Source of the DNA: Polyangium mundeleinium
Lineage (GTDB): Bacteria > Myxococcota_A > Polyangia > Polyangiales > Polyangiaceae
NCBI RefSeq assembly: GCF_028369105.1
Contig: NZ_JAQNDO010000001.1
Location: 1,779,711-1,843,710, forward strand
DNA length: 64,000 bases
Direction of reading: 5' to 3'
Shown: in pieces, positions 1-64,000 of the stretch
Numbering within the stretch: position 1 is the first letter of the stretch
How the letters are laid out: every line of letters begins with the position of its first letter
Notes under the pieces: generated by a model
What the model saw: the letters and a program-made list of their open reading frames with translations, nothing else
Databases searched by the model: none
Told to the model about the DNA's origin: nothing
Program-made: the position numbers and the translations under genes

Positions 1-3605
<3,605 letters not shown>

Positions 3606-3627
3606 CCTCTTTGCCCCTCAGGAAGCC

Positions 3628-5748
3628 ATGAACGCGGAACAACGCACGGCGCCGGCGAGTGTTTTGCTCGTCGACGATACACCGGCAAACCTCCTCGCCC
3701 TCGCCGCGGTGCTGAAGCCGCTCGGCGCGCGGCTCGTGGAGGCGAAATCGGGGGTCGAGGCACTGGAATGCGTGCGTCGCGAGCCGTTTGCGGTCGTGCT
3801 GCTCGATGTCCAGATGCCAGAGATGGACGGGTTCGAGGTCGCACGCAGAATGCGCGCGACCGAGCACGGCCGCGAGGTCCCGATCCTGTTCTTGACGGCC
3901 ATCCATCGGGACGAGGACTACGCGCGCCGGGGATACGCGATCGGGGCGGCCGATTACATCACGAAGCCATTCAACGTCGATGTGCTCCGCGCCCGCGTGA
4001 AGGCCTTCGTGGATCTCTTCCAGCAAAGGGAGGAGATCCGCAAGGCGCAGGTCGAGCTGCGGACGCGGGAGCGCGACGAGGCCGTGCGCAGGCTCGTGGC
4101 GTTCGAGCGTATCGCGACGGCGGCGCTCGAGACGGACGACCTCGGCGTTCTCCTGCGCGAGCTGATCGATATCTTCCTCGGCGCCGCGGACGCCGCGGAT
4201 ACGGCGACCGTGCTGCTCCGGGAGGGCGAGGTGCTCCGCGCGCGCGCCGCGGTGGGCCCGCACGCCAATGAGAGCATTTCGGTGCGGATCGGGCAGGGCC
4301 TCTGCGGGACGATCGCCGCGGGGAAGCAGCCGGTCGAAGTGGAGGGCGCGCAGGCCTTCCCCGATTGCGCGTGCCTCTCGACGAGCGGCACGCGCGCCCT
4401 GTATGGCGTGCCGCTCCTCCATTTCGGGGAGGTCGTCGGCGTCGCCCTCATCGGGTCGAGTCGCGCGAGCGGTTTTGCCGATGCGGAGAAGCGGCTCTTT
4501 GCGGCCATGGCGGAGCGCGCGGCCTGGGCCGTGGCCCGGCACCTCCAGCGCGCGGAGCACGAGGCCGAGCGCGCCGCGCTGCTCGAACGGGAGCGCGCGG
4601 CGCGCGCCGAGGCGGAGCTCGCGAGCCAGGCGAAGGATCAGTTCCTCGCCACGGTCTCGCACGAGCTCCGGACGCCGCTCAATGCGATCCTCGGCTGGGC
4701 GGTCCTCGCGCGGCAAAAGGCGCCGCCGCAGGTCGAGCGGGCGCTCTCGGTGATCGAGCGGAATGCGCGGGCGCAGGCGCGCATCATCGACGACGTGCTC
4801 GACATCTCGCGTATCGTGAGCGGCAAGTTCCGCCTCGACATGGTGCCGACGAACCTCGTGGAGATCACCCAGGCCGCCGTCGAATCGCTCCGCCCCGTGG
4901 CAGAGGCGCGCGGCGTGAATCTCACGATCCAGGTCGGCCCCTTGGGCTTCACGCTCGGTGATCCCGAGCGGCTCCAGCAGGTCGTCTGGAACCTCCTTTC
5001 GAACGGAATCAAATTCACGCCGAAGGAGGGGCAGGTCGAGCTCAGCGCAGCGCTTTCGGGCTCGAACCTGCTGCTGCGGGTGACCGATACCGGGCAGGGC
5101 ATCGATGCCGCGTTCATGCCATACATCTTCGAGGCGTTCCGGCAGGCGGACGGGTCCACGGCGCGGCGTCATGGCGGGCTCGGGCTCGGGCTCGCGCTCG
5201 TCAAGCAAATGGTCCAGGCGCACGGCGGGACGATCACCGCGGCGAGCGACGGAATCGGGAAGGGCTCGACGTTCACCGTGGAGCTGCCCATCCGGAGCAC
5301 GCCCGTCACGCGTGCGTCCGTGGACGATGACGCGGCGAACGAGCAGCAGGTCCGGCTCGCGGGGCTCAAGGTGCTCGTGGTCGACGACGAGGAGGACGCC
5401 CGCGCGCTCTTGCGGCGTGTCCTCGAAGACAGGGGCGCGACCGTGACGCTCGCCGCGTCGAGCGACGAGGCGCTCCATGATCTTTCGCGGTCCCGGCCCG
5501 ACGTGCTCGTGAGCGACATCGGATTGCCGGGCATGGATGGATATGCGCTGATCCGCAGCATCCGCACGTTGCCCGCAGAGTTTGGCGGGAGAACCCCGGC
5601 GATCGCGCTCACGGCGTATGCGCGGAACGAGGATAGCCAGCGCGCGTTCGCCGCGGGATTCCAGCGGCACGTGCCGAAGCCGGTGGACCTCGGGCGGCTC
5701 GTCTCGCTGATCGCGAATCTCTGCGGGATTCCCCTGACGGACGCGTGA
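3628..5748 (+). CDS. Hybrid histidine kinase/response regulator: REC–GAF–HisKA–HATPase_c–REC
   Basis: N-terminal receiver (LLVDDTPANL...DVQMPEMDGFEV); H-box [14 protein letters not shown]; HATPase motifs (GGLGLGLALVKQMV); C-terminal receiver (VLVVDDEEDAR...DIGLPGMDGYALIRSIR). It starts 22 bp after the upstream kinase. Confidence 0.9.
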   Translation: MNAEQRTAPASVLLVDDTPANLLALAAVLKPLGARLVEAKSGVEALECVRREPFAVVLLDVQMPEMDGFEVARRMRATEHGREVPILFLTAIHRDEDYARRGYAIGAADYITKPFNVDVLRARVKAFVDLFQQREEIRKAQVELRTRERDEAVRRLVAFERIATAALETDDLGVLLRELIDIFLGAADAADTATVLLREGEVLRARAAVGPHANESISVRIGQGLCGTIAAGKQPVEVEGAQAFPDCACLSTSGTRALYGVPLLHFGEVVGVALIGSSRASGFADAEKRLFAAMAERAAWAVARHLQRAEHEAERAALLERERAARAEAELASQAKDQFLATVSHELRTPLNAILGWAVLARQKAPPQVERALSVIERNARAQARIIDDVLDISRIVSGKFRLDMVPTNLVEITQAAVESLRPVAEARGVNLTIQVGPLGFTLGDPERLQQVVWNLLSNGIKFTPKEGQVELSAALSGSNLLLRVTDTGQGIDAAFMPYIFEAFRQADGSTARRHGGLGLGLALVKQMVQAHGGTITAASDGIGKGSTFTVELPIRSTPVTRASVDDDAANEQQVRLAGLKVLVVDDEEDARALLRRVLEDRGATVTLAASSDEALHDLSRSRPDVLVSDIGLPGMDGYALIRSIRTLPAEFGGRTPAIALTAYARNEDSQRAFAAGFQRHVPKPVDLGRLVSLIANLCGIPLTDA

Positions 5749-5773
5749 GCGGCGGAAGGCCCGGCTTGTCTGA

Positions 5774-6847
5774 TTACGGCATCGCCGATACGCCGATCAC
5801 CAGCCGGTGTCCGTGCAGCATGCCCACGTAGAGCAGAATCACCACGACGAACCGCACGATCCCGATCTCGGCGAGCGCCTTGCCCACGCCGCCGCGGGCG
5901 AAGGGCACGAGCGAGGTCTTCGCGGCGAACGGCTCCCACGCCTCGCCGAGCGCGACCTTGCGGCGGCTGTCGATGTGCAGCATCCCCGCGATCGCCAGGA
6001 AGGCGATCCCGCCGAACAGGCAGATCGAGGCCACGTCCCCGTTCGGCGGGAGATGGGCCATCCCCCATAACGCGAACGACCACAACGCCGGGTGGCGCGT
6101 GATCCGCACGATCCCCCGCGGCTCCGCGCCCACCGCCTTCTCCTGCATCATCTGCGTCGGGTTTTGCGTGGAATACCCGCAGACCATGAAGAGAAACGCG
6201 ATCGGCATGACGACGAGCGGGATCCAGCGCGTCCACGGCGGGGCGCGCCAGAGCTCGACGTAGGGCGCCGCGCGATAGGCGAAGATCATCCAGACGAACG
6301 CCGCGAGCACGAGGAGCGAATAGATCCCCTGAAAACCCTTCTCGCTGAGCCGCTGGATGAGGGGGCGCCGGAGGGTGAGGCTCGACAGGCCGATGTGGCC
6401 GAGGACAAAGACCAGCGTCGCGGATGCGATCGCGCGGAGGCTCCCGTCCTTTGCGCCTTTCGCGGGCTCGGGCTTCGGGGCGCCGCCGATCTCGAGGATC
6501 GCGGCGACGAGGTGATCGACGTCGCCCTCGCGCATCGCGAGCCCCGGCATGGCGCCGGGCATGTATCCCTCGACGACGTCGTGGTTCGGCTCGACGATGC
6601 TGCGGCGGATGTAGGCCTCATCGGCCACGAGCTCGCGGGGTTTTTCCTGCGTCACGACCTTGCGCGTCTTGCCGACGAGGCTGAGATAGGTCGGCCCGGG
6701 GCGCGCGGAGCCATCGAAGGAATGGCAGGCTGCGCATCCGCGCTCGAAGAGGAGCTGCTTGCCGCGCGCGGGATCGCCGTCCGCGAGCGCGCGGGGGGCG
6801 AGGAGCAAGCAGAGGCCCGCGAGGGCGAGAGCCGGGAGGGTACGCAT
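5774..6847 (-). CDS. Membrane protein: N-terminal class-I cytochrome c domain fused to an NnrU-family polytopic domain
   Basis: Signal peptide MRTLPALALAGLCLLLAPRALA; haem-binding CAACH; multi-TM C-terminal half with an NnrU-like ITRHPALW motif. Confidence 0.75.
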   Translation of the reverse strand: MRTLPALALAGLCLLLAPRALADGDPARGKQLLFERGCAACHSFDGSARPGPTYLSLVGKTRKVVTQEKPRELVADEAYIRRSIVEPNHDVVEGYMPGAMPGLAMREGDVDHLVAAILEIGGAPKPEPAKGAKDGSLRAIASATLVFVLGHIGLSSLTLRRPLIQRLSEKGFQGIYSLLVLAAFVWMIFAYRAAPYVELWRAPPWTRWIPLVVMPIAFLFMVCGYSTQNPTQMMQEKAVGAEPRGIVRITRHPALWSFALWGMAHLPPNGDVASICLFGGIAFLAIAGMLHIDSRRKVALGEAWEPFAAKTSLVPFARGGVGKALAEIGIVRFVVVILLYVGMLHGHRLVIGVSAMP

Positions 6848-6925
6848 GGGGCGCGAGCGTACGCCGGGTGGAGGTGATGTGCCAGGGCCGTGTTTCGTGG
6901 ATACCCCCGCGTCGCGCCCCTGTGA

Positions 6926-7666
6926 TCAAGGCTCCACGGGCTTCTGCCGTTTGACGGAGCGCGCGCCGAGCGGTGGCGCGAGCTCTTCCCAGTCGTCGGG
7001 ATGAAAGTAATGGGCGACGGCCTGGAGGCGGGCGTGCTCGCGGACGAGCAGGGTCGCCAATCGATTGCGGATATCCACGGCGAGGGTGGGTGCGGCGGGG
7101 GCAGCCTTCGGCGCATCCGCGGGCTTGAGGTGAGTGACCAGGAAGGCGCCGATCTCGGCGGCCTCGTCGATTTGCGCGGCGGTGACGGGGTGTTTTCCGG
7201 CGATGGTTTGCGCGTGCCTCCGGAAGAGGTCTGCGAGCGAAATGCAATCCTCGGCGCGGTCGCGCGCGCCGCGGCCCGCGATGATGGCGTCGACCTCGGC
7301 CTGGGGAATCGTGCCATTGGAGGCGAGGGCCTTGGCGGACGAGAGGAGCTGCGCGCGCAGGCGCGCGGCGGTGGAGAGCTTCGCCTGGAGGAGGGATTCG
7401 CCGGGCGTCTCTTGCTCGGCGCGGAGCGCGGCGAACTTGGTAGCGACCGCGAGTTCGGGGAGGGCGAGGAGCGCGGCGAGGTGGATCTTGGGCAAATGAA
7501 GGGGGATGTGGTGCTCGTGCATCGCGGCGACGCGCATGCCGGTGGTGACGTTCGCGAGCGCGAGGTCGAGGTCGAGCCGGAAGGGCAAAACGTCGCCGGG
7601 TTGGAGCGCTTGCGCCGCGGGGAGGTGCTTTTCGTAAGCCTTCTCAGGGTCGATGGGGGTTGTCAT
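6926..7666 (-). CDS. Hypothetical protein of 246 aa
   Basis: The coding-like part of ORF 6926..8350 starts at ATG 7664-7666 (MTTPIDPEKAYEKHL...). The upstream 228 codons are P/S/R-rich low-complexity with no coding character. Confidence 0.55.
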   Translation of the reverse strand: MTTPIDPEKAYEKHLPAAQALQPGDVLPFRLDLDLALANVTTGMRVAAMHEHHIPLHLPKIHLAALLALPELAVATKFAALRAEQETPGESLLQAKLSTAARLRAQLLSSAKALASNGTIPQAEVDAIIAGRGARDRAEDCISLADLFRRHAQTIAGKHPVTAAQIDEAAEIGAFLVTHLKPADAPKAAPAAPTLAVDIRNRLATLLVREHARLQAVAHYFHPDDWEELAPPLGARSVKRQKPVEP

Positions 7667-8083
7667 GGGGGCCTTTCCGTCGGTTTCGAGGGATGGAAGG
7701 TGGGGAACTGTACAGGAGAAGGAAACGTTTTGCACAGGGGCTTCAGGGAGGGAGGGGCGGGAGGGGACGGTTGTGCAAAAAGGTTCGCAAGGTGGAGGAG
7801 GCGAGGAAAACGTTGCGGGGTGCGGGGGGTGGGAGGTGGGATCGCGGGGAAAAGATTTGCGAATGGCCGTCCGGGTTGGGTGCAACAATGTGAGATTTTT
7901 CACGCGAATGGACGGTAGAGAGTCCCTCGGGAGCAAAAAGTTTGGGGATGGGGGACGGGGAGTGAGTATCTTGGCGTACGTGTCAAGCATGTCGCCTCGT
8001 CGGGGCGCGCGGTTGGTCGGGGCGGTACTGCTCGGCGGAATGCTCGTGGCCGCCGCGTTCGGCGTGCTGCGCGCGCAGGCGGG

Positions 8084-9094
8084 GTGTGGGGGGATGACGG
8101 TGCGGATGGGGGGGAGGTGGAGGCAACCGTCGTCGAGGTGCGAGGCGTCGATGGGAGTACGGAGGGGGATGCTGGAGGGAATGCCGGGGACGCGGGAGAA
8201 CTGGCGACGGAATGTACGACGACTTTCGTGGTCGAGGTCTATCTTGCAGGTTTGTTCTCTCGGTTCGATTATGGGGGGCATTTCGTGAGTCTCGACAGGC
8301 CGGCGCTCGTGACCGGATACTCGCGTCGGGAGAGCCAGGATCTGAAGCACAAGTTGCGCGGAAGGCGCACACTCGATCTGGCCAGCCCGTACTTTGCTGC
8401 CGAGTTCACGAGGGATGACCTCTGCTCCGCCGAAGAGGTATCACCCTCGCATGTACGCCTCTCATGCATTGATTCCGAGGGGCAGCTCGTCACGCTGGAA
8501 TATCGTATACGGGATGGATATGCGGTAGAGCTGCGGAAAAATGGCGGCCATTGGTACCCATATGGTCCCCACGAGGATATGCCTGCAAACGCCTGCGCGA
8601 CGATCGAAACCGAGATTCCGAAGCACGACCTGACGCAGCTCCACAAGGCATATCTGGACGATAGCCCTTCGGAGCGTTGTCGCACGCCCACGTCCTCGAG
8701 GCGGAAGGCCCCGGCGACGTTCACCCACCAAGTGCTGCCCAGGGGGCACAAGTACTACGAGGACGGGAAACTCAGGCCAAGGGGCGCCCCCCGCTCTGGC
8801 TACTGTCGAGGCGTCACGCTCGCCCGCCTCGTTCTGCCGCCTCATGTAGGCCTTTCCCAGGATCTGGGTCTGCTCTTCGCGCAATGCAACGAAACGTGCA
8901 CCGCGGCCCTCAACAGCAAGCCGAACGGCGCGGAGGTTCGATGCTTCGAAGCCGGACAGGTGGCTGCTTACCAGTTGGGTGATGACCTCTACATCATCGA
9001 AGACGCTCGCGTGCGCCGAGTACCGATTGCATGTGGTGTGGAACTGGACTTCCGCCTGCGTGCATTTCTTGGACCGCTCGGGCTGAGCGAGTGA
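8084..9094 (+). CDS. Hypothetical protein on a lower-GC island; probable mature part of a frameshifted lipoprotein gene
   Basis: A 336-aa ORF at about 55-58% GC with atypical codons (gat/tat/ata/gta) against a ~70% background. A signal peptide plus lipobox (MSPRRGARLVGAVLLGGMLVAAAFGVLRAQAGC) lies in another frame at 7989-8087, ending in a G6 run at 8088-8093. Confidence 0.45.
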   Translation: MWGDDGADGGEVEATVVEVRGVDGSTEGDAGGNAGDAGELATECTTTFVVEVYLAGLFSRFDYGGHFVSLDRPALVTGYSRRESQDLKHKLRGRRTLDLASPYFAAEFTRDDLCSAEEVSPSHVRLSCIDSEGQLVTLEYRIRDGYAVELRKNGGHWYPYGPHEDMPANACATIETEIPKHDLTQLHKAYLDDSPSERCRTPTSSRRKAPATFTHQVLPRGHKYYEDGKLRPRGAPRSGYCRGVTLARLVLPPHVGLSQDLGLLFAQCNETCTAALNSKPNGAEVRCFEAGQVAAYQLGDDLYIIEDARVRRVPIACGVELDFRLRAFLGPLGLSE

Positions 9095-9166
9095 ACGTCG
9101 GGGTCCCATCCCTCCCGCTCGCCGTTCGCTCGTTCGCCCTTCCGAGCCCCGAGATACGTCGATAGG

Positions 9167-12100
9167 ATGCGCGCCATGCGACCGCGCCCCCCGACGGGTT
9201 TGTCCCCCACGCTCTTCGTGCTCCTCGCGCTCGTGGCCCTCGGCTGCGGCGACGGAGGTGATGGCATTCCGCCGCGCCCGACCGATGCCGGGACCGACGC
9301 CACCGAGACCGATGCCTCCGAGATCGACGCGGGGTGTCCGCCGGGATCGTACCCCGACGGCGGCGCGTGCGTGATCGACGCGAGCTGCAAGGACAACCCC
9401 TGCGGCGAACACGGGACGTGCGACGATTCGAGTGGATCGGCCGTCTGCACGTGCGAGAAGGGCTGGGGCGGCGCGACGTGCACGTCGTGTGACGCCGCGG
9501 GCGGCTACCACGACGACGGCAGCGGAGGTTGCACGACGGACCCGTGCGTGCCGGATCCGTGCATGTCGGCCGATCGCATCTGCGATGGAAGCTCGGGCAG
9601 CGCGCAGTGTGTTTGCAAGCCCGGCACGCACGACGAGGGCGGCGTGTGCGTCGAGGACAAGACATGCCTGCCGACGACGTGCAGCGGTCACGGGAGCTGC
9701 GACGACAGGGGCGGCAAGGCCGTGTGCATGTGCGACGTCGGATGGAGCGGGAGCGCATGCGACGCGTGTGACGACGCAGGGGGGTATCACAGCGATGGAA
9801 ACGGCGGCTGCACGACGGACCCGTGTCTGCCGAATCCCTGCGTGGCCCCGCACGCGAGCGTGTGCACGGTCGAAGGGGGATCCACGGTCTGCGGCTGCGA
9901 TCCCGGGTATCACGACGTGAACGGCGCTTGCGTGATCGATGAGGTTTGCACGCCGTCGACGTGCTCGGGCCATGGAGCGTGCGTGGTCGAAGGCGGCCAC
10001 GTGGTCTGCACGTGTGACGCCGGCTTCGCCGGGGATTCGTGTGATACGTGCGACGTGGCGGGCGGGTATCACGACGACGGGAGCGGCGGCTGCACGACGG
10101 ACCCGTGCCTGCCGAACCCCTGCGACATGCCGAACAAGACGGTCTGCGCGGGACAAGGCGCGTCGTACGTGTGCTCGTGTGATGCGGGGTATCACGACGA
10201 CGGGAGCGGCGGGTGCACCGACGATCCCTGCACGCCGAACGTCTGCCTCGTGATGAACCAGGCCTGCCAGGTCGTGGGCGGGATGCCGCAGTGCTACACG
10301 CCCGATTGCGACGATCAGAACCCGTGCACGGTCGATACGGTCGTGGGCGGGAGCTGCGAGCACACGCCGCGCCCCAACGGGACGATGTGCCAGACGTCGC
10401 TCTGCATCGTGGGGGAGGCATGCCAGGCGGGCACCTGCGCGGGTGGCAGCCCGCGGGTGTGCGACGACGGCAATGCGTGCACGGACGACACGTGTGATCT
10501 CGCGGTGGGGTGTGTCGCGACGAACGACAACACGAACGTGCCGGACGACGGGATCGCGTGCACGATCGACAAGTGCGCGGGCGGCCTCGCGTCGCACACG
10601 ACGAGCAACGCGGCTTGTGACGACGGGGCGTGGTGCACGGGCGCGGAGGTCTGCGCGCCGCTCCAGGCGGGCGCGGACGCGGAGGGGTGCGTGCACGTGA
10701 ACGTGCCGCAGAAGCCCGTGAGCATCAGCCCGTGCGTGAGTTATGGCGCGTGCGACGAGGCGACGAAGTCGTTCCCGCCCGTGTTCGCGTCGCCGGGGAG
10801 CACCTGCAACGACGGCATCCCGTGCACGAGCGGCGACGTCTGCGACGCGCAGGGCGCTTGCAAGGGGACGGCCTCGATCGGTTGTGATGGCGGGGCTTGC
10901 GCGACCACGCACCCCGGCACGGGCGACGTGAACATCCCGGTCGGCGTGGTGAGCGGGACGATCACGCTCGGAGGCGCGGCGGTGCCCGCGACGAATACCG
11001 AGTCGGACGGCGCGGAGATCTACCTCGTGGCGAAGGACACGAAGGCAGCGCATTACATCGGCGGTTATAGCTACCAGTTCCAGTCGGGGGGCGTGTATTC
11101 GCTGCTCCCGAACGCCTACGGCGGCAAGGTGGTCGCGGGCGTGTACGACGTGCTCTACCGGCGGGGCTGGGGGTCTGCCGGGAATACGGTGACGCGTACG
11201 CAGCCGGCAGCAACGCACGTGAATGGCTATCGGATCCTCGCGACGGGCGTGGTCATCGGCACGGGGGAGAGCAAGCTGGACGTGAACATTCCGGTGGCGA
11301 GCGTGAGCGGTACGATCACGCTCGGAGGCGCGGCGGTGCCCGCGACGAATACCGAGTCGGACGGCGCGGAGATCTACCTCGTGGCGAAGGACACGAAGGC
11401 AGCGCATTACATCGGCGGTTATAGCTACCAGTTCCAGTCGGGGGGCGTGTATTCGCTGCTCCCGAACGCCTACGGCGGCAAGGTGCTCGCGGGCACGTAT
11501 GACGTGCTGTATCGGCGGGGCTGGGGGTCTGCCGGGAACACGGTGACGCGTACGCAGCTCGCGGCGACGCACGTGAATGGCTACCGGATTCTGGCGACGG
11601 ACGTGACGCTCTCGGCAGGGTCGAACACGCTGAACGTGGACATCCCGGTGGCGAGCGTGAGCGGTACGATCACGCTCGGGGGCGCGGCGGTTCCGGCGAC
11701 GAACACGGAGTCGGACGGCGCGGAGATTTACCTCGTGGCGAAGGACACGAAGGCCGCGCATTACATCGGCGGTTATAGCTACCAGTTCCAGTCGGGGGGC
11801 GTGTATTCGCTGCTCCCGAATGCCTACGGCGGCAAGGTGCCTGCGGGTACGTATGACGTGCTCTATCGGCGGGGCTGGGGGTCTGCCGGGAACACGGTGA
11901 CGCGTACGCAGCTCGCGGCGCCGCATGTGAATGGGTATCGGATTCTGGCGACGGATGTGACGCTTTCGGCAGGGTCGAACACGCTGGACGTGGACCTCCC
12001 GGTGGCGAGCGTGAGCGGTACGATCACGCTCGGGGGCGCGGCGGTGCCGGCGACGAACACGGAGTCGACCGGCGCGGAGATCTACCTCGTGGCGAAGGAC

Positions 12101-13033
12101 ACGAAGGCTGCGCATTACATCGGCGGTTATAGCTACCAGTTCCAGTCGGGGGGCGTGTATTCGCTGCTCCCGAACGCCTACGGCGGCAAGGTGCCTGCGG
12201 GTACGTACGACGTGCTGTATCGGCGGGGCTGGGGGTCTGCCGGGAACACGGTGACGCGTACGCAGCTCGCGGCGACGCACGTGAATGGGTATCGGATCCT
12301 GGCGACGGACGTGACGCTTTCGGCAGGGTCGAACACGCTGAACGTGGACCTCCCGGTGGCGAGCGTGAGCGGTACGATCACGCTCGGGGGGGCGGCGGTG
12401 CCGGCGACGAACACGGAGTCGACCGGCGCGGAGATCTACCTCGTGGCGAAGGACACGAAGGCCGCGCATTACATCGGCGGTTATAGCTACCAGTTCCAGT
12501 CGGGGAGCGTGTATTCGCTGCTCCCGAACGCCTACGGCGGCAAGGTGCCTGCGGGTACGTACGACGTGTTGTATCGGCGGGGCTGGGGGTCGAGCGGGAA
12601 CACGGTGACGCGTACGCTTCTGGCGGGGACGCACGTCAATGGCTATCGGATTCTGGCGACGGACGTGACGCTCTCGGCAGGGTCGAACACGCTGGACGTA
12701 GACCTCCCGGTGGCGAGCGTGAGCGGTACGATCACGCTCGGGGGCGCGGCGGTGCCGGCGACGAACACGGAGTCGACCGGCGCGGAGATCTACCTCGTGG
12801 CGCAGGACACGGCGGCCGCGCATTACATCGGGGGCTACAGCTACCAGTTCCAGTCGGGGGGCGTGTATTCGCTGCTCCCGAACGCCTATGGCGGCAAGGT
12901 GCCTTCGGGGACGTATGACGTGCTCTACCGGCGGGGCTGGGGGTCGAGCGGGAACACGGTGACGCGTACGCTCGTGACGGCCGCGCACGTCAATGGGTAC
13001 CGGCTTCTGGATCGATGCATGACGACGCCTTGA
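9167..13033 (+). CDS. Large secreted lipoprotein of 1288 aa: EGF-like/Myxococcus cysteine-rich repeats followed by six tandem ~118-aa beta-sandwich-like repeats (adhesin-like)
   Basis: Lipoprotein signal LLALVALGCGDG. About six copies of C..NPCGEHGTCDD....C.C..GW.G..C..CD.AGGYHDDGSGGCTTDPC. Further CDDGNACTDDTCD-type repeats (Myxococcus cysteine-rich repeat). Then six copies of NIPVASVSGTITLGGAAVPATNTES.GAEIYLVAKDTKAAHYIGGYSYQFQSGGVYSLLPNAYGGKV..GTYDVLYRRGWGS.GNTVTRT. Confidence 0.85.
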   Translation: MRAMRPRPPTGLSPTLFVLLALVALGCGDGGDGIPPRPTDAGTDATETDASEIDAGCPPGSYPDGGACVIDASCKDNPCGEHGTCDDSSGSAVCTCEKGWGGATCTSCDAAGGYHDDGSGGCTTDPCVPDPCMSADRICDGSSGSAQCVCKPGTHDEGGVCVEDKTCLPTTCSGHGSCDDRGGKAVCMCDVGWSGSACDACDDAGGYHSDGNGGCTTDPCLPNPCVAPHASVCTVEGGSTVCGCDPGYHDVNGACVIDEVCTPSTCSGHGACVVEGGHVVCTCDAGFAGDSCDTCDVAGGYHDDGSGGCTTDPCLPNPCDMPNKTVCAGQGASYVCSCDAGYHDDGSGGCTDDPCTPNVCLVMNQACQVVGGMPQCYTPDCDDQNPCTVDTVVGGSCEHTPRPNGTMCQTSLCIVGEACQAGTCAGGSPRVCDDGNACTDDTCDLAVGCVATNDNTNVPDDGIACTIDKCAGGLASHTTSNAACDDGAWCTGAEVCAPLQAGADAEGCVHVNVPQKPVSISPCVSYGACDEATKSFPPVFASPGSTCNDGIPCTSGDVCDAQGACKGTASIGCDGGACATTHPGTGDVNIPVGVVSGTITLGGAAVPATNTESDGAEIYLVAKDTKAAHYIGGYSYQFQSGGVYSLLPNAYGGKVVAGVYDVLYRRGWGSAGNTVTRTQPAATHVNGYRILATGVVIGTGESKLDVNIPVASVSGTITLGGAAVPATNTESDGAEIYLVAKDTKAAHYIGGYSYQFQSGGVYSLLPNAYGGKVLAGTYDVLYRRGWGSAGNTVTRTQLAATHVNGYRILATDVTLSAGSNTLNVDIPVASVSGTITLGGAAVPATNTESDGAEIYLVAKDTKAAHYIGGYSYQFQSGGVYSLLPNAYGGKVPAGTYDVLYRRGWGSAGNTVTRTQLAAPHVNGYRILATDVTLSAGSNTLDVDLPVASVSGTITLGGAAVPATNTESTGAEIYLVAKDTKAAHYIGGYSYQFQSGGVYSLLPNAYGGKVPAGTYDVLYRRGWGSAGNTVTRTQLAATHVNGYRILATDVTLSAGSNTLNVDLPVASVSGTITLGGAAVPATNTESTGAEIYLVAKDTKAAHYIGGYSYQFQSGSVYSLLPNAYGGKVPAGTYDVLYRRGWGSSGNTVTRTLLAGTHVNGYRILATDVTLSAGSNTLDVDLPVASVSGTITLGGAAVPATNTESTGAEIYLVAQDTAAAHYIGGYSYQFQSGGVYSLLPNAYGGKVPSGTYDVLYRRGWGSSGNTVTRTLVTAAHVNGYRLLDRCMTTP
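10930..13033 (+). repeat. In-frame tandem array of six 354-bp near-identical repeats inside the lipoprotein gene
   Basis: Unit starts at 10930, 11284, 11638, 11992, 12346 and 12700; the last copy is cut by the stop codon. The identical 237-nt antisense ORFs 11863..12060 and 12178..12414 are a by-product. Confidence 0.85.
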
Positions 13034-13050
13034 AGGGGCAGGCGTGACGA

Positions 13051-13074
13051 CCCGGGGGCATCGAAGCCCCCGGG
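13051..13074. terminator. GC-rich hairpin (9-bp stem, 6-nt loop) between convergent genes; candidate bidirectional terminator
   Basis: cccgggggc-atcgaa-gcccccggg sits in the 48-bp gap between the stops at 13033 (+) and 13082 (-). No U-tract. Confidence 0.35.
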
Positions 13075-13081
13075 CCGAGCG

Positions 13082-16000
13082 TCATCCCACCCGATCCCGG
13101 AGCGGCACCGATGCGACTCGCTTCGGCTCGGCAGCCCGATCAAAGGGGGCGCCCGCGGCTTCCAGTGCCGTGATCGCCTCGGCCGCGAGCCGCATCGCGC
13201 GAACCCCGTCCTCCGCCGATACCTTCGGTCGATCGCCCCGGGCGACGCTCTCCCGGAACGCGACGAGCAGCCGCGCGAGGTCGCCTCCGCGCGGCGGCGT
13301 GCGCGTCCGTTTGCCTCCGGCGTCGCTCACCTCCACGAGGTCACGTCCCTCCGAGCGTATCCAGGACAAACGCCTTCCATCGGCGAGGCGCGCGCGCACT
13401 TCGAGGGCGTCCGCCGCCTCGGCGAGCAAGAGCTCGATCGTCACGTCCGGCTGGGAGGGACCGGCGCCGCGCGCGCGCAAGGTCACGCGCTCGGGTCGAC
13501 CGCCACCCTTGGCCGTGGCCTTTCGGATGCGGAGATCTTCGCCTGCCACGGCGTGCGCCACGTCGCCGAGGTGGATCAAGAGCTCGTAGAGCGCCGTGCG
13601 CGACCACGCGTGCAAGCTCGCGGGCGAGGTGGCCGTGGCCCGGTGAACGACCTCGATTTCGAGAGGACGATCGGGACCTTTTTGATCCCCGAGCACCGTG
13701 AGAATCTCTTCGAGCCCGCCCGCCGTGCGGAGCTGCTGCGCCACCGTGATGCGCTCTCCTGCCTCGGCCGCGAGCGCTTCGGCCTCGGCGAGTGTCGCGC
13801 CGAGCGGTTTTTCCACGAGGCAGGGGAGCCCGCGCGCCAAGGCGTCGCGCGTGATGTCCGCGTGCTGCCGCGTGCTCGTGGCGACGATCACCGCGTCGAT
13901 CGTGGCACGCTCGCAGAGCTCCGCGAGCGTCCGCGCGCGGGGCACGTCGGCCGCGATCTCCGGCAGATCCTTGTCCGGCGCATGCGGGGACGTGATGCCG
14001 GCGAGGACGAACCCGCCCGCTTGCTCCAGCGCAGCCGCGAAGGCGAGGCCCCGCCGGCCCGTGCCGACGATCGCGACACGGAGGGCGCGCGGCGCGGGGG
14101 AGGCTTGGGCCACGGGCAGGTGGATACGCTCGCGCGGCGCTTCCGGGAGCGGGATTTCGTCGCTCCGCGGGATGCGGCCGTCGCCGAAGCGGAGCTCGTC
14201 GAGGCGGTCGATCCCGGGCCGGAAGCGCGCAATGCGGGGCTCGGCGAGGCAACGCTCGGGCGTGATTTTCTCGCCCGGGATGGCCCGGAGCTCGCCGGTG
14301 CCGAAGACCGCCGCATACGGCTTCCATACGCCCGTGCAGACGAGGTCGAAGCGGCACGCGGCACAGGCCGGGCCTTTCTGCTTTTGCGGCAGGTCCTCCG
14401 TCAGCGCGCCGCTGAGCGAGACGAGCACGTCGCTCCACGGCATCATCTCTTCGAGCTGGCAGGGCGGGACGCCCTGGCGCGAGCCGACCACGACTTCGAC
14501 GCCGAGCTCGTTCGCCCGCGCGATCGCGCGCTTCAGGTAGGGCATCACGTCCGAGAAGCGGGGCACGTGGTCGGCGAGGCGTTCGAGGGCCTTGTATTGC
14601 GGCGTGACGTACGCGAACGAGATGCCGATGCGCGCGCCGAACTCGGCGTGCATCCACTCGACGAACCGCACGAGGTGCCGATGGTTCTGCGCGGACACGA
14701 CGTGGTTCACGTCGAGCCGGAGGGCGTCGTGGCGCGCGAAGAGGTGGAGCGCCCGCACCGTCCGCGCGTGGTCGCCCATCTTGCGGGTTTGCAGCCGCGC
14801 GAGCGCCTCGTCGTGCGCGTGCAGCGAGACGAAGACGTTCGTGAGGCCCGCCGCGACGAGGGCGTCGACCTTCTCCGGTTTGTCGAGGAGCACCGCGTTC
14901 GTGACGAGCTCGATGCTGCGGACGCCGGTCCGCTTGGCCACGGACACGTAATCGACGAGGTGGCGCGAGAGCGTGGGTTCGCCGCCGCTGAACGAGATTT
15001 GCTCGACCCCCGTGCGGCCGAGGCGCGCGATCCGCCGCATCATCCGGCCCGGATCCTCCTCCACGTTGTGGGAGGTCTCGTTCGCGCTGCAGAACCAGCA
15101 GTCCTGGTTGCAATGGACCGTCGGGCGGAGGACGGTGAAAAACGCCGCGCGCGCCGCGCTCTTGCGGGTCTCGTCCCAGCGCTCGCGCGGGCGCTGCTGC
15201 GGGGCGCGGGGCAAGGGGGACAACCCCGCGGCGCCGTGCGTGGAGAGGTAAAGCGTGGTCGTGCCGGGGCAGGCGCGCGAGGCGCCGCAGGCGTCGCAGG
15301 CCGGCGCGAGCGAGGAGGTGGCATGGCGCGGAATGGGACGGCCGCCACGATCGGCGAGCAAACGCTCGGGGACGTCGATGCCGCCGTCCGGGGTTTGGGT
15401 CGCGACGGCGCAGAGGGGGATCCCGTCGCGCTCGGTCAGCGTGATTTCGAGCCCCTTTTCCCGGGCAAACCCGATCGCCGCGAGGAGCCCGTCCCGCGCC
15501 CGATCCCAGCGGGGCGGCGCGAGCTCGCGTGGCGCGCGTCCATCCACGGGCCTTAGCGCGGAGGGCGTGTACAGGCGGACGCGACGTGCGCTCGGCGCCA
15601 CGCCCGCGAGGAGCGCGATCATCCCGCGGAGGTCCTGGATCGCAGGATCGAGCACCGGGATCTCGAGGACGAGGTCGAGCCCCGTCGCCGCGATCGCGCG
15701 GAGGCCCGCGAGGCCCGCGGTGAACGCGCCTCGCACGCGGGCGATCGCGTCGTGCACGGCCGCTCGATCGCTCGCGAGGAAAAATACGACCCCCGAGAGG
15801 CCCGCGGCGCGGAGCTCCTCGGCGCGCCCCTCGGCGGCGTAGGCCACGCCGTTCGTCCGCGCGTACACTGCGCCCCAGCCCGCGTCGCGCGCGTTCTGCA
15901 CGAGCGCGCGCAGATCCTTCAGACGTGAAGCTTCTCCGCGCAGCTCGAGCACGCCGCCGCCGCGACGGAGCTCGCGCTGCTGGGTTCCTTCGTCCGGCGG

Positions 16001-16102
16001 CTTGCCGCGGCAATCACAGACGGGGCAGGCGAGGTTGCAGCCCTCGGCGAGCAGGAGGCTCGTGTCGGTCGTGCCGGCGCGGGGGCTCATGGGAGAGCGC
16101 AT
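13082..16102 (-). CDS. Tri-domain protein: radical SAM – radical SAM – Gfo/Idh/MocA-family NAD(P)-dependent oxidoreductase
   Basis: Two CxxxCxxC cluster motifs (GCNLACPVCDC near the N-terminus; HCNQDCWFCSA mid-protein, coding near 15085-15115). The second is followed by FSGGEPTL. Each is followed by a C-x2-C-x5-C auxiliary motif (PACDACGASRACPG, PACAACRFDLVCTG). The C-terminal Rossmann region LRVAIVGTGRRGLAFAAAL...IDAVIVATSTRQHADITRDALARGLPCLVEKP is typical of Gfo/Idh/MocA. Confidence 0.85.
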   Translation of the reverse strand: MRSPMSPRAGTTDTSLLLAEGCNLACPVCDCRGKPPDEGTQQRELRRGGGVLELRGEASRLKDLRALVQNARDAGWGAVYARTNGVAYAAEGRAEELRAAGLSGVVFFLASDRAAVHDAIARVRGAFTAGLAGLRAIAATGLDLVLEIPVLDPAIQDLRGMIALLAGVAPSARRVRLYTPSALRPVDGRAPRELAPPRWDRARDGLLAAIGFAREKGLEITLTERDGIPLCAVATQTPDGGIDVPERLLADRGGRPIPRHATSSLAPACDACGASRACPGTTTLYLSTHGAAGLSPLPRAPQQRPRERWDETRKSAARAAFFTVLRPTVHCNQDCWFCSANETSHNVEEDPGRMMRRIARLGRTGVEQISFSGGEPTLSRHLVDYVSVAKRTGVRSIELVTNAVLLDKPEKVDALVAAGLTNVFVSLHAHDEALARLQTRKMGDHARTVRALHLFARHDALRLDVNHVVSAQNHRHLVRFVEWMHAEFGARIGISFAYVTPQYKALERLADHVPRFSDVMPYLKRAIARANELGVEVVVGSRQGVPPCQLEEMMPWSDVLVSLSGALTEDLPQKQKGPACAACRFDLVCTGVWKPYAAVFGTGELRAIPGEKITPERCLAEPRIARFRPGIDRLDELRFGDGRIPRSDEIPLPEAPRERIHLPVAQASPAPRALRVAIVGTGRRGLAFAAALEQAGGFVLAGITSPHAPDKDLPEIAADVPRARTLAELCERATIDAVIVATSTRQHADITRDALARGLPCLVEKPLGATLAEAEALAAEAGERITVAQQLRTAGGLEEILTVLGDQKGPDRPLEIEVVHRATATSPASLHAWSRTALYELLIHLGDVAHAVAGEDLRIRKATAKGGGRPERVTLRARGAGPSQPDVTIELLLAEAADALEVRARLADGRRLSWIRSEGRDLVEVSDAGGKRTRTPPRGGDLARLLVAFRESVARGDRPKVSAEDGVRAMRLAAEAITALEAAGAPFDRAAEPKRVASVPLRDRVG

Positions 16103-16151
16103 TGTTCGCCGCGGGAGACGCCGCGCGCAAGAGGAACGGGACTAGGGTACC

Positions 16152-17981
16152 ATGCGCTGGATGCGCGTCGCGCGGGTGCTCACGAACGAGACCTGCAACC
16201 AGGGTTGCGGCTTTTGCTCGGCGCGAAGGCCGGTCGAACGGCCTGATTTCGTGCGCCCCGCGGCCGTGCTCGCTCGCATCGACGAGGCGCTTGCCAAGGG
16301 CACGCGCGAGGTCGTGCTGACGGGCGGCGAGCCCACGATGCGGCGGGATCTCGCGGCGCTCGTCCGGCACGCCCGCGCGCGCGGCGCCGAGCGCGTCGTG
16401 CTGGAGACGAACGCGTCGCTCGTCACGGAGAGCCTCGCGCGCGCGCTCGCCGACGCAGGTCTTTCGGTCGCGCGCGTGCACGTGCCGGCGTTTGGCCCCG
16501 AGGCGGACGGGATCACGCGTGACGAGGGCGGGTTCTCCGCCGCGCTCGCGGGTGCGCGTGCCCTCGCCGCCGCGGGGATCCCGCTGGAGATCACGACGCC
16601 GATCGTTCGGAACAACCTCGACCTCGTCGCGGCGATCCCGGGCGGCGTGCGCGCGGCGAACCTCCCGGTCCTGCGCCTCGTCGCGTCCATGCCCGTGGAC
16701 GCGCCCGATCCCGCGACGCTCGCGCCGCTCGAAGGCGCCGCGCGTGCGCTCGAACGGCTCGATCAGGCCGCGCGGGAGGCCGGCATCCCGCTCTCGCTCG
16801 ACCCTGGCGCGGCCATCCCTCCGTGCTCGTTCGAGCGGCCCGCGCGCCTCGCGCACCTCTACGCGTTGAACCCCGGCGGCGCGAATCGGCCGGGCCACGA
16901 GCGCGTGCCCGCGTGCGGCGCGTGTGTCGTCGCGGATCGTTGTCCCGGCGTGCCGCGCGCGCTCCTCGCGCGGGAGACCACGTCCGCCTTCCGGCCTCTC
17001 ATGGAGGACCGGATTCGCCGCAAGCTCACGGTGATCTCGTCGGTGCGCGAGCAGATCGATCGCGAGCTCGTGACCCGCGACGTCCACCGCGCGCCCGACG
17101 GCCGGCTCGTGCCTTCGCACATCGTACGCATCCAGTTCCAGTGCAACCAGGCCTGCGATTTTTGCTTCGTCTCCACGCACCTGCCGGCGCCCGAGGACGA
17201 GGTCGTGCGCCGCGCGATCCTCGAGATCGCGCACGCCGGCGGTGTCCTGCAAGTCTCGGGCGGCGAGCCGACCTTGAACGGCCGTCTCCGCGAGTACGTC
17301 GCGCTCGCGAAGCGTGAAGGGGCGATCGCCGTGGAGCTGCAGACGAACGCGGTGCGCCTCGCGGATCCGGGCCGCGCGCGCGAGCTCGAAGAGGCCGGGC
17401 TCGACGTGGCGTTCGTGTCGCTGCACGGGTCGCGCGCCGAGATCTCGGACGTGATCACGCGGGCGCCGGGCACGTTCGAGAAGACGGCGCGGGGGCTCGA
17501 CGCGCTCGCGCAGACGAAGATCCGCGTGCGGCTGAACTTCGTTTTCTGCGAGCCGAACCAGGCGGATTTCCCGGACTTCGTGCGCCTCGTCGCGGCGCGC
17601 TGGCCGGCCGCGGAGATCAACGTCTCGGTCGTCGGGGCATTCACGGACCTCGTGCCCCGCACGGAGAGCCTGATCCCGCGGTACACGGATCTGCTGCCGG
17701 CGATGCGCGAGGGCCTCATGATCGCGCGCGCGACGGGGATTCCGGTGCTCGGGTTCGAGTCGATGTGCGGGATCCCGCTCTGCCTCGCGCCCGTCGATCC
17801 ACGCGGGTTCTTCGACCTCGCCGAGATCCCGAACGGGCACGACGGCGGCGAGTTCGTCCGCGCAGAAGCGTGCGGGCGGTGTGAGCTTTCCGCGCGCTGC
17901 TTCGGCCTCCGGCGCAGCTACGCCGAGCTTCATGGGACCAGCGAGGCGCGTGCGGTCGTGCGGGGCGCCGAGATCGGCTGA
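16152..17981 (+). CDS. Tandem (double) radical SAM domain protein with twitch/SPASM-like auxiliary Cys motifs
   Basis: TCNQGCGFCSA at residues ~14-24 and QCNQACDFCFV (coding near 17142); each is followed by GGEPT (LTGGEPTM, VSGGEPTL) and a C-x2-C-x5-C motif (PACGACVVADRCPG, EACGRCELSARCFG). It is divergent from the 13082..16102 gene with only 49 bp between start codons. Confidence 0.85.
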   Translation: MRWMRVARVLTNETCNQGCGFCSARRPVERPDFVRPAAVLARIDEALAKGTREVVLTGGEPTMRRDLAALVRHARARGAERVVLETNASLVTESLARALADAGLSVARVHVPAFGPEADGITRDEGGFSAALAGARALAAAGIPLEITTPIVRNNLDLVAAIPGGVRAANLPVLRLVASMPVDAPDPATLAPLEGAARALERLDQAAREAGIPLSLDPGAAIPPCSFERPARLAHLYALNPGGANRPGHERVPACGACVVADRCPGVPRALLARETTSAFRPLMEDRIRRKLTVISSVREQIDRELVTRDVHRAPDGRLVPSHIVRIQFQCNQACDFCFVSTHLPAPEDEVVRRAILEIAHAGGVLQVSGGEPTLNGRLREYVALAKREGAIAVELQTNAVRLADPGRARELEEAGLDVAFVSLHGSRAEISDVITRAPGTFEKTARGLDALAQTKIRVRLNFVFCEPNQADFPDFVRLVAARWPAAEINVSVVGAFTDLVPRTESLIPRYTDLLPAMREGLMIARATGIPVLGFESMCGIPLCLAPVDPRGFFDLAEIPNGHDGGEFVRAEACGRCELSARCFGLRRSYAELHGTSEARAVVRGAEIG

Positions 17982-18027
17982 CGCCTACGTCCGCGGTTCG
18001 TGCTTCCCCCTTCCCGCGTAGGGCGGT

Positions 18028-19317
18028 ATGGAGCGTGCCGTGTCGGGGGTACGGAGCAAAAGGGTGCCGGGCGAGCGAGACAAGGCCACGACCGTTCTGT
18101 CCATGGTCGGCCTCCCTGCGCGGGGAAAAACGTACATCGGGCGCCGCGTGGCGCGTTACCTGAGCTGGCTCGGTCATCCGACCCGCGTGTTCAACGTGGG
18201 GAGCTACCGTCGCCGGCAGATCGGCGCGAGCCAGCCAGCCGACTTCTTCGCGCCGTCGAACAAGGAAGGCCGGCAGGTCCTGCACGATCTCGCCATGACG
18301 GCGCTCGACGACATGCTCGCCTGGCTGCGCGAGGGCGGCGAGGTCGGCATCTTCGACGCGACGAACAGCACGAAGGAGCGCAGGCGCCTCGTCGAGGAGC
18401 GGTGCCGCAAGGAGGGGCTGCCGGTCGTCTTCATCGAGTCGTTCTGCAACGACCCGGGGGTGATCGAGGCGAACGTCCGCGATACGAAGCTCAAGTCGCC
18501 GGACTACGTCGACATGGATCCGGACGCGGCGGCGCACGACTTCCTGCGGCGCATCGCCCACTACGAGAGCATGTACGAGACGCTCGAGGATCCGAACCAG
18601 AGCTACATCAAGATCATCGACGTCGGCCGCCAGGTGATCCTGAACCGGATCCACGGCTACCTGCCCGCGCGCCTCGCGCCCCTGCTCATCGACCTGCACG
18701 TCTCGCCGCGCCCGATCTGGCTGACGCGGCACGGGCAAAGCGACTACAACCGGCACGGCCGCATCGGCGGCGATCCCGAGCTCTCCCCCGCGGGCGAGGA
18801 GTACGCGAAGCACCTGGCGGAGTTCGTTCGGAAGAACGCGCCGCGGGATCAAGAGGTGTCGGTCTGGACGAGCACGCTGCGGCGGACGATCCAGACGGCG
18901 ACGAAGATCACGCGGTCACCGCGGACCTGGCGTGCGCTCGACGAGATCGACGCGGGCGTCTGCGACGGGATGACGTACGACCAGGTGCGGATCGAGATGC
19001 CGGACGTGTGGGCCGCGCGGAGCGCCGACAAGTTCCGGTATCGATATCCGCGCGGAGAGTCGTACGAGGACGTGATCCAGCGGCTCGACCCGGTGATCAT
19101 CCAGCTCGAGCGCCAGCGCTCGCCGACCTTGGTGATCGCGCACCAGGCGGTGCTCCGGGCGATCTACGCGTACCTGATGGACCGGCCGCCGGGCGAGTGC
19201 CCGTCGATCAGCGTGCCGCTGCACACGGTGATCCAGTTGACGCCGACGGCGTACGGCTGCGAGGAGAAACGATTCGCGCTGCCGCCAAACGTGGAGGATC
19301 AGGGGGCGGGGGGATAG
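18028..19317 (+). CDS. Bifunctional 6-phosphofructo-2-kinase/fructose-2,6-bisphosphatase (PFK-2/FBPase-2), eukaryote-type
   Basis: The kinase P-loop and flanks (MVGLPARGKTYIGRRVARYLSWLGHPTRVFNVGSYRR) are near-identical to animal PFKFB N-termini. The C-terminal histidine-phosphatase domain carries WLTRHGQS (RHG) and a second His in VIAHQAVLRAIYAYL. The true start may be the internal Met at ~18103. Confidence 0.85.
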   Translation: MERAVSGVRSKRVPGERDKATTVLSMVGLPARGKTYIGRRVARYLSWLGHPTRVFNVGSYRRRQIGASQPADFFAPSNKEGRQVLHDLAMTALDDMLAWLREGGEVGIFDATNSTKERRRLVEERCRKEGLPVVFIESFCNDPGVIEANVRDTKLKSPDYVDMDPDAAAHDFLRRIAHYESMYETLEDPNQSYIKIIDVGRQVILNRIHGYLPARLAPLLIDLHVSPRPIWLTRHGQSDYNRHGRIGGDPELSPAGEEYAKHLAEFVRKNAPRDQEVSVWTSTLRRTIQTATKITRSPRTWRALDEIDAGVCDGMTYDQVRIEMPDVWAARSADKFRYRYPRGESYEDVIQRLDPVIIQLERQRSPTLVIAHQAVLRAIYAYLMDRPPGECPSISVPLHTVIQLTPTAYGCEEKRFALPPNVEDQGAGG

Positions 19318-19320
19318 GTT

Positions 19321-20547
19321 TTACCAGGGAAACCATTCCCCCGGCATCGTCTGCCATGCCGTGGGTCGGTTCGGGTCTCCGGACGGGAGCACCAGCGAGC
19401 CCACGAAATCGGCGTGCGCGTAGGCGCTCTCGATGTTCCGCGTGATTCCGTCGAGATCCGCGTCGGTCACGACGCCGTCGCTCGTCGCCTTGTAGAATTG
19501 CACGGTGATCCGGATCGGGAATCGTTCGTCCCGTACGAGGCGGCCGCCGTGGCCTTCGAGGAACGGGCCGAGGCGCGGGCCGTGGCCGAGCACCGCGCGT
19601 TCGAGGTCGCTGCGCACGGGCCCGGGGCGGATGTGGATCGTCGCGTCGTTCGGGCCGAATCCGCCCGCCGCGAGAGCGTCGTCCGAGAATTCGTAGCCAT
19701 ATCCGTTGTCCGAGGAGGACAAACCCCCGAGGGCGCCCCGATGCTCGTGCACGAGCGGGACCTGGATCAACGCGAGGAGGTCCGCGCCGCGGCCAAGGGC
19801 GCTTCGCTCGGATTCGGTGCGCGGGCCGCCCCGGGCCTCGATCCGCGCCGCCACGTCGCTCCGGCGCTCGGCCGTGAACGCGGCGCGGCTCCCATGTTCA
19901 TTGAAATAGAGCTCCTGCCCGTAGCCCCGCACGGAGCGGTCTTCGCTGCGGTTTTCGAAGACGGCCTGGGCGCTCACGAGGAAATGCGAGTCGCGCGGGG
20001 CCGTGAGGTCGATCGGAGAGCGCGCGCCCTCGATGCCGGTGAGGCTCTCGGGGCTCGAGACGATCTTGCGGAGGTCGTGCAAGGCGTCGAGCAGGGAGAT
20101 CGTTTGGAGCGGCGCGCCTCGTTCGTTGCCGACACGGAGGAAAAACCGGTCGGACGGGACGTCGGCGGTGCGGTCGGAGAAATTCGGATATCGAAGGACG
20201 GGCATGAGCGCGTCCGCCCATTCGCCGGTCGTGCGTCGTCGTCGGAGCTCCAGCGTGAGGTCCGAGATGTTCGGGCCGAGCGCGGAGCCGACGGCGCGCG
20301 CCGTGTCCTCCCACGCCACGTCGACGATCCGCAGGCCACGCGCGGCGACGCGCTCCTGCAGCGCGAAATCGCCGGTCATGTTGGCGATTCGCTCGACCGT
20401 GTCCTCGTGTTCGCGGAGGACGACGTCGTCCTCGACGCTGCTCGGCGCGGCGGCAGGGACCTCGGGCGGATTCCAGTACGTGACGCCGTCACACCCCGCG
20501 ACAAACGCGAGGAGCGGCCACACGACGAGCGAGCGGTGCATCGTCAC
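19321..20547 (-). CDS. Hypothetical lipoprotein
   Basis: Signal peptide plus lipobox MTMHRSLVVWPLLAFVAGCDG; good high-GC third-position bias. It converges on the PFK-2 gene with a 3-bp gap. Confidence 0.7.
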   Translation of the reverse strand: MTMHRSLVVWPLLAFVAGCDGVTYWNPPEVPAAAPSSVEDDVVLREHEDTVERIANMTGDFALQERVAARGLRIVDVAWEDTARAVGSALGPNISDLTLELRRRRTTGEWADALMPVLRYPNFSDRTADVPSDRFFLRVGNERGAPLQTISLLDALHDLRKIVSSPESLTGIEGARSPIDLTAPRDSHFLVSAQAVFENRSEDRSVRGYGQELYFNEHGSRAAFTAERRSDVAARIEARGGPRTESERSALGRGADLLALIQVPLVHEHRGALGGLSSSDNGYGYEFSDDALAAGGFGPNDATIHIRPGPVRSDLERAVLGHGPRLGPFLEGHGGRLVRDERFPIRITVQFYKATSDGVVTDADLDGITRNIESAYAHADFVGSLVLPSGDPNRPTAWQTMPGEWFPW

Positions 20548-20633
20548 CTCGGGCCGGCGCAGGTTCGATCGCGCCGGCTGCCGCCATGGAACCCGCCCGC
20601 GCGGCCCGGCTTGGCCCCTCTGGGCTCGTCACC

Positions 20634-22856
20634 TCAATACGAGGAGGAGGGCGGGATTTCGGGGGCCTCTGTGCTCTCGGCCGGCGGCTTGGGGGTCAGG
20701 CGAAGGTGCTCGCGAATCGAGGAGACCCCGGCCTCGCGCTCCGGGAAGGGGAGACGCAGCGCGGAGCTCTTCACACAGGCGCCGAACGAGGTTTCGCCCG
20801 GCGGCGAGGTGAGCTTCACGTCGCCGACGAACCCGTCCGCGCCCACGCGGAACTGGAGGTCGAGGTCGATCGGCTCGCCAGGGCGCTTGTCGAACTCGAT
20901 GCGGTAGCAATCCCGGATCTCGGCGTGGAGGACCGCGAGGCCAACGTCGACGTCTTCCCGCGTGAGGTTGCCCGAGACCTGGGCTTCTTCGGCTTCCTCC
21001 AGCGTCACGGTCTCCGGCGCTTGCTCCGGGGCGGGCGGTGAGAGCGTCGCGCGTGTGCGCTGCTCCAGAGGCTCGGCGACCGTCACGTCGAACGTGGGGA
21101 CCGACTGCGTCTCGCCGTTGCGCGTCTGCATCGTTCGCTTGGCCGAGAGGACGGAAGCGACGACGCCGTGGGCCTCTTCGAGCCGCGTGTCTGGCGACAA
21201 ACGGATCAGCGCGCGGTCACGCATTCGGTCCTGCGGGTCGTGGTGCGCGCCGTGGTCCTTCCAGATGTCCGCCACCACCGCGGCCAGCGTCGGATGACGC
21301 ACGTCCCCCGGCGCAGCTTCGCGGGGCGCGCGGCGCAGCACGGTGACGATGTCGCGGATGCGCCACTTCACGACGAACTCGTCGAGCGTGGCGTCGACGT
21401 CGAGGAAGCCGGGCGGAGGTGCGTGGGGCGCGTGGGGCTCGATGGGCTCGGCAGGCTGGCGGAGCGGCGGCGCGAGCGGGAGGGCGGGCACGACGATACG
21501 GGCGCCGACGCGCGGATCGGGCAGCGTGACGCGGAGGGGCACGCTGAAGTAGCGGCCTTCGAGGAGAAGGTCGTACGCGCCGTCGCCGAGGCCGTCGAAG
21601 CGTACGGGCACGCCGTCCTCCCAGCGCGCCGGGGGGAACTGAAAGCCGAGCACGATCTGCGCAGGGGTCGTGGGCGGGAGTTCGGTCGGGAAGGGGCTCG
21701 CGAGATCCACGACGAGCGTGCCCGGAGGCAAGGACGGGTCCGCGAGGGAGACGCCGGGGTGCGCGGTGAGGCGGGTCTGGTCGGCGACGAGCGATTCGAT
21801 GTGGCGGAGCGCGGCGTTCGTGGGGAGCACGAAGAGGGCCGGCGCGAGCGCGAGGAGGAGCGTCACGAGGAAGGCGGGGCGCGCGCGGGAGAGGGCGCCG
21901 GTGAGGCCACGCGGCGGCATCGCGACGAGCGTCGTGAGGACGATCGGAAGGGCGAAGATCGCGCCGGTGGCGGTGAGCTCGACCGTCGTGCGGCGGAGGT
22001 CTCGCGCGGCGTGCCCGAGCGCGGGGAGGGTGGTGCCAGGCGTCGAGATGGCGATGACCTCGCCCATCGCAGGTGCGAGCGCCGCGAGGAGGACGCCGCC
22101 GATGCCCGCGCACGCGGCGGCGAGCAGGCGCGTGGCGGCATAACCGTCGCCCCGGTTCGTCCGCGACGCGCCGAGCACCACGGCGACGAGACCCATGCCC
22201 GCGGGCAGCGCCGCGATCCAGCTCCCGACCGCGTCGCGGCCGAGGTCGTCCTTGCCGAGGAGGCGCGCGACGAGCGCCGCCGCCGGGAGCGAGAGCGCGG
22301 CGACGACGAGCGCGGCGAGGGGGCGTTTGTCCTTGTTGATCGACGCCGTCACGCGTCCAGGCCGGAGCGAGAGCGCGGCGACGCCGAGCGAGATCGACGC
22401 GACGAGCAGGCCGGCATCGAAGAGGGACGCGCGAAGCATCAACGCGGAGGCCGCGGCGCGCGCGCGTTCGCCGAACGAGAGATCGGGCGCTGGGGCCAGC
22501 GGATCCGGCATCCACGCAATCGAGGCGGCGAGCGTGATGGCGGCGAGGATGGCGGGCGGCAGGCAGACGAGCGACGCGGCGGCGCGCCTCTGCGCGACGA
22601 AGCGGGTGAGGGCGATCGTCGTGGCGAGCGCGAATCCGAGGCCGAAGCCTACGGCGAGCGCGCCGCGCGGCTCGGCGAGGTGCAGGTTGAAGAAGGCGAC
22701 GCGCACGAGCCCCGCCTCGGACTCGGCGAGCAGGACGAGCGCGACGGCGATCGGCACGAGGAGCGTGATCGTCGCGACAGCGAGGTTTTGCCGCGTGCGT
22801 CGGGACGCGCGGCGGGCTCGCTCTTCGGGCTTGCCCGAGGCGTCCTTGTCAGCCAC
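20634..22856 (-). CDS. Polytopic membrane protein with a C-terminal soluble domain, function unknown
   Basis: The probable start is GTG at 22854-22856 (VADKDASGKPEE...). The part of ORF 20634..23822 above that is Arg-rich antisense of the divergent 22941 gene. At least ten hydrophobic helices follow, then a Cys-containing C-terminal domain. Confidence 0.6.
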   Translation of the reverse strand: MADKDASGKPEERARRASRRTRQNLAVATITLLVPIAVALVLLAESEAGLVRVAFFNLHLAEPRGALAVGFGLGFALATTIALTRFVAQRRAAASLVCLPPAILAAITLAASIAWMPDPLAPAPDLSFGERARAAASALMLRASLFDAGLLVASISLGVAALSLRPGRVTASINKDKRPLAALVVAALSLPAAALVARLLGKDDLGRDAVGSWIAALPAGMGLVAVVLGASRTNRGDGYAATRLLAAACAGIGGVLLAALAPAMGEVIAISTPGTTLPALGHAARDLRRTTVELTATGAIFALPIVLTTLVAMPPRGLTGALSRARPAFLVTLLLALAPALFVLPTNAALRHIESLVADQTRLTAHPGVSLADPSLPPGTLVVDLASPFPTELPPTTPAQIVLGFQFPPARWEDGVPVRFDGLGDGAYDLLLEGRYFSVPLRVTLPDPRVGARIVVPALPLAPPLRQPAEPIEPHAPHAPPPGFLDVDATLDEFVVKWRIRDIVTVLRRAPREAAPGDVRHPTLAAVVADIWKDHGAHHDPQDRMRDRALIRLSPDTRLEEAHGVVASVLSAKRTMQTRNGETQSVPTFDVTVAEPLEQRTRATLSPPAPEQAPETVTLEEAEEAQVSGNLTREDVDVGLAVLHAEIRDCYRIEFDKRPGEPIDLDLQFRVGADGFVGDVKLTSPPGETSFGACVKSSALRLPFPEREAGVSSIREHLRLTPKPPAESTEAPEIPPSSSY

Positions 22857-22940
22857 GTCGCGCAGGGTATCCGGACCGGGCCCCGCGCCGCGAGGGAAAA
22901 ACCGTGACAACGCGCCGCGGCCGTCGATACCCTGCACGGC

Positions 22941-24461
22941 ATGCGCGCCGCGGGCGTCTTCGCGTGGGCCTTCTTGACGGCTGCGGCCGCGTCGGCCGAA
23001 GCATTCCCGGGCTACTTCTTCCTGGACAGGAGGGACTCGAAGATCCCGAACAGCGCGACGACCGTGGTGATCGCGCGGCGCGGGACGCGCACCGTCGTCT
23101 CGATGCAAATGGACTACACCGCACCGGCCGAGACCTATGATCTCGACACGGTGCCCCTGCGGCCCACGTACATCGTCGAGCAGACCGGGGTCGAGATGAT
23201 CGTGCCCGTGCCGGCCACGTTCAACCCCGACGCGGTGAAGAGGCTCCCGAGCGACATTTTCGAGCGGCTCGACGTGAGCAGCGCGCCGCGGCTCGTCGAA
23301 TCCTGGCAGCAGGATCCCTGCACCTACGCGGACATCGCCTCGATTGCGGCCCGCGACAAGGAGGGCGGCCCGAGCGTGCTGCCGGACGAGGGCTCCACGC
23401 GTCCCCGTGCCCAGGAAACGTCTCGCGTCCAGATCGACGCGCAATTCGCGGTGCGCGGCGCCTCCATCAACGTCATCGAGCCCTCCGACCTGGAGCCTTG
23501 GCTCGAGAGACGGGAGAAGCACATTCCGGAGAACGTCGCGACCGTGCTGCGCTCGTACAAGGAGGCCGGGTGGAAATTCTTCGTGACGCGTTTCTATCCC
23601 TCGCACGTCGAGATCCGCAGAGGCCGCTCCGTGTCCTCGCCCATTCAATTCGAATACGACGCAGAGGAGGTCCGGCTGCCTTTGCGCCTCGGGCTCTCGA
23701 GCTCGGCGGGCACGCAGGACCTCGTGGTGCACGTGCTCGCGGAGGACAGGTACGAGGCCACGAATTTCCCGAACCTCACGATTCCCACGAACGTGGAGGT
23801 CGACGGGGCGGCCCGCGCGCACTTCGGCGAGTTCTACGCGTCGCTCTTCGACGCGACGCTCGACAAGAATCCCGGCGCGTTCGTGACCGAATACGCGTGG
23901 GACGCGGAGTCGTGTGATCCGTGTCCGGGGCCCTTGCTTTCGCCCGAGGATCTACGATGGCTGGGCGCGCCGTCGGGGATGGTCGTGCATACGCGGCTTC
24001 ATGCGCGTTATCGCAAGGAGGCGCTCGGAGAGGACCCCGTTTTGCGGGTCGCGCCGCCGATCCAGGGCGGGCGCGGCGGCGAGGGGCAGGCGGCGGTGCC
24101 CGCGGAGGTGAGCACGTTTCAGGGGCGTTACGTCCTTCGCCACCGCTGGCAGGGCCCCGTGACGTGCCCGAGCCCCGATTTCGATATCTGGGGCGGGCCG
24201 CCGAGCGCGGACCTCACGAGCGTGCGGCCCGCCACGCCGTCCTCCGAGGTGGTGCGGGGGAAGGTCTATCTTTCAGCGATGGTGCGCGATTCCGTGCCGG
24301 CTGCCGGGGTCGTCGCGAAGCCGCGCCCGGACGAGGGCTCGGCGGGAAAGCGATTCTTGCTCGGCTTCGGCCTTGGCGCGGGCGCAGGGCTCTTCGGCAC
24401 GATCGGCGTGGTATTGGCGGTGACCCAAAGACGGCGCGTTTCGCGCAGGATTTCGCCATAA
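22941..24461 (+). CDS. Secreted protein with a C-terminal TM anchor (possibly DUF2330-like), function unknown
   Basis: Signal peptide MRAAGVFAWAFLTAAAASAEA; C-terminal hydrophobic segment LLGFGLGAGAGLFGTIGVVLAV followed by RRRVSRR. Confidence 0.7.
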   Translation: MRAAGVFAWAFLTAAAASAEAFPGYFFLDRRDSKIPNSATTVVIARRGTRTVVSMQMDYTAPAETYDLDTVPLRPTYIVEQTGVEMIVPVPATFNPDAVKRLPSDIFERLDVSSAPRLVESWQQDPCTYADIASIAARDKEGGPSVLPDEGSTRPRAQETSRVQIDAQFAVRGASINVIEPSDLEPWLERREKHIPENVATVLRSYKEAGWKFFVTRFYPSHVEIRRGRSVSSPIQFEYDAEEVRLPLRLGLSSSAGTQDLVVHVLAEDRYEATNFPNLTIPTNVEVDGAARAHFGEFYASLFDATLDKNPGAFVTEYAWDAESCDPCPGPLLSPEDLRWLGAPSGMVVHTRLHARYRKEALGEDPVLRVAPPIQGGRGGEGQAAVPAEVSTFQGRYVLRHRWQGPVTCPSPDFDIWGGPPSADLTSVRPATPSSEVVRGKVYLSAMVRDSVPAAGVVAKPRPDEGSAGKRFLLGFGLGAGAGLFGTIGVVLAVTQRRRVSRRISP

Positions 24462-24481
24462 CACGGGCGCCCGATCCTCGC

Positions 24482-24510
24482 TTGACATCCCCTTCGCGGG
24501 TCGCATCATG
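24482..24510 (+). promoter_or_regulatory. Candidate sigma70-like promoter for the amylase gene
   Basis: TTGACA at 24482-24487, a 17-nt spacer, then ATCATG at 24505-24510, about 75 bp upstream of ATG 24586. Sequence inspection only. Confidence 0.2.
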
Positions 24511-24585
24511 AGCGACCGTCCGTGAATGCGGCGCGAAGGTGTATTCGCGAGGCCGTGACGGCATCGACAGAAACGGGAGATCACG

Positions 24586-27144
24586 ATGAGACGATATCTT
24601 GGTTATTCGGTTCTCGGTTCGCTCGCTTGCCTCCTCGCGATGAACGCGGGGTGCGAAGGCGAGGATCTCAACACGGGCGGCACGGGCGGCACGGGGCTCA
24701 CCACGAATACGGGCAGCGCCGGCGCAGGCGCCGGGACGGGCGGCGCGGGCGGGATCGTGCAGGAGAGCTTCATCCGGATCCATTATCGGCTGCAGGACGG
24801 CGGCGACCCGAAGTCGTGGGGCGTGCATTTCTGGGGCGCTGGCTCGACGTCGCCGGCGTGGGGAACGCCGCAGGTGTTCGACGGGACGGACGAATTCGGC
24901 GTGTACACCGACGTGCGGGTGACGGTGACCGGCGACGCGGACGACGCGTGGCTCGGGCTCATCCCGGTGCAATGCTCGAACGGCAATTGCAAGAAGGACG
25001 TCGAGACGGGGGTTCGTTTCGCCGATCTCACGAAAAACGCCCAGGATGCGAACATCGCCGAGTGCTGGATCACGCAGGGCCAGGCCGTCTCGACGACGCC
25101 GCCGGCGGCGGCGGGGCCGGCGTACGAGATCTCGCGGCCGAAGGATTTCATCGACCTCGGCAATGGCAGCGTGCGGCTGATGTTCCGGGTGGCGAAGGGC
25201 TCGACGGGCACGGTCGAGTACGGCGCGGCCGCGGGGACGCTCGACAAGAAGGTGACGTGGGCGGCCGCGGACGACATCAACAAGAATGGCCTCATGATCA
25301 CGGGCCTGACGCCGGGTGAGGCCGTGTATTACCGGATCTCGACGAAGCTCGACGTGAATGGGCAGACGCTCGAGGACACGTCGGACGTGCTCGATCTGAA
25401 GCCGATCTCGTATGCGCCGATCACGGACGCGGCCGACTGGGCGTCGTGGGGCAGCAAGGGGATCATGTACCAGCTCATCGTCCGCACGTTCGCGGACGGC
25501 GGCACGACGAAGGCGGTCGGCGATTCCAAGGCCGAGAGCGGCATCGACACGACGAAGATGGACGGCGTGGGGGATCTCGTCGGGCTGCGGAAGGCCTTGC
25601 CGTACCTGAAAGAGCTCGGCGCCGACGCCATCTGGATGACCCCGGTCTTCAAGGCGAAGAGCTACCACGGCTACGACACGACGGATTTTTACGACATCGA
25701 TCCGTCCGTCGGCACGATGAAGGATTTCACCGATCTCACGGAGGCGGCGCACGCCGCGGGGATCAAGATCATCCTCGATCTCGTGCAGAACCACGTGGCC
25801 GACGTGAACCCCTGGTTCGTCGCGGGCGCGGATCCGAAGCACGCCGATTACGACAAGTACCACGACTGGTTCGTCTGGTCCGATCAATACTCGAACATGC
25901 TGGCGGACGGGCACCCGTGGGACGGATCGGCCGTGATGTGGGCGTGCAAGAATTACCAGTGCTACCACCAGATCTTCGGCGGCCCAATGCCGGAGCTCAA
26001 CTACCGCAACCCCGCGGTGCGCGCCGAGATGAAGAAGATCTCGCAGCACTGGATCGATCTCGGCGCGGACGGGTATCGCCTCGACGCGTCGAAGCACATC
26101 GATCAATTCGACGACAACGCGGACATCTCGCTCGACAAGCACGGCACGCACGTGTGGTGGAAGGAGTTCAACCATTTCGTCAAGAAGGACGTCGTGCGGC
26201 CCGCGGGCTCGGCCGCGGTGCTCCTGACGGGCGAGAATCGCTGGGATGATCCGGCCCAGTACGGCGAGATGATGCCGTACGGGGGCGACATGGACTCGCA
26301 GTTCGACTTCCCGTTCCGCAGCATCGTCGGCAATTTCGTGAACGGGCAGGCGGGCGACGCGGTCGATTTCGTGGGGTACGTGAACAAGGTCCAGGCGGAC
26401 CTCGCGGCCGGCGGCAATGGCGGCAGCCCGCATCATTACCTCGAGCGGTTCCTATCGAACCACGACCTCGAGCGGCCAGCGACGCAGTTCGAAGGCGCGG
26501 GCGCGGCGCTCGACGCGAAGCTGAAGCAGGCCGCGACGATCGTGCTCACGGTGCCGGGCATGCCGGTCATCTATTACGGCGAGGAGTTCGGCAAGAAGGG
26601 CAAGCGCGACAAGTTCCTCGGGAACGAGGCGTGGGACCGCGACGAGCTCATCCGCGAGCCGATGAGCTGGTTCGAGGCGAACGTGTTCGTCGGCGACAAG
26701 ATGACGGGCTGGAACATCGACGCGGCGGCCACGAACGAGGCGAACAAGGACGTGCTGCCCTTCGCGGGCGTGGGCATCACGGTCGCGCCGAACCCGGATT
26801 ACCCGTTCGTGAAGTTCATGTCGGAGCAGGAGCCGGCCTCGTGGGCCGCGCAAGAAGCCGACGCGTCGAGCCTCTTGCATCACTACCGGAAGCTCGTCGC
26901 GATCCGGAAGGCGCACGCCGTGTTCACGGACCTCGCCGCGACGATCACGCTCGTGAAGAACACGGCCGACGTCTACGAATACAAGCTCCAGAGCGGCGCG
27001 GAGACGATCTCGGTCGTCCTGAACCGCAAGTCGACGTCGCAGACGATCCCGTGGGGCGCCGCGGCGACGGATCTCCTCTCCGGGATCACGGGCATGTCGT
27101 TCGAGCTGCCCGCGTACGGGGCGATCATCGTGCAGAACAACTAG
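24586..27144 (+). CDS. Secreted alpha-amylase-family glycoside hydrolase (GH13) lipoprotein
   Basis: Lipobox LLAMNAGCEG. GH13 conserved regions: DAIWMTPVFKA...YHGYDTTDFYDID, GIKIILDLVQNHVA, GADGYRLDASKHI, VIYYGEEFG. A long N-terminal extension may hold a carbohydrate-binding or Ig-like domain. Confidence 0.9.
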   Translation: MRRYLGYSVLGSLACLLAMNAGCEGEDLNTGGTGGTGLTTNTGSAGAGAGTGGAGGIVQESFIRIHYRLQDGGDPKSWGVHFWGAGSTSPAWGTPQVFDGTDEFGVYTDVRVTVTGDADDAWLGLIPVQCSNGNCKKDVETGVRFADLTKNAQDANIAECWITQGQAVSTTPPAAAGPAYEISRPKDFIDLGNGSVRLMFRVAKGSTGTVEYGAAAGTLDKKVTWAAADDINKNGLMITGLTPGEAVYYRISTKLDVNGQTLEDTSDVLDLKPISYAPITDAADWASWGSKGIMYQLIVRTFADGGTTKAVGDSKAESGIDTTKMDGVGDLVGLRKALPYLKELGADAIWMTPVFKAKSYHGYDTTDFYDIDPSVGTMKDFTDLTEAAHAAGIKIILDLVQNHVADVNPWFVAGADPKHADYDKYHDWFVWSDQYSNMLADGHPWDGSAVMWACKNYQCYHQIFGGPMPELNYRNPAVRAEMKKISQHWIDLGADGYRLDASKHIDQFDDNADISLDKHGTHVWWKEFNHFVKKDVVRPAGSAAVLLTGENRWDDPAQYGEMMPYGGDMDSQFDFPFRSIVGNFVNGQAGDAVDFVGYVNKVQADLAAGGNGGSPHHYLERFLSNHDLERPATQFEGAGAALDAKLKQAATIVLTVPGMPVIYYGEEFGKKGKRDKFLGNEAWDRDELIREPMSWFEANVFVGDKMTGWNIDAAATNEANKDVLPFAGVGITVAPNPDYPFVKFMSEQEPASWAAQEADASSLLHHYRKLVAIRKAHAVFTDLAATITLVKNTADVYEYKLQSGAETISVVLNRKSTSQTIPWGAAATDLLSGITGMSFELPAYGAIIVQNN

Positions 27145-27273
27145 AAATGTACGGATGAGAAAAACACGGGCCGCGTCCTTCGCAGGCGAGGGGCGCGGCT
27201 TCGTGTCGCCCGGCGGCCCCGTGCGCGGGGCTCGACGCCGAGCCGCGCATCGTGGTAGCGTCTCTTCGGTCGT

Positions 27274-28005
27274 TTGAAACCGTTCACCCTCATGGTCCTG
27301 GTGGTGTTCGGGCTGGTGGCGGCGGCAGTCGCCGCGCGGCTGCTGGGGCTTGCGATGCGTACGCGCAAGGCCCCGGAGTTTCTGCTCGGGCTTTCGATGT
27401 TGCTTCCGCTCGTGGGGTATTCGATTCAGGTCGCGAGCGCGGTGACGCGAGGCGGCGCGCCTGCGCCGCTCGCCGTGGAGATCGGCGGGCTCGTCGTCGA
27501 CATCGGATTCCTCACGGTCGCGGGCTTCGTGTGGCTCGTCTTTCGGCGCGAGGAGACCTGGGCCCAGGTGTTCGCGTTCCTCCTCGTGGCCTTTGGCCTC
27601 GCCATGCCCGTCGTGAACCACGTCATTCCCTGGTCCAATGGATTGCCTTCGGCCCTCTGGCCTCGCGCGGTGTTGCGGACGCTTTGTTATGGCTGGGCCG
27701 CGGTGGAGGCGCTCCGGTATGCGGCGTTCATGCGAAAGCGCGTGCGTTTCGGGCTCGCCGAGCCGCTCGTGGCCGATCGGTTCGGCCTTTGGGGTTTCGG
27801 TTATCTTTGCGCCGCGCTCATGCTCGACGGCCTGACCGCGGGCGGCGCGCTCCACGTGCTGCAATCGCGCTTCGCCGACGTGTTCCTGGTCGGCGGCGCG
27901 GCGTTTGGGGTGCCGGCCATGCTTGCCTTCGGATTCAGCTTTTTCCCGCCGGTTGCGTACGTGCGATACGTCGAGCGCCGTCTCGGCGCGGAGGGCGCAT
28001 CATGA
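27274..28005 (+). CDS. Hypothetical integral membrane protein
   Basis: 243 aa with 6-7 hydrophobic helices. Its stop overlaps the next start in ATGA at 28002-28005. Confidence 0.6.
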   Translation: MKPFTLMVLVVFGLVAAAVAARLLGLAMRTRKAPEFLLGLSMLLPLVGYSIQVASAVTRGGAPAPLAVEIGGLVVDIGFLTVAGFVWLVFRREETWAQVFAFLLVAFGLAMPVVNHVIPWSNGLPSALWPRAVLRTLCYGWAAVEALRYAAFMRKRVRFGLAEPLVADRFGLWGFGYLCAALMLDGLTAGGALHVLQSRFADVFLVGGAAFGVPAMLAFGFSFFPPVAYVRYVERRLGAEGAS

Positions 28006-28409
28006 GCGAGGGTTCGCGTGTGTTCGAGCGGGTCGCGGAGGAGCTCGAGCGGCTCTCGAAGCTGAGCCGGCTGGAGGCGCGGGGCACTTTGCGGATTGCC
28101 CTCCGGGAGGCGGGGTTTTTGCCGAAGAACGTGACGCCCCGCTCGATGACCGTGGTGCTCGAAAAGACGCTGCCTTCCTTGCTGCTCAAGCGCGGCGTGC
28201 GGGAGGCGGCGATGATCTGTTACCAGATGACCATCCTCGTCCGCGAGACGATGGGCATGGAGTCGGCCGAGGTGGAGACCCCGGAGCGGGTGTTCGCCCG
28301 GATCGGGCGCGCCACGCTCCCGCCGCCCGCGCCGGGGTCGGATGCGGGGCGCACGCCGACGGGGCGCCTCTCCGCGGTGCCGGGGCCCATCAAGAAGCTC
28401 GGGTCGTGA
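28002..28409 (+). CDS. Hypothetical small protein of 135 aa, translationally coupled to the upstream membrane protein
   Basis: In-frame ATG at 28002 inside ORF 27252..28409 (MSEGSRVFERVAEELERLSKL...). The part upstream of that ATG is Arg-rich overlap with the membrane protein gene. Confidence 0.45.
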   Translation: MSEGSRVFERVAEELERLSKLSRLEARGTLRIALREAGFLPKNVTPRSMTVVLEKTLPSLLLKRGVREAAMICYQMTILVRETMGMESAEVETPERVFARIGRATLPPPAPGSDAGRTPTGRLSAVPGPIKKLGS

Positions 28410-28587
28410 GCGGCGTCGCGGCGGCAGCACGCTGCATGGGCACTTTTTAGACCGACCCTTTCGCCGAAGAGATCTTTCCCCCGCCGCCCGGACCGTCGAA
28501 CATGGACGGCGCGACAGGGGGACCCTCGGGCGGGGTGTCAGCTCCGAGCCCCCAGGGCCGTTTGGCCTTCGTCGGCTCCGGAGGACC

Positions 28588-31500
28588 ATGTCCCGCTCGC
28601 TGGATCGAATCAGGGCGTTCGCGAAGAATCACTCGCTGCCGCTGCGCGCGGCGATCGGCCTGCTCGTGCTCGTCGCGAGCCTCGCCGTGTTCATCGCGTC
28701 GCAGCGCGTCCCGCCGGTGCGCGCAGGCGTCGTCGATGCGCGGCTCGAGCTCGCGGCCGGCGAGGTGCGGCTTATCGAGGCCGGCAAGGGCAGCACGGTG
28801 ATCTCGGGCGCGCCGCTGCCCGCAGGCGCGGAGCTCGCCACGGGGACCGGGGCGCGGGCGCTCGTGCGGCTTTCGGATGGGTCGTCGCTCTTCCTGCGTG
28901 GCGACTCGACGGTGCGGCTCCAGCCGGACGGCGCCGAGATCGTGGCCGGCGAGGTGTGGCTCGACGCGCCGCCCTCGGAGCGCGGCGGCCTCAAGCACAA
29001 GGCCGGGGACGCGACGATCGCCGCGGCGGACGCGGGGCTCTCGATCCGGCGCGCGGGCGCGGAGGTCGTGGTCGTGGTGACGCGCGGGCTCGCGGTGCTC
29101 ACGTCGCCGGGCGGGCGCGTCGAGGTGAGCGCTGGCGAGCAGGCGCAGGCGTCCGGAAACGACAAACCCAAGGTGAGCCCGGTGCTCTTCTGGGACGACT
29201 GGACCGGCGGCATGGGGGATGGCCGTCCGCTCGCGGGCGCGGGCAGCGGCGCGGGCCGGATCTACGGCGTGAGCCCGGGGCTCCCCGGCGAGAAGGCGAA
29301 GGTGCTCGAGGTCAGCCGCCAGTCCGTGCGCGCGGTCATCCGCGAGGGGCTCGCCGAGACCGAGGTCGATCAGACGTTCGGCAACCCCGGCGGCGGCGTG
29401 CTCGAAGGCTGGTACTGGTTCAGCGTGCCGGAGCGGGCGATCGTGACGTCGTTCGCGGTCGAGACGAACGGCGTGCTCGTCGAGGGCGAGGTGACCGAGC
29501 GCAAGGAGGCCGCGGCGCGGTACGCGACGGCCATGGCGACGGGGCATTCGCCCGCGCTGCTCGAATGGGTCGACGGACGCACGTATCGCTCGCGGATCTA
29601 CCCGATCCCGGCGTCCGGCGCGCGCCGCGTGGTGCTCCGGTACCTCGAGGTGTTGCCTTCGCAGGGCGGGAAGCTCGAGTACCTCTACCCGATGCGCGGC
29701 GAGGATCCGGCGCGGATCGGGGAGTTTTCCCTGGAGGTGGATCTCGGGGTGGCGGGCTCGAAGATGCGGATCGCGAGCCTCGCGGACGCGGTGGTCGAGG
29801 ACGGCGGGCGGCGCGTGACGATGCGCCGGAGCGGGTATCTGCCGCGCGCGGACTTCCAGCTCGAAGCGACGCCGATCGAGCCGCAAAAGCGAGCCGCGCT
29901 CACGGTCGCGCGCTTCGCCGCGGGCGCGGATCGGGCCGACTACGTGATGGCGCGGTACGTGCCTGACATCGACTGGGCGGCCGTGCCCGAGCCGCCGGGC
30001 GACGTCGCGGTCGTGGTCGACACCTCGGCGTCGGGGGACGAGGCGGTGCGGCAGCAGAAGGCGGCCGCGGCGGAGGCGATCCTGCGGGCGCTCTCGCAGA
30101 AGGATCGGTTCGTGCTGATCGCGATCGACTCGGCGCCGACGGTGCTCTGGCCGAAGGAGGGGCTCGCCGAGGCGGCGGACAAGGAGATCGCGGCGGCGCT
30201 GGCGCGGCTCGCGGAGCATTCGTCGGGCGGCGCGACGGACCTCGGCGCGCTCTTCGACGCGGCGCTCGGGCGGCTGCACGGGACCGAGCAGCCCGCGGTG
30301 GTCTACATCGGCGATGGTTTGCCCACGTCGGGTGAGGTGAGCGGCGACCGGCTCTCGGAGCGGCTCCGGCGGAGCCTCTCGACCTCGCGGGCGCGGCTCT
30401 TCACGGTGGCCGTTGGGACCCAAAGCAATGTCGGTCTGCTCCGCGAGCTTGCGCGGCAGGGCGGCGGGCAGAGCTTCCGCATCGATCGGATGGAGACGGC
30501 GACGAGCGAGGTGCTCAGGCTCGCGAGCGCGATCAAGACGCCGACGATCACCGAGCTCGCGATCGACCTCGGCGCGGGGCTCGACGAGGCGATGCTCACG
30601 GCGAGCGGAAAGGTCTCGCGCGGCGAAGAGGTGCTCCTGTTCGCGCGGACGCACCACGCGCTGCCGGCCGAGGCGACGGTGAAGGGCCGCGTGGGCGGGA
30701 AGGATTTTGCGAAGAACTACCCGATCACGCTCGCGCAGGGGACGAGCACGTCGCTCGTGCCGCGGCTCTGGGCCGCGGAGAAGGTGCGGCGGCTGCTCGG
30801 CGAGGTGACGGATCCCGAGGAGCAGCGCGGCAAGATCGTGGAGATCGGGCTCGAGTACGGGCTGATGACGCCGTTCACGAGCATCCTCGCGCTGGAGAAC
30901 GAGGCCGCGTATGCGCGGCAAGGGATCCGGCGGAGGTATTCGCCGCTGCGGGGCGTGCGGCTCACGGCGCTCGATGCGCGCACGGAGCGGGCGCTGATGG
31001 ATGCGGCGCTGAACCCGACGCCCGCGGTCGCGATGGGGTGCAGCCTTCGCAGCAAGGAGGAGGCGCCGCCGGAGAGCGTGGCGGCTGCGCCCGCGCCGCT
31101 GGCGCTCGAGGACAAGCCGATGGACGTGCAGAACCAGACGTCTCCGGCGACAGCGATGGCGACGGCGACGCCCACGGAGCCCGAGCCTGCGGTCGCGGAG
31201 AACGCGCCTTCGCCTGCGAAGCCCGCGCCGGGCGGCGGGGGCGGGGCGTTCCGCGCGAACGCGGAGCGCGAGGGGCTCGACGGGCAAGAGATTGCGGGCA
31301 AGCGGTCGGTGGTGAACGGGTTGGCGACCGAGGATCAGCCGACGCTCGACAGGGCGAAGGGGCGCGCGCCCGAGCCGCCGCCGCCCCCGATGTCGACGTC
31401 GACGTCGCAGTTCGAGGCCACGAAGAAGCTCGCGGAGGGGACGACGGTGCGTGTCCCTCCGCCCCTCACGCCGCCGGCCACGCCGTGCAGCGACGTCGCG

Positions 31501-32781
31501 CGGAGGCCCCTCGCGGACCGCATCGTGATGTGGTCGAAGCGGCTGCGCGGCGAGCTCGACGGCAAGACGCTGGTGTCGCGGTACCAGGCCGCGCGCGGCG
31601 CGTGCGAGATCCCGGACTGGCGCGCCGAGCAAGCGCTGCTCGACCTCCTCCAGCGCAAGGCCCGCACCGAGGACGCCGTGACCACGCTGCTCGCGCACTT
31701 CGAGCCCGTGCCCGACACGCGCGCGTACGTGGCGCAGGCGATCCTCCGTCGCACCGTCGATCCGCGGATCGCCGCGTCCGTGCGGCGTACGCTCTTCGGC
31801 GAGAAGATCGCCTGGGATCAGGTCGACGCGGAGCTCGCCGCGATCGACGGCGTGGACGCGAAGCTCGCGAAGCTGCGCGAGCGGATGCTCGTCGCGCCTG
31901 GGGATCCGCAGGGCGATCTGCGGGTCGTGCGGCTCTTGGCGGAGGCGGGCAAGAAGGACGACGCGCTCGCGCAAGGCCGGAGGCTCCGGGATCGTGGGTT
32001 CATGAGCCCCGACCTCGCGCTCGCGCTCGGCGACGTGCTCGCGGCGCAGGGCTTTCAGGACGAGGCGCTCCGCACGTACTCGGAGATCGTGGAGTTCGAC
32101 TCGCAGAGCCCCGAGTCGCGGCGGCTGCTCGGCGACGTGTTCCTCCGGAACGGGTGGTACGGCGCGGCGTACCGGCAATACAAGACGCTCACGGATCTGC
32201 CGGCCGCGGACGCGCCGAGCTTCTTGCGGCTCGCGCTGGCCGCCGCGGGCAGCGGGCGCGTGGACGAGGCGCTGCGCTTGGAGCGGCAGGTTGCTTCGGC
32301 GGAGGGCACGCCGGGGCCGCGGGATCCGCGGCTCTGGGCGCGGCTCTGGGCGGCGGCGCACCTCGCGCGGCTGCTCGAAGGCGAAGGCAAACCCGTGGAG
32401 CCGGGCCTCGCCGAGGGGCTCTCGCGCAAGCTGAAGGAGCTCTCGCTCTTCAGCGGCCCGAGCGCGCTCGCGGTCCTCACGTGGGAGGACCTCGACACGA
32501 CGCTCGGCCTCGTCGGCAAGGAGGGCGGAGTGGAGGCGACGCTCGCCGAGCTTTCCGACGCGGCTTCGATCGGGATCTCGGCGGTGGAGCTTCCGCTCGG
32601 CGACGAGGCGCGCCTCGGGTTCTTGGCGCGCTTCCGCAAGGCGAGCCCGGGGCGCGAGGTGCCCGTCTCGTTGCACCTGATCGCGTGGGATGGGAAGGCG
32701 TTTCGTGTGACGATCCGGAAGGCGAAGCTCGGGGCGAAGGACACGGACGTCTCGCTTTCGTCCTTCAACCCCGGCCTCTGA
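28588..32781 (+). CDS. Large FecR–VIT–vWA–TPR-like multidomain protein
   Basis: The probable start is ATG 28588 (MSRSLDRIRAF...), followed by a TM helix. FecR-like segment (GARALVRLSDGSSLFLRGDSTVRL). VIT-like region. vWA with MIDAS-type residues (VAVVVDTSASGDE...SSGGATDLGALF...VVYIGDGLPT). C-terminal TPR-like helical repeats. Confidence 0.8.
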   Translation: MSRSLDRIRAFAKNHSLPLRAAIGLLVLVASLAVFIASQRVPPVRAGVVDARLELAAGEVRLIEAGKGSTVISGAPLPAGAELATGTGARALVRLSDGSSLFLRGDSTVRLQPDGAEIVAGEVWLDAPPSERGGLKHKAGDATIAAADAGLSIRRAGAEVVVVVTRGLAVLTSPGGRVEVSAGEQAQASGNDKPKVSPVLFWDDWTGGMGDGRPLAGAGSGAGRIYGVSPGLPGEKAKVLEVSRQSVRAVIREGLAETEVDQTFGNPGGGVLEGWYWFSVPERAIVTSFAVETNGVLVEGEVTERKEAAARYATAMATGHSPALLEWVDGRTYRSRIYPIPASGARRVVLRYLEVLPSQGGKLEYLYPMRGEDPARIGEFSLEVDLGVAGSKMRIASLADAVVEDGGRRVTMRRSGYLPRADFQLEATPIEPQKRAALTVARFAAGADRADYVMARYVPDIDWAAVPEPPGDVAVVVDTSASGDEAVRQQKAAAAEAILRALSQKDRFVLIAIDSAPTVLWPKEGLAEAADKEIAAALARLAEHSSGGATDLGALFDAALGRLHGTEQPAVVYIGDGLPTSGEVSGDRLSERLRRSLSTSRARLFTVAVGTQSNVGLLRELARQGGGQSFRIDRMETATSEVLRLASAIKTPTITELAIDLGAGLDEAMLTASGKVSRGEEVLLFARTHHALPAEATVKGRVGGKDFAKNYPITLAQGTSTSLVPRLWAAEKVRRLLGEVTDPEEQRGKIVEIGLEYGLMTPFTSILALENEAAYARQGIRRRYSPLRGVRLTALDARTERALMDAALNPTPAVAMGCSLRSKEEAPPESVAAAPAPLALEDKPMDVQNQTSPATAMATATPTEPEPAVAENAPSPAKPAPGGGGGAFRANAEREGLDGQEIAGKRSVVNGLATEDQPTLDRAKGRAPEPPPPPMSTSTSQFEATKKLAEGTTVRVPPPLTPPATPCSDVARRPLADRIVMWSKRLRGELDGKTLVSRYQAARGACEIPDWRAEQALLDLLQRKARTEDAVTTLLAHFEPVPDTRAYVAQAILRRTVDPRIAASVRRTLFGEKIAWDQVDAELAAIDGVDAKLAKLRERMLVAPGDPQGDLRVVRLLAEAGKKDDALAQGRRLRDRGFMSPDLALALGDVLAAQGFQDEALRTYSEIVEFDSQSPESRRLLGDVFLRNGWYGAAYRQYKTLTDLPAADAPSFLRLALAAAGSGRVDEALRLERQVASAEGTPGPRDPRLWARLWAAAHLARLLEGEGKPVEPGLAEGLSRKLKELSLFSGPSALAVLTWEDLDTTLGLVGKEGGVEATLAELSDAASIGISAVELPLGDEARLGFLARFRKASPGREVPVSLHLIAWDGKAFRVTIRKAKLGAKDTDVSLSSFNPGL

Positions 32782-32796
32782 GTCCCTCACCCCCAG

Positions 32797-32820
32797 CCCC
32801 TCTCCCGCTGGGAGAGGGGA
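32797..32820. other. Perfect 10-bp inverted repeat hairpin between the vWA gene stop and the next start
   Basis: cccctctccc-gctg-ggagagggga lies 16 nt after the stop at 32781 and 11 nt before ATG 32831. No U-tract. Confidence 0.3.
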
Positions 32821-32830
32821 GGAGAGGCGC

Positions 32831-34120
32831 ATGATCGAGATCACCTTTCTCGGGCAGCTCGTCGCGACGATCGCGGGCGCATTGGCGTTCGTCTCGTTGC
32901 TCCTCGTGCTCGCCGCGAGCGCTTACGTGCTCGGCGCGGCCGCGAAGGGGCTCGAAGGGCTCGCCGCGCCGCGCGGCGTGCTCCCCGAGGTCGTCGCGGG
33001 CCGCGCGCGGATCCTGCGATCGATCGCCTTGATCCTCGGCGTGCTCACGTTTGCCTTCGTGATCTCGACGTCGACCATCGGAGGCACGCTCGCGACGATC
33101 ACGTTCGCCGCGGCGCTCGGCATGCTCGCGCGGAGCGGGACGCTCGCGCTCTCGATGCTGGCGATGCGGACGGCCGCGAAGCTCGAAGGCGGGCGCGTCG
33201 TGCAGAAGAACGCGCTCTCGGCGGCACGGGCCGCGCAGACGGCGGCGCTCGAAGCGAAGGCGAAGAAGCGGCTCGCGGGCGAGGACCTGCGCGGGGAGCT
33301 ACGCGCGGCGGACGCGGCGCTGACGAAGCTGCGCGAGGCGCTCGGGACGCTCGTGGATACACGCGCGGCGCTCGGGCAGAAGCTCCAGAAGGGGAACGGC
33401 CCAGGAGGGGAGCCGCGGCTCGTGCCGGAGATCGCGCGCATGCGAGACGAGCTCACGTTGCGGATCGAGCTCGGGGAACGTGTGCTCACGGCGGCCGAGG
33501 CCGCGGCGTTCCGGCTCGCATGCGCGCTGCCGATCAAGAAGCTCGTGCGCAGGCGGCCCGCGGAGATCGCGGGGCTCGATCCGGCGGCGCCGGGCGATCC
33601 GGCGGCGCGGCTCGCCGCGGCCACGGCGGCGATCGACGGCTACCTCGTCGCGCTCGCGGAGGCGCGCGCCGAGCTCGAAGAGGTCACGACGCGGCGGCCG
33701 ACGCTCCCGCCACCTGCCCCGGACGCGGCCGACGACGACGACGACGACAGGCGCGCGAAGGACCCGCTGGCCCACGCGCGGGCGGATCTCGACGTGATCG
33801 AGGCGGCGTATCGATCGCTGCGGGAGCGCGCGGAGCTGACGCGGCTCGGACTCCAGGCGCGCAAGGGCCTGGCCGAGGTGGCGAGCGCGGCGGGCGTGGT
33901 GTCGAAGCAGGCGCAGGCGTTTGGCCTCGACGAGCGGGAGTTTGGCCTCTTGCTGGACGACGTCGCGCGGGCCGAGCGGGTGTCCTCGATCGAGCCGCCG
34001 GGGCGCGACGAGGACCTGCGGGTGCTGGTGGAGGCGCTCTCCCGGGGGACGAGCGCGCTCGACCAGGATGACCGGGCGTCGCTGGGTGGGGTGGTCGCGG
34101 CGCTGCGGTCGATCGGGTGA
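32831..34120 (+). CDS. Membrane protein with a long coiled-coil/acidic region, function unknown
   Basis: Four N-terminal TM helices, then Ala/Arg/Glu-rich helical sequence and a DDDDDD stretch. RBS-like ggagagg before the ATG. Confidence 0.6.
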   Translation: MIEITFLGQLVATIAGALAFVSLLLVLAASAYVLGAAAKGLEGLAAPRGVLPEVVAGRARILRSIALILGVLTFAFVISTSTIGGTLATITFAAALGMLARSGTLALSMLAMRTAAKLEGGRVVQKNALSAARAAQTAALEAKAKKRLAGEDLRGELRAADAALTKLREALGTLVDTRAALGQKLQKGNGPGGEPRLVPEIARMRDELTLRIELGERVLTAAEAAAFRLACALPIKKLVRRRPAEIAGLDPAAPGDPAARLAAATAAIDGYLVALAEARAELEEVTTRRPTLPPPAPDAADDDDDDRRAKDPLAHARADLDVIEAAYRSLRERAELTRLGLQARKGLAEVASAAGVVSKQAQAFGLDEREFGLLLDDVARAERVSSIEPPGRDEDLRVLVEALSRGTSALDQDDRASLGGVVAALRSIG

Positions 34121-34185
34121 GCCGGACCGTCGCGTCGGCATTTCTTCTTCTCCTTGTCCCGGCCTTGCACAAGAAAGGACGATTC

Positions 34186-37100
34186 ATGGCCCTTCGAACG
34201 TCTCGTCGGCTCCGCTCGTTCACGCAACGCACGTCCCTCCTCCTCGTCGCGGGCATGCTCACCGCATGCGCCGAGTCGCCCACGCCGGGCGTTTCGCCGG
34301 CGCCGCCCGCTCCGCAGGCGGGGGCTCGGCTCTCCGCGCCCCTCGACCTCGACGCGACGGCGCGTGACGCGCGGCGGGCGTTCCGCGCCGAGGGGCCCCG
34401 ATGGGTCGGCGCCGGGCCGACCCACCACGTTTCGGCCACGGTAGAGGGCTTCGACGTCGCCCCCCTCGCGCCCTCGCCTTCGGCCGGCGGGGCGGTGCGC
34501 GCGGGGGCGCCCCTGCGCATCGAGAAGGCGCGCATCACGCGGGGCGAGCGTGAGCTCTTGCGCGGCGCGCCCACGGGCCGCATCGAACGAGGCCACCACC
34601 TGGCCATCGAGGCCGGCGACGTCACCGAGCACATCGACAATCGCGAGGACGGCGTGGAGCTCTCTTATGGGTTTCCGCGCGCGCCCGAGGGCGAGGGGGA
34701 TCTCTCCGTCGTGCTCGCGACCAGCGGCGAGCGGTACGTCGGCGCGACGGCGCGTGGCTTGCATTACGTGGACCCCGCGACCGGGCTTGGTGTGCGGTTC
34801 GGGCGCGCGACGTGGATCGACGCGCGCGGGACGAGGACCCATGTCGAGGCGCACGTCGAGGACACGCGGATCGTCCTGCGGGTCCCCGACCGCGTGCTCG
34901 CCACGTCCGTGTATCCGGCCGTGCTCGACCCGATCCTGAGCGCGGAGATCGCGGTGGACGAACCTGTCAATGGCCTCGGCACGGGCATCCACAGGGATCC
35001 GGCCGTCGCGTGGAATGGCAGCCGGTATCTCGTGGCCTGGGAGGTGAGCCGGTTCCTCGATCCCGTCTCGGAGCGGGCAATCTACGCCGCGCGTGTCGAC
35101 CCGCAGGGCGACGTGCTCGACCTGTCCGGCATTCCGCTGGCGGACGCGGGGGAACATCCGTCGCTCGCGAGCGACGGGAATGGGTATTTCCTCGCGTACG
35201 ACATCGTCTACCCCGCGCCCGCGGGTCTGATGGGCTTGTACGGCCAGCGCCTCGACGCGAATGGTCAGCCGGTCGGCGCGCCGATCTCGCTGTCGCCGTC
35301 CGGCACCGATGGCCACGTGGTGTTCGATGGGACGAACTATCTCGTCGCCTGGAGCGGCCTGAACGAAGACACGGGATATTATGCGCGCGTCACGCCGTCC
35401 GGGCAGGTCCTCGATCCGAATGGCGTCGTGTTCGGCGCAGGGACGGTCCGGGCCTTGCGCGTCGCCTCGAATGGCGCGGGGGCCCTGCTCGCGTGGGACA
35501 ACCCGGGGTTTTCGCAGGGCCACCTCGCGCGGGTCGATGCCCAGGGCGTCTTGCTCGATCCTGTCAGTATTCCGATCCTGCCCGACCCGCTCCTCTCGCA
35601 GCATCAGCCCACGCCCCTGTGGATGGGATCGTCGTATTTCGTGGGGTACATCCAGTATACCGACGAGGAGCGGACGGTCGTCGCGGCGCGCTTCGACCCG
35701 GAGCAGGGTGCTTTCCTCGACGCCGCGCCGATTCCCCTCATCGATCCCACCGGCAAGGAGATCACGCAGCTCGACGTGACGACCGATGGCACGAACGCCG
35801 TCGTGACCTGGAGTGATTACCTGCCCGATCTGGTCGCGCATCCGCTCCGGCGGGCGCGCGTCTCGCCCCAGGGGGCCGTGCTCGATCATAACGGCGTCGT
35901 GTATGCGCCGCGCGGGGCCGTGGCGCGGGGCGCTTCGAATGGCGCGCACGCGCTCCACGTGTGGCGCAATGCCTACTTCGACAAGTTCTTCCCGGGCGCC
36001 TTCACGGTGGAGGCCCTTCGTTTCGACGCGAGTGGGCAGGCGCTCGACGCCGCGCCGATCGTGGTGTCGCGCGGGGCGAGCGAGCAACGCGCGCCCGCGG
36101 TGGCGTTCGATGGCCAGAACTTCGTCGTGGCCTGGTCGGACGGGCGTGATTTGGTCGCGAAGCAGGAGACGAACCTGTATGCGACGCGCATTGATCCCTC
36201 GGGGATGGTCGTCGACGCGAGCGCCATTCAGGTGAACAATGGGGCGTACGACGTGATCCGCCCGGAGGCCGTGTTCGACGGGACGAATACGCTCTTCTCG
36301 TGGTTTGAGTGCAACATCTATTACGACGGCACGGAGTGCGGGTTGCGCGCGGGTCGGCTCAGCCCACAAGGCGTGGTGCTCGACACGCCTGCGACGGAGA
36401 TCCAGGGCTTCGACGGGGTCGGCGACCGCGTGGCGCTCTCGGTGGGCGGCGGCGCGACGCTCGTGGCCGCGAGCAGTTATGACGAGGTTGTGGCGACGAC
36501 GATCGACGCGGCGGGGCCCTCGGGCACGCTCACGTCCTTCGCGCCGGACGCCCTCCCCGCGGCGCTCAGCGCGTCATTCGACGGCGTGCATCACCTCGTC
36601 GTATGGCAAAACGCAGCAAAGCAGATCGTCGGCAAGCGCTTCACGCCGCAGGGCAGCGCCGTCGATGCGACGCCGATCGTCCTTTCGGGGACGCTCGCCG
36701 CGCCGGCCGGGGCGTCCGTGTCCTTTGATGGGACGAACCATGTCGTCGTGTGGGTGGACGGGGAGGGCGTCTTCGGGGTGCGGGTGAGCCCCGCGGGGGC
36801 CGTGCTCGATGCCGCGGCGGTGTCGCTCGCGAGCGCGCCGGGATGCGCGCACGTGGGGCTCGCGGGGCGCGGCGTGGTCGCCGACGGGGGTCGCACCGTG
36901 ATCGGGGTTCGCACGTGCGGGCAGGGCGCGACGGACGTTCATGCGCTCGTGGTCGACGGCATGCTTGCGCCGATCACGACGCTCGCGATCACGAGCGATG
37001 CTCACCCCGAGGGCCTCCCGACGCTTGCTTCGACGAATGCGGGCAAGGTGCTGGTGGCCTATCCGCAATTCCATACGGAAGCGCCCTTCGGGACGTCGCG

Positions 37101-37536
37101 GGTCCGGGCGAGGGTCGTGGATTTCACGGCCTGCACGATGGACGCCCAGTGCAATGGGGGCGTGTGCACCGGGGGGATCTGCGTGGGCGAAGGGAATGGG
37201 GCCGGTGGAATGGGCGGCGCTGGTGGAATGGGCGGCGCTGGTGGAAGTGGTGGGGCCGGTGGAATGGGCGGCTCCGGTGGCATGGGCGGCGCGGGTCCGG
37301 GCTCGGGCGGCTCCGGTGGCATGGGCGGCGCTGGTCCGGGCTCGGGCGGCTCCGGTGGCATGGGCGGCGCTGGTCCGGGCTCGGGAGGTTCGGGCGGCTC
37401 GACCGTACCGGGAGGTGGGGCCGAATGTGACTGCCGCGCCGCGGGCGATGGCGGGTCGTCGGGGATGCCGCTCGCGGCGGCGGCCCTCGGGCTCGTCGCG
37501 GCGAGGACGCGGCGGGGCCGCCGTCAGGGGGCGTAG
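34186..37536 (+). CDS. Large MYXO-CTERM-anchored surface lipoprotein with repeated x-FDGTN-x-LVAW motifs and a Gly-rich (GGMGGAGG) linker
   Basis: The probable start is ATG 34186 (MALRTSRRLRSFTQRTSLLLVAGMLTAC, lipobox). At least six repeats of VFDGTNYLVAWS/AFDGQNFVVAWSD/SFDGTNHVVVWVDG type. C-terminus ...GGGAECDCRAAGDGGSSGMPLAAAALGLVAARTRRGRR matches a MYXO-CTERM sorting signal. Confidence 0.85.
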   Translation: MALRTSRRLRSFTQRTSLLLVAGMLTACAESPTPGVSPAPPAPQAGARLSAPLDLDATARDARRAFRAEGPRWVGAGPTHHVSATVEGFDVAPLAPSPSAGGAVRAGAPLRIEKARITRGERELLRGAPTGRIERGHHLAIEAGDVTEHIDNREDGVELSYGFPRAPEGEGDLSVVLATSGERYVGATARGLHYVDPATGLGVRFGRATWIDARGTRTHVEAHVEDTRIVLRVPDRVLATSVYPAVLDPILSAEIAVDEPVNGLGTGIHRDPAVAWNGSRYLVAWEVSRFLDPVSERAIYAARVDPQGDVLDLSGIPLADAGEHPSLASDGNGYFLAYDIVYPAPAGLMGLYGQRLDANGQPVGAPISLSPSGTDGHVVFDGTNYLVAWSGLNEDTGYYARVTPSGQVLDPNGVVFGAGTVRALRVASNGAGALLAWDNPGFSQGHLARVDAQGVLLDPVSIPILPDPLLSQHQPTPLWMGSSYFVGYIQYTDEERTVVAARFDPEQGAFLDAAPIPLIDPTGKEITQLDVTTDGTNAVVTWSDYLPDLVAHPLRRARVSPQGAVLDHNGVVYAPRGAVARGASNGAHALHVWRNAYFDKFFPGAFTVEALRFDASGQALDAAPIVVSRGASEQRAPAVAFDGQNFVVAWSDGRDLVAKQETNLYATRIDPSGMVVDASAIQVNNGAYDVIRPEAVFDGTNTLFSWFECNIYYDGTECGLRAGRLSPQGVVLDTPATEIQGFDGVGDRVALSVGGGATLVAASSYDEVVATTIDAAGPSGTLTSFAPDALPAALSASFDGVHHLVVWQNAAKQIVGKRFTPQGSAVDATPIVLSGTLAAPAGASVSFDGTNHVVVWVDGEGVFGVRVSPAGAVLDAAAVSLASAPGCAHVGLAGRGVVADGGRTVIGVRTCGQGATDVHALVVDGMLAPITTLAITSDAHPEGLPTLASTNAGKVLVAYPQFHTEAPFGTSRVRARVVDFTACTMDAQCNGGVCTGGICVGEGNGAGGMGGAGGMGGAGGSGGAGGMGGSGGMGGAGPGSGGSGGMGGAGPGSGGSGGMGGAGPGSGGSGGSTVPGGGAECDCRAAGDGGSSGMPLAAAALGLVAARTRRGRRQGA

Positions 37537-38010
37537 GCCCTGACCGCAGGAGAGTCGCGACCGTCTCGGAGGTGGGTCGACGAGGCTTGCGGGAGGGTCG
37601 TGACCGTCTCGGAGGCTTGTCGACGAGGCCTGCGGGAGGGTCGTGACCGTCTCGGAGGCTTGTCGACGAGGCCTGCGGGAGGGTCGTGACCATCTCGGCG
37701 GCTGGTCGACGAGGGTTGCGGGAGGGTCGTGACCGTCTCGGAGGCTTGTCGACGAGGCCTGCGGGAGGGTCGTGACCATCTCGGCAGCTTGTCGACGGGG
37801 GTTGCGGGAGGGGCGTGACCACCTCGGCGGCTGGTCGAAGATGCCTGCGGGAGGGGCGTGACCATCTCGGAGGCTTGTCGAAGATGCCTGCGGGAGGGTC
37901 GTGACCACCTCGGCGGCTGGTCGACGAGGGTTGCGGGAGGGTCGTGACCACCTCGGCGGCTGGTCGACGAGGGTTGCGGGAGGGTCGTGACCACCTCGGC
38001 GGCTTGTATC
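37536..38010. repeat. Non-coding tandem array of a 43-bp unit, about 11 copies
   Basis: gtcgtgacc recurs at 37597, 37640, 37683, 37726 and onward with period 43. The unit is gaccgtctcggaggcttgtcgacgaggcctgcgggagggtcgt with point variants. It lies between the stop at 37536 and the start at 38077. Confidence 0.9.
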
Positions 38011-38076
38011 GGGGGAGGCCCGCCATGGTCTGCGCCGCTGTTGCAAACAAGGCACCACCTGACGTAGGAGCCCCGC

Positions 38077-38388
38077 GTGTCCCAGTTCCACGGCGGCTTC
38101 TTCGTGCGGTCGGTCGACGCGTCAGGCCCCGATCGTTTCCTGCCGGCCCCGCACGCCCAGCCCCCTGGGGCGATCGAGGTCCCGCAGCTCGTGCCGGTGT
38201 CCGCGAAGGCGCTGGCGACGCCGCCGACGTCCGACAGAAAGGTCAAGCGGACCCTCGCGGTGCCGAGCCGCGTGCTCGACGAGGTTCGCGTGTTCTCCCA
38301 GGCGACGGACCGCAGCTTGTCGTGGTCGTTGGAGACGGCGTACATCGCCGCGCGCGAGCGGCTGCACGCCGCGACGGCGCGCAGCTAA
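38077..38388 (+). CDS. Small protein of 103 aa, possible ribbon-helix-helix (CopG/ParG-like) DNA-binding protein
   Basis: GTG start preceded by aggag. The C-terminal segment KRTLAVPSRVLDEVRVFSQATDRSLSWSLETAYIAARERL resembles an RHH motif. Codon bias is acceptable. Confidence 0.4.
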   Translation: MSQFHGGFFVRSVDASGPDRFLPAPHAQPPGAIEVPQLVPVSAKALATPPTSDRKVKRTLAVPSRVLDEVRVFSQATDRSLSWSLETAYIAARERLHAATARS

Positions 38389-38470
38389 AGCCATGACCCT
38401 CGGAGGCAGGTCGACGAGCCCTGCGACACGGCTCTAGACATCGCGCCGCACCTGCGACAGGTACGCAGGG

Positions 38471-39346
38471 ATGGGGGATAAGTCCGATCCGAACGGAACC
38501 GACGTGCTTCACGCCGAGGTGGAGCGTCTGCGTACGCGGCTCGCCGCAGCCGAGACGGCGCTCGCCGAAGCGCGCACCGCCGAGGCGGAGCTGCGGGCCA
38601 TGTTCACGGCCATGACGGACGTGGTGATCGTCATGAACCGGGAGGGGCGGTACCTCAAGATCGCGCCCACCGGCGCGGATCTCCTCTACAAGCCGAGCGG
38701 CGATCTCCTCGGCAAGACGCTGCACGAGGTCATGCCGCCGGCGATGGCCGATTTCCTCCTGTTCCACGTCCACGCGTCGCTGGAGCGGAAGGGGCTCGTC
38801 CACCTCGAATACAGCATGCCGGCCGCCGGCCGGGAGATCTTCTTCAGCACCAACGTCACGCCGATGTCCGACGACATGGTGATCGTCGTCGCGCGCGACG
38901 TCACCGACCGCAAACGCGCCGAGGAGGCGCTCGCCGAGGGGATACGCAGGCAAGCGGTGATCGACGCGCAGGAGGCGGCGCTCTCCGCGCTGTCGACGCC
39001 GCTCATCCCCGTCACCGACGAGATCGTGGTGATGCCGCTCATCGGCGTGCTCGACTCGCAGCGCGTGCAGCAGGTCATGGATACGCTGCTCCGAGGCGTC
39101 ACCGAGCGGCGCGCGCGCACGGCCATCCTCGACATCACGGGGATCTCGGTCGTCGACACGGAGGTGGCCGACGCGCTCGTCCGGGCCGCCCGCGCAGTGC
39201 AGCTCCTCGGCGCGAAGGTGGTGCTCACCGGCGTCCGGCGCGACGTCGCGCAGACGCTGGTCGAGATCCAGGCCGACCTCGGCGGCATCGTCACGCGCAG
39301 CACGGTCCAGAGCGGGATCGCCTTCGCGATGGCCCGCGCCGGCTGA
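38471..39346 (+). CDS. PAS–STAS domain protein (RsbR/anti-sigma-antagonist-like)
   Basis: PAS-like N-terminal region (AMFTAMTDVVIVMNREGRYL...). C-terminal STAS (IVVMPLIGVLDSQRVQQVMDTLL...AILDITGISVVDTEVADALV...GAKVVLTGVR). Confidence 0.8.
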   Translation: MGDKSDPNGTDVLHAEVERLRTRLAAAETALAEARTAEAELRAMFTAMTDVVIVMNREGRYLKIAPTGADLLYKPSGDLLGKTLHEVMPPAMADFLLFHVHASLERKGLVHLEYSMPAAGREIFFSTNVTPMSDDMVIVVARDVTDRKRAEEALAEGIRRQAVIDAQEAALSALSTPLIPVTDEIVVMPLIGVLDSQRVQQVMDTLLRGVTERRARTAILDITGISVVDTEVADALVRAARAVQLLGAKVVLTGVRRDVAQTLVEIQADLGGIVTRSTVQSGIAFAMARAG

Positions 39347-39395
39347 TCGCCCCTGTTCCCGCCCTCGCCTCCCTCGTGCTATCCCCGCCCCCGCG

Positions 39396-40145
39396 ATGCG
39401 CCGCAGGACCCCCCATGCCATCCAGGTCGAGCTCGCGCAGAAGCGGCTGCTCGCCCGGCTCGCCAGCCTCGATCACGCCGCGATCGTGCGCGCGCTCGGC
39501 CCCTTCCTCACGCCCGAGCGCAAGGCCCGCTTCGACGCGGTCTTCGCCTCCCGTCTCGGCTCCGTGACCGTGCTCATGGACGCGCCCTACGACCCGCACA
39601 ACGGCGCCGCTGTCCTCCGGTCGTGTGACGCGTTCGGCGTCCAGCGCCTGCACGTCGTCGAGCGCGGCGGCATCTCGTTCCTCGCGGCCCGCGAGGTCGC
39701 CCGCGGCTCCGAGCAATGGGTCCACGTGCGCACGTACCCCACGAGCGCCGCGTCCCTCGCCGCCCTCGCCGCGTCCGGCCACGAGCTCATCGCGACCCAC
39801 CCGCAAGGCGAGCTCGCGCCCGAGGATCTTCGTTCGATCCCGAAGGTCTGCCTCGTCCTCGGCAACGAGCGCGACGGCATCCACGAGGAGCTCGTCGCCG
39901 CCTGCAAGCGGAGCGTCCGCGTCCCGATGCGAGGGTTCGTGGAGAGCCTGAACGTGAGCGTGACGGGCGCGATCCTGCTCCAGCACGCGACGTCGGGCCG
40001 GCAAGGGGATCTCTCCGAGGACGAGCTCCGTGCGCTGCATGCCCGCGCGATGATCCTGACGATCGATCACGCGGCGGAGATTCTCCTCGCGAACGGGATT
40101 TCGCTCGGGGAGGACGCGCTCGGGGTCGAGGGGGCGGCGGGGTAG
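39396..40145 (+). CDS. SpoU/TrmH-family RNA 2'-O-methyltransferase
   Basis: SPOUT motifs: [53 protein letters not shown]. Confidence 0.85.
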
Positions 40146-40212
40146 CGCGCAGGGACATTTCCACCTCGCTTGCCCCTTCCGGCGAAAGTCGATAGCCTGT
40201 GCAGAACGACGA

Positions 40213-42336
40213 TTGTCGGCTGTTTTCGATCGTCCGGGAGTCCTCGTGCCTGCTCCGCCTGCGCCGCCGAAACCGCCTGCGCCGCCTCGCGCGGCACCCC
40301 CTGCACCTGGCGCGATCGCGCGCCCTTCCGCGCCGCCTCCCAGGCCCACGGGAACGGTGCCGATGCCCGTGCACCCCGGCCCCACGGCAAACCCCGCGCC
40401 GCCGCCGCCCGTGTTCGCGGATGCGCCCTTGCCCTCGGCCGTCGCCACGGTGCCGTTCCCGAGCCCCCTCGAAGCCGCCGCGCCCGCGCCCGCCGCGCCG
40501 CTGCAACCTCGCCCCGCCGCAGGTGCGTCCGCGCCCGCGCCGCGCCCCGCCGCTGGCGTGCCGGCCGTGCCCGCCGATGTCGGCGAGGCCGTGAACCCGC
40601 AGCAAGGGGATCTCCAGCCGGGGCTCGTGATCCAGAGCCGCTACCGCATCGAGAAGCTCATCGGTCGCGGCGGCATGGGCGCGGTGTACGCCGTTCGTCA
40701 CGTCAACACGGGCGAGATCTGCGCGCTCAAGCTCCTGCACCCGTCGGTCGCGAACAACCCCGGCGCCGTCGAGCGCTTCCGCACCGAGGCGCGCGCCCCC
40801 GTCAGCATCGGCAGCGAGCACGTCGTGCGCGTCATCGACGCCGACGTCGCGCCCGAGATCGGCGGCGTGCCGTTCATCGTGATGGAGCTGCTCAAGGGCC
40901 GGGATCTCGGCTCGGAGCTGAAGCAACGCGGCGCGCTGCCCGCGGGCGAGGTCGTCGTGTGCTTGAAGCAGGTCGCGCGCGTCCTCGACAAGGCGCACGC
41001 GCTCGGCATCGTGCACCGCGATCTCAAGCCGGCGAACCTCATCGTCACGCAACGCGAGGACGGCACGCCGCTCGTGAAGATCCTCGACTTCGGCATCGCC
41101 AAGCTCGTCGATCAGAGCGACGCCAAGGAGCTCACGCAGGACGGCGCGATCTTCGGCACGCCCTGGTACATGTCGCCCGAGCAGGCCCGCGGGCAGGCGT
41201 CGAAGGTCGGCCCGGCCGCGGATCTCTGGGCGCTCGGGCTCATCGCCTACCGCCTGCTCACCGGGAAAAACTACTGGTCCGCCGAGGGCATGGCCGCGCT
41301 CATCGGGCAGATCCTCTACGAGCCGATGGTCCCGCCGAGCACGATGTCGCCGCACCTCGGCCCGCGCTTCGACGCGTGGTTTGCCCGGGCCTGCGCGCGG
41401 GAGGCCGAGCAGCGGTACCCGAACGCGGTCGAGCAGATCCAGGCCCTCGCCATGGCGCTGCAGGTGAACTACGCGGCGCAGCCGACGAGCCTCGACATGC
41501 CGAACCCGTCGGATCTCTCCGCGTCGGCGCAGGTCCGTCAGGCGCTGCAAGGCATGCCGATGTACGGCATGAGCGTGGCGGGCGGCTCGATCCCGCCGGG
41601 CATGCCGATCCCGGGCACGAGCATCCCCGCCGCCGGCCTCTCGCAAGCCGGGATGACGCTGCCGCCCGGCGTGAACTCGGGTCCACGCATGGGGCTACGC
41701 TCGGACGAGCCGAGCTACGCCCCAAACCCCGCGGCGCTCTCGCACGCAGGCGCGACGGCCGCGCAGCTCGCGGCGATGGGCATGTCGCAGTCGGGCGCGC
41801 CCATCCCGCGCGTGTCGATCCCGCCGGGGACGACGGGCGCGCCGCTCTACTCGACGCAGGCCGGGGCGATGGTGCAGCCGGCCAGGTCGAAGCTCGGCGC
41901 GATCCTCGCGGGCGGGCTCATCGCGGTGGGGCTCGCGGGCGCAGCGGGGCTTTATTTCGTGTTCAAGGGCAAGGCCGAGGGGACCGCGCCCGCCGCGCAG
42001 ACCGTGGCCACGACGCCGCCCGCCGCGACGACGGCCGAGCCGGCGCCGCCTCCGGTCGCACCTTCGCCAACCCCCCCAGCCGCGCCGCCGCCGACGACCG
42101 AGCCCGCGGCCACGGCCGCGCCGACGGCCGAGCCCGCGGCTACGGCCGAGCCCGAGGACGATCTCGCGATCGAAGTTGCGGCCACGGCCGAGCCTTCCGC
42201 CGCGCCCACGGCGGCGCCGACGGCCAAGCCCACGGCCGCCGCGGTGGCCGCCACCACGGCGACGACGAAGTCCGGCACCGTAAAACCGAAGCCTTCTAGT
42301 ACCGTCGCGCCGAAGGTCGGTAACATCAAGTTCTGA
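40213..42336 (+). CDS. Ser/Thr protein kinase with a Pro-rich N-terminus, a C-terminal TM segment and an Ala/Pro/Thr-rich tail
   Basis: Hanks motifs: [13 protein letters not shown]...[33 protein letters not shown] helix [23 protein letters not shown] follows the kinase domain. Confidence 0.85.
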
Positions 42337-43421
42337 TGAACGAGCTCTGCCGGCGTTCGCTCGCCTTTGCCTTCGTCGCCTTCGTTGGTCTCGCCGCGCC
42401 CGCGCCCTCGCACGCGTCGGACGCGCAGACCTCGCAGGCCCAGATCCAGCTCGCGCGCCAGGCCGCATCGGAGGGGCTCACGGCGTATCGCGCGGGCCAG
42501 TTCGACAAGGCGCTGAACCTCTTCGAGCAGGCGAAGGCGCTCTACCCGAGCGCGCAGATCGTCCGCATGATCGGCTATTCGCTGCTCGCGCTCGAGAAGT
42601 GGATGCCCGCGGCCGAGGCGATGGAAGCCGCGCTCGTCTCGGACGTCGGGGCCCTGTCCGACGAGGACAAGACCGACGTCAAGGAGCAGCTCTCGAAGGC
42701 GATGGTGCACATCGGCGTGCTCAACGTCACGTCGAAGGTGAGCGGCGCGAAGCTCGTGGTGGACGATCAGCCGGGCGTGAATCTGCCGCTCGCGAAGCCG
42801 CTGTGGCTTTCGCCCGGCAAGCACAAGATCGTCGTGAGCGCGCCGGACCACGAGGACGAGGTGCAGGAGATCGAGCTCGAAGGCGGCAAGCCCCTCGAGC
42901 TCTCGATCGATCCGAAGGAGGTCAAAAAAGAGGCGCCGCCGCCGCCGCCGCCGCCACCTCCGCCACCTCCGCCGCAGAAAAACTGGATCCCGCAGCAACG
43001 CCTGATCGGGCTGGTGGCGACGGGCGTGGGCGCTGGGCTCGGGCTCGGGACGCTCGGCGCGAGCCTCGTGTCGACCCACCTGCGCAACAACGTCGCGCGC
43101 GACATCGAGATCCACGAGAAGATGTACGGGCCGAACTGCAGCCGCGGGGACGCTTCGTTCTGCCAGCTCGATCGTCAGGTGATCGCGGCCGACGGGCGCG
43201 ACGCGAACACGATGCGCAACCTCAGCGTCGGCCTCGGGATCAGCGCGCTCGTGCTCGGCGCGGGCGGCGTCGTGCTGACGATCTTCGCGATGCCGGAGGA
43301 GCCCGCGAAGCCCAAGGATGAAGCTCTGCCCACGACGCAGGCGCAGAAAGGCGCGGGCATCCGCTCGTTCGCCTGCGGCCCGCTCGGCGGCCTCGGCGTC
43401 TCATGCGCAGGCACGTTCTGA
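42336..43421 (+). CDS. Secreted TPR-like/PEGA-domain protein with a poly-Pro stretch and a TM segment
   Basis: Signal peptide; PEGA-like KLVVDDQPGVN...LSPGKHKIVVSAPDHEDEVQEIEL; PPPPPPPPPPPPP; C-terminal TM. Its ATG overlaps the kinase stop (ATGA at 42333-42336). Confidence 0.75.
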   Translation: MNELCRRSLAFAFVAFVGLAAPAPSHASDAQTSQAQIQLARQAASEGLTAYRAGQFDKALNLFEQAKALYPSAQIVRMIGYSLLALEKWMPAAEAMEAALVSDVGALSDEDKTDVKEQLSKAMVHIGVLNVTSKVSGAKLVVDDQPGVNLPLAKPLWLSPGKHKIVVSAPDHEDEVQEIELEGGKPLELSIDPKEVKKEAPPPPPPPPPPPPPQKNWIPQQRLIGLVATGVGAGLGLGTLGASLVSTHLRNNVARDIEIHEKMYGPNCSRGDASFCQLDRQVIAADGRDANTMRNLSVGLGISALVLGAGGVVLTIFAMPEEPAKPKDEALPTTQAQKGAGIRSFACGPLGGLGVSCAGTF

Positions 43422-44011
43422 CGCCCCGGAGTCTGCTCGCCGCGCTCGCGCTCGTGCTCGCGGCGCCGGCGTGTCTCGAGGTGCCGGCGCCGCCGGCGAA
43501 GGACGCGCTCAAGGTCGTCGACGTGAAGGCGAGCGAGGGCGTGGTGCTCGAGACCGCGTGCACGCCGACGGGCATCGAGACGTGCTTCGACGCTCGCGAC
43601 GACAACTGCAACGGCGTCATCGACGAGGGGTGCGGGCTGCACACGGGGATCTTGCAGTTCGTGATCGCGTGGGAGGCCGCCGAGGCCGACGTGGACCTGA
43701 ACGTCTACGACGTCGGCGGCGAGCTCGCGCGGGTCGGGGAGCCGACCTCGACGGGCCTCGTGAAGGACCGCGATTGTCCGCAGTCGGAGAACGAGTGCCA
43801 GGGCCAGAACGTGGAGAACGTCTACCTGGCCGAGGGGGACCCGAAGCGCGGTCGTTACCGCGTGGTGATCCGCCTCGACAAGCTCAACGGCGCGGCCGCG
43901 CCGGTGCGGGTGCGCCTCGGCGCGCGTGTGGGGCAGCGGCCGTTCAGCATGGTCGTGGAGCTCGCGCCAGGCGCGGGCACGGAAGAGAAGTCGTTCGAGT
44001 TCACACTTTGA
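43403..44011 (+). CDS. Lipoprotein carrying a Cys/Asp-rich putative metal-binding motif
   Basis: Lipoprotein signal LALVLAAPAC; motif ETCFDARDDNCNGVIDEGCG. It overlaps the upstream gene by 19 nt. Confidence 0.6.
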   Translation: MRRHVLTPRSLLAALALVLAAPACLEVPAPPAKDALKVVDVKASEGVVLETACTPTGIETCFDARDDNCNGVIDEGCGLHTGILQFVIAWEAAEADVDLNVYDVGGELARVGEPTSTGLVKDRDCPQSENECQGQNVENVYLAEGDPKRGRYRVVIRLDKLNGAAAPVRVRLGARVGQRPFSMVVELAPGAGTEEKSFEFTL

Positions 44012-44162
44012 TCTCGTGAACGATTCGGTTGACGTTTGGGGGCTACGCTAGGACGAGCCCAGCTACGCCCCCAAACCCCCGTGACGCGCGGCATCGCTCG
44101 GGTTGACGCGCAGCACCTCGGCCCCCTACAACAGGGGCCGTTTCCCCGGGAGAACGCGCGCC

Positions 44163-46490
44163 ATGAATCCGCTCATGATGTTTCTCATGATCTTCGGCCT
44201 GGCCGGGGCCTTCGCGTACAGCGCAGGCCGGCGGTGGTCGTTGCTCCAGGTCGGGCGGTCGGAAGATCGCTTCGACGACGTTCCGGAGCGCGTGAAGGGC
44301 ACGGTGATCTACGCGCTGGCCCAGAAGAAGATGCATTACTACCGGCTCGCCGGCGCGGCCCACATGCTCATCTTCCTGGGCTTCGTGGTGCTCCTGGCCC
44401 GGTCGCTCATCCTCTGGGGCCGCGGGTTCGACCCGTCGTTCAACCTCTTCATCCTGGGGCCCGAGGGCTTCCTCGGCCTGCCCCTCGGGCACGCGTACGA
44501 GTTCCTGAAGGACATCATCGCGTCGCTCGTCATCGTCGGCGCGCTCGTCTTCCTGTACTTCCGCGTGATCAAGGTCGACCCCCGCATGACGAAGTCGGGC
44601 GAGGCGATCCTGATCCTCGGCATCATCATGACGATGATGCTGGCGGACATGCTCTACGACGGCGCCTCCATGGTCCTGCACCACAAGGGCCTCGCGGGCT
44701 GTACGGGGCGGAACCTCGAGCCCGAGTATTGCGAGGCCGTGCGCAAGGTCGTGGCCCCGCTCGGGCCTGCGCCGACGCACGCGCTCGGCTGGGCGCCGTT
44801 CCCCTCGCCGGCCGGCTCGTTCTTCGCGACCCTGCTCGCGGGCGTACCGCGCGATACGTTGCTCGTGATCGCCAAGATCGGCTTCTGGACGCACGCGTCG
44901 CTCGTCCTGATCTTCGCGAACATCCTTCCGTACTCGAAGCACTTCCACGTCATCACGGCGGGCTTCAACGTCTTCTTCCGCAACGTGACGCCGCGCGGGC
45001 GGCTGCCGCTCATGGCGCCGAGCGCGGAGGCCATCGGCGAGATGGTCATGAAGATGGCCGAGGAGCCCGCGAAGGCCGAGCCCGTCGGCGTGAACAAGAT
45101 CCAGGACTTCACCTGGAAGGCGATCCTCGACTTCTACACGTGCACGGAGTGCGGGCGTTGCTCCGACAACTGCCCCGCCCACAAGACGGGCAAGCTGCTC
45201 TCGCCGAAGCAGCTCACGCTCAACCTGCGCGATCACCTGTACGACCACGACAGCGTGCTCATCGCGCAGAAGCACGAGGCCGATCGCGTGGGCGCGGCGC
45301 TGGCGCGGCCCGACGCGACGACCGAGGACAACGGCGAGGTCGGGCCCTACCGTTCGGAGCCGGAAGGCTTGCAGGCGCAGCCGAGCGCCGAGGTCGAGGA
45401 CGCGAGCAAGGATCTCGTGGCGAACGTGATCCACCCGGACGTGCTCTGGGCCTGCACGACGTGCCGGGCCTGCGAAGAGCAGTGTCCCGTGATGATCAGC
45501 TACGTCGACAAGATCGTGGAGATGCGGCGGCACCTGGTGCTCGTGAAGGGCGAGTTCCCGGCGCAGCTCAACGGTCCGTTCCAGGCGCTGGAGGTGAACG
45601 GGAACCCCTGGAACCTCGCCCGCATGGATCGCGCGAACTGGGCCGAGGGGCTCGACGTGCCGATGATGTCGGAGAACCCGAAGGCCGAGGTCCTCTACTG
45701 GGTCGGCTGCGCGGCGAGCTACGACGACCGGGCGAAGAAGATCGCGCGGGCGACGGCGCGGCTGCTCAAGGAGGCGGGCGTGGACTTCGCGGTCCTCGGG
45801 CAGGAGGAGACCTGCACGGGGGATCCGGCGCGGCGCGCGGGCAACGAGTACCTGTTCGCGATGCTGGCCGAGCAGAACGTGGCCACGCTGAACGGCTACA
45901 AGGACCAGGGCGGGGTGAAGAAGATCATCACGGCCTGCCCGCACTGCTTCAATACGATCCTGAACGAATACCCCGACTTCGGCGCGAAGTTCGAGGTCGT
46001 GCATCACACGGATTACCTGCTCGGGCTCGTGGCGGAGCGGAAGCTCTCGCCGAAGACCCCGGTGAAGGGCAAGGTCGTGTTCCACGACTCCTGCTACCTG
46101 GGCCGTTACAACGACGTGTACGAGCAGCCGCGCGACATCCTGAAGAGCATCCCGGGCGTGGAGCTCGTCGAGGCGGAGGGCTGGAACCGCAACAAGGGCC
46201 TGTGCTGCGGCGCCGGCGGCGCGCAGTTCTGGATGGAGGAGCAAAACAAGGACCGCGTGAACGTGAAGCGCACGCTCCAGCTCCTGCAGACGGAGGCGAA
46301 GACGATCGCGACCGCGTGCCCGTTCTGCCAGACGATGATCACCGACGGCCTGAAGGCGCACGGGAAGGAAGAAAGCGTACGTCAGCTCGACGTGTCGGAG
46401 ATCCTGCTCGAGAGCTGCCTCGAAGGCGGGTCGAAGAAGGAAAAGCCGAAGAAGGCTGCGCCCGAGACGGTGGAAGCCCCCTCCGCCTGA
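44163..46490 (+). CDS. Membrane-anchored Fe-S oxidoreductase: NarI/HdrE-like haem-b membrane domain fused to an HdrD/GlcF/DsrK-like domain (2×[4Fe-4S] plus 2×CCG)
   Basis: Start ATG 44163 (MNPLMMFLMIFG...); a GTG at 44103 is an alternative. N-terminal TM helices contain conserved His residues. Ferredoxin motifs CTECGRCSDNCP and CTTCRACEEQCP. CCG-domain Cys clusters CPHCFNTI..HDSCYLGRYN and CCGAGG..CPFCQTMI. Confidence 0.85.
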   Translation: MNPLMMFLMIFGLAGAFAYSAGRRWSLLQVGRSEDRFDDVPERVKGTVIYALAQKKMHYYRLAGAAHMLIFLGFVVLLARSLILWGRGFDPSFNLFILGPEGFLGLPLGHAYEFLKDIIASLVIVGALVFLYFRVIKVDPRMTKSGEAILILGIIMTMMLADMLYDGASMVLHHKGLAGCTGRNLEPEYCEAVRKVVAPLGPAPTHALGWAPFPSPAGSFFATLLAGVPRDTLLVIAKIGFWTHASLVLIFANILPYSKHFHVITAGFNVFFRNVTPRGRLPLMAPSAEAIGEMVMKMAEEPAKAEPVGVNKIQDFTWKAILDFYTCTECGRCSDNCPAHKTGKLLSPKQLTLNLRDHLYDHDSVLIAQKHEADRVGAALARPDATTEDNGEVGPYRSEPEGLQAQPSAEVEDASKDLVANVIHPDVLWACTTCRACEEQCPVMISYVDKIVEMRRHLVLVKGEFPAQLNGPFQALEVNGNPWNLARMDRANWAEGLDVPMMSENPKAEVLYWVGCAASYDDRAKKIARATARLLKEAGVDFAVLGQEETCTGDPARRAGNEYLFAMLAEQNVATLNGYKDQGGVKKIITACPHCFNTILNEYPDFGAKFEVVHHTDYLLGLVAERKLSPKTPVKGKVVFHDSCYLGRYNDVYEQPRDILKSIPGVELVEAEGWNRNKGLCCGAGGAQFWMEEQNKDRVNVKRTLQLLQTEAKTIATACPFCQTMITDGLKAHGKEESVRQLDVSEILLESCLEGGSKKEKPKKAAPETVEAPSA

Positions 46491-46620
46491 TCACGCAAGC
46501 TCCGCGATTCCCTCAACTCCATCCAGGAATCACCTGGTCCACCCCCCCTCGTTCCGGAGCACGTGCGTCCGACGAGAGCCTGAGCTAGATTCGGGCGGTC
46601 GCTGGATCCGAGGGAGGCAT

Positions 46621-46893
46621 ATGGAGCAACCGCGAAACATGGTTTTTTCCATGGCCATCGATTCGCTGGCCGATGTGGCGCTCAAGGCGCACATGACGCC
46701 GGAGGATGCGGGGGAGCTCCGGTGCGACGCCTGCTCGGAGCCCATCGAAGGGGAGCCGGCCGGGCGAGGGCTGTACGTGTGGACCCGCGGAGACGAGGTC
46801 CGCTACGAGGAGCCCCCGCTCTGCGCGCAATGCGCGACGGCCATCGGGATCACGGCGCTCGCGACGTGGAGCGTCGAAGAAGAAGAAGGCTGA
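46621..46893 (+). CDS. Small zinc-ribbon-like protein of 90 aa with CxxC...CxxC
   Basis: RBS gagggagg 6 nt before the ATG; CDAC...CAQC pairs; acidic C-terminus. Confidence 0.5.
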   Translation: MEQPRNMVFSMAIDSLADVALKAHMTPEDAGELRCDACSEPIEGEPAGRGLYVWTRGDEVRYEEPPLCAQCATAIGITALATWSVEEEEG

Positions 46894-46903
46894 TCCTTCC
46901 GCC

Positions 46904-49174
46904 TTAAAACGCCTCGCCGATCGCGATCGTGGTCACGATCGGGAATCCGCCCGTATATCCGAACAAGCCGACGTCGTAGCCAAGCGCGGCCTCGTCGCAG
47001 ATGCCGATCTGCTGGGCGCACGGGATGCGGTAGCCGACGTCCACGCGGACCGGGCCGACCGGGGTCGCATACCGGACGCCGAGGCCGGCGGACATGTGCG
47101 GGCGGTCGAAGGCGAGCTCGGCGAGGCCAGGGCGGACGTCGCTCGCGTCGAGGAAGAGGATCGCGCCGAGGTTCTCGGTGAACGAGAGGCGCACTTCGAT
47201 CGCGGACTCCCACAACGTGAGGCCACCCGTCGGCGCCCACGGAGGGACGGCCCCGCGCGCCGTGTCGCGGAGCGGGACGCTCGCGTGCATGCCGACGCCG
47301 TTGTAGACGTAGCCCCGGTTCGAGTTGGGGCCGCCGCTGTAGAAACCACGGAACTGCAGGAGCTGCAGGGAGCGGCGGAGTTCGTCGAGGGGGATGTTCG
47401 TGCCGTCGACGATGCCGTCGTCGTTTTCGTCGGGGCGCTTCCGGTCGCGGGCCTTGGGGCCGAGGATGTCGAGGGTCTGCTGGAAGTCGTCCGAGCGCGG
47501 GATGAGGAAGCCGCCCGCCAGGCGGAAGGCGAGGGTGACGCGTTTGGCGACGGGCACGTAGGCACGGAGCTCGGGGCGTAGGCGGACGTCGTTGGCGTCG
47601 CCGGGGAGGAAGTAGCCCGCGAGCTGCGCATTGAGGTTCAGGTAGACGCCGCGGCGTGGGGTGATGCGGTCGGTCTCGCCGCGGTCGTTCTGGCGGAAAT
47701 CGAGCGTGCCCACGGTTTCGAGGTACGTGAACACGAGGCGGGTGAAGCCTTCGGGGACGCCGTCGTGCCAGTACAGGAACGGGTCGTCGTACTGCACGTG
47801 GATGAACTGCCCGAGGTAATGCGTGAAGTCGGCGAAGCGGCGTTCGAGGCCGAGGGTGACGGCGGCCTCGCGGTAGCCGAGCGCGGGCTCCTTGGCCTCG
47901 GGCGTGCCAGGGGCGGGCGCCGTGATGATGTTGAGGGGGCGGTAGATGTTCGCCGCGCCGCGGAGGACGGCCTGGGTGCGGGGCTCGAAGACGCCGGGCT
48001 GGCGGAGCTCGAAGCGGAGGCGGATCTCGGGGAGGATGTAGCTCGGGCGCGCGAGGAAGAGGTTGTAGAGGGCGTTCGGGTAGAACACGAGGCCGGGGCG
48101 CGCCTCGATGGCGAAGCGGCGCAAGCCGCCGAGGAAGTTGCGGTCCTCCCAGCTCGCCATGCCGTGCGCCTCGACACGGCCGCCGGCCTCGGCGCCGAAG
48201 CCGAGCTTGACGGCGCGGAGCGCGGCGGGCTGGACGACGATCGTGATGGGTACGACGTTCGTGCGCGGCTTGTCGGGCGGGGGGAGCTCGGGGCGGACGT
48301 CGATGGCGCCGAAGATGCCGAAGTCGGCGAGGGCGCGCTCGGCGGAGGCGAGGGTGGCGGTGGAGAAGCGTTCGCCCTTCTTGAAGCCGAGGGCCGCGCG
48401 GATCGGCTTTTCGGGGAGCTCGCCGAGGCCGACGATGCGGACGTCGCCGAAGGTGGCCTGGGGGCCGAGCTCGATGGTGTACGTGACGTCGGCGGTGTGG
48501 GCGATGAGGTCGACCTTGGTGTCGCCGTGGACGTTCGCGTAGGGGAAGCCGCGCTCGGTGAGGACGCGGGTGATGGCCTTTTTCGTGGCCTCGTAGCTGT
48601 CCTCCTCGAAGCGCTTGCCGAGGGGGAGCTCGTTTTTCGCCTCGGTGACGGGGCGCGTGACGTCGGCCGCGTCGGGCAGGCGCCAGTCGACCCAGGCGAG
48701 GTCGACCTTGCGGAGGTTCACGGGTTTGCCCTCGTCGACGACGATCTCGACGCGGAGCTTGCCGTCGGACTTGCGGCGCATGACGCGGCCGGCCTCGACG
48801 TGCGCCTCGTAAAACCCGCGGCTGCGGTAGTAACGCTCGATGCGGGCGAGGTCGCGCTCGAGGACGAAGCGGTCGAAGCGCTCGTACTCGACGGCCAGGA
48901 CGTCGCTGAGGCCAAGGATGGGGATGCCCTGGAGGACGCCGCCGAGCGGATGCGAGCTCTCCGCGGTGGCGATGCGGTCCTTGATGGCAGCGTCGGGGAT
49001 CTCGTCGTTGCCGAGGACGTCGACCTCTTCGATGATGCAGCCGGAGAGGTCTTGAGGGTTACACGTCGGGGTTTTGGGGGGCGTGGTTTTGCACGCCGCG
49101 GACGTGACGAGGGTCAGGGCGAACGGCAGAAGCTTGCTCAAGGCGACGCGGGACTTGCTCCTGTTCTGCGTCAA
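46904..49174 (-). CDS. bamA: Outer membrane protein assembly factor BamA (Omp85 family)
   Basis: N-terminal signal peptide; POTRA-like repeats; C-terminal beta-barrel with a Gly/aromatic-rich alternating pattern, ending ...IAIGEAF. Confidence 0.9.
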   Translation of the reverse strand: MTQNRSKSRVALSKLLPFALTLVTSAACKTTPPKTPTCNPQDLSGCIIEEVDVLGNDEIPDAAIKDRIATAESSHPLGGVLQGIPILGLSDVLAVEYERFDRFVLERDLARIERYYRSRGFYEAHVEAGRVMRRKSDGKLRVEIVVDEGKPVNLRKVDLAWVDWRLPDAADVTRPVTEAKNELPLGKRFEEDSYEATKKAITRVLTERGFPYANVHGDTKVDLIAHTADVTYTIELGPQATFGDVRIVGLGELPEKPIRAALGFKKGERFSTATLASAERALADFGIFGAIDVRPELPPPDKPRTNVVPITIVVQPAALRAVKLGFGAEAGGRVEAHGMASWEDRNFLGGLRRFAIEARPGLVFYPNALYNLFLARPSYILPEIRLRFELRQPGVFEPRTQAVLRGAANIYRPLNIITAPAPGTPEAKEPALGYREAAVTLGLERRFADFTHYLGQFIHVQYDDPFLYWHDGVPEGFTRLVFTYLETVGTLDFRQNDRGETDRITPRRGVYLNLNAQLAGYFLPGDANDVRLRPELRAYVPVAKRVTLAFRLAGGFLIPRSDDFQQTLDILGPKARDRKRPDENDDGIVDGTNIPLDELRRSLQLLQFRGFYSGGPNSNRGYVYNGVGMHASVPLRDTARGAVPPWAPTGGLTLWESAIEVRLSFTENLGAILFLDASDVRPGLAELAFDRPHMSAGLGVRYATPVGPVRVDVGYRIPCAQQIGICDEAALGYDVGLFGYTGGFPIVTTIAIGEAF

Positions 49175-49241
49175 GTGGCCTTCCCCTCGGGTATCCTCGG
49201 TCAGCCGCGCACGGGCGCGGCGGAGAGGGAGAGCCTACGAG

Positions 49242-49823
49242 ATGGCGGAGCCAATGCAAAACGACCTCGGCGGCGAGCCGCCGCGGGCCGAGCGTCCCGA
49301 GGAACCTTCGCGCGTGGACGGCAGCCGTCGCGGCGCGTTGAAGGTGCTCGTCGCGCTGGGCGGCGCGGCCTACGCGGGCGCGATCGTGGTCCCGGCCGTG
49401 ACCATGCTGGCCCCATCGTCTGAAGGCGGCGCAGGCGCGGCGCGGTGGATGCGGGTTTGTCGTCTCGCCGAGCTGACCGAGGGTGAGCCGCGGCGGGTCG
49501 TGGTCGTCGGCGACGAGCGCGACGCGTACACGGTGACGAAGGATCAGCTCCTCGGCTCGATCTGGGTGACGAAGAAGGGCGAGAGCGTGACGGCGCTCAG
49601 CGCGGTTTGTCCGCACCTCGGCTGCTCGATCGATCTGAACGGCGACAAGAAGAGCTTCTCGTGTCCCTGCCACACGTCGAAGTTCTCGCTCGCGGGCGCG
49701 GCGGAGGCAGGGCCGAGCCCGCGCGGGATGGATCCGCTCGTGGTGCGCGTCGTGGACGGGCACGTCGAGGTGGACTTCAAGCTCTTCCGCCAGGGGATCG
49801 CGGAGCGAAAGGAGGTCGGGTGA
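49242..49823 (+). CDS. Rieske [2Fe-2S] iron-sulfur subunit with a Tat signal
   Basis: Twin-arginine motif SRRGALKVLV; Rieske boxes CPHLGC and CPCHTS. Start ATG at 49242 within ORF 49074..49823. Confidence 0.85.
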   Translation: MAEPMQNDLGGEPPRAERPEEPSRVDGSRRGALKVLVALGGAAYAGAIVVPAVTMLAPSSEGGAGAARWMRVCRLAELTEGEPRRVVVVGDERDAYTVTKDQLLGSIWVTKKGESVTALSAVCPHLGCSIDLNGDKKSFSCPCHTSKFSLAGAAEAGPSPRGMDPLVVRVVDGHVEVDFKLFRQGIAERKEVG

Positions 49824-51571
49824 AGCTCGGCGATTGGCTCGACGAACGGACGGGCTACCGGGCGATCTCCCGGAAGTTCGTGGAAGCGACCGTCCCCGGC
49901 GGAGCGCGCTTCGCGTACGCGTGGGGCGCGGCGCTCGGGATCGTGCTGCTGCTGGAAGCGGTGACGGGCGTGCTGCTCATGACCGTGTATTCGCCGAGCG
50001 CGACGACGGCGTGGGCGAGCGTGGCGTACCTGCAGCAGAAGGTGCCGGGGGGCTGGATCGTGCGCGGGCTGCATCAGTTCGGCGCGCAGGCGGCGATCGT
50101 GCTCGCGGTGATCCACGTGGGGTACGCGATCGCGCGCGGGGCGTACCGCAAGCCGCGGGAGCTGACGTACTGGCTTTCGCTCGCGATGGTGGGGCTCGTC
50201 GTGGTCACGGCGCTGACGGGCAATCCGCTGCGCTGGGATCAACGCGGCTTCTGGGGTCTGCGTGTGGAGACGGGGATCATCGGGACGGTGCCCGTGGTCG
50301 GCGGCGTCTTGCAGCAGCTCTTGCTCGGCGGAGGCACGCCGGGGCACATGACGCTGTCGCGTCTGTACACGCTGCACACGGTGGTGTTGCCGTTCCTGCT
50401 CGGCGCGATCGCGGCGAAGCATCTGTGGCTGTCGCGCAAGCACGGGCCGGCGCTCGCGACGCCTGCGGACGCGGTGAAGTCGGATCGGTACTTCCCGACG
50501 CAAGCGGCGCGCGACGTGATCGTGGCGGTGGCCGTGCTCGGCGTGATCGGGGCGCTGACGTGGATGCGGCACGGCGCGCCGCTCGACGCGCCGGCGGATC
50601 CGACGAGCGACTACCCGGCGCGGCCGGAGTGGTACTTCCTCGCGCTCTACGAGATGCGAAAGCCCTTCCCGGGCAAGCTGGAGTTGATCGCGACGGTGGT
50701 GATCCCAGGGCTCGTGGCGGGGTACCTGGTGCTCTTGCCGCTGCTCGACAAGAAGGCGGATCGCGGCGTGATGAAGCGGCTGCCGCTGCTCGCGCCGGTG
50801 GGGTTGTTCGGGGTGGCGGCAGGCGTGCTCACGTTCGCGTCGATGCGCACGGACGCAGCCGACGCGGAGTTCGGGAAGGCCGTGGCGAAGGCCGAGGCGC
50901 AAGGAACGAAGGCGCTGGCGTTGGCGCAGGAAGGCGTGCCGCCGGAGGGCGCGCTGGCGATGCTGCGCAACCACCCGGAGACGCGCCGCGTTGCGCTGTT
51001 CGAGCAGCACTGCGCGAGCTGCCATCGCATGGGGGATCTGGGGCCGCCGAAGGACAAGGACACGGCGCCGGATCTGACGGGCTTCGGCACGAAGGCGTGG
51101 GCGAAGCGGGTGATGGAGGAGCCGGATCACGATGCGATGTTCGGCAAGACCGCGTTCAAGGGCGAGATGCCGAGCATGACGAAGCCGCCCGCGGATCCCG
51201 AGGCAGCGAAGGCGTTCACGGCGATGGCGCCGGCGGACCTCGACGCGATCGCGGACTTCCTCGCGGTGCAAGCGCAAGGGAAGAAGGGCGAGGGGTTGCC
51301 GGGCGAGAAGCTCGTGAGCCAGCGATGCACGAGCTGCCATCGGTTCGACGGCAAGACGGACGACGAGGACTCGCTCGCGCCGGAGCTGCGCGGCTGGGCC
51401 TCGGTGCCTTGGATCCTCGCGCAGATCGATGATCCCGGCAGCGGCGCGACCTACCCGAAGGGCGCGATGGATCCGAAGCTCGAAGGGCACATGCCCGCGT
51501 TCAAGGACAAGCTGTCCGAGAAGGATCGGGCGCTGCTCGCGAAGTTCGTGCAGGAGCAGGCGGGCAAGTAG
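49820..51571 (+). CDS. Cytochrome b fused to a C-terminal dihaem cytochrome c domain (bc-complex subunit)
   Basis: GTG start overlapping the Rieske stop (GTGA at 49820-49823). Cytochrome b signatures (haem-ligand His pattern in helices B and D, GDWLDERTG N-terminus). Two CxxCH motifs: CASCHRMGD and CTSCHRFDG. Confidence 0.85.
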   Translation: MKLGDWLDERTGYRAISRKFVEATVPGGARFAYAWGAALGIVLLLEAVTGVLLMTVYSPSATTAWASVAYLQQKVPGGWIVRGLHQFGAQAAIVLAVIHVGYAIARGAYRKPRELTYWLSLAMVGLVVVTALTGNPLRWDQRGFWGLRVETGIIGTVPVVGGVLQQLLLGGGTPGHMTLSRLYTLHTVVLPFLLGAIAAKHLWLSRKHGPALATPADAVKSDRYFPTQAARDVIVAVAVLGVIGALTWMRHGAPLDAPADPTSDYPARPEWYFLALYEMRKPFPGKLELIATVVIPGLVAGYLVLLPLLDKKADRGVMKRLPLLAPVGLFGVAAGVLTFASMRTDAADAEFGKAVAKAEAQGTKALALAQEGVPPEGALAMLRNHPETRRVALFEQHCASCHRMGDLGPPKDKDTAPDLTGFGTKAWAKRVMEEPDHDAMFGKTAFKGEMPSMTKPPADPEAAKAFTAMAPADLDAIADFLAVQAQGKKGEGLPGEKLVSQRCTSCHRFDGKTDDEDSLAPELRGWASVPWILAQIDDPGSGATYPKGAMDPKLEGHMPAFKDKLSEKDRALLAKFVQEQAGK

Positions 51572-51613
51572 GGAAGGTGGCGGCGGGCATGGCCCCGCCG
51601 CGCCTGTGTCAAG

Positions 51614-51886
51614 TCGAGACCAGCCCCAAATGTGAACAGTCGCTCCGAAAAGGGAGCGAAAACGCCCCAAAGCGGGGTCGGAGCGGTCCACGTACGTTTT
51701 GGGGAGGCCCCAAATGTAGGTGGATGTGTCCGGGGTGCCGTTTGGGGAGGGCCCAAATGTAGGTGGGTGTGTCCGGAGTGCCGTTTGGGGAGGCCCCAAA
51801 GGGAGGTCGGCGCGGCCGGTGGGGTCGCTGGGGAGGCCCCAAAAGGAGGCCGGCGCGGCCCGAGGCGTCTTCGGGGAGGCCCCAAA
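51614..51886. repeat. Cluster of short palindromic elements: five or more copies of the hairpin core TTTGGGG-AGG-CCCCAAA plus a ~44-bp direct repeat
   Basis: Hairpin cores at 51697-51714, 51741-51757, 51784-51800, 51828-51844 and 51870-51886. A related CCCCAAAGCGGGG sits at 51665-51677. GCCCCAAATGT(A/G)GG recurs at about 51625, 51707 and 51751. All lie in the gap between the convergent cyt b/c and kinase genes. Confidence 0.7.
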
Positions 51887-51935
51887 CCGACGGCTCCCCG
51901 AGGAGATCCCGAAGGGCTGCGGGGGAGGCTCGACC

Positions 51936-55292
<3,357 letters not shown>

Positions 55293-55548
55293 GCGATGAC
55301 GTCCTCCGAGCGTACCTTCATTTTCATCGCAATACGCGACAAAAAGGCCGCGTCGGAGCGATCACGTTGGGCCTTTGTCCGTCTGCGACGTTCCTCGATG
55401 CGCATGTCGCGCGCAGGATTTGCGGGCGCGCGCAGCCGCTTCGAATACCCATGATCCAAGGAGGATGAAGGCTCACGCGGCGCGTCGCCGGCGGTGAGAA
55501 AAACGAAGCTTTGCGAAGGTTCGGGGGCTGCGACTAGAGTCCCTTCGC

Positions 55549-56772
55549 ATGAGCACGCGACAGTCTCTTTTGCCTCGCGAGGTCTACGTCGTCGACGCCG
55601 TGCGCACGCCGATCGGGCGGTACGCCGGCGGGCTCGCGAGCGTGCGCCCGGACGACCTCGCGGCGCACGTCGTGTCGGCGCTGGCGAAGCGCAACGAGGC
55701 GCTCGCCGCGCAGCTCGATCACGTGGTGTTCGGAGCGACGAACCAGGCGGGCGAGGACAACCGGAACGTCGCGCGCATGGCGCTCCTCATCGCGGGCCTG
55801 CCCTACGAGGTGCCCGCCGTGACGGTGAACCGGCTCTGCGGCTCGGGCCTGGAGGCGGTCGCGGACGCGGCGCGGATGATCGCGGTGGGCGAGGCGTCGT
55901 GCGTGATCGCAGGCGGAGTCGAGAGCATGACGCGCGCGCCGTTCTCCATGCCGAAGCAGGCGAGCGCGTTCGACCGCACGCCGCCGCCGGTCTACGACAC
56001 GACGCTCGGCTGGCGGTACGAGAACCCGCGGATGAAGGCGCGTTTCCCGCTGATCTCGATGGGCGAGACGGCCGAAAACGTGGCCGAGAAGTACGGGATT
56101 TCGCGGGAGGATCAGGATCGCTTCGCGGTGGAGTCGCAGCGCCGGGCGGCCGAGGCGTGGAAGGGCGGGGCCTTCGCGGCCGAGGTCGTGCCCGTGCCGA
56201 TCCCGCAAAAGAAGGGCGATCCCGTGCTGTTCGACCGCGACGAGTCCGTGCGGGAAGGCACGACGCTCGACGCGCTCGCGAAGCTGCCGGCGGTGTTCAA
56301 GAAGGGCGGCAGCGTGACGGCGGGCAACTCCTCGCCGATCAACGACGGCGCCTCGGGGCTCTTGCTCGCGTCGGCGGAGGTCGTGGCGCAGGCGGGCGTG
56401 ACGCCGCTCGCGCGTGTGCTCGGCAGCCAGACGGCCGGCGTGGATCCGAGCTTCATGGGCGAGGGGCCGATCCCCGCCGTCCGAAAGTTGCTCACCCGGG
56501 CAGGTCTTCAGGCGTCCGACGTGGACCTCGTCGAGCTGAACGAGGCGTTCGCGGCGCAGTCGCTCGCGTGCGTGCGCGCGCTCGAGCTCGACCCGTCACG
56601 CGTCAACGTGAACGGCGGCGCCATTGCGCTCGGCCACCCGATCGGCTCGTCGGGCGCGCGCATTGCCTGCACGCTCGTGCATGCGATGAAGGCGCGCGAG
56701 AAGAAGATCGGCCTCGCGTCGCTCTGCATCGGCGTGGGGCAAGGGATCGCAGCTCTGTTCGAGAAAATCTGA
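55549..56772 (+). CDS. Acetyl-CoA C-acyltransferase (thiolase family)
   Basis: Thiolase signatures: active-site Cys in [12 protein letters not shown]; C-terminal [20 protein letters not shown] and a CIGVGQG-type motif. Confidence 0.9.
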
Positions 56773-56819
56773 GGGGGTCGGGGCCCCAAGGCCCCACGGA
56801 AAAGGAAGAGGAGAGAGAC

Positions 56820-57389
56820 ATGCAATTTCCGGCCATCAACGTGCCCGGCGCAGGGCAACTCCACGCGCGGCTCGTCACGACGCTCGGCGACATCGTCCTT
56901 CGGCTGGAGGAGGAGCGCGCGCCGAACACCGTGAAGAACTTCGTCGCCCTCGCGACCGGTTCGATCGACTGGAAGGACCCGAAGACCGGGCAGACCCATC
57001 AAGGCGAGGGTCTCTACAACGGCGTCCGCTTCCACCGCGTGATCCCGAGGTTCATGATCCAGTGCGGTGATCCGCTCACGCGTTACCCGGACATGGCGGC
57101 GCGCTGGGGCACGGGCGGGCCGGGGTACAAGTTCAGCGACGAGTTCCACCCGGAGCTCCGGCACGACGGGCCGGGCGTGCTCTCCATGGCGAACAGCGGC
57201 CCGGGGACGAACGGGTCGCAGTGGTTCATCACGGAGGGGCCGACGCCGCACCTCAACAACAAGCACTCGGTCTTCGGCAAGGTCGTGAGCGGTCAGGACG
57301 TGGTCAACAAGATCGCGAACGTCCCGACCTCGCGGGATCGGCCGAATGTGGACGTGGTGATCGAGCGGGTGGAGATCTTCCGGCAGTAG
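56820..57389 (+). CDS. Cyclophilin-type peptidyl-prolyl cis-trans isomerase
   Basis: [59 protein letters not shown] at 56820 after aggaagaggagagag. Confidence 0.9.
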
Positions 57390-57450
57390 CCGGGGAGGGC
57401 GCCCAGGCGCCGGGCCTCCGCGGAGACCCGGCGCGCGCGGCGGGCTTCGA

Positions 57451-58545
57451 TCAGGGCGCGCAGGTTTTGTTCGCGCCCGAGCCCGTGCACATGTTGTTCA
57501 GGCAGTCGGGGTTGTTCGTGCACGGAGCGCCCGGCTCGCCCTTGCAGACGCCGGCCCCGTCGCAGGCCTTGTTGCCCATGCAGGGCGTCATCCCGTTCGT
57601 GTCGTCCTGGTTGACCGGCACGGGGGAGCACGTCCCCACGTTGCCCATGACGTTGCACGCCTGGCACGTGCCCGTGCAGGCGGTCGCGCAGCAGACGCCG
57701 TCGACGCAGAAGTTGCTCTCGCACTCGGCGTTCGCCGCGCACGCGGCGGCGTCGCATTTGGCGCACTTGGCGCCGCCGCAGTCGATCCCGGTCTCGTCGC
57801 CGTTCTTCACGCCGTCGCTGCACGAGATGCACGTGTTGTCGGGCAGGCACGTGGGATTCGTGCCCATGCAGTCGTTGTCGGCGACGCACGCGACGCAGGT
57901 GCCCCCGTTGCAGACGCCGTCCGTGCAGTCGGCGTCGGTGGCGCACTCGACGCACGTGTTTCCGCTGCAGACGTCATTGCCCGAGCAGTGGTTGTCCTCG
58001 ACGCACTCGACGCACGCGCCGCTCCCGTTGCACACGCCGTCGGGACATGGGTCGCCCGAGGGGTCGCTCATCTGCATGGGCAGGCCGGAGACGCAGACCG
58101 AGGTCGTGCAGGGGTTGCCGTCACCCGGCGGCGTGTCGTCGTCGTCGTTGACCACCTTCTCGCCGCCCATGCCGTCGCATTCGAGCGCCTTGCAGTCGCC
58201 GTTCATCGGGTCGGGCAGGTTCATGCCGTCGGGCGCGTCGTCCGCCTCGCACGTCCCGTTCACGCAGCTCCAGTCGCGGCAGGTCGTGTCCGCGGGGCAG
58301 TCCCCAGGGTTCTGACACGGCATGCCGCCCATGCCGCCCGTGCCGCCGCCGCCCATGCCGCCGCCGCCCATGCCCCCCACCCCGCCGACGCCGCCGGTCC
58401 CGCCGGTGCTCGACGAGCTCGTCCCACCCCCGAGGCCGCCGGTGCCACCCGAGGGCTCGAACTGGTTGAAGTCTTGGGTGCAGCCCAGGTACGTGAGGCC
58501 CAGAGCCGAAAGAAGGGTTGCGGTCAGGATGGCGGAGCGCTTCAC
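57451..58545 (-). CDS. Secreted Cys-rich lipoprotein with a Gly-rich linker
   Basis: The probable GTG start is at 58543-58545 ([25 protein letters not shown], lipobox). GGTGG/GGMGG linker. About 60 Cys residues in C-x-C / CxxxxC repeats ([30 protein letters not shown]...). Confidence 0.7.
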
Positions 58546-58634
58546 GGCATCACCTCGCTCGGGCGCGCAGGCCCGACTGGAAAGGATGCCCGAAGGTATC
58601 ACGAGGACGGCAATCGCAGGAGACCGGCGAGCAT

Positions 58635-59573
58635 TCACACGATGGGAGGTGGCTCGTCGTCCATCCCACGATTCATGAGGTTTCGCGCCTCGACGAGGTG
58701 CAGCTCGACCTTCGATGCACACGCGACGCGTGACGCGCGGAGCGCCGCGAGGACCGCGTCTTTCGTGGCCGTGCCGAGGCTTCGCGCGCGGCTGAGCGTG
58801 ACGATCGCCTGGTCGATGTCGTGCAGTTCGCCGAGGTGCCGCTGCATGCGCGTCGCATGCTTGGCGAGGCGTGTCGCCGTCACGCCGAGGGGCACGGCGA
58901 AGAGCTCGGCGGTGTAGCGCAGGCGCTTGTAACGAATGCGGAGCTCGTGCATCGCCTCGACGTCGCCGACGTCCCGCTGGGCCCACGTCACCACGTCGCG
59001 CGCCGCGCGATCGAGGACCTCGTGGCCGAGCTCGACGGCGGGCACGAGCCGCGGCGTGTCCCCGTTGAGGCGCGCGGCGAGCGCATGGAACGAGCGTTCG
59101 AGACGTCGGATGCGCTTGCCGCCCGGCAAGGTCGGCGTGCGCGCGGGAGGGCCGTCCCGGAGCAAGCGCGTCACCTCGGTGTGCTCTTTCCGCGTGGCGT
59201 GGGCGCGACGGACGAGCCAGCCGCCCACCTCGGCGTGCGCCTCTGGGGGCAGATCGAGCGCGGCGAGCGTCTCGCGCAGCACCTCCTCGTCGCGGAGCGC
59301 GCCCGTGGCCTGGGCGTAGTAGCGGATCTCGCCCTCGAGTCGCGCGAGCCGCTTGCGCCGCCAGAGCTCGCGCGCGACGCGGAGGAGCGTGCGCATCCGC
59401 CGCAGCGCCACGCGGAAGTCGTGGAGCGCCGCCTCGTCGCTGGCGCCGTCCGGTGCTCCTTGGATCGCGGACGTGGAGACGGCGAGCACCCGCTCCCGGG
59501 CCGCGCGTGCGTCCGCGACGAGCGCGTGGAGCGCCGTGGCGACGAGCTGATGGGCATGGTTCGGTGTGTTCAT
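58635..59573 (-). CDS. CHAD-domain protein
   Basis: All-helical with conserved His/Arg motifs LHDFRVALRRMRTLLRV and HELRIRYKRLRYTAELF. Its start overlaps the rnj stop by 4 nt. Confidence 0.8.
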   Translation of the reverse strand: MNTPNHAHQLVATALHALVADARAARERVLAVSTSAIQGAPDGASDEAALHDFRVALRRMRTLLRVARELWRRKRLARLEGEIRYYAQATGALRDEEVLRETLAALDLPPEAHAEVGGWLVRRAHATRKEHTEVTRLLRDGPPARTPTLPGGKRIRRLERSFHALAARLNGDTPRLVPAVELGHEVLDRAARDVVTWAQRDVGDVEAMHELRIRYKRLRYTAELFAVPLGVTATRLAKHATRMQRHLGELHDIDQAIVTLSRARSLGTATKDAVLAALRASRVACASKVELHLVEARNLMNRGMDDEPPPIV

Positions 59574-61261
59574 ACCCGGGAAAGCGCCACGACGACGATC
59601 GGCCTGCGCCCCGTCTTTGCCTCGATGACGCGGCGCGCGGCGAGGCGCACCACCTCGGTCACGCCCTCGTCGCTCGACCGCGTCCGCCCGTCCGCTTCCG
59701 AGATCGCGCGCGAGACCGCGAGGGCCGCCGCGCGCATCACCTCGGAGGCGCCTTCCTCTTGATCAACGACGCCACGCTGCACGACGCGCGGCGGGGCGGC
59801 GACGCTGCCGCGCCGGTCGAGCACGAGCGACACCATCGCCACGCCCGACCGTCCGATCTGCGCGCGCTCGCGGATCACCTCGTCGGGCAGCTCGTCGCCG
59901 GCGTAGGTCGCGACCTTGCCCACGGTCACGCGCGCGGCCTTGGCGAGGGCCGCACGCGCGCCGAGCTCGACCACCTCGCCGTTCTCGGCGACGAGGACGT
60001 CGGAGACGCCGACCTCGCGGGCGAGCGCGGCGTGCCGCACGAGGTGGTGCAAGGTCCCGTGTACGGGCACGAAGGAGCGAGGCCGGCAGAGCTCGATCAT
60101 GCGCGTCTGCTCCTCGCGGTGCGCGTGCCCGCTCGCGTGGACGCCCCGGTCCGTGAGCCCCGTCTTGAGGTCGATGCCCATGCGCAGGAAATCGCCCATC
60201 ATGTCGAAGACCGGCCGGTCGTTGCCCGGGATGATGCGGCTCGACAGGACGACGACGTCGCCCGGGTCGAGGCGGAGCAAGGGGTGCGTGCCGGCCGCGA
60301 GGCGCACGAGCGCGCTCATGCGCTCGGCCTGCGTGCCGCTCGCGATGATGAGGACGCGGTCGCGCGGCATCGAGCCGAGGTGCTCGGGCGGCACGAGCAG
60401 ATCACTCGGGAACCGGAGCCGGCCGACGATCTCGGCGGCGCGGACGTGGGTCTGCACGCTGCGGCCGAGCAAGCAGAGCCGCCGCCGCGTGGCCACGGCG
60501 ACCTTCGCCAGCATGGCGAGGCGCTGCACGTTCGAGGCGAACATGCCGATGATCACGCGGGTCTTGGCGCGCGTGACGATCTCCTCCAGCGCCTGGCCGA
60601 CGGAGAGCTCGCTCGTCGACCGGCCGGGCGAGTCCACGTTCGTGCTGTCGGAGAGCAGGAGCGAGACCCCCTCGTCGCCGAGCTCGGCGAGGCGCGCTTC
60701 GTCGGTCAGCTCGCCGTCGGGCGGCGTGGGGTCGAGCTTGAAGTCGCCCGTGTGCACCACGATGCCCGCGGACGTCCGGAACGCGAGGGCGACCGCGTCG
60801 ACGATCGAGTGCGTGACGCGGATGGGCTCGAACGAGAACGAGCCGGCCTCGTACGTCTTGCGCGGCGCGACGGGGATGAGCTCGACCTCGTCGTCGCCGT
60901 AGCCGTGCTCCGCGAGCCTGTGCTTGACGAGCTCCAGCGCGTGGGCCGGCCCGTAGACCGGGACGTCCTCGTCGAGGTGCGCGAGCAGATAAGGCAGCCC
61001 CCCGATGTGGTCCTCGTGTCCGTGGGTCAGCACGACGGCGCGCACGCGGTCCTTGTGCCCGATCACGTAGTCGAAGCGCGGGTGATACGTGTCGATGCCG
61101 AGGTCGGTCGTCGGGAACGTGACGCCGCAGTCGACGAGCACGACGTCGTCGCCTTGCTCGAGCGCCATGCAGTTCATCCCGATCTCGCCGAGCCCGCCGA
61201 GGGGGACGACCCGCAGCGAGGAGCGGCCATTCGAAGGCCCGCGCGGGGGAGGGGGGGACAT
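59570..61261 (-). CDS. rnj: Ribonuclease J (metallo-beta-lactamase/beta-CASP RNase)
   Basis: Start ATG at 61259-61261 (MSPPPPRGPSNGRSSLRVVPLGGLGEIGMNCMALE). MBL motif HGHEDHIGGLPYL; beta-CASP and C-terminal domains present. The ORF part above 61261 is antisense of the sppA region. Confidence 0.85.
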   Translation of the reverse strand: MSPPPPRGPSNGRSSLRVVPLGGLGEIGMNCMALEQGDDVVLVDCGVTFPTTDLGIDTYHPRFDYVIGHKDRVRAVVLTHGHEDHIGGLPYLLAHLDEDVPVYGPAHALELVKHRLAEHGYGDDEVELIPVAPRKTYEAGSFSFEPIRVTHSIVDAVALAFRTSAGIVVHTGDFKLDPTPPDGELTDEARLAELGDEGVSLLLSDSTNVDSPGRSTSELSVGQALEEIVTRAKTRVIIGMFASNVQRLAMLAKVAVATRRRLCLLGRSVQTHVRAAEIVGRLRFPSDLLVPPEHLGSMPRDRVLIIASGTQAERMSALVRLAAGTHPLLRLDPGDVVVLSSRIIPGNDRPVFDMMGDFLRMGIDLKTGLTDRGVHASGHAHREEQTRMIELCRPRSFVPVHGTLHHLVRHAALAREVGVSDVLVAENGEVVELGARAALAKAARVTVGKVATYAGDELPDEVIRERAQIGRSGVAMVSLVLDRRGSVAAPPRVVQRGVVDQEEGASEVMRAAALAVSRAISEADGRTRSSDEGVTEVVRLAARRVIEAKTGRRPIVVVALSRV

Positions 61262-61501
61262 GCCGCTCTGCGGATCGTTCAACGAGGACAACAACACTCC
61301 TGTCGCGTTCGAGCGCCGTCGACGGCCGGCTCGTCCCCGGAGCATAACGCGGCCTGGGCGGTCTGGCCCCCTTCCCGAGGAGGGAACGGCCCGATCTACC
61401 GCCGCCGCCTCCGTGGGTCTACGTTGCGCTGGTTCCTCCCCGGATCCGAAGGCCCTCCCTTGCTCCGCTCTGTCCTCACGAACCTCTTCCTCCTCCTCGT
61501 C

Positions 61502-63190
61502 ATGCCCCTCCGATGGCTGCGCCGCGCGTTCGCCATCCCGAAGGGCGGCTACGTCCTGCTCGACCTCGACGGGCCGGTCGTCGACACCGTGCCGACGCGG
61601 CCGCGCGGCCTCGCGCGGATCCTCCGGCGCGTTCGCCCGCCGCTCTCGGTGGCGCGGGTGCGGGAGCTCTGCGAGCTCATCGCCGGGGACGACCGGGCCG
61701 CAGGGCTCTTCGTCCGGCTCGACGGTCTCGCGGCCGGCCCGAGCGTGCTCGCCTCGCTCCGCAAGGTGTTCGCGACCCTGAGGGACGCAGGCAAGGAGGT
61801 CGTCTTCTACCTGCCCATGGGCGCGGACAACGACACGATGTTCCTCGCGTCCGCGGGGCGCCGCGTCGTGGTCGGGCCCGAGACGCTCGTCGCGCCGATC
61901 GGCTACGCGGCGACGGGGCGTTACCTGCGGAGAGCGCTCGCCGAGATCGGGGTCGAGCCCGAAGTGTTTGCGCGCGGCACGTACAAGGCCGCCGCCGAGC
62001 CGCTCGTGCGGGACGCGATGAGCGAGGCGCAACGCGAGCAGCTCGGCGAGGTGCTCGGCGCGCGGCATGACGCGCTCGTCCGGGCGCTCGCGGAGCGGTG
62101 CGGCGGTGACATGACGGTCGCGTCCCGCTGGGTCGACGAGGCGCCCTACCGAGCGAGCCGCGCAGAGGAGCTCGGCCTCGTGGACGCCGTCGCGTACGAG
62201 GACGAGGTCACGAGGCTGCTCGGCAAGGAGCCGGCCCCGACGGCGCGCTGGATGCCGGCGGGCCGGTACATCGCCGCGCGTCGCGCGTCAGGCTTCCGGC
62301 CGCTCTTGCCGCGGCCGGTCGTGGGCCTTGTCGAGGTGCATGGCCCCATCGTCTCGCGCAGCCGCTTCTCGCTCGGCAAGCTCGCCGTCGAGGACCGCGT
62401 CGTCCGGGCGCTCCGCGCGGCGCGTAGCAACCGACGCATCGCGGCCGTCGTGCTGCACATCGACTCGCCCGGCGGCAGCGCCGTCGCCTCGGACCGCATC
62501 CACCACGAGGTCGAGCTGCTCGCCAAGGAGAAGCCGGTCATCGCGTACCTCTCGAACGTCGCGGCGAGCGGCGGCTACTACGTCGCGGCGGCGGCGCGCG
62601 TCATCGTCGCCGAGCCCCAGGTCATCACGGGGTCGATCGGCGTCGTGTCGGCGCACTTCGTCCTGCGTGGGCTCCTCGAGAAGGTCGGCGTCTCGACGGA
62701 CGTGGTCAAGCGCGGGGCGCGCGCCGATCTGTTCTCGCCCGTCCGGCCGCTCGACGCGTCCGAGCGCGCGGTGCTCGAGTCCGAGGTCGACGCCTTCTAC
62801 AGGACGTTCGTGGGCGTGGTCGCGCGGGGGCGGGGCCGGGCGTTCGAGGACATCGACAAGCTCGCGCAGGGCCGTATTTACAGCGGGACCGAGGCGCGGG
62901 CGCGTGGGCTCGTCGACGAGCTCGGGGGCCTCTCGGACGCGGTCGCTCGGGCGTCGGACTTCGCGGGGCTCGGCCCGCTCGAGCTTCGGCTCGTGCCTCC
63001 GCCGCGTGGGGAGGGGCTGCCGCCGAGCGCGGCGCGCGTGGCCCGGGCGGCGCTGTCGGCGCTGGGGGCGCTCGGCCTTTCGCCGGTGGCCGAGCGTGCC
63101 CTGCTCGGCTTGAACCTCGCGGCGAGCGAGCGCGTGCTCGTCTACGAGCCTTGGGGTTCGGATGGACGAACCTGGCAGGACCTCACGTAA
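61502..63190 (+). CDS. sppA: Signal peptide peptidase SppA (protease IV, two-domain 67K type)
   Basis: The real gene is the C-terminal 562 aa of the 1245-aa ORF. N-terminal TM LTNLFLLLVMPLRW. Two ClpP/crotonase-like halves with IAYLSNVAASGGYYVAAAA and ITGSIGVVSAHFVL motifs and a catalytic Ser/Lys context. Confidence 0.85.
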   Translation: MPLRWLRRAFAIPKGGYVLLDLDGPVVDTVPTRPRGLARILRRVRPPLSVARVRELCELIAGDDRAAGLFVRLDGLAAGPSVLASLRKVFATLRDAGKEVVFYLPMGADNDTMFLASAGRRVVVGPETLVAPIGYAATGRYLRRALAEIGVEPEVFARGTYKAAAEPLVRDAMSEAQREQLGEVLGARHDALVRALAERCGGDMTVASRWVDEAPYRASRAEELGLVDAVAYEDEVTRLLGKEPAPTARWMPAGRYIAARRASGFRPLLPRPVVGLVEVHGPIVSRSRFSLGKLAVEDRVVRALRAARSNRRIAAVVLHIDSPGGSAVASDRIHHEVELLAKEKPVIAYLSNVAASGGYYVAAAARVIVAEPQVITGSIGVVSAHFVLRGLLEKVGVSTDVVKRGARADLFSPVRPLDASERAVLESEVDAFYRTFVGVVARGRGRAFEDIDKLAQGRIYSGTEARARGLVDELGGLSDAVARASDFAGLGPLELRLVPPPRGEGLPPSAARVARAALSALGALGLSPVAERALLGLNLAASERVLVYEPWGSDGRTWQDLT

Positions 63191-63777
63191 CGATTTCCCA
63201 AGGGATCCCGCAGATTCTGCGCTCTCCGGCCCTGGGGGGCGCGTGCGGTGGGAACGACGCTACGCACCGCGGGATGGCGTTGCCGCTTGAAACGCCACGC
63301 GACGCGTTGTCAATGCGTTGTTTCCTTACATTTTGCTCGTCCAGACAATTCGACCCAATTGGAAATGGTGTGGGATGATAAACGGAATTTTCCTGCCAAG
63401 CGGGGACACCGGCGTTTGACCGAGGCGCTCCAGATCCCGGTCTTTGTTCAGAAAAACCAGAGTGGGCCGGGACAAATCCACAGGGGTGCAGCGGTTCATG
63501 TGGTTTGGTGTGGAGAACCCTCATCCTGATCTTGGGGGCTTGCCTGGACGCTAGGGGTTGGGGTACGACGGCGACCAAGACACTGCCGGTGGGGTTCCAC
63601 CGTCGGCAGCAGGTCGCCCGCCGGGTGAGTCGAGCCCGGCGCGGCAAACGATTTCGAGTTACTCCTGAACAAAAGCAGAGGCAGCGCCGCGGGCCTGCCA
63701 ATGCAGCGTCGCCACTGTACGATTCTCGGAGCGGTTCGTACGGACAGGCGACGTTTTCCATCTTGGGAGACATGTAG

Positions 63778-64000
63778 ATGGCGCAGCCGACGATCGGTGA
63801 GGAAGGCGGGAAGGTGGCGAAGACGTCCGGGGAGGGCACGAAGCGCGCAGCCCGGGTCTCGGACAAGCCCGGCAAGACCGCGGCGGCCACGGCGGCCGGG
63901 GCGGCGGTCTCCGCGAAAGAGGCGAAGAAGGCAGCGCGTGCGCGTGGCCTCGCCTTCGACCGGGTCTTCACGCACCGAGGGGCGAACCCGCTTGACGAGG
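63778..64000 (+). CDS. 5' end of a gene truncated by the window edge; Lys/Ala-rich N-terminus, product unidentified
   Basis: ATG 63778; MAQPTIGEEGGKVAKTSGEGTKRAARVSDKPGKTAAATAAGAAVSAKEAKKAARARGLAFDRVFTHRGANPLDE. Strong GC3 bias and no stop before the window end. Confidence 0.4.
   Translation, partial: MAQPTIGEEGGKVAKTSGEGTKRAARVSDKPGKTAAATAAGAAVSAKEAKKAARARGLAFDRVFTHRGANPLDE

Follow-up and report, generated by a model that had tools for sequence, protein, structure and literature searches.

Results

Two divergent tandem radical-SAM genes in Polyangium mundeleinium

Two adjacent genes of Polyangium mundeleinium, both annotated at NCBI merely as "radical SAM protein", raise the question of what chemistry they encode and whether they act together. 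We examined them in a window of 64,000 nucleotides, where the sequence and its ORF list placed gene A on the minus strand and gene B on the plus strand, adjoining in divergent orientation. Gene A, a tandem radical-SAM and Gfo/Idh/MocA fusion, was found at 13082..16102 with a longest ORF of 1006 aa; the NCBI version (MDC0741172.1) starts at M5 and has 1002 aa. Gene B (16152..17981, MDC0741173.1) encoded a tandem radical-SAM protein of 609 aa. The two proteins matched P0121 (Polyangium mundeleinium) and P0001, respectively, at 100%, and their coding signal was clear in GC3 (0.88 and 0.90, respectively). The divergent gap (16103..16151) was 49 bp long between the longest ORFs, as originally described, and 61 bp from the annotated start of A. 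No promoter of sigma-70 consensus was found in the gap, this consensus being uninformative for the organism. Gap lengths of 50-107 bp were kept across the Polyangium-clade loci.

The CxxxCxxC motif of the radical-SAM superfamily binds the SAM-cleaving [4Fe-4S] cluster, and all four motifs reported for the pair were found. The N-terminal half of B (aa ~4-290; 16161..17021, plus strand) contained CNQGCGFC at residues 15-22 and TGGEPT at 57-62, followed by a four-cysteine site at C225/C255/C258/C264. The C-terminal half of B (aa ~318-603; 17103..17960, plus strand) contained CNQACDFC at 331-338, SGGEPT at 369-374 and the cysteine site C544/C574/C577/C583, with C539 and C466 also invariant. Pfam PF04055 matched B in two stretches covering both halves (E = 2e-43, 149 bits, above the cut-off), and the AlphaFold2 model of B had a pLDDT of 90.5 and a pTM of 0.74. 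A matched both PF04055 and PF01408. The C-terminal radical-SAM half of A (aa ~318-612; 14267..15151, minus strand) contained CNQDCWFC at 331-338, SFSGGEPTL at 370-378 and the four-cysteine site C548/C580/C583/C589, and PF04055 matched aa 327-482 (E = 1e-26, 94 bits, above the cut-off). This half was the best-conserved region of the A family, with CNQDCxFCSANE and SFSGGEPTL invariant.

The N-terminal half of A (aa ~12-305; 15188..16069, minus strand) was the exception to the presence of GGEPT after the CxxxCxxC motif. It contained CNLACPVC at residues 22-29, within CNLACPVC(DC) at 22-31, and a four-cysteine site at C231/C269/C272/C278. RGEASR replaced GGEPT, the aromatic residue of CxxxCx-aromatic-C was missing, and the Pfam Radical_SAM model did not match this half. 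In the family alignment C22 and C26 were at least 90% conserved, and C29, C31, C231, C269, C272 and C278 were invariant. The half aligned with the C-terminal half of B in BLASTP (E = 7e-21) and with the other halves in hhalign (probability 99.7-99.8%), and AlphaFold2 predicted alternating strands and helices as in the other halves (pLDDT ~85-95). Judged by these motifs, it is a degenerate and not a complete radical-SAM domain; the claim of two complete domains per protein thus holds for B and for the C-terminal half of A.

Each half also contained a C-x2-C-x5-C motif (four in all) with an additional conserved cysteine upstream. The CxxxCxxC and auxiliary cysteines of both proteins were invariant or at least 90% conserved in alignments of 24-28 members (38-87% identity), so the motifs are not due to chance. 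The four CxxxCxxC and the four auxiliary motifs persist through hundreds of homologues. The Pfam SPASM model matched neither A nor B, which, with one four-cysteine site per half, fits one auxiliary cluster per half and not the two of SPASM. The pattern therefore suits the twitch part of the twitch/SPASM flavour suggested earlier, and would correspond to a single-cluster, twitch-like arrangement.

The four ~300-aa halves were mutually homologous in BLASTP and hhalign, and this pairwise alignment, proposed with the original prediction, bore out the duplication of domains within each protein. The hhalign score was highest between the C-terminal halves of A and B (357), followed by the N-terminal halves (203) and the N-terminal half of A against the C-terminal half of B (184); on these scores the halves are positional orthologs, N-to-N and C-to-C. 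A and B aligned colinearly with 30% identity across 633 aa. They are paralogs, and the tandem duplication is older than their split.

The dehydrogenase part of gene A

A Gfo/Idh/MocA NAD(P)-dependent oxidoreductase domain was found at aa ~672-985 of A (13148..14089, minus strand) by PF01408 and Foldseek. The GFO_IDH_MocA model (PF01408) scored 66 bits (cut-off 24) over residues 674-783; PF02894, the Pfam C-terminal model of this family, had no match in A. The domain contained the motifs GTGRRG, invariant E764-K765-P766 and invariant H844. Modelled residues 672-985 superposed full-length on solved Gfo/Idh/MocA enzymes with target-normalised TM-scores of 0.7-0.84; the Foldseek partners were TM_0414, myo-inositol dehydrogenase, GnnA (TM up to 0.84), 1,5-anhydrofructose reductase and GenD2. 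Every named top match was an oxidoreductase of sugars, sugar nucleotides or cyclitols. In the AlphaFold2 model the linker (aa 656-670) had low pLDDT. A is a single ORF, and radical-SAM and Gfo/Idh/MocA parts were both present in 120 of the 120 homologues listed. The Gfo/Idh/MocA fold of A is complete, as had been claimed, and the fusion is conserved and not a frameshift artefact.

Family spread and linkage of A and B

Tandem radical-SAM proteins, called uncommon in the original prediction, are not so in this lineage: B was matched at E <= 1e-30 by 377 cluster representatives (clustering at 50% identity). The family also takes in proteins in which three to five stretches matched. Judged by sequence matches, A and B are members of a large family of Myxococcota and Binatia.

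Taking 10 kb as the limit, 11 of the 46 well-flanked A loci had a B ortholog near A and 23 had a tandem paralog of any kind; the other half had no tandem partner. Over all 78 loci, 23 had a tandem paralog, B ortholog or other, directly next to A; in the Polyangium clade a B ortholog adjoined A in 9 of 11 loci. The B ortholog was adjacent to A or within ~1.2 kb in L006, L024, L028, L030, L038, L049 and L069, and 6-8 kb away in L036, L056 and L076, whereas in seven further loci a tandem paralog of a second class was found directly upstream of A on the same strand. Beyond Polyangium, the B ortholog lay on the same strand, several kb off, or was swapped for a different tandem paralog. The linkage spans Polyangiaceae, Sandaracinaceae, Minicystis and Binatia in three different orientations, and it persisted through rearrangements. 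Such a frequency of adjacency across distant groups, in genomes of 5-13 Mb, is far above the expectation for unlinked genes. A and B are genuinely linked, though only in part of the loci. The search for co-conservation in related genomes found the pair linked well beyond chance; the mirrored layout with one control region is a Polyangium-level trait and is not fixed.

A and B may alternatively be functionally independent paralogs whose adjacency in Polyangium was left behind by duplication of a gene or by a local rearrangement. The syntenic interval between A and 6PF2K precisely lacked B in P. jinanense and one MAG (L019), and the half of the well-flanked loci without a tandem paralog within 10 kb points the same way. 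B orthologs were also more numerous and more conserved than those of A (identity 53-60% vs 38-43%) and occurred without A in L007 and L087-L091. The recurrence of a B ortholog or tandem paralog near or next to A, in distant families and three orientations, argues against independence, which we consider unlikely.

Genomic surroundings

Among the genes flanking A outside Polyangium, 38 of 96 (40%) were Radical_SAM, and no other family was enriched. In other Myxococcota and in Binatia, A resides in islands of many radical-SAM genes, a wider context that the original prediction missed. An independent fusion of radical-SAM and carbonyl reductase (aldo-keto reductase), ~850 aa long, adjoined A in five distinct loci (L003, L058, L062, L071 and L075), and a related fusion was found near A in L006. 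A PA0069/SPL-like radical-SAM family recurred in 13 loci. Genes for ArnT-like PMT_2, GT2, GT4, PIG-L, carbamoyltransferase and GDSL proteins were present in individual loci, and the neighbours of A showed no enrichment of sugar-activating enzymes, transporters or glycosyltransferases. As noted before for this locus, no precursor-like small ORF was evident: across 86 loci none was conserved in the vicinity of A or B, and those that recurred were antisense shadows of large genes; no precursor peptide and no RRE were found for A/B. The neighbouring repeat lipoprotein, put forward earlier as a possible substrate, was syntenic with A/B only within the Polyangium clade and is therefore not supported in that role.

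Discussion

We propose tentatively, with a probability of about 45%, that A and B tailor a hydroxylated small molecule, for instance a sugar or cyclitol, through successive radical and NAD(P) redox steps. Each tandem protein is a head-to-tail duplicate of a ~300-residue module with a CxxxCxxC site and one four-cysteine site, so a tandem unit may bind up to four clusters; auxiliary clusters, fully ligated and serving in electron relay, are the most likely occupants of the four-cysteine sites. Both halves of B look catalytically competent, and only the second half of A does. The N-terminal half of A has kept its cysteines and lost the SAM-binding GGE, so it is probably a cluster-bearing scaffold or electron relay. 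The assignments of clusters, of SAM cleavage and of an inactive N-terminal half in A are inferred from sequence. In A, radical H abstraction would lead to dehydration, oxidation or rearrangement of a hydroxylated substrate, and this step would be coupled to an NAD(P)(H)-dependent interconversion of alcohol and ketone in the same molecule by the fused domain, which retains GxGxxG, EKP and the catalytic His. The substrate of A would most plausibly be a sugar, sugar nucleotide, cyclitol or glycolipid head group, and B, or a different tandem paralog in other genomes, would perform further radical steps on the same scaffold. A and B may be part of a variable radical-SAM tailoring toolkit, clustered in other genomes and reduced to a solitary pair in Polyangium.

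The carbohydrate reading derives from the usual roles of the Gfo/Idh/MocA and aldo-keto reductase families and from a weak similarity to BlsE. No substrate-defining partner was consistently linked to A, which counts against a small molecule. The separability of A and B, seen in P. jinanense, the MAG and the well-flanked loci without a tandem partner, was likewise counted against this reading.

The top NCBIfam labels, HxsC4 and HxsC, are peptide maturases; they fell far under their cut-offs and were also counted against the small-molecule reading. They were followed by many peptide maturases, among them PqqE, StsB, mycofactocin MftC and the GDL-motif family, and SkfB, SuiB, CteB and anSME were among the structural matches. 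Radical-SAM enzymes bearing auxiliary clusters frequently modify peptides, and A and B could be RiPP-type maturases that install cross-links, epimerisations or other changes on a ribosomal peptide or on a protein encoded elsewhere. The matches, however, reached 86-125 bits against family cut-offs of 268-500, and the motif begins as early as residue 15 (B) or 22 (A), with no N-terminal RRE/PqqD-like domain. With no conserved small ORF in the 86 loci, no enriched protease, transporter or HxsA/B/D-like partner, and a fused sugar-type dehydrogenase that is atypical of RiPP maturases, this role seems improbable.

Lipid or isoprenoid tailoring, for example by Tes/GDGT-MAS-like C-C coupling or by modification of polyprenyl-linked or hopanoid/sterol-like lipids, is quite doubtful. 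GDGT-MAS (Tes) regularly ranked with the best matches in both sequence and structure, but the similarity covered only the generic radical-SAM core (60-84 bits vs a cut-off of 450). L087 contained a UbiA prenyltransferase gene and FAD-dependent genes matching FAD_binding_3/Trp_halogenase, a type that includes prenyl reductases; L003 contained a squalene-hopene-cyclase-like gene, single loci contained PMT_2 enzymes, some members of whose family are glycosyltransferases dependent on polyprenyl-phosphate sugars, and the U1 family was weakly similar to HpnJ/HpnR. Such neighbours were present in one to three loci each, with no enrichment, and the presence of Gfo/Idh/MocA speaks for a substrate that is polar and hydroxylated, not for an alkyl chain. 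Nucleotide modification by viperin-like antiviral or MoaA-like cofactor enzymes is highly improbable: MoaA, viperin and BlsE, which act on nucleotides or nucleosides, were among the best matches, PADLOC pVip models matched (E = 1e-17 to 1e-22) and the PA0069/SPL-like family recurs, but the pVip and MoaA matches span only the first ~150-160 core positions and lie far below curated cut-offs (51-63 bits vs 180 and 77-117 vs 284-325), no defence-island context was found within the window, and four auxiliary cysteines are conserved against three in MoaA.

Comparison with known systems

No curated family, solved structure or publication was found to match A/B. HxsC/HxsC4 (TIGR03977, NF038332) were the top-scoring curated models for every half and the best models for most co-clustered radical-SAM genes in related loci. 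The best TIGR03977 stretch in A and B covered 255-260 of 292 positions, including the C-terminal Cys motif, with scores far under the two cut-offs (268 and 500). HxsC itself is a single-domain protein with the partners HxsA, HxsB and HxsD, whereas neither these nor a His-Xaa-Ser peptide gene was seen with A/B. The small-molecule radical-SAM enzymes MoaA (GTP 3',8-cyclase), BlsE (cytosylglucuronate decarboxylase) and viperin each covered one half of B only: the alignments took in no more than 254 of its 609 residues, at 17-23% identity, and missed the family cut-offs; the similarity to BlsE was weak and generic (E = 1e-10, core only). The substrate-binding cluster of MoaA has three Cys, unlike the auxiliary sites of A/B with four conserved Cys each.

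With the Gfo/Idh/MocA enzymes (myo-inositol dehydrogenase, UDP-GlcNAc 3-dehydrogenase GnnA, 1,5-anhydrofructose reductase and GenD2), A shares the two-domain fold, GxGxxG, EKP and His, but merely 16-25% sequence identity. In our reading of the sequence, A has Glu for the Asp of the usual Asp-x3-His, in an LYE..H motif. Literature searches found no characterised member of this family fused to radical-SAM domains, and we know of none. MJ0619 is a natural tandem radical-SAM protein. FbiC, the F0 synthase, fuses CofG and CofH and so has two radical-SAM domains in one polypeptide (PMC11917521). Its domains are distinct families for two known steps, whereas the halves of A/B arose from a single duplicated module, and CofG and CofH were both absent from the best 25 of the 60 (A) and 68 (B) matched NCBIfam models.

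The closest functional analogy is AprD4/AprD3, a radical-SAM diol dehydratase and an NADPH-dependent reductase of aminoglycoside 3'-deoxygenation, in which a radical-SAM step at a sugar hydroxyl is coupled to nicotinamide-dependent ketone reduction (PMC5461906). A joins both predicted activities in a single chain, and a related radical-SAM and aldo-keto-reductase fusion recurs in its sister loci.

Organization of the Gene Pair

Gene A (13082–16102, minus strand) was found to contain 1006 codons and gene B (16152–17981, plus strand) 609 codons. The corresponding NCBI proteins of Polyangium mundeleinium, MDC0741172.1 for A (beginning at M5, 1002 amino acids) and MDC0741173.1 for B, showed 100% identity to the proteins of the window and are encoded on a 13.2-Mb contig. 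NCBI names both of them "radical SAM protein" and nothing more. The GC3 was 0.88 in A and 0.90 in B, and no other ORF of the region had the coding signature expected at a genomic G+C content of 70%. They diverge from a gap of 49 bp (61 bp from the annotated start of A), where a sigma-70 scan gave no promoter match, the consensus being uninformative for Polyangium.

Duplicated Radical-SAM Halves

The CxxxCxxC motif was present at residues 22–29 and 331–338 of A and at residues 15–22 and 331–338 of B; in the alignments it was invariant or conserved to 90% or more. Every motif that the original prediction had listed for the two proteins was found in its place. Pfam Radical_SAM (PF04055) matched residues 327–482 of A with 94 bits, and B with 149 bits in two stretches covering both halves; these scores were above the gathering score. 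The N-terminal 310 residues of A gave no PF04055 match in the Pfam scan, and the N-terminal half of A (A_N) was placed with the radical-SAM domains solely via homology to the other three halves, namely the C-terminal half of A (A_C) and the two halves of B (B_N and B_C). A_N was degenerate, with RGEASR in place of GGEPT and a valine in place of the aromatic residue of CxxxCx-aromatic-C; its cysteines were retained and an extra invariant C31 was present. Four complete radical-SAM domains had been predicted; this holds for A_C, B_N and B_C, which match PF04055, and not for A_N. The latter offers a natural test case for the contribution of a pseudo-radical-SAM domain. Judged by sequence, A and B are very probably radical-SAM enzymes.

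The four halves, of about 300 residues each, aligned pairwise end to end. The BLASTP E-values were 2e-34 for A_C and B_C, 7e-21 for A_N and B_C, 2e-16 for B_N and B_C, 1e-12 for A_C and B_N, 4e-9 for A_N and B_N, and 6e-9 for A_N and A_C. In the profile-profile comparison, A_C and B_C scored 357, and A_N scored higher with B_N (203) than with B_C (184), which indicates positional orthology. Residues 16–608 of A and 9–602 of B gave a colinear alignment with 30% identity. Because of this positional orthology and colinearity, the split between A and B was placed after the tandem duplication. The origin of the halves by domain duplication, suggested earlier from their internal similarity, agrees with the homology found by both methods.

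Each half contained CxxxCxxC, a later conserved P-x-C and, after a further 30–37 residues, C-x2-C-x5-C-x-G, and the cysteines of these motifs were invariant or at least 90% conserved across alignments spanning 38–87% identity. This amounts to one predicted radical-SAM cluster site and one putative four-cysteine auxiliary site per half, and a tandem unit may therefore hold up to four [4Fe-4S] clusters. Just four conserved cysteines (C-x30–37-C-x2-C-x5-C) followed each radical-SAM core, sufficient for one cluster, and neither A nor B matched PF13186 (SPASM) at E ≤ 0.1 in Pfam. The pattern would thus fit a single auxiliary cluster in each half, in contrast to the pair bound by the 7-Cys SPASM domain, and the SPASM flavour first ascribed to these motifs was not borne out.

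The AlphaFold2 model of B had a pLDDT of 90.5 and a pTM of 0.74, and that of A a pLDDT of 84.8 and a pTM of 0.43. Both models were confident within domains; the linker of A at residues 656–670 was disordered, and the low pTM of A reflects uncertain geometry between its domains.

Dehydrogenase Part of A

Residues 674–783 of A matched PF01408 (GFO_IDH_MocA), the N-terminal Rossmann domain, with 66 bits (cut-off 24); no match to PF02894 was found in A with Pfam. The GxGxxG motif was present as GTGRRG with invariant G680 and G682, and E764-K765-P766, the EKP motif of the catalytic lysine, and H844, the conserved histidine of the C-terminal alpha/beta domain, were invariant in A homologues. The model of residues 672–985 superposed over its full length on sugar and cyclitol enzymes of the Gfo/Idh/MocA family, the named matches being TM_0414, myo-inositol dehydrogenase, GnnA (TM-score up to 0.84), 1,5-anhydrofructose reductase and GenD2. 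A complete Gfo/Idh/MocA domain had been predicted for A, and the profile match, the fold and the conserved residues uphold it. The fusion was present in 120 of 120 homologues among the matches listed, so that a frameshift artefact joining the dehydrogenase to the radical-SAM part could be ruled out, A being also a single ORF.

Search for a Peptide Substrate

One alternative is that A and B are peptide maturases of the RiPP type. Their scores with the HxsC and HxsC4 models (TIGR03977 and NF038332) were 86–125 bits against cut-offs of 268 and 500, and missed the threshold. No HxsA, HxsB, HxsD or His-Xaa-Ser peptide was found in the window or in the related loci. An N-terminal extension or RRE (PqqD-like) ahead of the radical-SAM motif was absent in A and B. 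Clustering of ORFs of 30–130 amino acids across 86 loci showed no conserved small ORF near A and B, only antisense shadows inside conserved genes, and the earlier failure to see a precursor-like ORF nearby was thus confirmed; a precursor may be encoded at another site. Peptide maturation is therefore unlikely, in view of the missing RRE, the lack of a conserved small ORF and the sub-threshold Hxs scores.

Linkage of A and B and Their Neighbors

In our study, 78 non-redundant loci with an A homologue were compared, 46 of them flanked by 5 kb or more on either side. A divergent B ortholog was found 50–107 bp from A in nine of the 11 loci of the Polyangium clade. In the other two, P. jinanense SDU13 (L012, 8629–10001) and a MAG (L019, 8579–10001), B was missing from this place and the 6PF2K gene abutted A, a clean presence/absence polymorphism of B at the site between A and 6PF2K. 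Outside Polyangium, the B ortholog was divergent from A in loci L049 and L069. It was found directly upstream of A on the same strand in L006, L028 and L038, downstream and convergent in L024 and L030, and 6–8 kb away in L036, L056 and L076. Seven further non-Polyangium loci contained a different tandem paralog (B2), 27–31% identical to B, upstream of A on the same strand. Altogether a tandem paralog lay within 10 kb of A in 23 of the 46 well-flanked loci, and a true B ortholog in 11 of the 46. In view of these counts and of the varied orientations, the linkage is far above chance for genomes of 5–13 Mb and has outlasted rearrangement; it is missing from part of the loci and varies in orientation. 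The mirrored pair of the original prediction is upheld as to linkage, and not as to the constant presence of B beside A and the orientation. That A and B are functionally independent paralogs is improbable, since the linkage holds across families and orientations.

The genes of the EGF-repeat lipoprotein, 6PF2K/FBPase-2, DUF2330 and pullulanase-like proteins were syntenic only within the Polyangium clade, and were for this reason rejected as partners of A and B. The adjoining repeat lipoprotein, once considered as a possible substrate, falls with them. It is encoded at 9167–13033 (plus strand), convergent with A, as a predicted lipoprotein of 1288 amino acids with the signal LVALGC and Cys-rich EGF-like modules; at 10925–13010 a 354-bp (118-aa) unit is repeated 5.9 times in tandem with 93% identity. 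A eukaryote-type bifunctional 6-phosphofructo-2-kinase/fructose-2,6-bisphosphatase (Pfam 6PF2K, E = 1e-74, and His_Phos_1) is encoded at 18028–19317 (plus strand), 47 bp beyond the end of B and in the same direction, and is kept beside the pair in the Polyangium clade. Two opposite-strand ORFs of high GC3, at 20634–23822 (minus strand) and 22941–24461 (plus strand, the DUF2330 protein), share about 880 bp. Since Polyangium conserves both, the minus-strand ORF is probably over-extended at its 5′ end. The remaining genes of the window encode signalling kinases, VIT/VWA, Omp85, cytochrome b/c and RNase J.

Radical-SAM Islands in Other Genomes

Outside Polyangium, 38 of the 96 genes immediately flanking A matched Radical_SAM, and any other family was found at most four times. 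At least seven radical-SAM genes were present within a 23-kb region around the A homologue in an Archangiaceae MAG (L003/L082), a Minicystis MAG (L006) and a delta-proteobacterial MAG (L004). Two partner families of about 600 amino acids, U1 (17 loci) and U2 (16 loci), were devoid of CxxxCxxC; they weakly resembled radical-SAM or HpnJ-like proteins and gave a match to DUF483. Every source naming them calls them "hypothetical protein", and they may be pseudo-radical-SAM scaffolds. U1 and U2 were usually paired, divergent or in tandem, beside A and a tandem paralog (for example, L004 6126–9746 and L001 4069–7829). No Polyangium isolate was found among the top 120 homologues of U1 and U2.

Another recurrent partner, of about 850 amino acids, contained a B12-type radical-SAM domain and a complete aldo-keto reductase (Pfam Aldo_ket_red, E = 2e-55), a second redox fusion independent of that with Gfo/Idh/MocA. 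It was seen beside A homologues at L006 15363–17975 and L003 7407–9956 and in L058, L062, L071 and L075. The other recurrent partners were a PA0069/SPL-like radical-SAM protein of about 390 amino acids and two tandem families of about 612 and 767 amino acids. None of the recurrent families was above a curated NCBIfam cut-off, the best label being nearly always HxsC4, HxsC or MoaA. In the window, a search for U1, U2, x273, r396, the radical-SAM/aldo-keto-reductase fusion and B12-type radical-SAM genes found none of them and matched solely A and B.

The non-radical-SAM neighbors differed from locus to locus. They were PMT_2 and GT2 in L006; carbamoyltransferase, Rieske, PhyH and GDSL in L004; UbiA and FAD-dependent genes matching FAD_binding_3/Trp_halogenase in L087; a 961-aa squalene-hopene-cyclase-like protein with an MPAB_Lcp_cat domain in L003; and GT4 and PIG-L in L091. 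These neighbors lean towards glycan or glycolipid chemistry, without statistical enrichment. Lipid or isoprenoid tailoring is a distinctly unlikely role for A and B, as the neighbors in its favour are sporadic.

Distribution and Apparent Growth of the Family

More than 1000 word-filtered homologues of B were found, typically with 53–60% identity and about 600 amino acids, and at least 187 homologues of A, with 38–43% identity outside the Polyangium clade. Among 1.84 billion cluster representatives, 377 matched B at E ≤ 1e-30, and about 100 of the best 150 aligned end to end. The B-matching representatives also included fusions of 800–1500 amino acids and proteins that were matched in three to five stretches, and triple radical-SAM relatives (P0100 and P0113) were confirmed by Pfam. 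Repeated concatenation of modules appears to be how the family grows. Larger relatives were P0221 and P0236 (about 1470 amino acids) and P0338, P0349 and P0393 (four to five matched stretches). Some relatives of A contained N-terminal extensions of about 490 amino acids, including a further radical-SAM match.

The search of one genome per species gave 305 coding stretches related to A. The best 80 of these were nearly all from Myxococcota (Polyangiaceae, Sandaracinaceae, Kofleriaceae, Paraliomyxa, Minicystis and an Archangiaceae MAG), together with several Binatia MAGs; the cultured hosts among them were Polyangium species and Paraliomyxa miuraensis.

Proposed Function

We propose that A couples radical and NAD(P) chemistry on a hydroxylated substrate and that B or B2 continues the pathway, with a probability of about 0.45. 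The auxiliary sites would be fully Cys-ligated, and hence would relay electrons, and the N-terminal half of A would be non-catalytic. The radical step of A would be coupled to NAD(P)-dependent alcohol/ketone chemistry, and A would place the logic of AprD4/AprD3 (PMC5461906) in one chain. Sister loci, with their separate fusion to an aldo-keto reductase, support such a coupling. B or B2 would then act on this scaffold by further radical steps. Taken alone, a carbohydrate or cyclitol as the substrate class is a tentative assignment.

A wider proposal, possible and rather doubtful, takes together the tandem proteins, the relatives with three to five stretches, the cysteine-less U1 and U2 and the reductase fusions. 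They would form a previously unknown multi-step radical pathway of Myxococcota and Binatia, which would build or remodel a metabolite or cofactor derived from a carbohydrate, cyclitol or glycolipid. The halves would act as an intramolecular relay, one being catalytic and the other giving electrons or a second SAM, and in Polyangium the pathway would survive as its minimal core, A and B.

Radical-SAM enzymes with auxiliary clusters carry out some of the hardest reactions of natural-product, cofactor and lipid biosynthesis. The A/B family, well defined and uncharacterised, makes a target for enzymology and genome mining, because it combines hundreds of 50%-identity clusters, duplicated modules, two independent fusions to NAD(P) carbonyl/alcohol reductases and islands with the lack of a curated model, solved structure or literature. 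Polyangium is grown in culture and has just two genes of the system, so that a knock-out or heterologous expression would be interpretable. For work on radical-SAM enzymes, A and B give a sound lead of unusual clarity, with a predicted function.

Comparison with Known Families

A and B belong to the radical-SAM superfamily, and the C-terminal part of A is a Gfo/Idh/MocA domain. Apart from general superfamily models such as PF04055 and PF01408, no family cut-off of NCBIfam, Pfam or PADLOC was reached by A, B or 20 partner proteins. The scores with MoaA (TIGR02666/TIGR02668) were 77–117 bits against cut-offs of 284–325, and those with viperin in NCBIfam 51–63 bits against 180. The PADLOC pVip matches covered just profile positions 7–161 of 257–262. 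The viperin reading was rejected for this core-only match and for the lack of a defence context in the window, and nucleotide or defence chemistry in general is highly improbable, as the match is limited to the generic core. By curated thresholds, A and B are not members of the HxsC, MoaA, viperin, Tes or SPASM families.

The literature search on tandem radical-SAM proteins, on radical-SAM proteins of Myxococcota and Binatia, and on radical SAM with Gfo/Idh/MocA found nothing on the A/B family, and that on DUF483 found unrelated families only. The duplicated modules of one type, the fusion to a sugar-type dehydrogenase and the radical-SAM islands form a combination without counterpart in the curated libraries, the PDB and the searchable literature. 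MJ0619 is a known tandem radical-SAM protein. FbiC and MJ0619 are both of tandem build and join different modules with known roles, whereas A and B duplicate one type of module.

Follow-up and report, generated by a model that had tools for sequence, protein, structure and literature searches.

A 43-bp intergenic minisatellite at a Polyangium locus, very probably inherited and not an operator of the adjoining ribbon-helix-helix gene

The DNA analyzed here (the window) is a 64,000-nt stretch of Polyangium mundeleinium, in which a 43-bp tandem array separates a MYXO-CTERM gene from ORF103, a small gene encoding a ribbon-helix-helix (RHH) protein (Table 1). The MYXO-CTERM gene, 1139 aa as listed, probably starts at an ATG at 34186 and carries a lipoprotein-like signal; the last 45 aa of its product match TIGR03901 at 24.2 bits (cutoff 20). 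ORF103 begins with a GTG preceded by AGGAG at 38066..38070, and its GC3 is 0.94. The conserved flanks of the region are a 429-aa gene without a family match (up429) on the left and a gene for a PAS and STAS domain protein on the right, followed by a SpoU methylase gene; a protein kinase gene is also among the neighbors. No match to a transposase or Cas family was found among the neighboring proteins scanned against Pfam and NCBIfam, no integrase or recombinase was present among the examined genes adjoining the array, and no partition NTPase (ParA or ParM) gene lies adjacent to the array or to ORF103.

Table 1. Positions of the array and of neighboring features in the window
Feature	Position	Strand	Basis
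Conserved left-flank gene up429, 429 aa, no family match	32831..34120	+	Synteny, family search
Upstream MYXO-CTERM gene, 1139 aa as listed	34117..37536	+	ORF list, TIGR03901, synteny
43-bp tandem array	37549..38007	+	TRF, pattern scan, unit listing, composition
Example 22-nt core, CGGGAGGGT-cgtg-ACCGTCTCG	37590..37611	+	Single-hairpin folds, pairing across units
ORF103, 103 aa, GTG start	38077..38388	+	Profile searches, AlphaFold2, Foldseek
Solitary degenerate unit, TGACC-CTCGGAGGCAGGTCGACGAGCCCTGCG	38394..38425	+	nhmmer; 5 nt past the ORF103 stop
Conserved block upstream of the PAS/STAS ATG, GGCTCTAGACATCGCGCCGCACCTGCGACAGGTACGCAGG	38430..38470	+	Sequence comparison
Conserved right-flank gene, PAS + STAS protein	38471..39346	+	Pfam, synteny
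SpoU methylase gene, next after the PAS/STAS gene	39396..40145		

Tandem Repeats Finder reported a period of 43 with 10.7 copies (89% matches, 0% indels, score 645) and an additional 129-bp higher-order period. Listing the units gave 10 full copies and a final 29-nt partial copy, and a 27-nt core pattern allowing ≤3 mismatches matched 11 times in register, with 0 matches expected from 100 shuffles; all 11 units have the same orientation on one strand. The first unit begins 9-12 nt after the stop codon of the upstream ORF at 37536, and 69 nt lie between the array end and the GTG of ORF103 at 38077. An array of about 11 copies at this place had been described in an earlier note on this DNA, and the description holds. 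GTCGAC is present in 8 full units and GTCGAA in two. The + strand of the array is rich in G (205 G, 115 C; GC skew, +0.24 to +0.30). The possibility that the array is an artefact of assembly was also examined: the P. mundeleinium genome was assembled from PacBio reads and the array sits in a 13,235,919-bp contig, which, together with related arrays in three independent assemblies, makes an artefact unlikely. Downstream of ORF103, nhmmer recovered the solitary degenerate unit (E=1e-4 with the unit HMM, 1.8e-5 once the HMM had been iterated), which the earlier note had overlooked; ORF103 thus has unit sequence on both sides.

The array is non-coding. Its period is not divisible by 3, each + frame contains 3-4 stops across it, and its length in four species (459, 377, 450 and 312 bp) differs in ways that shift the reading frame. 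All three minus-strand frames are free of stops in the window and in the corresponding arrays of P. fumosum and Polyangium sp. 6x1, which could be taken to mean that the repeat codes for a protein on that strand. However, one minus frame of the sp. y55x31 array contains 4 stops, the long minus-strand ORFs run antisense through a real gene, and GC1/2/3 of the array minus frames is flat at 0.70/0.69/0.70, compared with 0.69/0.55/0.94 for ORF103 and a GC3 of 0.85-0.94 for the real genes of the region. Lacking a codon signature, the long antisense ORFs are spurious, as the earlier note had supposed, and we give minus-strand coding next to no chance.

The same note had called the 103-aa product RHH-like, an assignment that profile and structure searches bear out. 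ORF103 matched CdbA (PDB 6sbw) at E=5.6e-4 as a single sequence and at E=1.9e-13 as a family profile, but scored only 26 bits against TIGR04563, for which the curated cutoff is 65; it thus has a CdbA-related domain yet is not a member of the curated family. In the AlphaFold2 model, an extended segment is followed by helices at 64-76 and 81-100, and pLDDT over residues 55-100 is 79-97. A Foldseek search with this model returned CdbA at the top (probability, 0.99; rmsd, 1.8-2.0 Å), followed by Arc, PutA, and CopG, with E-values of 0.06 or higher, weak ones for a domain this small. The C-terminal part of ORF103 (residues ~55-100) is accordingly modeled as a CdbA-type RHH domain. The protein joins the two ends (the first ~15 and the last ~85 aa) of a myxobacterial family of ~320-358 aa and is therefore an in-frame internal-deletion copy. 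Such a copy was found in P. mundeleinium only.

A related 43-bp array occupies the same syntenic site in P. fumosum, sp. y55x31, and sp. 6x1. Copy number varies among these relatives at the orthologous locus, as expected of an intergenic minisatellite or variable-number tandem repeat (VNTR): compared between species, with one assembly each, it is 10.7 in the window, 8.7 in P. fumosum, about 10 in sp. y55x31, and 7.2 in sp. 6x1, the last two being values that may be collapsed, since the SPAdes-style contig names of these assemblies point to short reads. The sp. y55x31 array also shows an 87-bp dimeric higher order. In P. jinanense the array is reduced to one partial unit, and in Polyangium sp. 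15x6 an unrelated spacer takes its place. Being reduced or absent in two of the six close species, the array is dispensable; being present in both of their sub-clades, it is ancestral.

Wherever it occurs, the array begins 0-13 nt past the stop codon of whatever gene precedes it, either up429 or the MYXO-CTERM gene. Of the syntenic loci, those of P. mundeleinium and P. fumosum alone carry the MYXO-CTERM gene; the arrays of sp. y55x31 and sp. 6x1 directly follow the stop of the 429-aa gene. The right edge of the variable interval is marked by the conserved block upstream of the PAS/STAS gene, which P. fumosum and sp. 6x1 have in common with the window; the block is promoter-like by position only, with no sigma-70 consensus match there. 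Between these edges the cargo differs by species: two have the MYXO-CTERM gene, two have a pair that PADLOC identifies as the candidate defense system HEC-01, and one has ORF103. From this synteny, the stretch from the 429-aa gene to the PAS/STAS gene is best read as a hotspot of variable cargo.

Differing cargo beside the array might be explained if the units were attC-like recombination sites that capture gene cassettes, and the unit sequence on both sides of ORF103 fits such a model. We detected, however, no unit-like sequence on the far side of the HEC-01 pair or where up429 meets the MYXO-CTERM gene, and the genes examined beside the array include no integrase or recombinase. With units bracketing only one of the three cargo types, ORF103, the cassette model is rejected as highly improbable. 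A "partial unit" past the stop of the 429-aa gene in the window looked plausible by eye and was not significant.

ParR, ParG, and omega are examples of RHH proteins that bind repeat arrays, and the earlier note had proposed that the array is an iterated operator for the adjacent RHH gene, with the near-palindrome around GTCGAC as the dimer site. This operator or centromere-like model draws on the CdbA-type domain of ORF103 and on its placement, with the array 69 bp upstream and the stray unit just downstream, in addition to the precedent of ParR, ParG, and omega. The comparison among species speaks against it from both directions. The three other array-bearing species have no ORF103 homologue in the fetched flank of ≤10 kb, and relatives of ORF103 in four other genomic contexts have no such arrays beside them; moreover, ORF103 is a deletion derivative unique to P. 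mundeleinium, and no partition NTPase gene adjoins it. The unit itself has no 10-11-bp sub-repeat, and GTCGAC is missing from the P. fumosum units, so this motif is not conserved as a dimer site. Biochemically, CdbA binds c-di-GMP and forms tetramers (PMC7156744), and its M. xanthus site, as given by the EMSA primers in the supplement, reads roughly ..TGTGTGCGCATCTGT.. (PMC7156744); a candidate CdbA site was sought in the unit, which bears no resemblance to it. We consider binding by the ORF103 protein very unlikely. Since the array stands at the same spot in three related species, it is very probably an ancestral minisatellite and not an ORF103 binding site. ORF103, for its part, looks to have entered an already existing array late and in this species alone.

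Each unit has a conserved half, an imperfect inverted repeat of 22 nt (CGGGAGGGT-cgtg-ACCGTCTCG), and a 21-nt spacer half that evolves rapidly. Unit identity is 0.87-0.94 within species and 0.68-0.81 between species, and edge units are closer to the ancestral form; the likeness of units within, but not between, species is the signature of concerted evolution. The two halves of the unit follow different courses. In the consensus of the four species, 20 specified core positions (GGGAGGGTCG-N3-CC-N-TCTCGGAG) are invariant, while 4-fold sites are only 73-91% identical. Sister species differ at 6-8 of the 21 spacer positions, whereas their 4-fold sites are 86-91% identical; judged from these alignments, the spacer is evolving faster than synonymous sites.

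We asked how the core would behave as RNA. The example core folds on the + strand into a computed stem-loop of 5+3 pairs around a G.G mismatch, at ~-11 kcal/mol, compared with only ~-4 kcal/mol for its reverse complement. Single-hairpin folds of eight unit types extended this bias: the core hairpin reached -8.5 to -11.4 kcal/mol on the + strand in seven of the eight, and the reverse complements gave -1.2 to -4.9 kcal/mol. Across 26 distinct units from four species, 93% of cells in the core are paired, against 37-60% in slid registers. Folding z-scores for the arrays of the four species were -8.9, -6.6, -4.6, and -5.8 on the + strand and -2.9, +3.5, -1.3, and -2.0 on the - strand; when pairs were restricted to ≤40 nt, the + strand values were only -3.3, -0.4, -0.7, and -2.3. 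The fixed core changes of P. fumosum (A to G opposite U, C to U opposite G) preserve wobble pairs. The RNAalifold consensus consists only of a shifted 5-pair hairpin (-2.8 kcal/mol) with no covariation, and two-sided changes occur at one core pair only, within sp. y55x31 units that may be misaligned. Taken together, these predictions weakly suggest a selected RNA structure in the core.

Several other candidate structures and signals were tried. A fixed-register spacer hairpin around GTCGAC was 72% paired, no better than shuffles. The P. mundeleinium unit offers one GGGAGGG per 43 nt and thus no short-loop G-quadruplex motif. Rfam yielded no match at E ≤ 1 on either strand of 36500..39500. Consensus scans for sigma-70 promoters and terminator-like signals were empty both around the array and in an array-less species (L002), which leaves a role of the array as stand-in for a canonical terminator unsupported.

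As DNA, the core is a 9-4-9 inverted repeat that is complementary at 7 of 9 positions and recurs each 43 bp (~4 x 10.75). Each could be one dimer site, four helical turns from the next, for a protein other than ORF103. This could be a nucleoid-associated protein, for example a CdbA-family member of full length whose gene lies elsewhere, or else a regulator of the PAS/STAS promoter. In line with such sites, the sp. 6x1 array ends ~55 bp upstream of the conserved promoter-like block. The distance from the array to the PAS/STAS gene is unconserved, however (about 0.1, 0.46, and 2 kb), the same P. fumosum changes that retain RNA wobble pairs weaken the symmetry of the DNA, and the G/C strand bias has no obvious role at a symmetric dimer site. 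Such double-stranded sites are therefore an unlikely explanation.

Outside the locus, neither the 64-kb window nor the fetched loci (about 1.2 Mb, roughly 75 kb of it from close Polyangium species) yielded a copy of the unit. In the genome collection, the pattern CTCGGNGGCNNGTCGACGAGNNNTGCG, which is specific to the P. mundeleinium unit, gave 0 matches, P. mundeleinium itself having returned no locus in either scan of that collection. The cross-species core gave single chance matches and no arrays in metagenome and viral collections, and blastn found no match in plasmid and phage collections. A literature search found nothing relevant on myxobacterial intergenic minisatellites.

These observations bear on whether the array does anything at all. 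A neutral or self-propagating minisatellite without cellular function, in which the core is retained through its tendency to promote slippage and expansion, or simply for want of time to change, and not for any use of its RNA or DNA form, would account for the loss of the array in two of six close species, for a spacer half that outpaces synonymous sites, for the lack of convincing covariation in the core, and for the absence of copies elsewhere in the sequence and collections searched. It accounts less readily for the invariant core positions, for a folding bias that consistently favors the + strand, and for a place right after a stop codon that is fixed in two differing gene contexts. We regard neutrality as quite possible, at less than even odds.

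Our preferred reading, to which we assign a probability of roughly 0.55 as a compromise between its very probable minisatellite part and its doubtful RNA part, is an inherited, locus-specific minisatellite whose function, if any, is exerted through RNA hairpins in a 3' untranslated region (UTR). In this reading, the non-coding 43-bp repeat, which lies right after the stop of the upstream sense-strand gene in an interval that takes differing cargo, very probably descends from the common ancestor of a small Polyangium clade. It turns over by replication slippage and unequal exchange, one to three units at once, which keeps units alike within a species while species drift apart; the slipped-strand expansion suggested earlier agrees with this behavior. 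ORF103 is very probably not the partner of the array but a truncated RHH gene of the CdbA type that entered it in P. mundeleinium only. Any function would most likely reside on the sense transcript, where the 3' UTR of the upstream gene may fold, core by core, into successive G.U-containing stem-loops. Like REP/BIME-type hairpins, these may act at the 3' end as a barrier or insulator that holds off exonucleases or stops read-through. Taken by itself, an RNA-hairpin function is conceivable but rather doubtful. We think it improbable that the array is a full multi-hairpin RNA module, transcribed in the 3' UTR of any gene that precedes it and marking the fixed edge of a hotspot for defense-gene cargo, with 7-11 conserved, G.U-containing, GGA/GGAGG-flanked stem-loops acting as a copy-number-tunable insulator, decay barrier, or protein sponge.

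The array is real but ordinary in kind, belonging with bacterial intergenic minisatellites or VNTRs, and its value is modest. For the typing of Polyangium isolates it supplies a ready-made VNTR marker, and it is a clean bacterial case of concerted evolution, with half of the unit fixed and the other half evolving faster than synonymous sites. It also warns against assuming that a repeat array belongs with whichever small DNA-binding gene is closest, since synteny marks ORF103 as a late, truncated insertion. In addition, the analysis points to a hotspot of variable cargo between the 429-aa and PAS/STAS genes, where two species have a candidate defense pair. Should the RNA-hairpin reading prove true, the array would be a copy-number-tunable 3'-UTR structure in a myxobacterium; if the multi-hairpin module were real, it would be a regulatory RNA encoded by a single-locus minisatellite, as opposed to a dispersed REP-type element.

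Among known systems, MIRU-type VNTRs are head-to-tail repeats of 40-100 bp between co-directional genes of a GC-rich genome; in Mycobacterium tuberculosis, MIRUs occupy ~40 loci per genome and contain short ORFs overlapping the flanking genes. The Polyangium array likewise starts near the upstream stop codon and varies in copy number among relatives, but its unit occurs at a single syntenic locus in the sequence searched and its + frames contain stops. The boxB modules of pneumococcal BOX elements and the REP/BIME elements of enterobacteria are dispersed in a hundred or more copies; their units of ~35-45 nt have hairpin potential, are transcribed in 3' UTRs, and can stabilize upstream mRNA, and REPs alternate in orientation and are tied to RAYT transposases. 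The Polyangium unit is also intergenic, similar in size, endowed with hairpin potential, and tandemly reiterated; in contrast to REP/BIME, however, all units share one orientation and, in the sequence searched, one locus, with no transposase match among the neighboring proteins scanned. As in CRISPR arrays, a partly palindromic conserved segment of ~22 nt alternates with a variable one of ~21 nt at a fixed period. Any CRISPR has a far longer period, though, the examined neighbors include no cas genes, and the variable halves are 70-100% identical to one another and homologous across species, so these "spacers" are not acquired sequences; the earlier note had likewise set CRISPR aside.

Repeat arrays bound by RHH proteins include parC/ParR, parH/ParG, and the omega heptads. 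CdbA, for its part, binds direct-repeat sites (PMC7156744). The P. mundeleinium locus resembles these systems in that a CdbA-like RHH gene adjoins a repeat array; it departs from them in that array and RHH gene occur apart in relatives, that no partition NTPase gene is adjacent, and that the 43-bp unit has no helical-turn sub-repeat. Finally, the array shares with eukaryotic GC-rich minisatellites such as CEB1 and CEB25 (PMC3486850) a G-rich strand bias, higher-order blocks, concerted evolution, and location in a rearrangement-prone region; the P. mundeleinium unit differs from them in having no canonical short-loop G-quadruplex motifs.

The 43-bp tandem array downstream of the MYXO-CTERM gene is present as the earlier note described it: Tandem Repeats Finder recovered it together with a higher-order period of 129 bp, and a 27-nt core pattern gave 11 in-register matches versus 0 expected in shuffles. 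The note had allowed that long reads might expose the array as an assembly artefact. The assembly of P. mundeleinium strain RJM3 was built with HGAP from PacBio reads (PMC10435759); the 459-bp array therefore lies well inside the read length, and an artefact is unlikely. The array is non-coding. All three frames of its minus strand are open; at GC1/2/3 of 0.70/0.69/0.70, they show no codon signature when compared with genuine neighbouring genes, whose GC3 is 0.85 to 0.94, and the long antisense ORFs are thus artefacts of the repeat, as had been proposed. The plus strand is G-rich (205 G versus 115 C; GC skew of about +0.27), and all units are in one orientation. With nhmmer, no further copies were found elsewhere in the 64-kb window apart from a solitary degenerate unit, overlooked in the earlier note, just past the stop of the 103-aa ORF downstream of the array (ORF103). 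The GTG of ORF103 is 69 nt past the array end, and this ORF is thus bracketed by unit sequence.

Syntenic loci were fetched from related genomes with the SpoU methylase gene (39396..40145) as the anchor; two of the assemblies compared carry SPAdes-style contig names and probably stem from short reads. The conserved order is a 429-aa gene, a variable interval, a PAS/STAS gene, the SpoU gene, and a kinase gene, and a related 43-bp array lies inside the variable interval of three other species. P. jinanense has a single partial unit left at the locus, and an unrelated, AT-rich spacer occupies the array's place in sp. 15x6. By distances in the SpoU and 429-aa genes, the six species fall into two sub-clades, (mundeleinium, fumosum) and (15x6, jinanense, y55x31, 6x1). 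Both sub-clades have the array, indicating that it was in their common ancestor and was then lost or collapsed twice.

Coordinates of the array, its relatives, and adjoining features (L001, L004, and L011 are the loci of P. fumosum, sp. y55x31, and sp. 6x1; other positions are in the window)
Feature	Position	Strand	Remarks
MYXO-CTERM gene (upstream ORF)	34117..37536	+	Stop 9-12 nt ahead of first unit
43-bp tandem array	37549..38007		Period 43, 10.7 copies, 89% matches, no indels
ORF103	38077..38388	+	GTG start; AGGAG six nucleotides upstream
Solitary degenerate unit	38394..38425		5 nt past ORF103 stop; nhmmer E=1e-4
P. fumosum array	L001 6811..7187		8.7 copies
Sp. y55x31 array	L004 6669..7118		About 10 copies, 87-bp dimeric higher order
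Sp. 6x1 array	L011 8668..8979		7.2 copies
HEC-01-like two-gene module	L001 7210..9047; L004 7142..8907	-; -	PADLOC candidate defence system

Among the loci compared, the MYXO-CTERM gene (TIGR03901 match on its tail) is confined to P. mundeleinium and P. fumosum. In P. fumosum and y55x31, a HEC-01-like pair (AAA_21/AAA_15 ATPase, E=2e-88; DUF4276-like partner, E=2e-32) separates the array from the PAS/STAS gene, at the same junction in both; sp. 6x1 has only the array between the 429-aa and PAS/STAS genes. The presence of the pair at one junction in two species indicates that the interval acts as a hotspot for variable cargo or for defence. In two different gene contexts, the array always abuts the stop of the upstream sense gene (0-13 nt). 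It is an ancestral, locus-specific minisatellite in a cargo-variable interval.

Several other features of the window and loci were recorded. The block at 38430..38470 (GGCTCTAGACATCGCGCCGCACCTGCGACAGGTACGCAGG), directly upstream of the PAS/STAS ATG, is conserved in P. fumosum, in sp. 6x1, and, in part, in P. jinanense; its end at the ATG points to a promoter whose leader is very short or absent, and a sigma-70 consensus scan gave no match in it. About 8 kb of extra DNA (L003 1752..10001) splits the PAS/STAS gene from the SpoU gene in P. jinanense; the two are adjacent in the other species. Within the MYXO-CTERM gene, a coding tandem repeat (37201..37385; period 39, 3.1 copies at 98%, related periods of 18-21) encodes a Gly-rich GGMGGAGPGSGGS linker directly ahead of the MYXO-CTERM tail. 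In-frame repeats at 3..1650 (period 276 bp, about 5 copies at 82-83%) and 10925..13010 (period 354 bp, 5.9 copies at 93%) presumably encode repeated protein domains. A second array (51698..51886), also with a 43- to 44-bp period and unrelated to the first, sits between convergent ORFs 49607..51571 (+) and 51936..55292 (-). Here a perfect hairpin, TTTGGGGAGGCCCCAAA, occurs five times, with semi-variable stretches of about 26 nt between the copies and extra CCCCAAA motifs just upstream; no fetched locus carried this array.

The earlier note suggested that the array might be an iterated operator, which ORF103, as a ribbon-helix-helix (RHH) protein, could bind. ORF103 matches a hypothetical P. mundeleinium protein at 100% identity, and its assignment to this fold holds up well. 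Residues 55-98 match Myxococcus xanthus CdbA (PDB 6sbw; E=5.6e-4), and a profile of 20 relatives matches CdbA at E=1.9e-13 and, weakly, the PutA and CopG RHH domains. The AlphaFold2 model (pLDDT 79-97 across residues 55-100) has the expected strand-helix-helix layout, and its best Foldseek matches are CdbA (probability 0.99), Arc, PutA, and CopG; the TIGR04563 score is 26 bits, below the curated cutoff of 65. A full HMMER search gave 29 relatives, most of 320-358 aa and beginning MSEFHGGF..., as ORF103 does. ORF103 can be aligned only to the first ~15 and last ~85 residues of its longer relatives, as also in the DNA-level alignment to the closest one. This makes it an in-frame internal-deletion derivative in which only the C-terminal RHH module of its family is kept; its GC3 of 0.94 is still gene-like. 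The family itself is myxobacterial and uncharacterised, apparently with two RHH-like modules, of which the C-terminal is CdbA-type, and full-length members adjoin housekeeping genes (for example, the ATP synthase operon and a bactofilin gene, at L083, the locus of one relative). For all its fitting fold, ORF103 is a most improbable user of the array: three species have arrays without it, it occurs in P. mundeleinium only among the syntenic loci compared, and no arrays were found near its relatives in four other genomic contexts examined. ORF103 was inserted into the array, which is independent of it.

Identity among units is 87-94% within species versus 68-81% between species, two- and three-unit higher-order periods are seen, and units at the array edges have a more ancestral form (TCGCG, for example, occurs in the first unit of both P. 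mundeleinium and P. fumosum). By sequence comparison, this is classic concerted evolution via slippage and unequal exchange, in agreement with the expansion proposed earlier. We consider a neutral, self-propagating minisatellite about as likely as an array that functions through RNA hairpins. GGGAGGGTCG-N3-CC-N-TCTCGGAG is invariant among the consensus units of the four species; in the other half of the unit, even the sister species, with 86-91% identity at 4-fold degenerate sites, disagree at 6-8 of 21 positions. The GTCGAC palindrome, formerly regarded as a plausible dimer-binding site, falls in this fast-evolving half and is replaced in P. fumosum by TGGGAC or GTGGAT.

An imperfect inverted repeat, CGGGAGGGT-cgtg-ACCGTCTCG, makes up the conserved core. 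Its plus-strand RNA forms a predicted hairpin of 5+3 pairs (-8.5 to -11.4 kcal/mol in 7 of 8 unit types; -1.2 to -4.9 kcal/mol for the reverse complement). Across 26 distinct units from four species, the core register pairs in 93% of cells versus 37-60% in slid registers, and most core changes are one-sided and pair-keeping, mainly G.U wobbles (U-A to U-G, C-G to U-G). Compared with shuffles, the whole arrays of the four species folded much better on the plus strand (z scores of -8.9, -6.6, -4.6, and -5.8), unlike on the minus strand (-2.9, +3.5, -1.3, and -2.0); with pairs limited to 40 nt, the plus-strand scores were -3.3, -0.4, -0.7, and -2.3. RNAalifold returned a weak, shifted hairpin without covariation, and the folding evidence is suggestive only. 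A candidate spacer hairpin failed the shuffle control. Rfam gave no match to the array region, and a scan around the array found no consensus promoter or terminator. If the array is functional, its sense RNA would tentatively (probability of about 0.3) form stacked stem-loops in a 3' UTR that act like REP/BIME hairpins, a reading based on the asymmetry between strands, on the conserved core with its wobble pairs, and on the location right after a stop codon. DNA sites for another protein are unlikely.

The array fails the membership tests for CRISPR, as the earlier note had it, and for a ParR/ParG-type centromere. In kind, it is akin to MIRU-type VNTRs and to tandem boxB or REP hairpin modules, but it was found at one locus only (64-kb window, fetched loci, and the metagenome, viral, plasmid, and phage collections searched), and its units all share one orientation.
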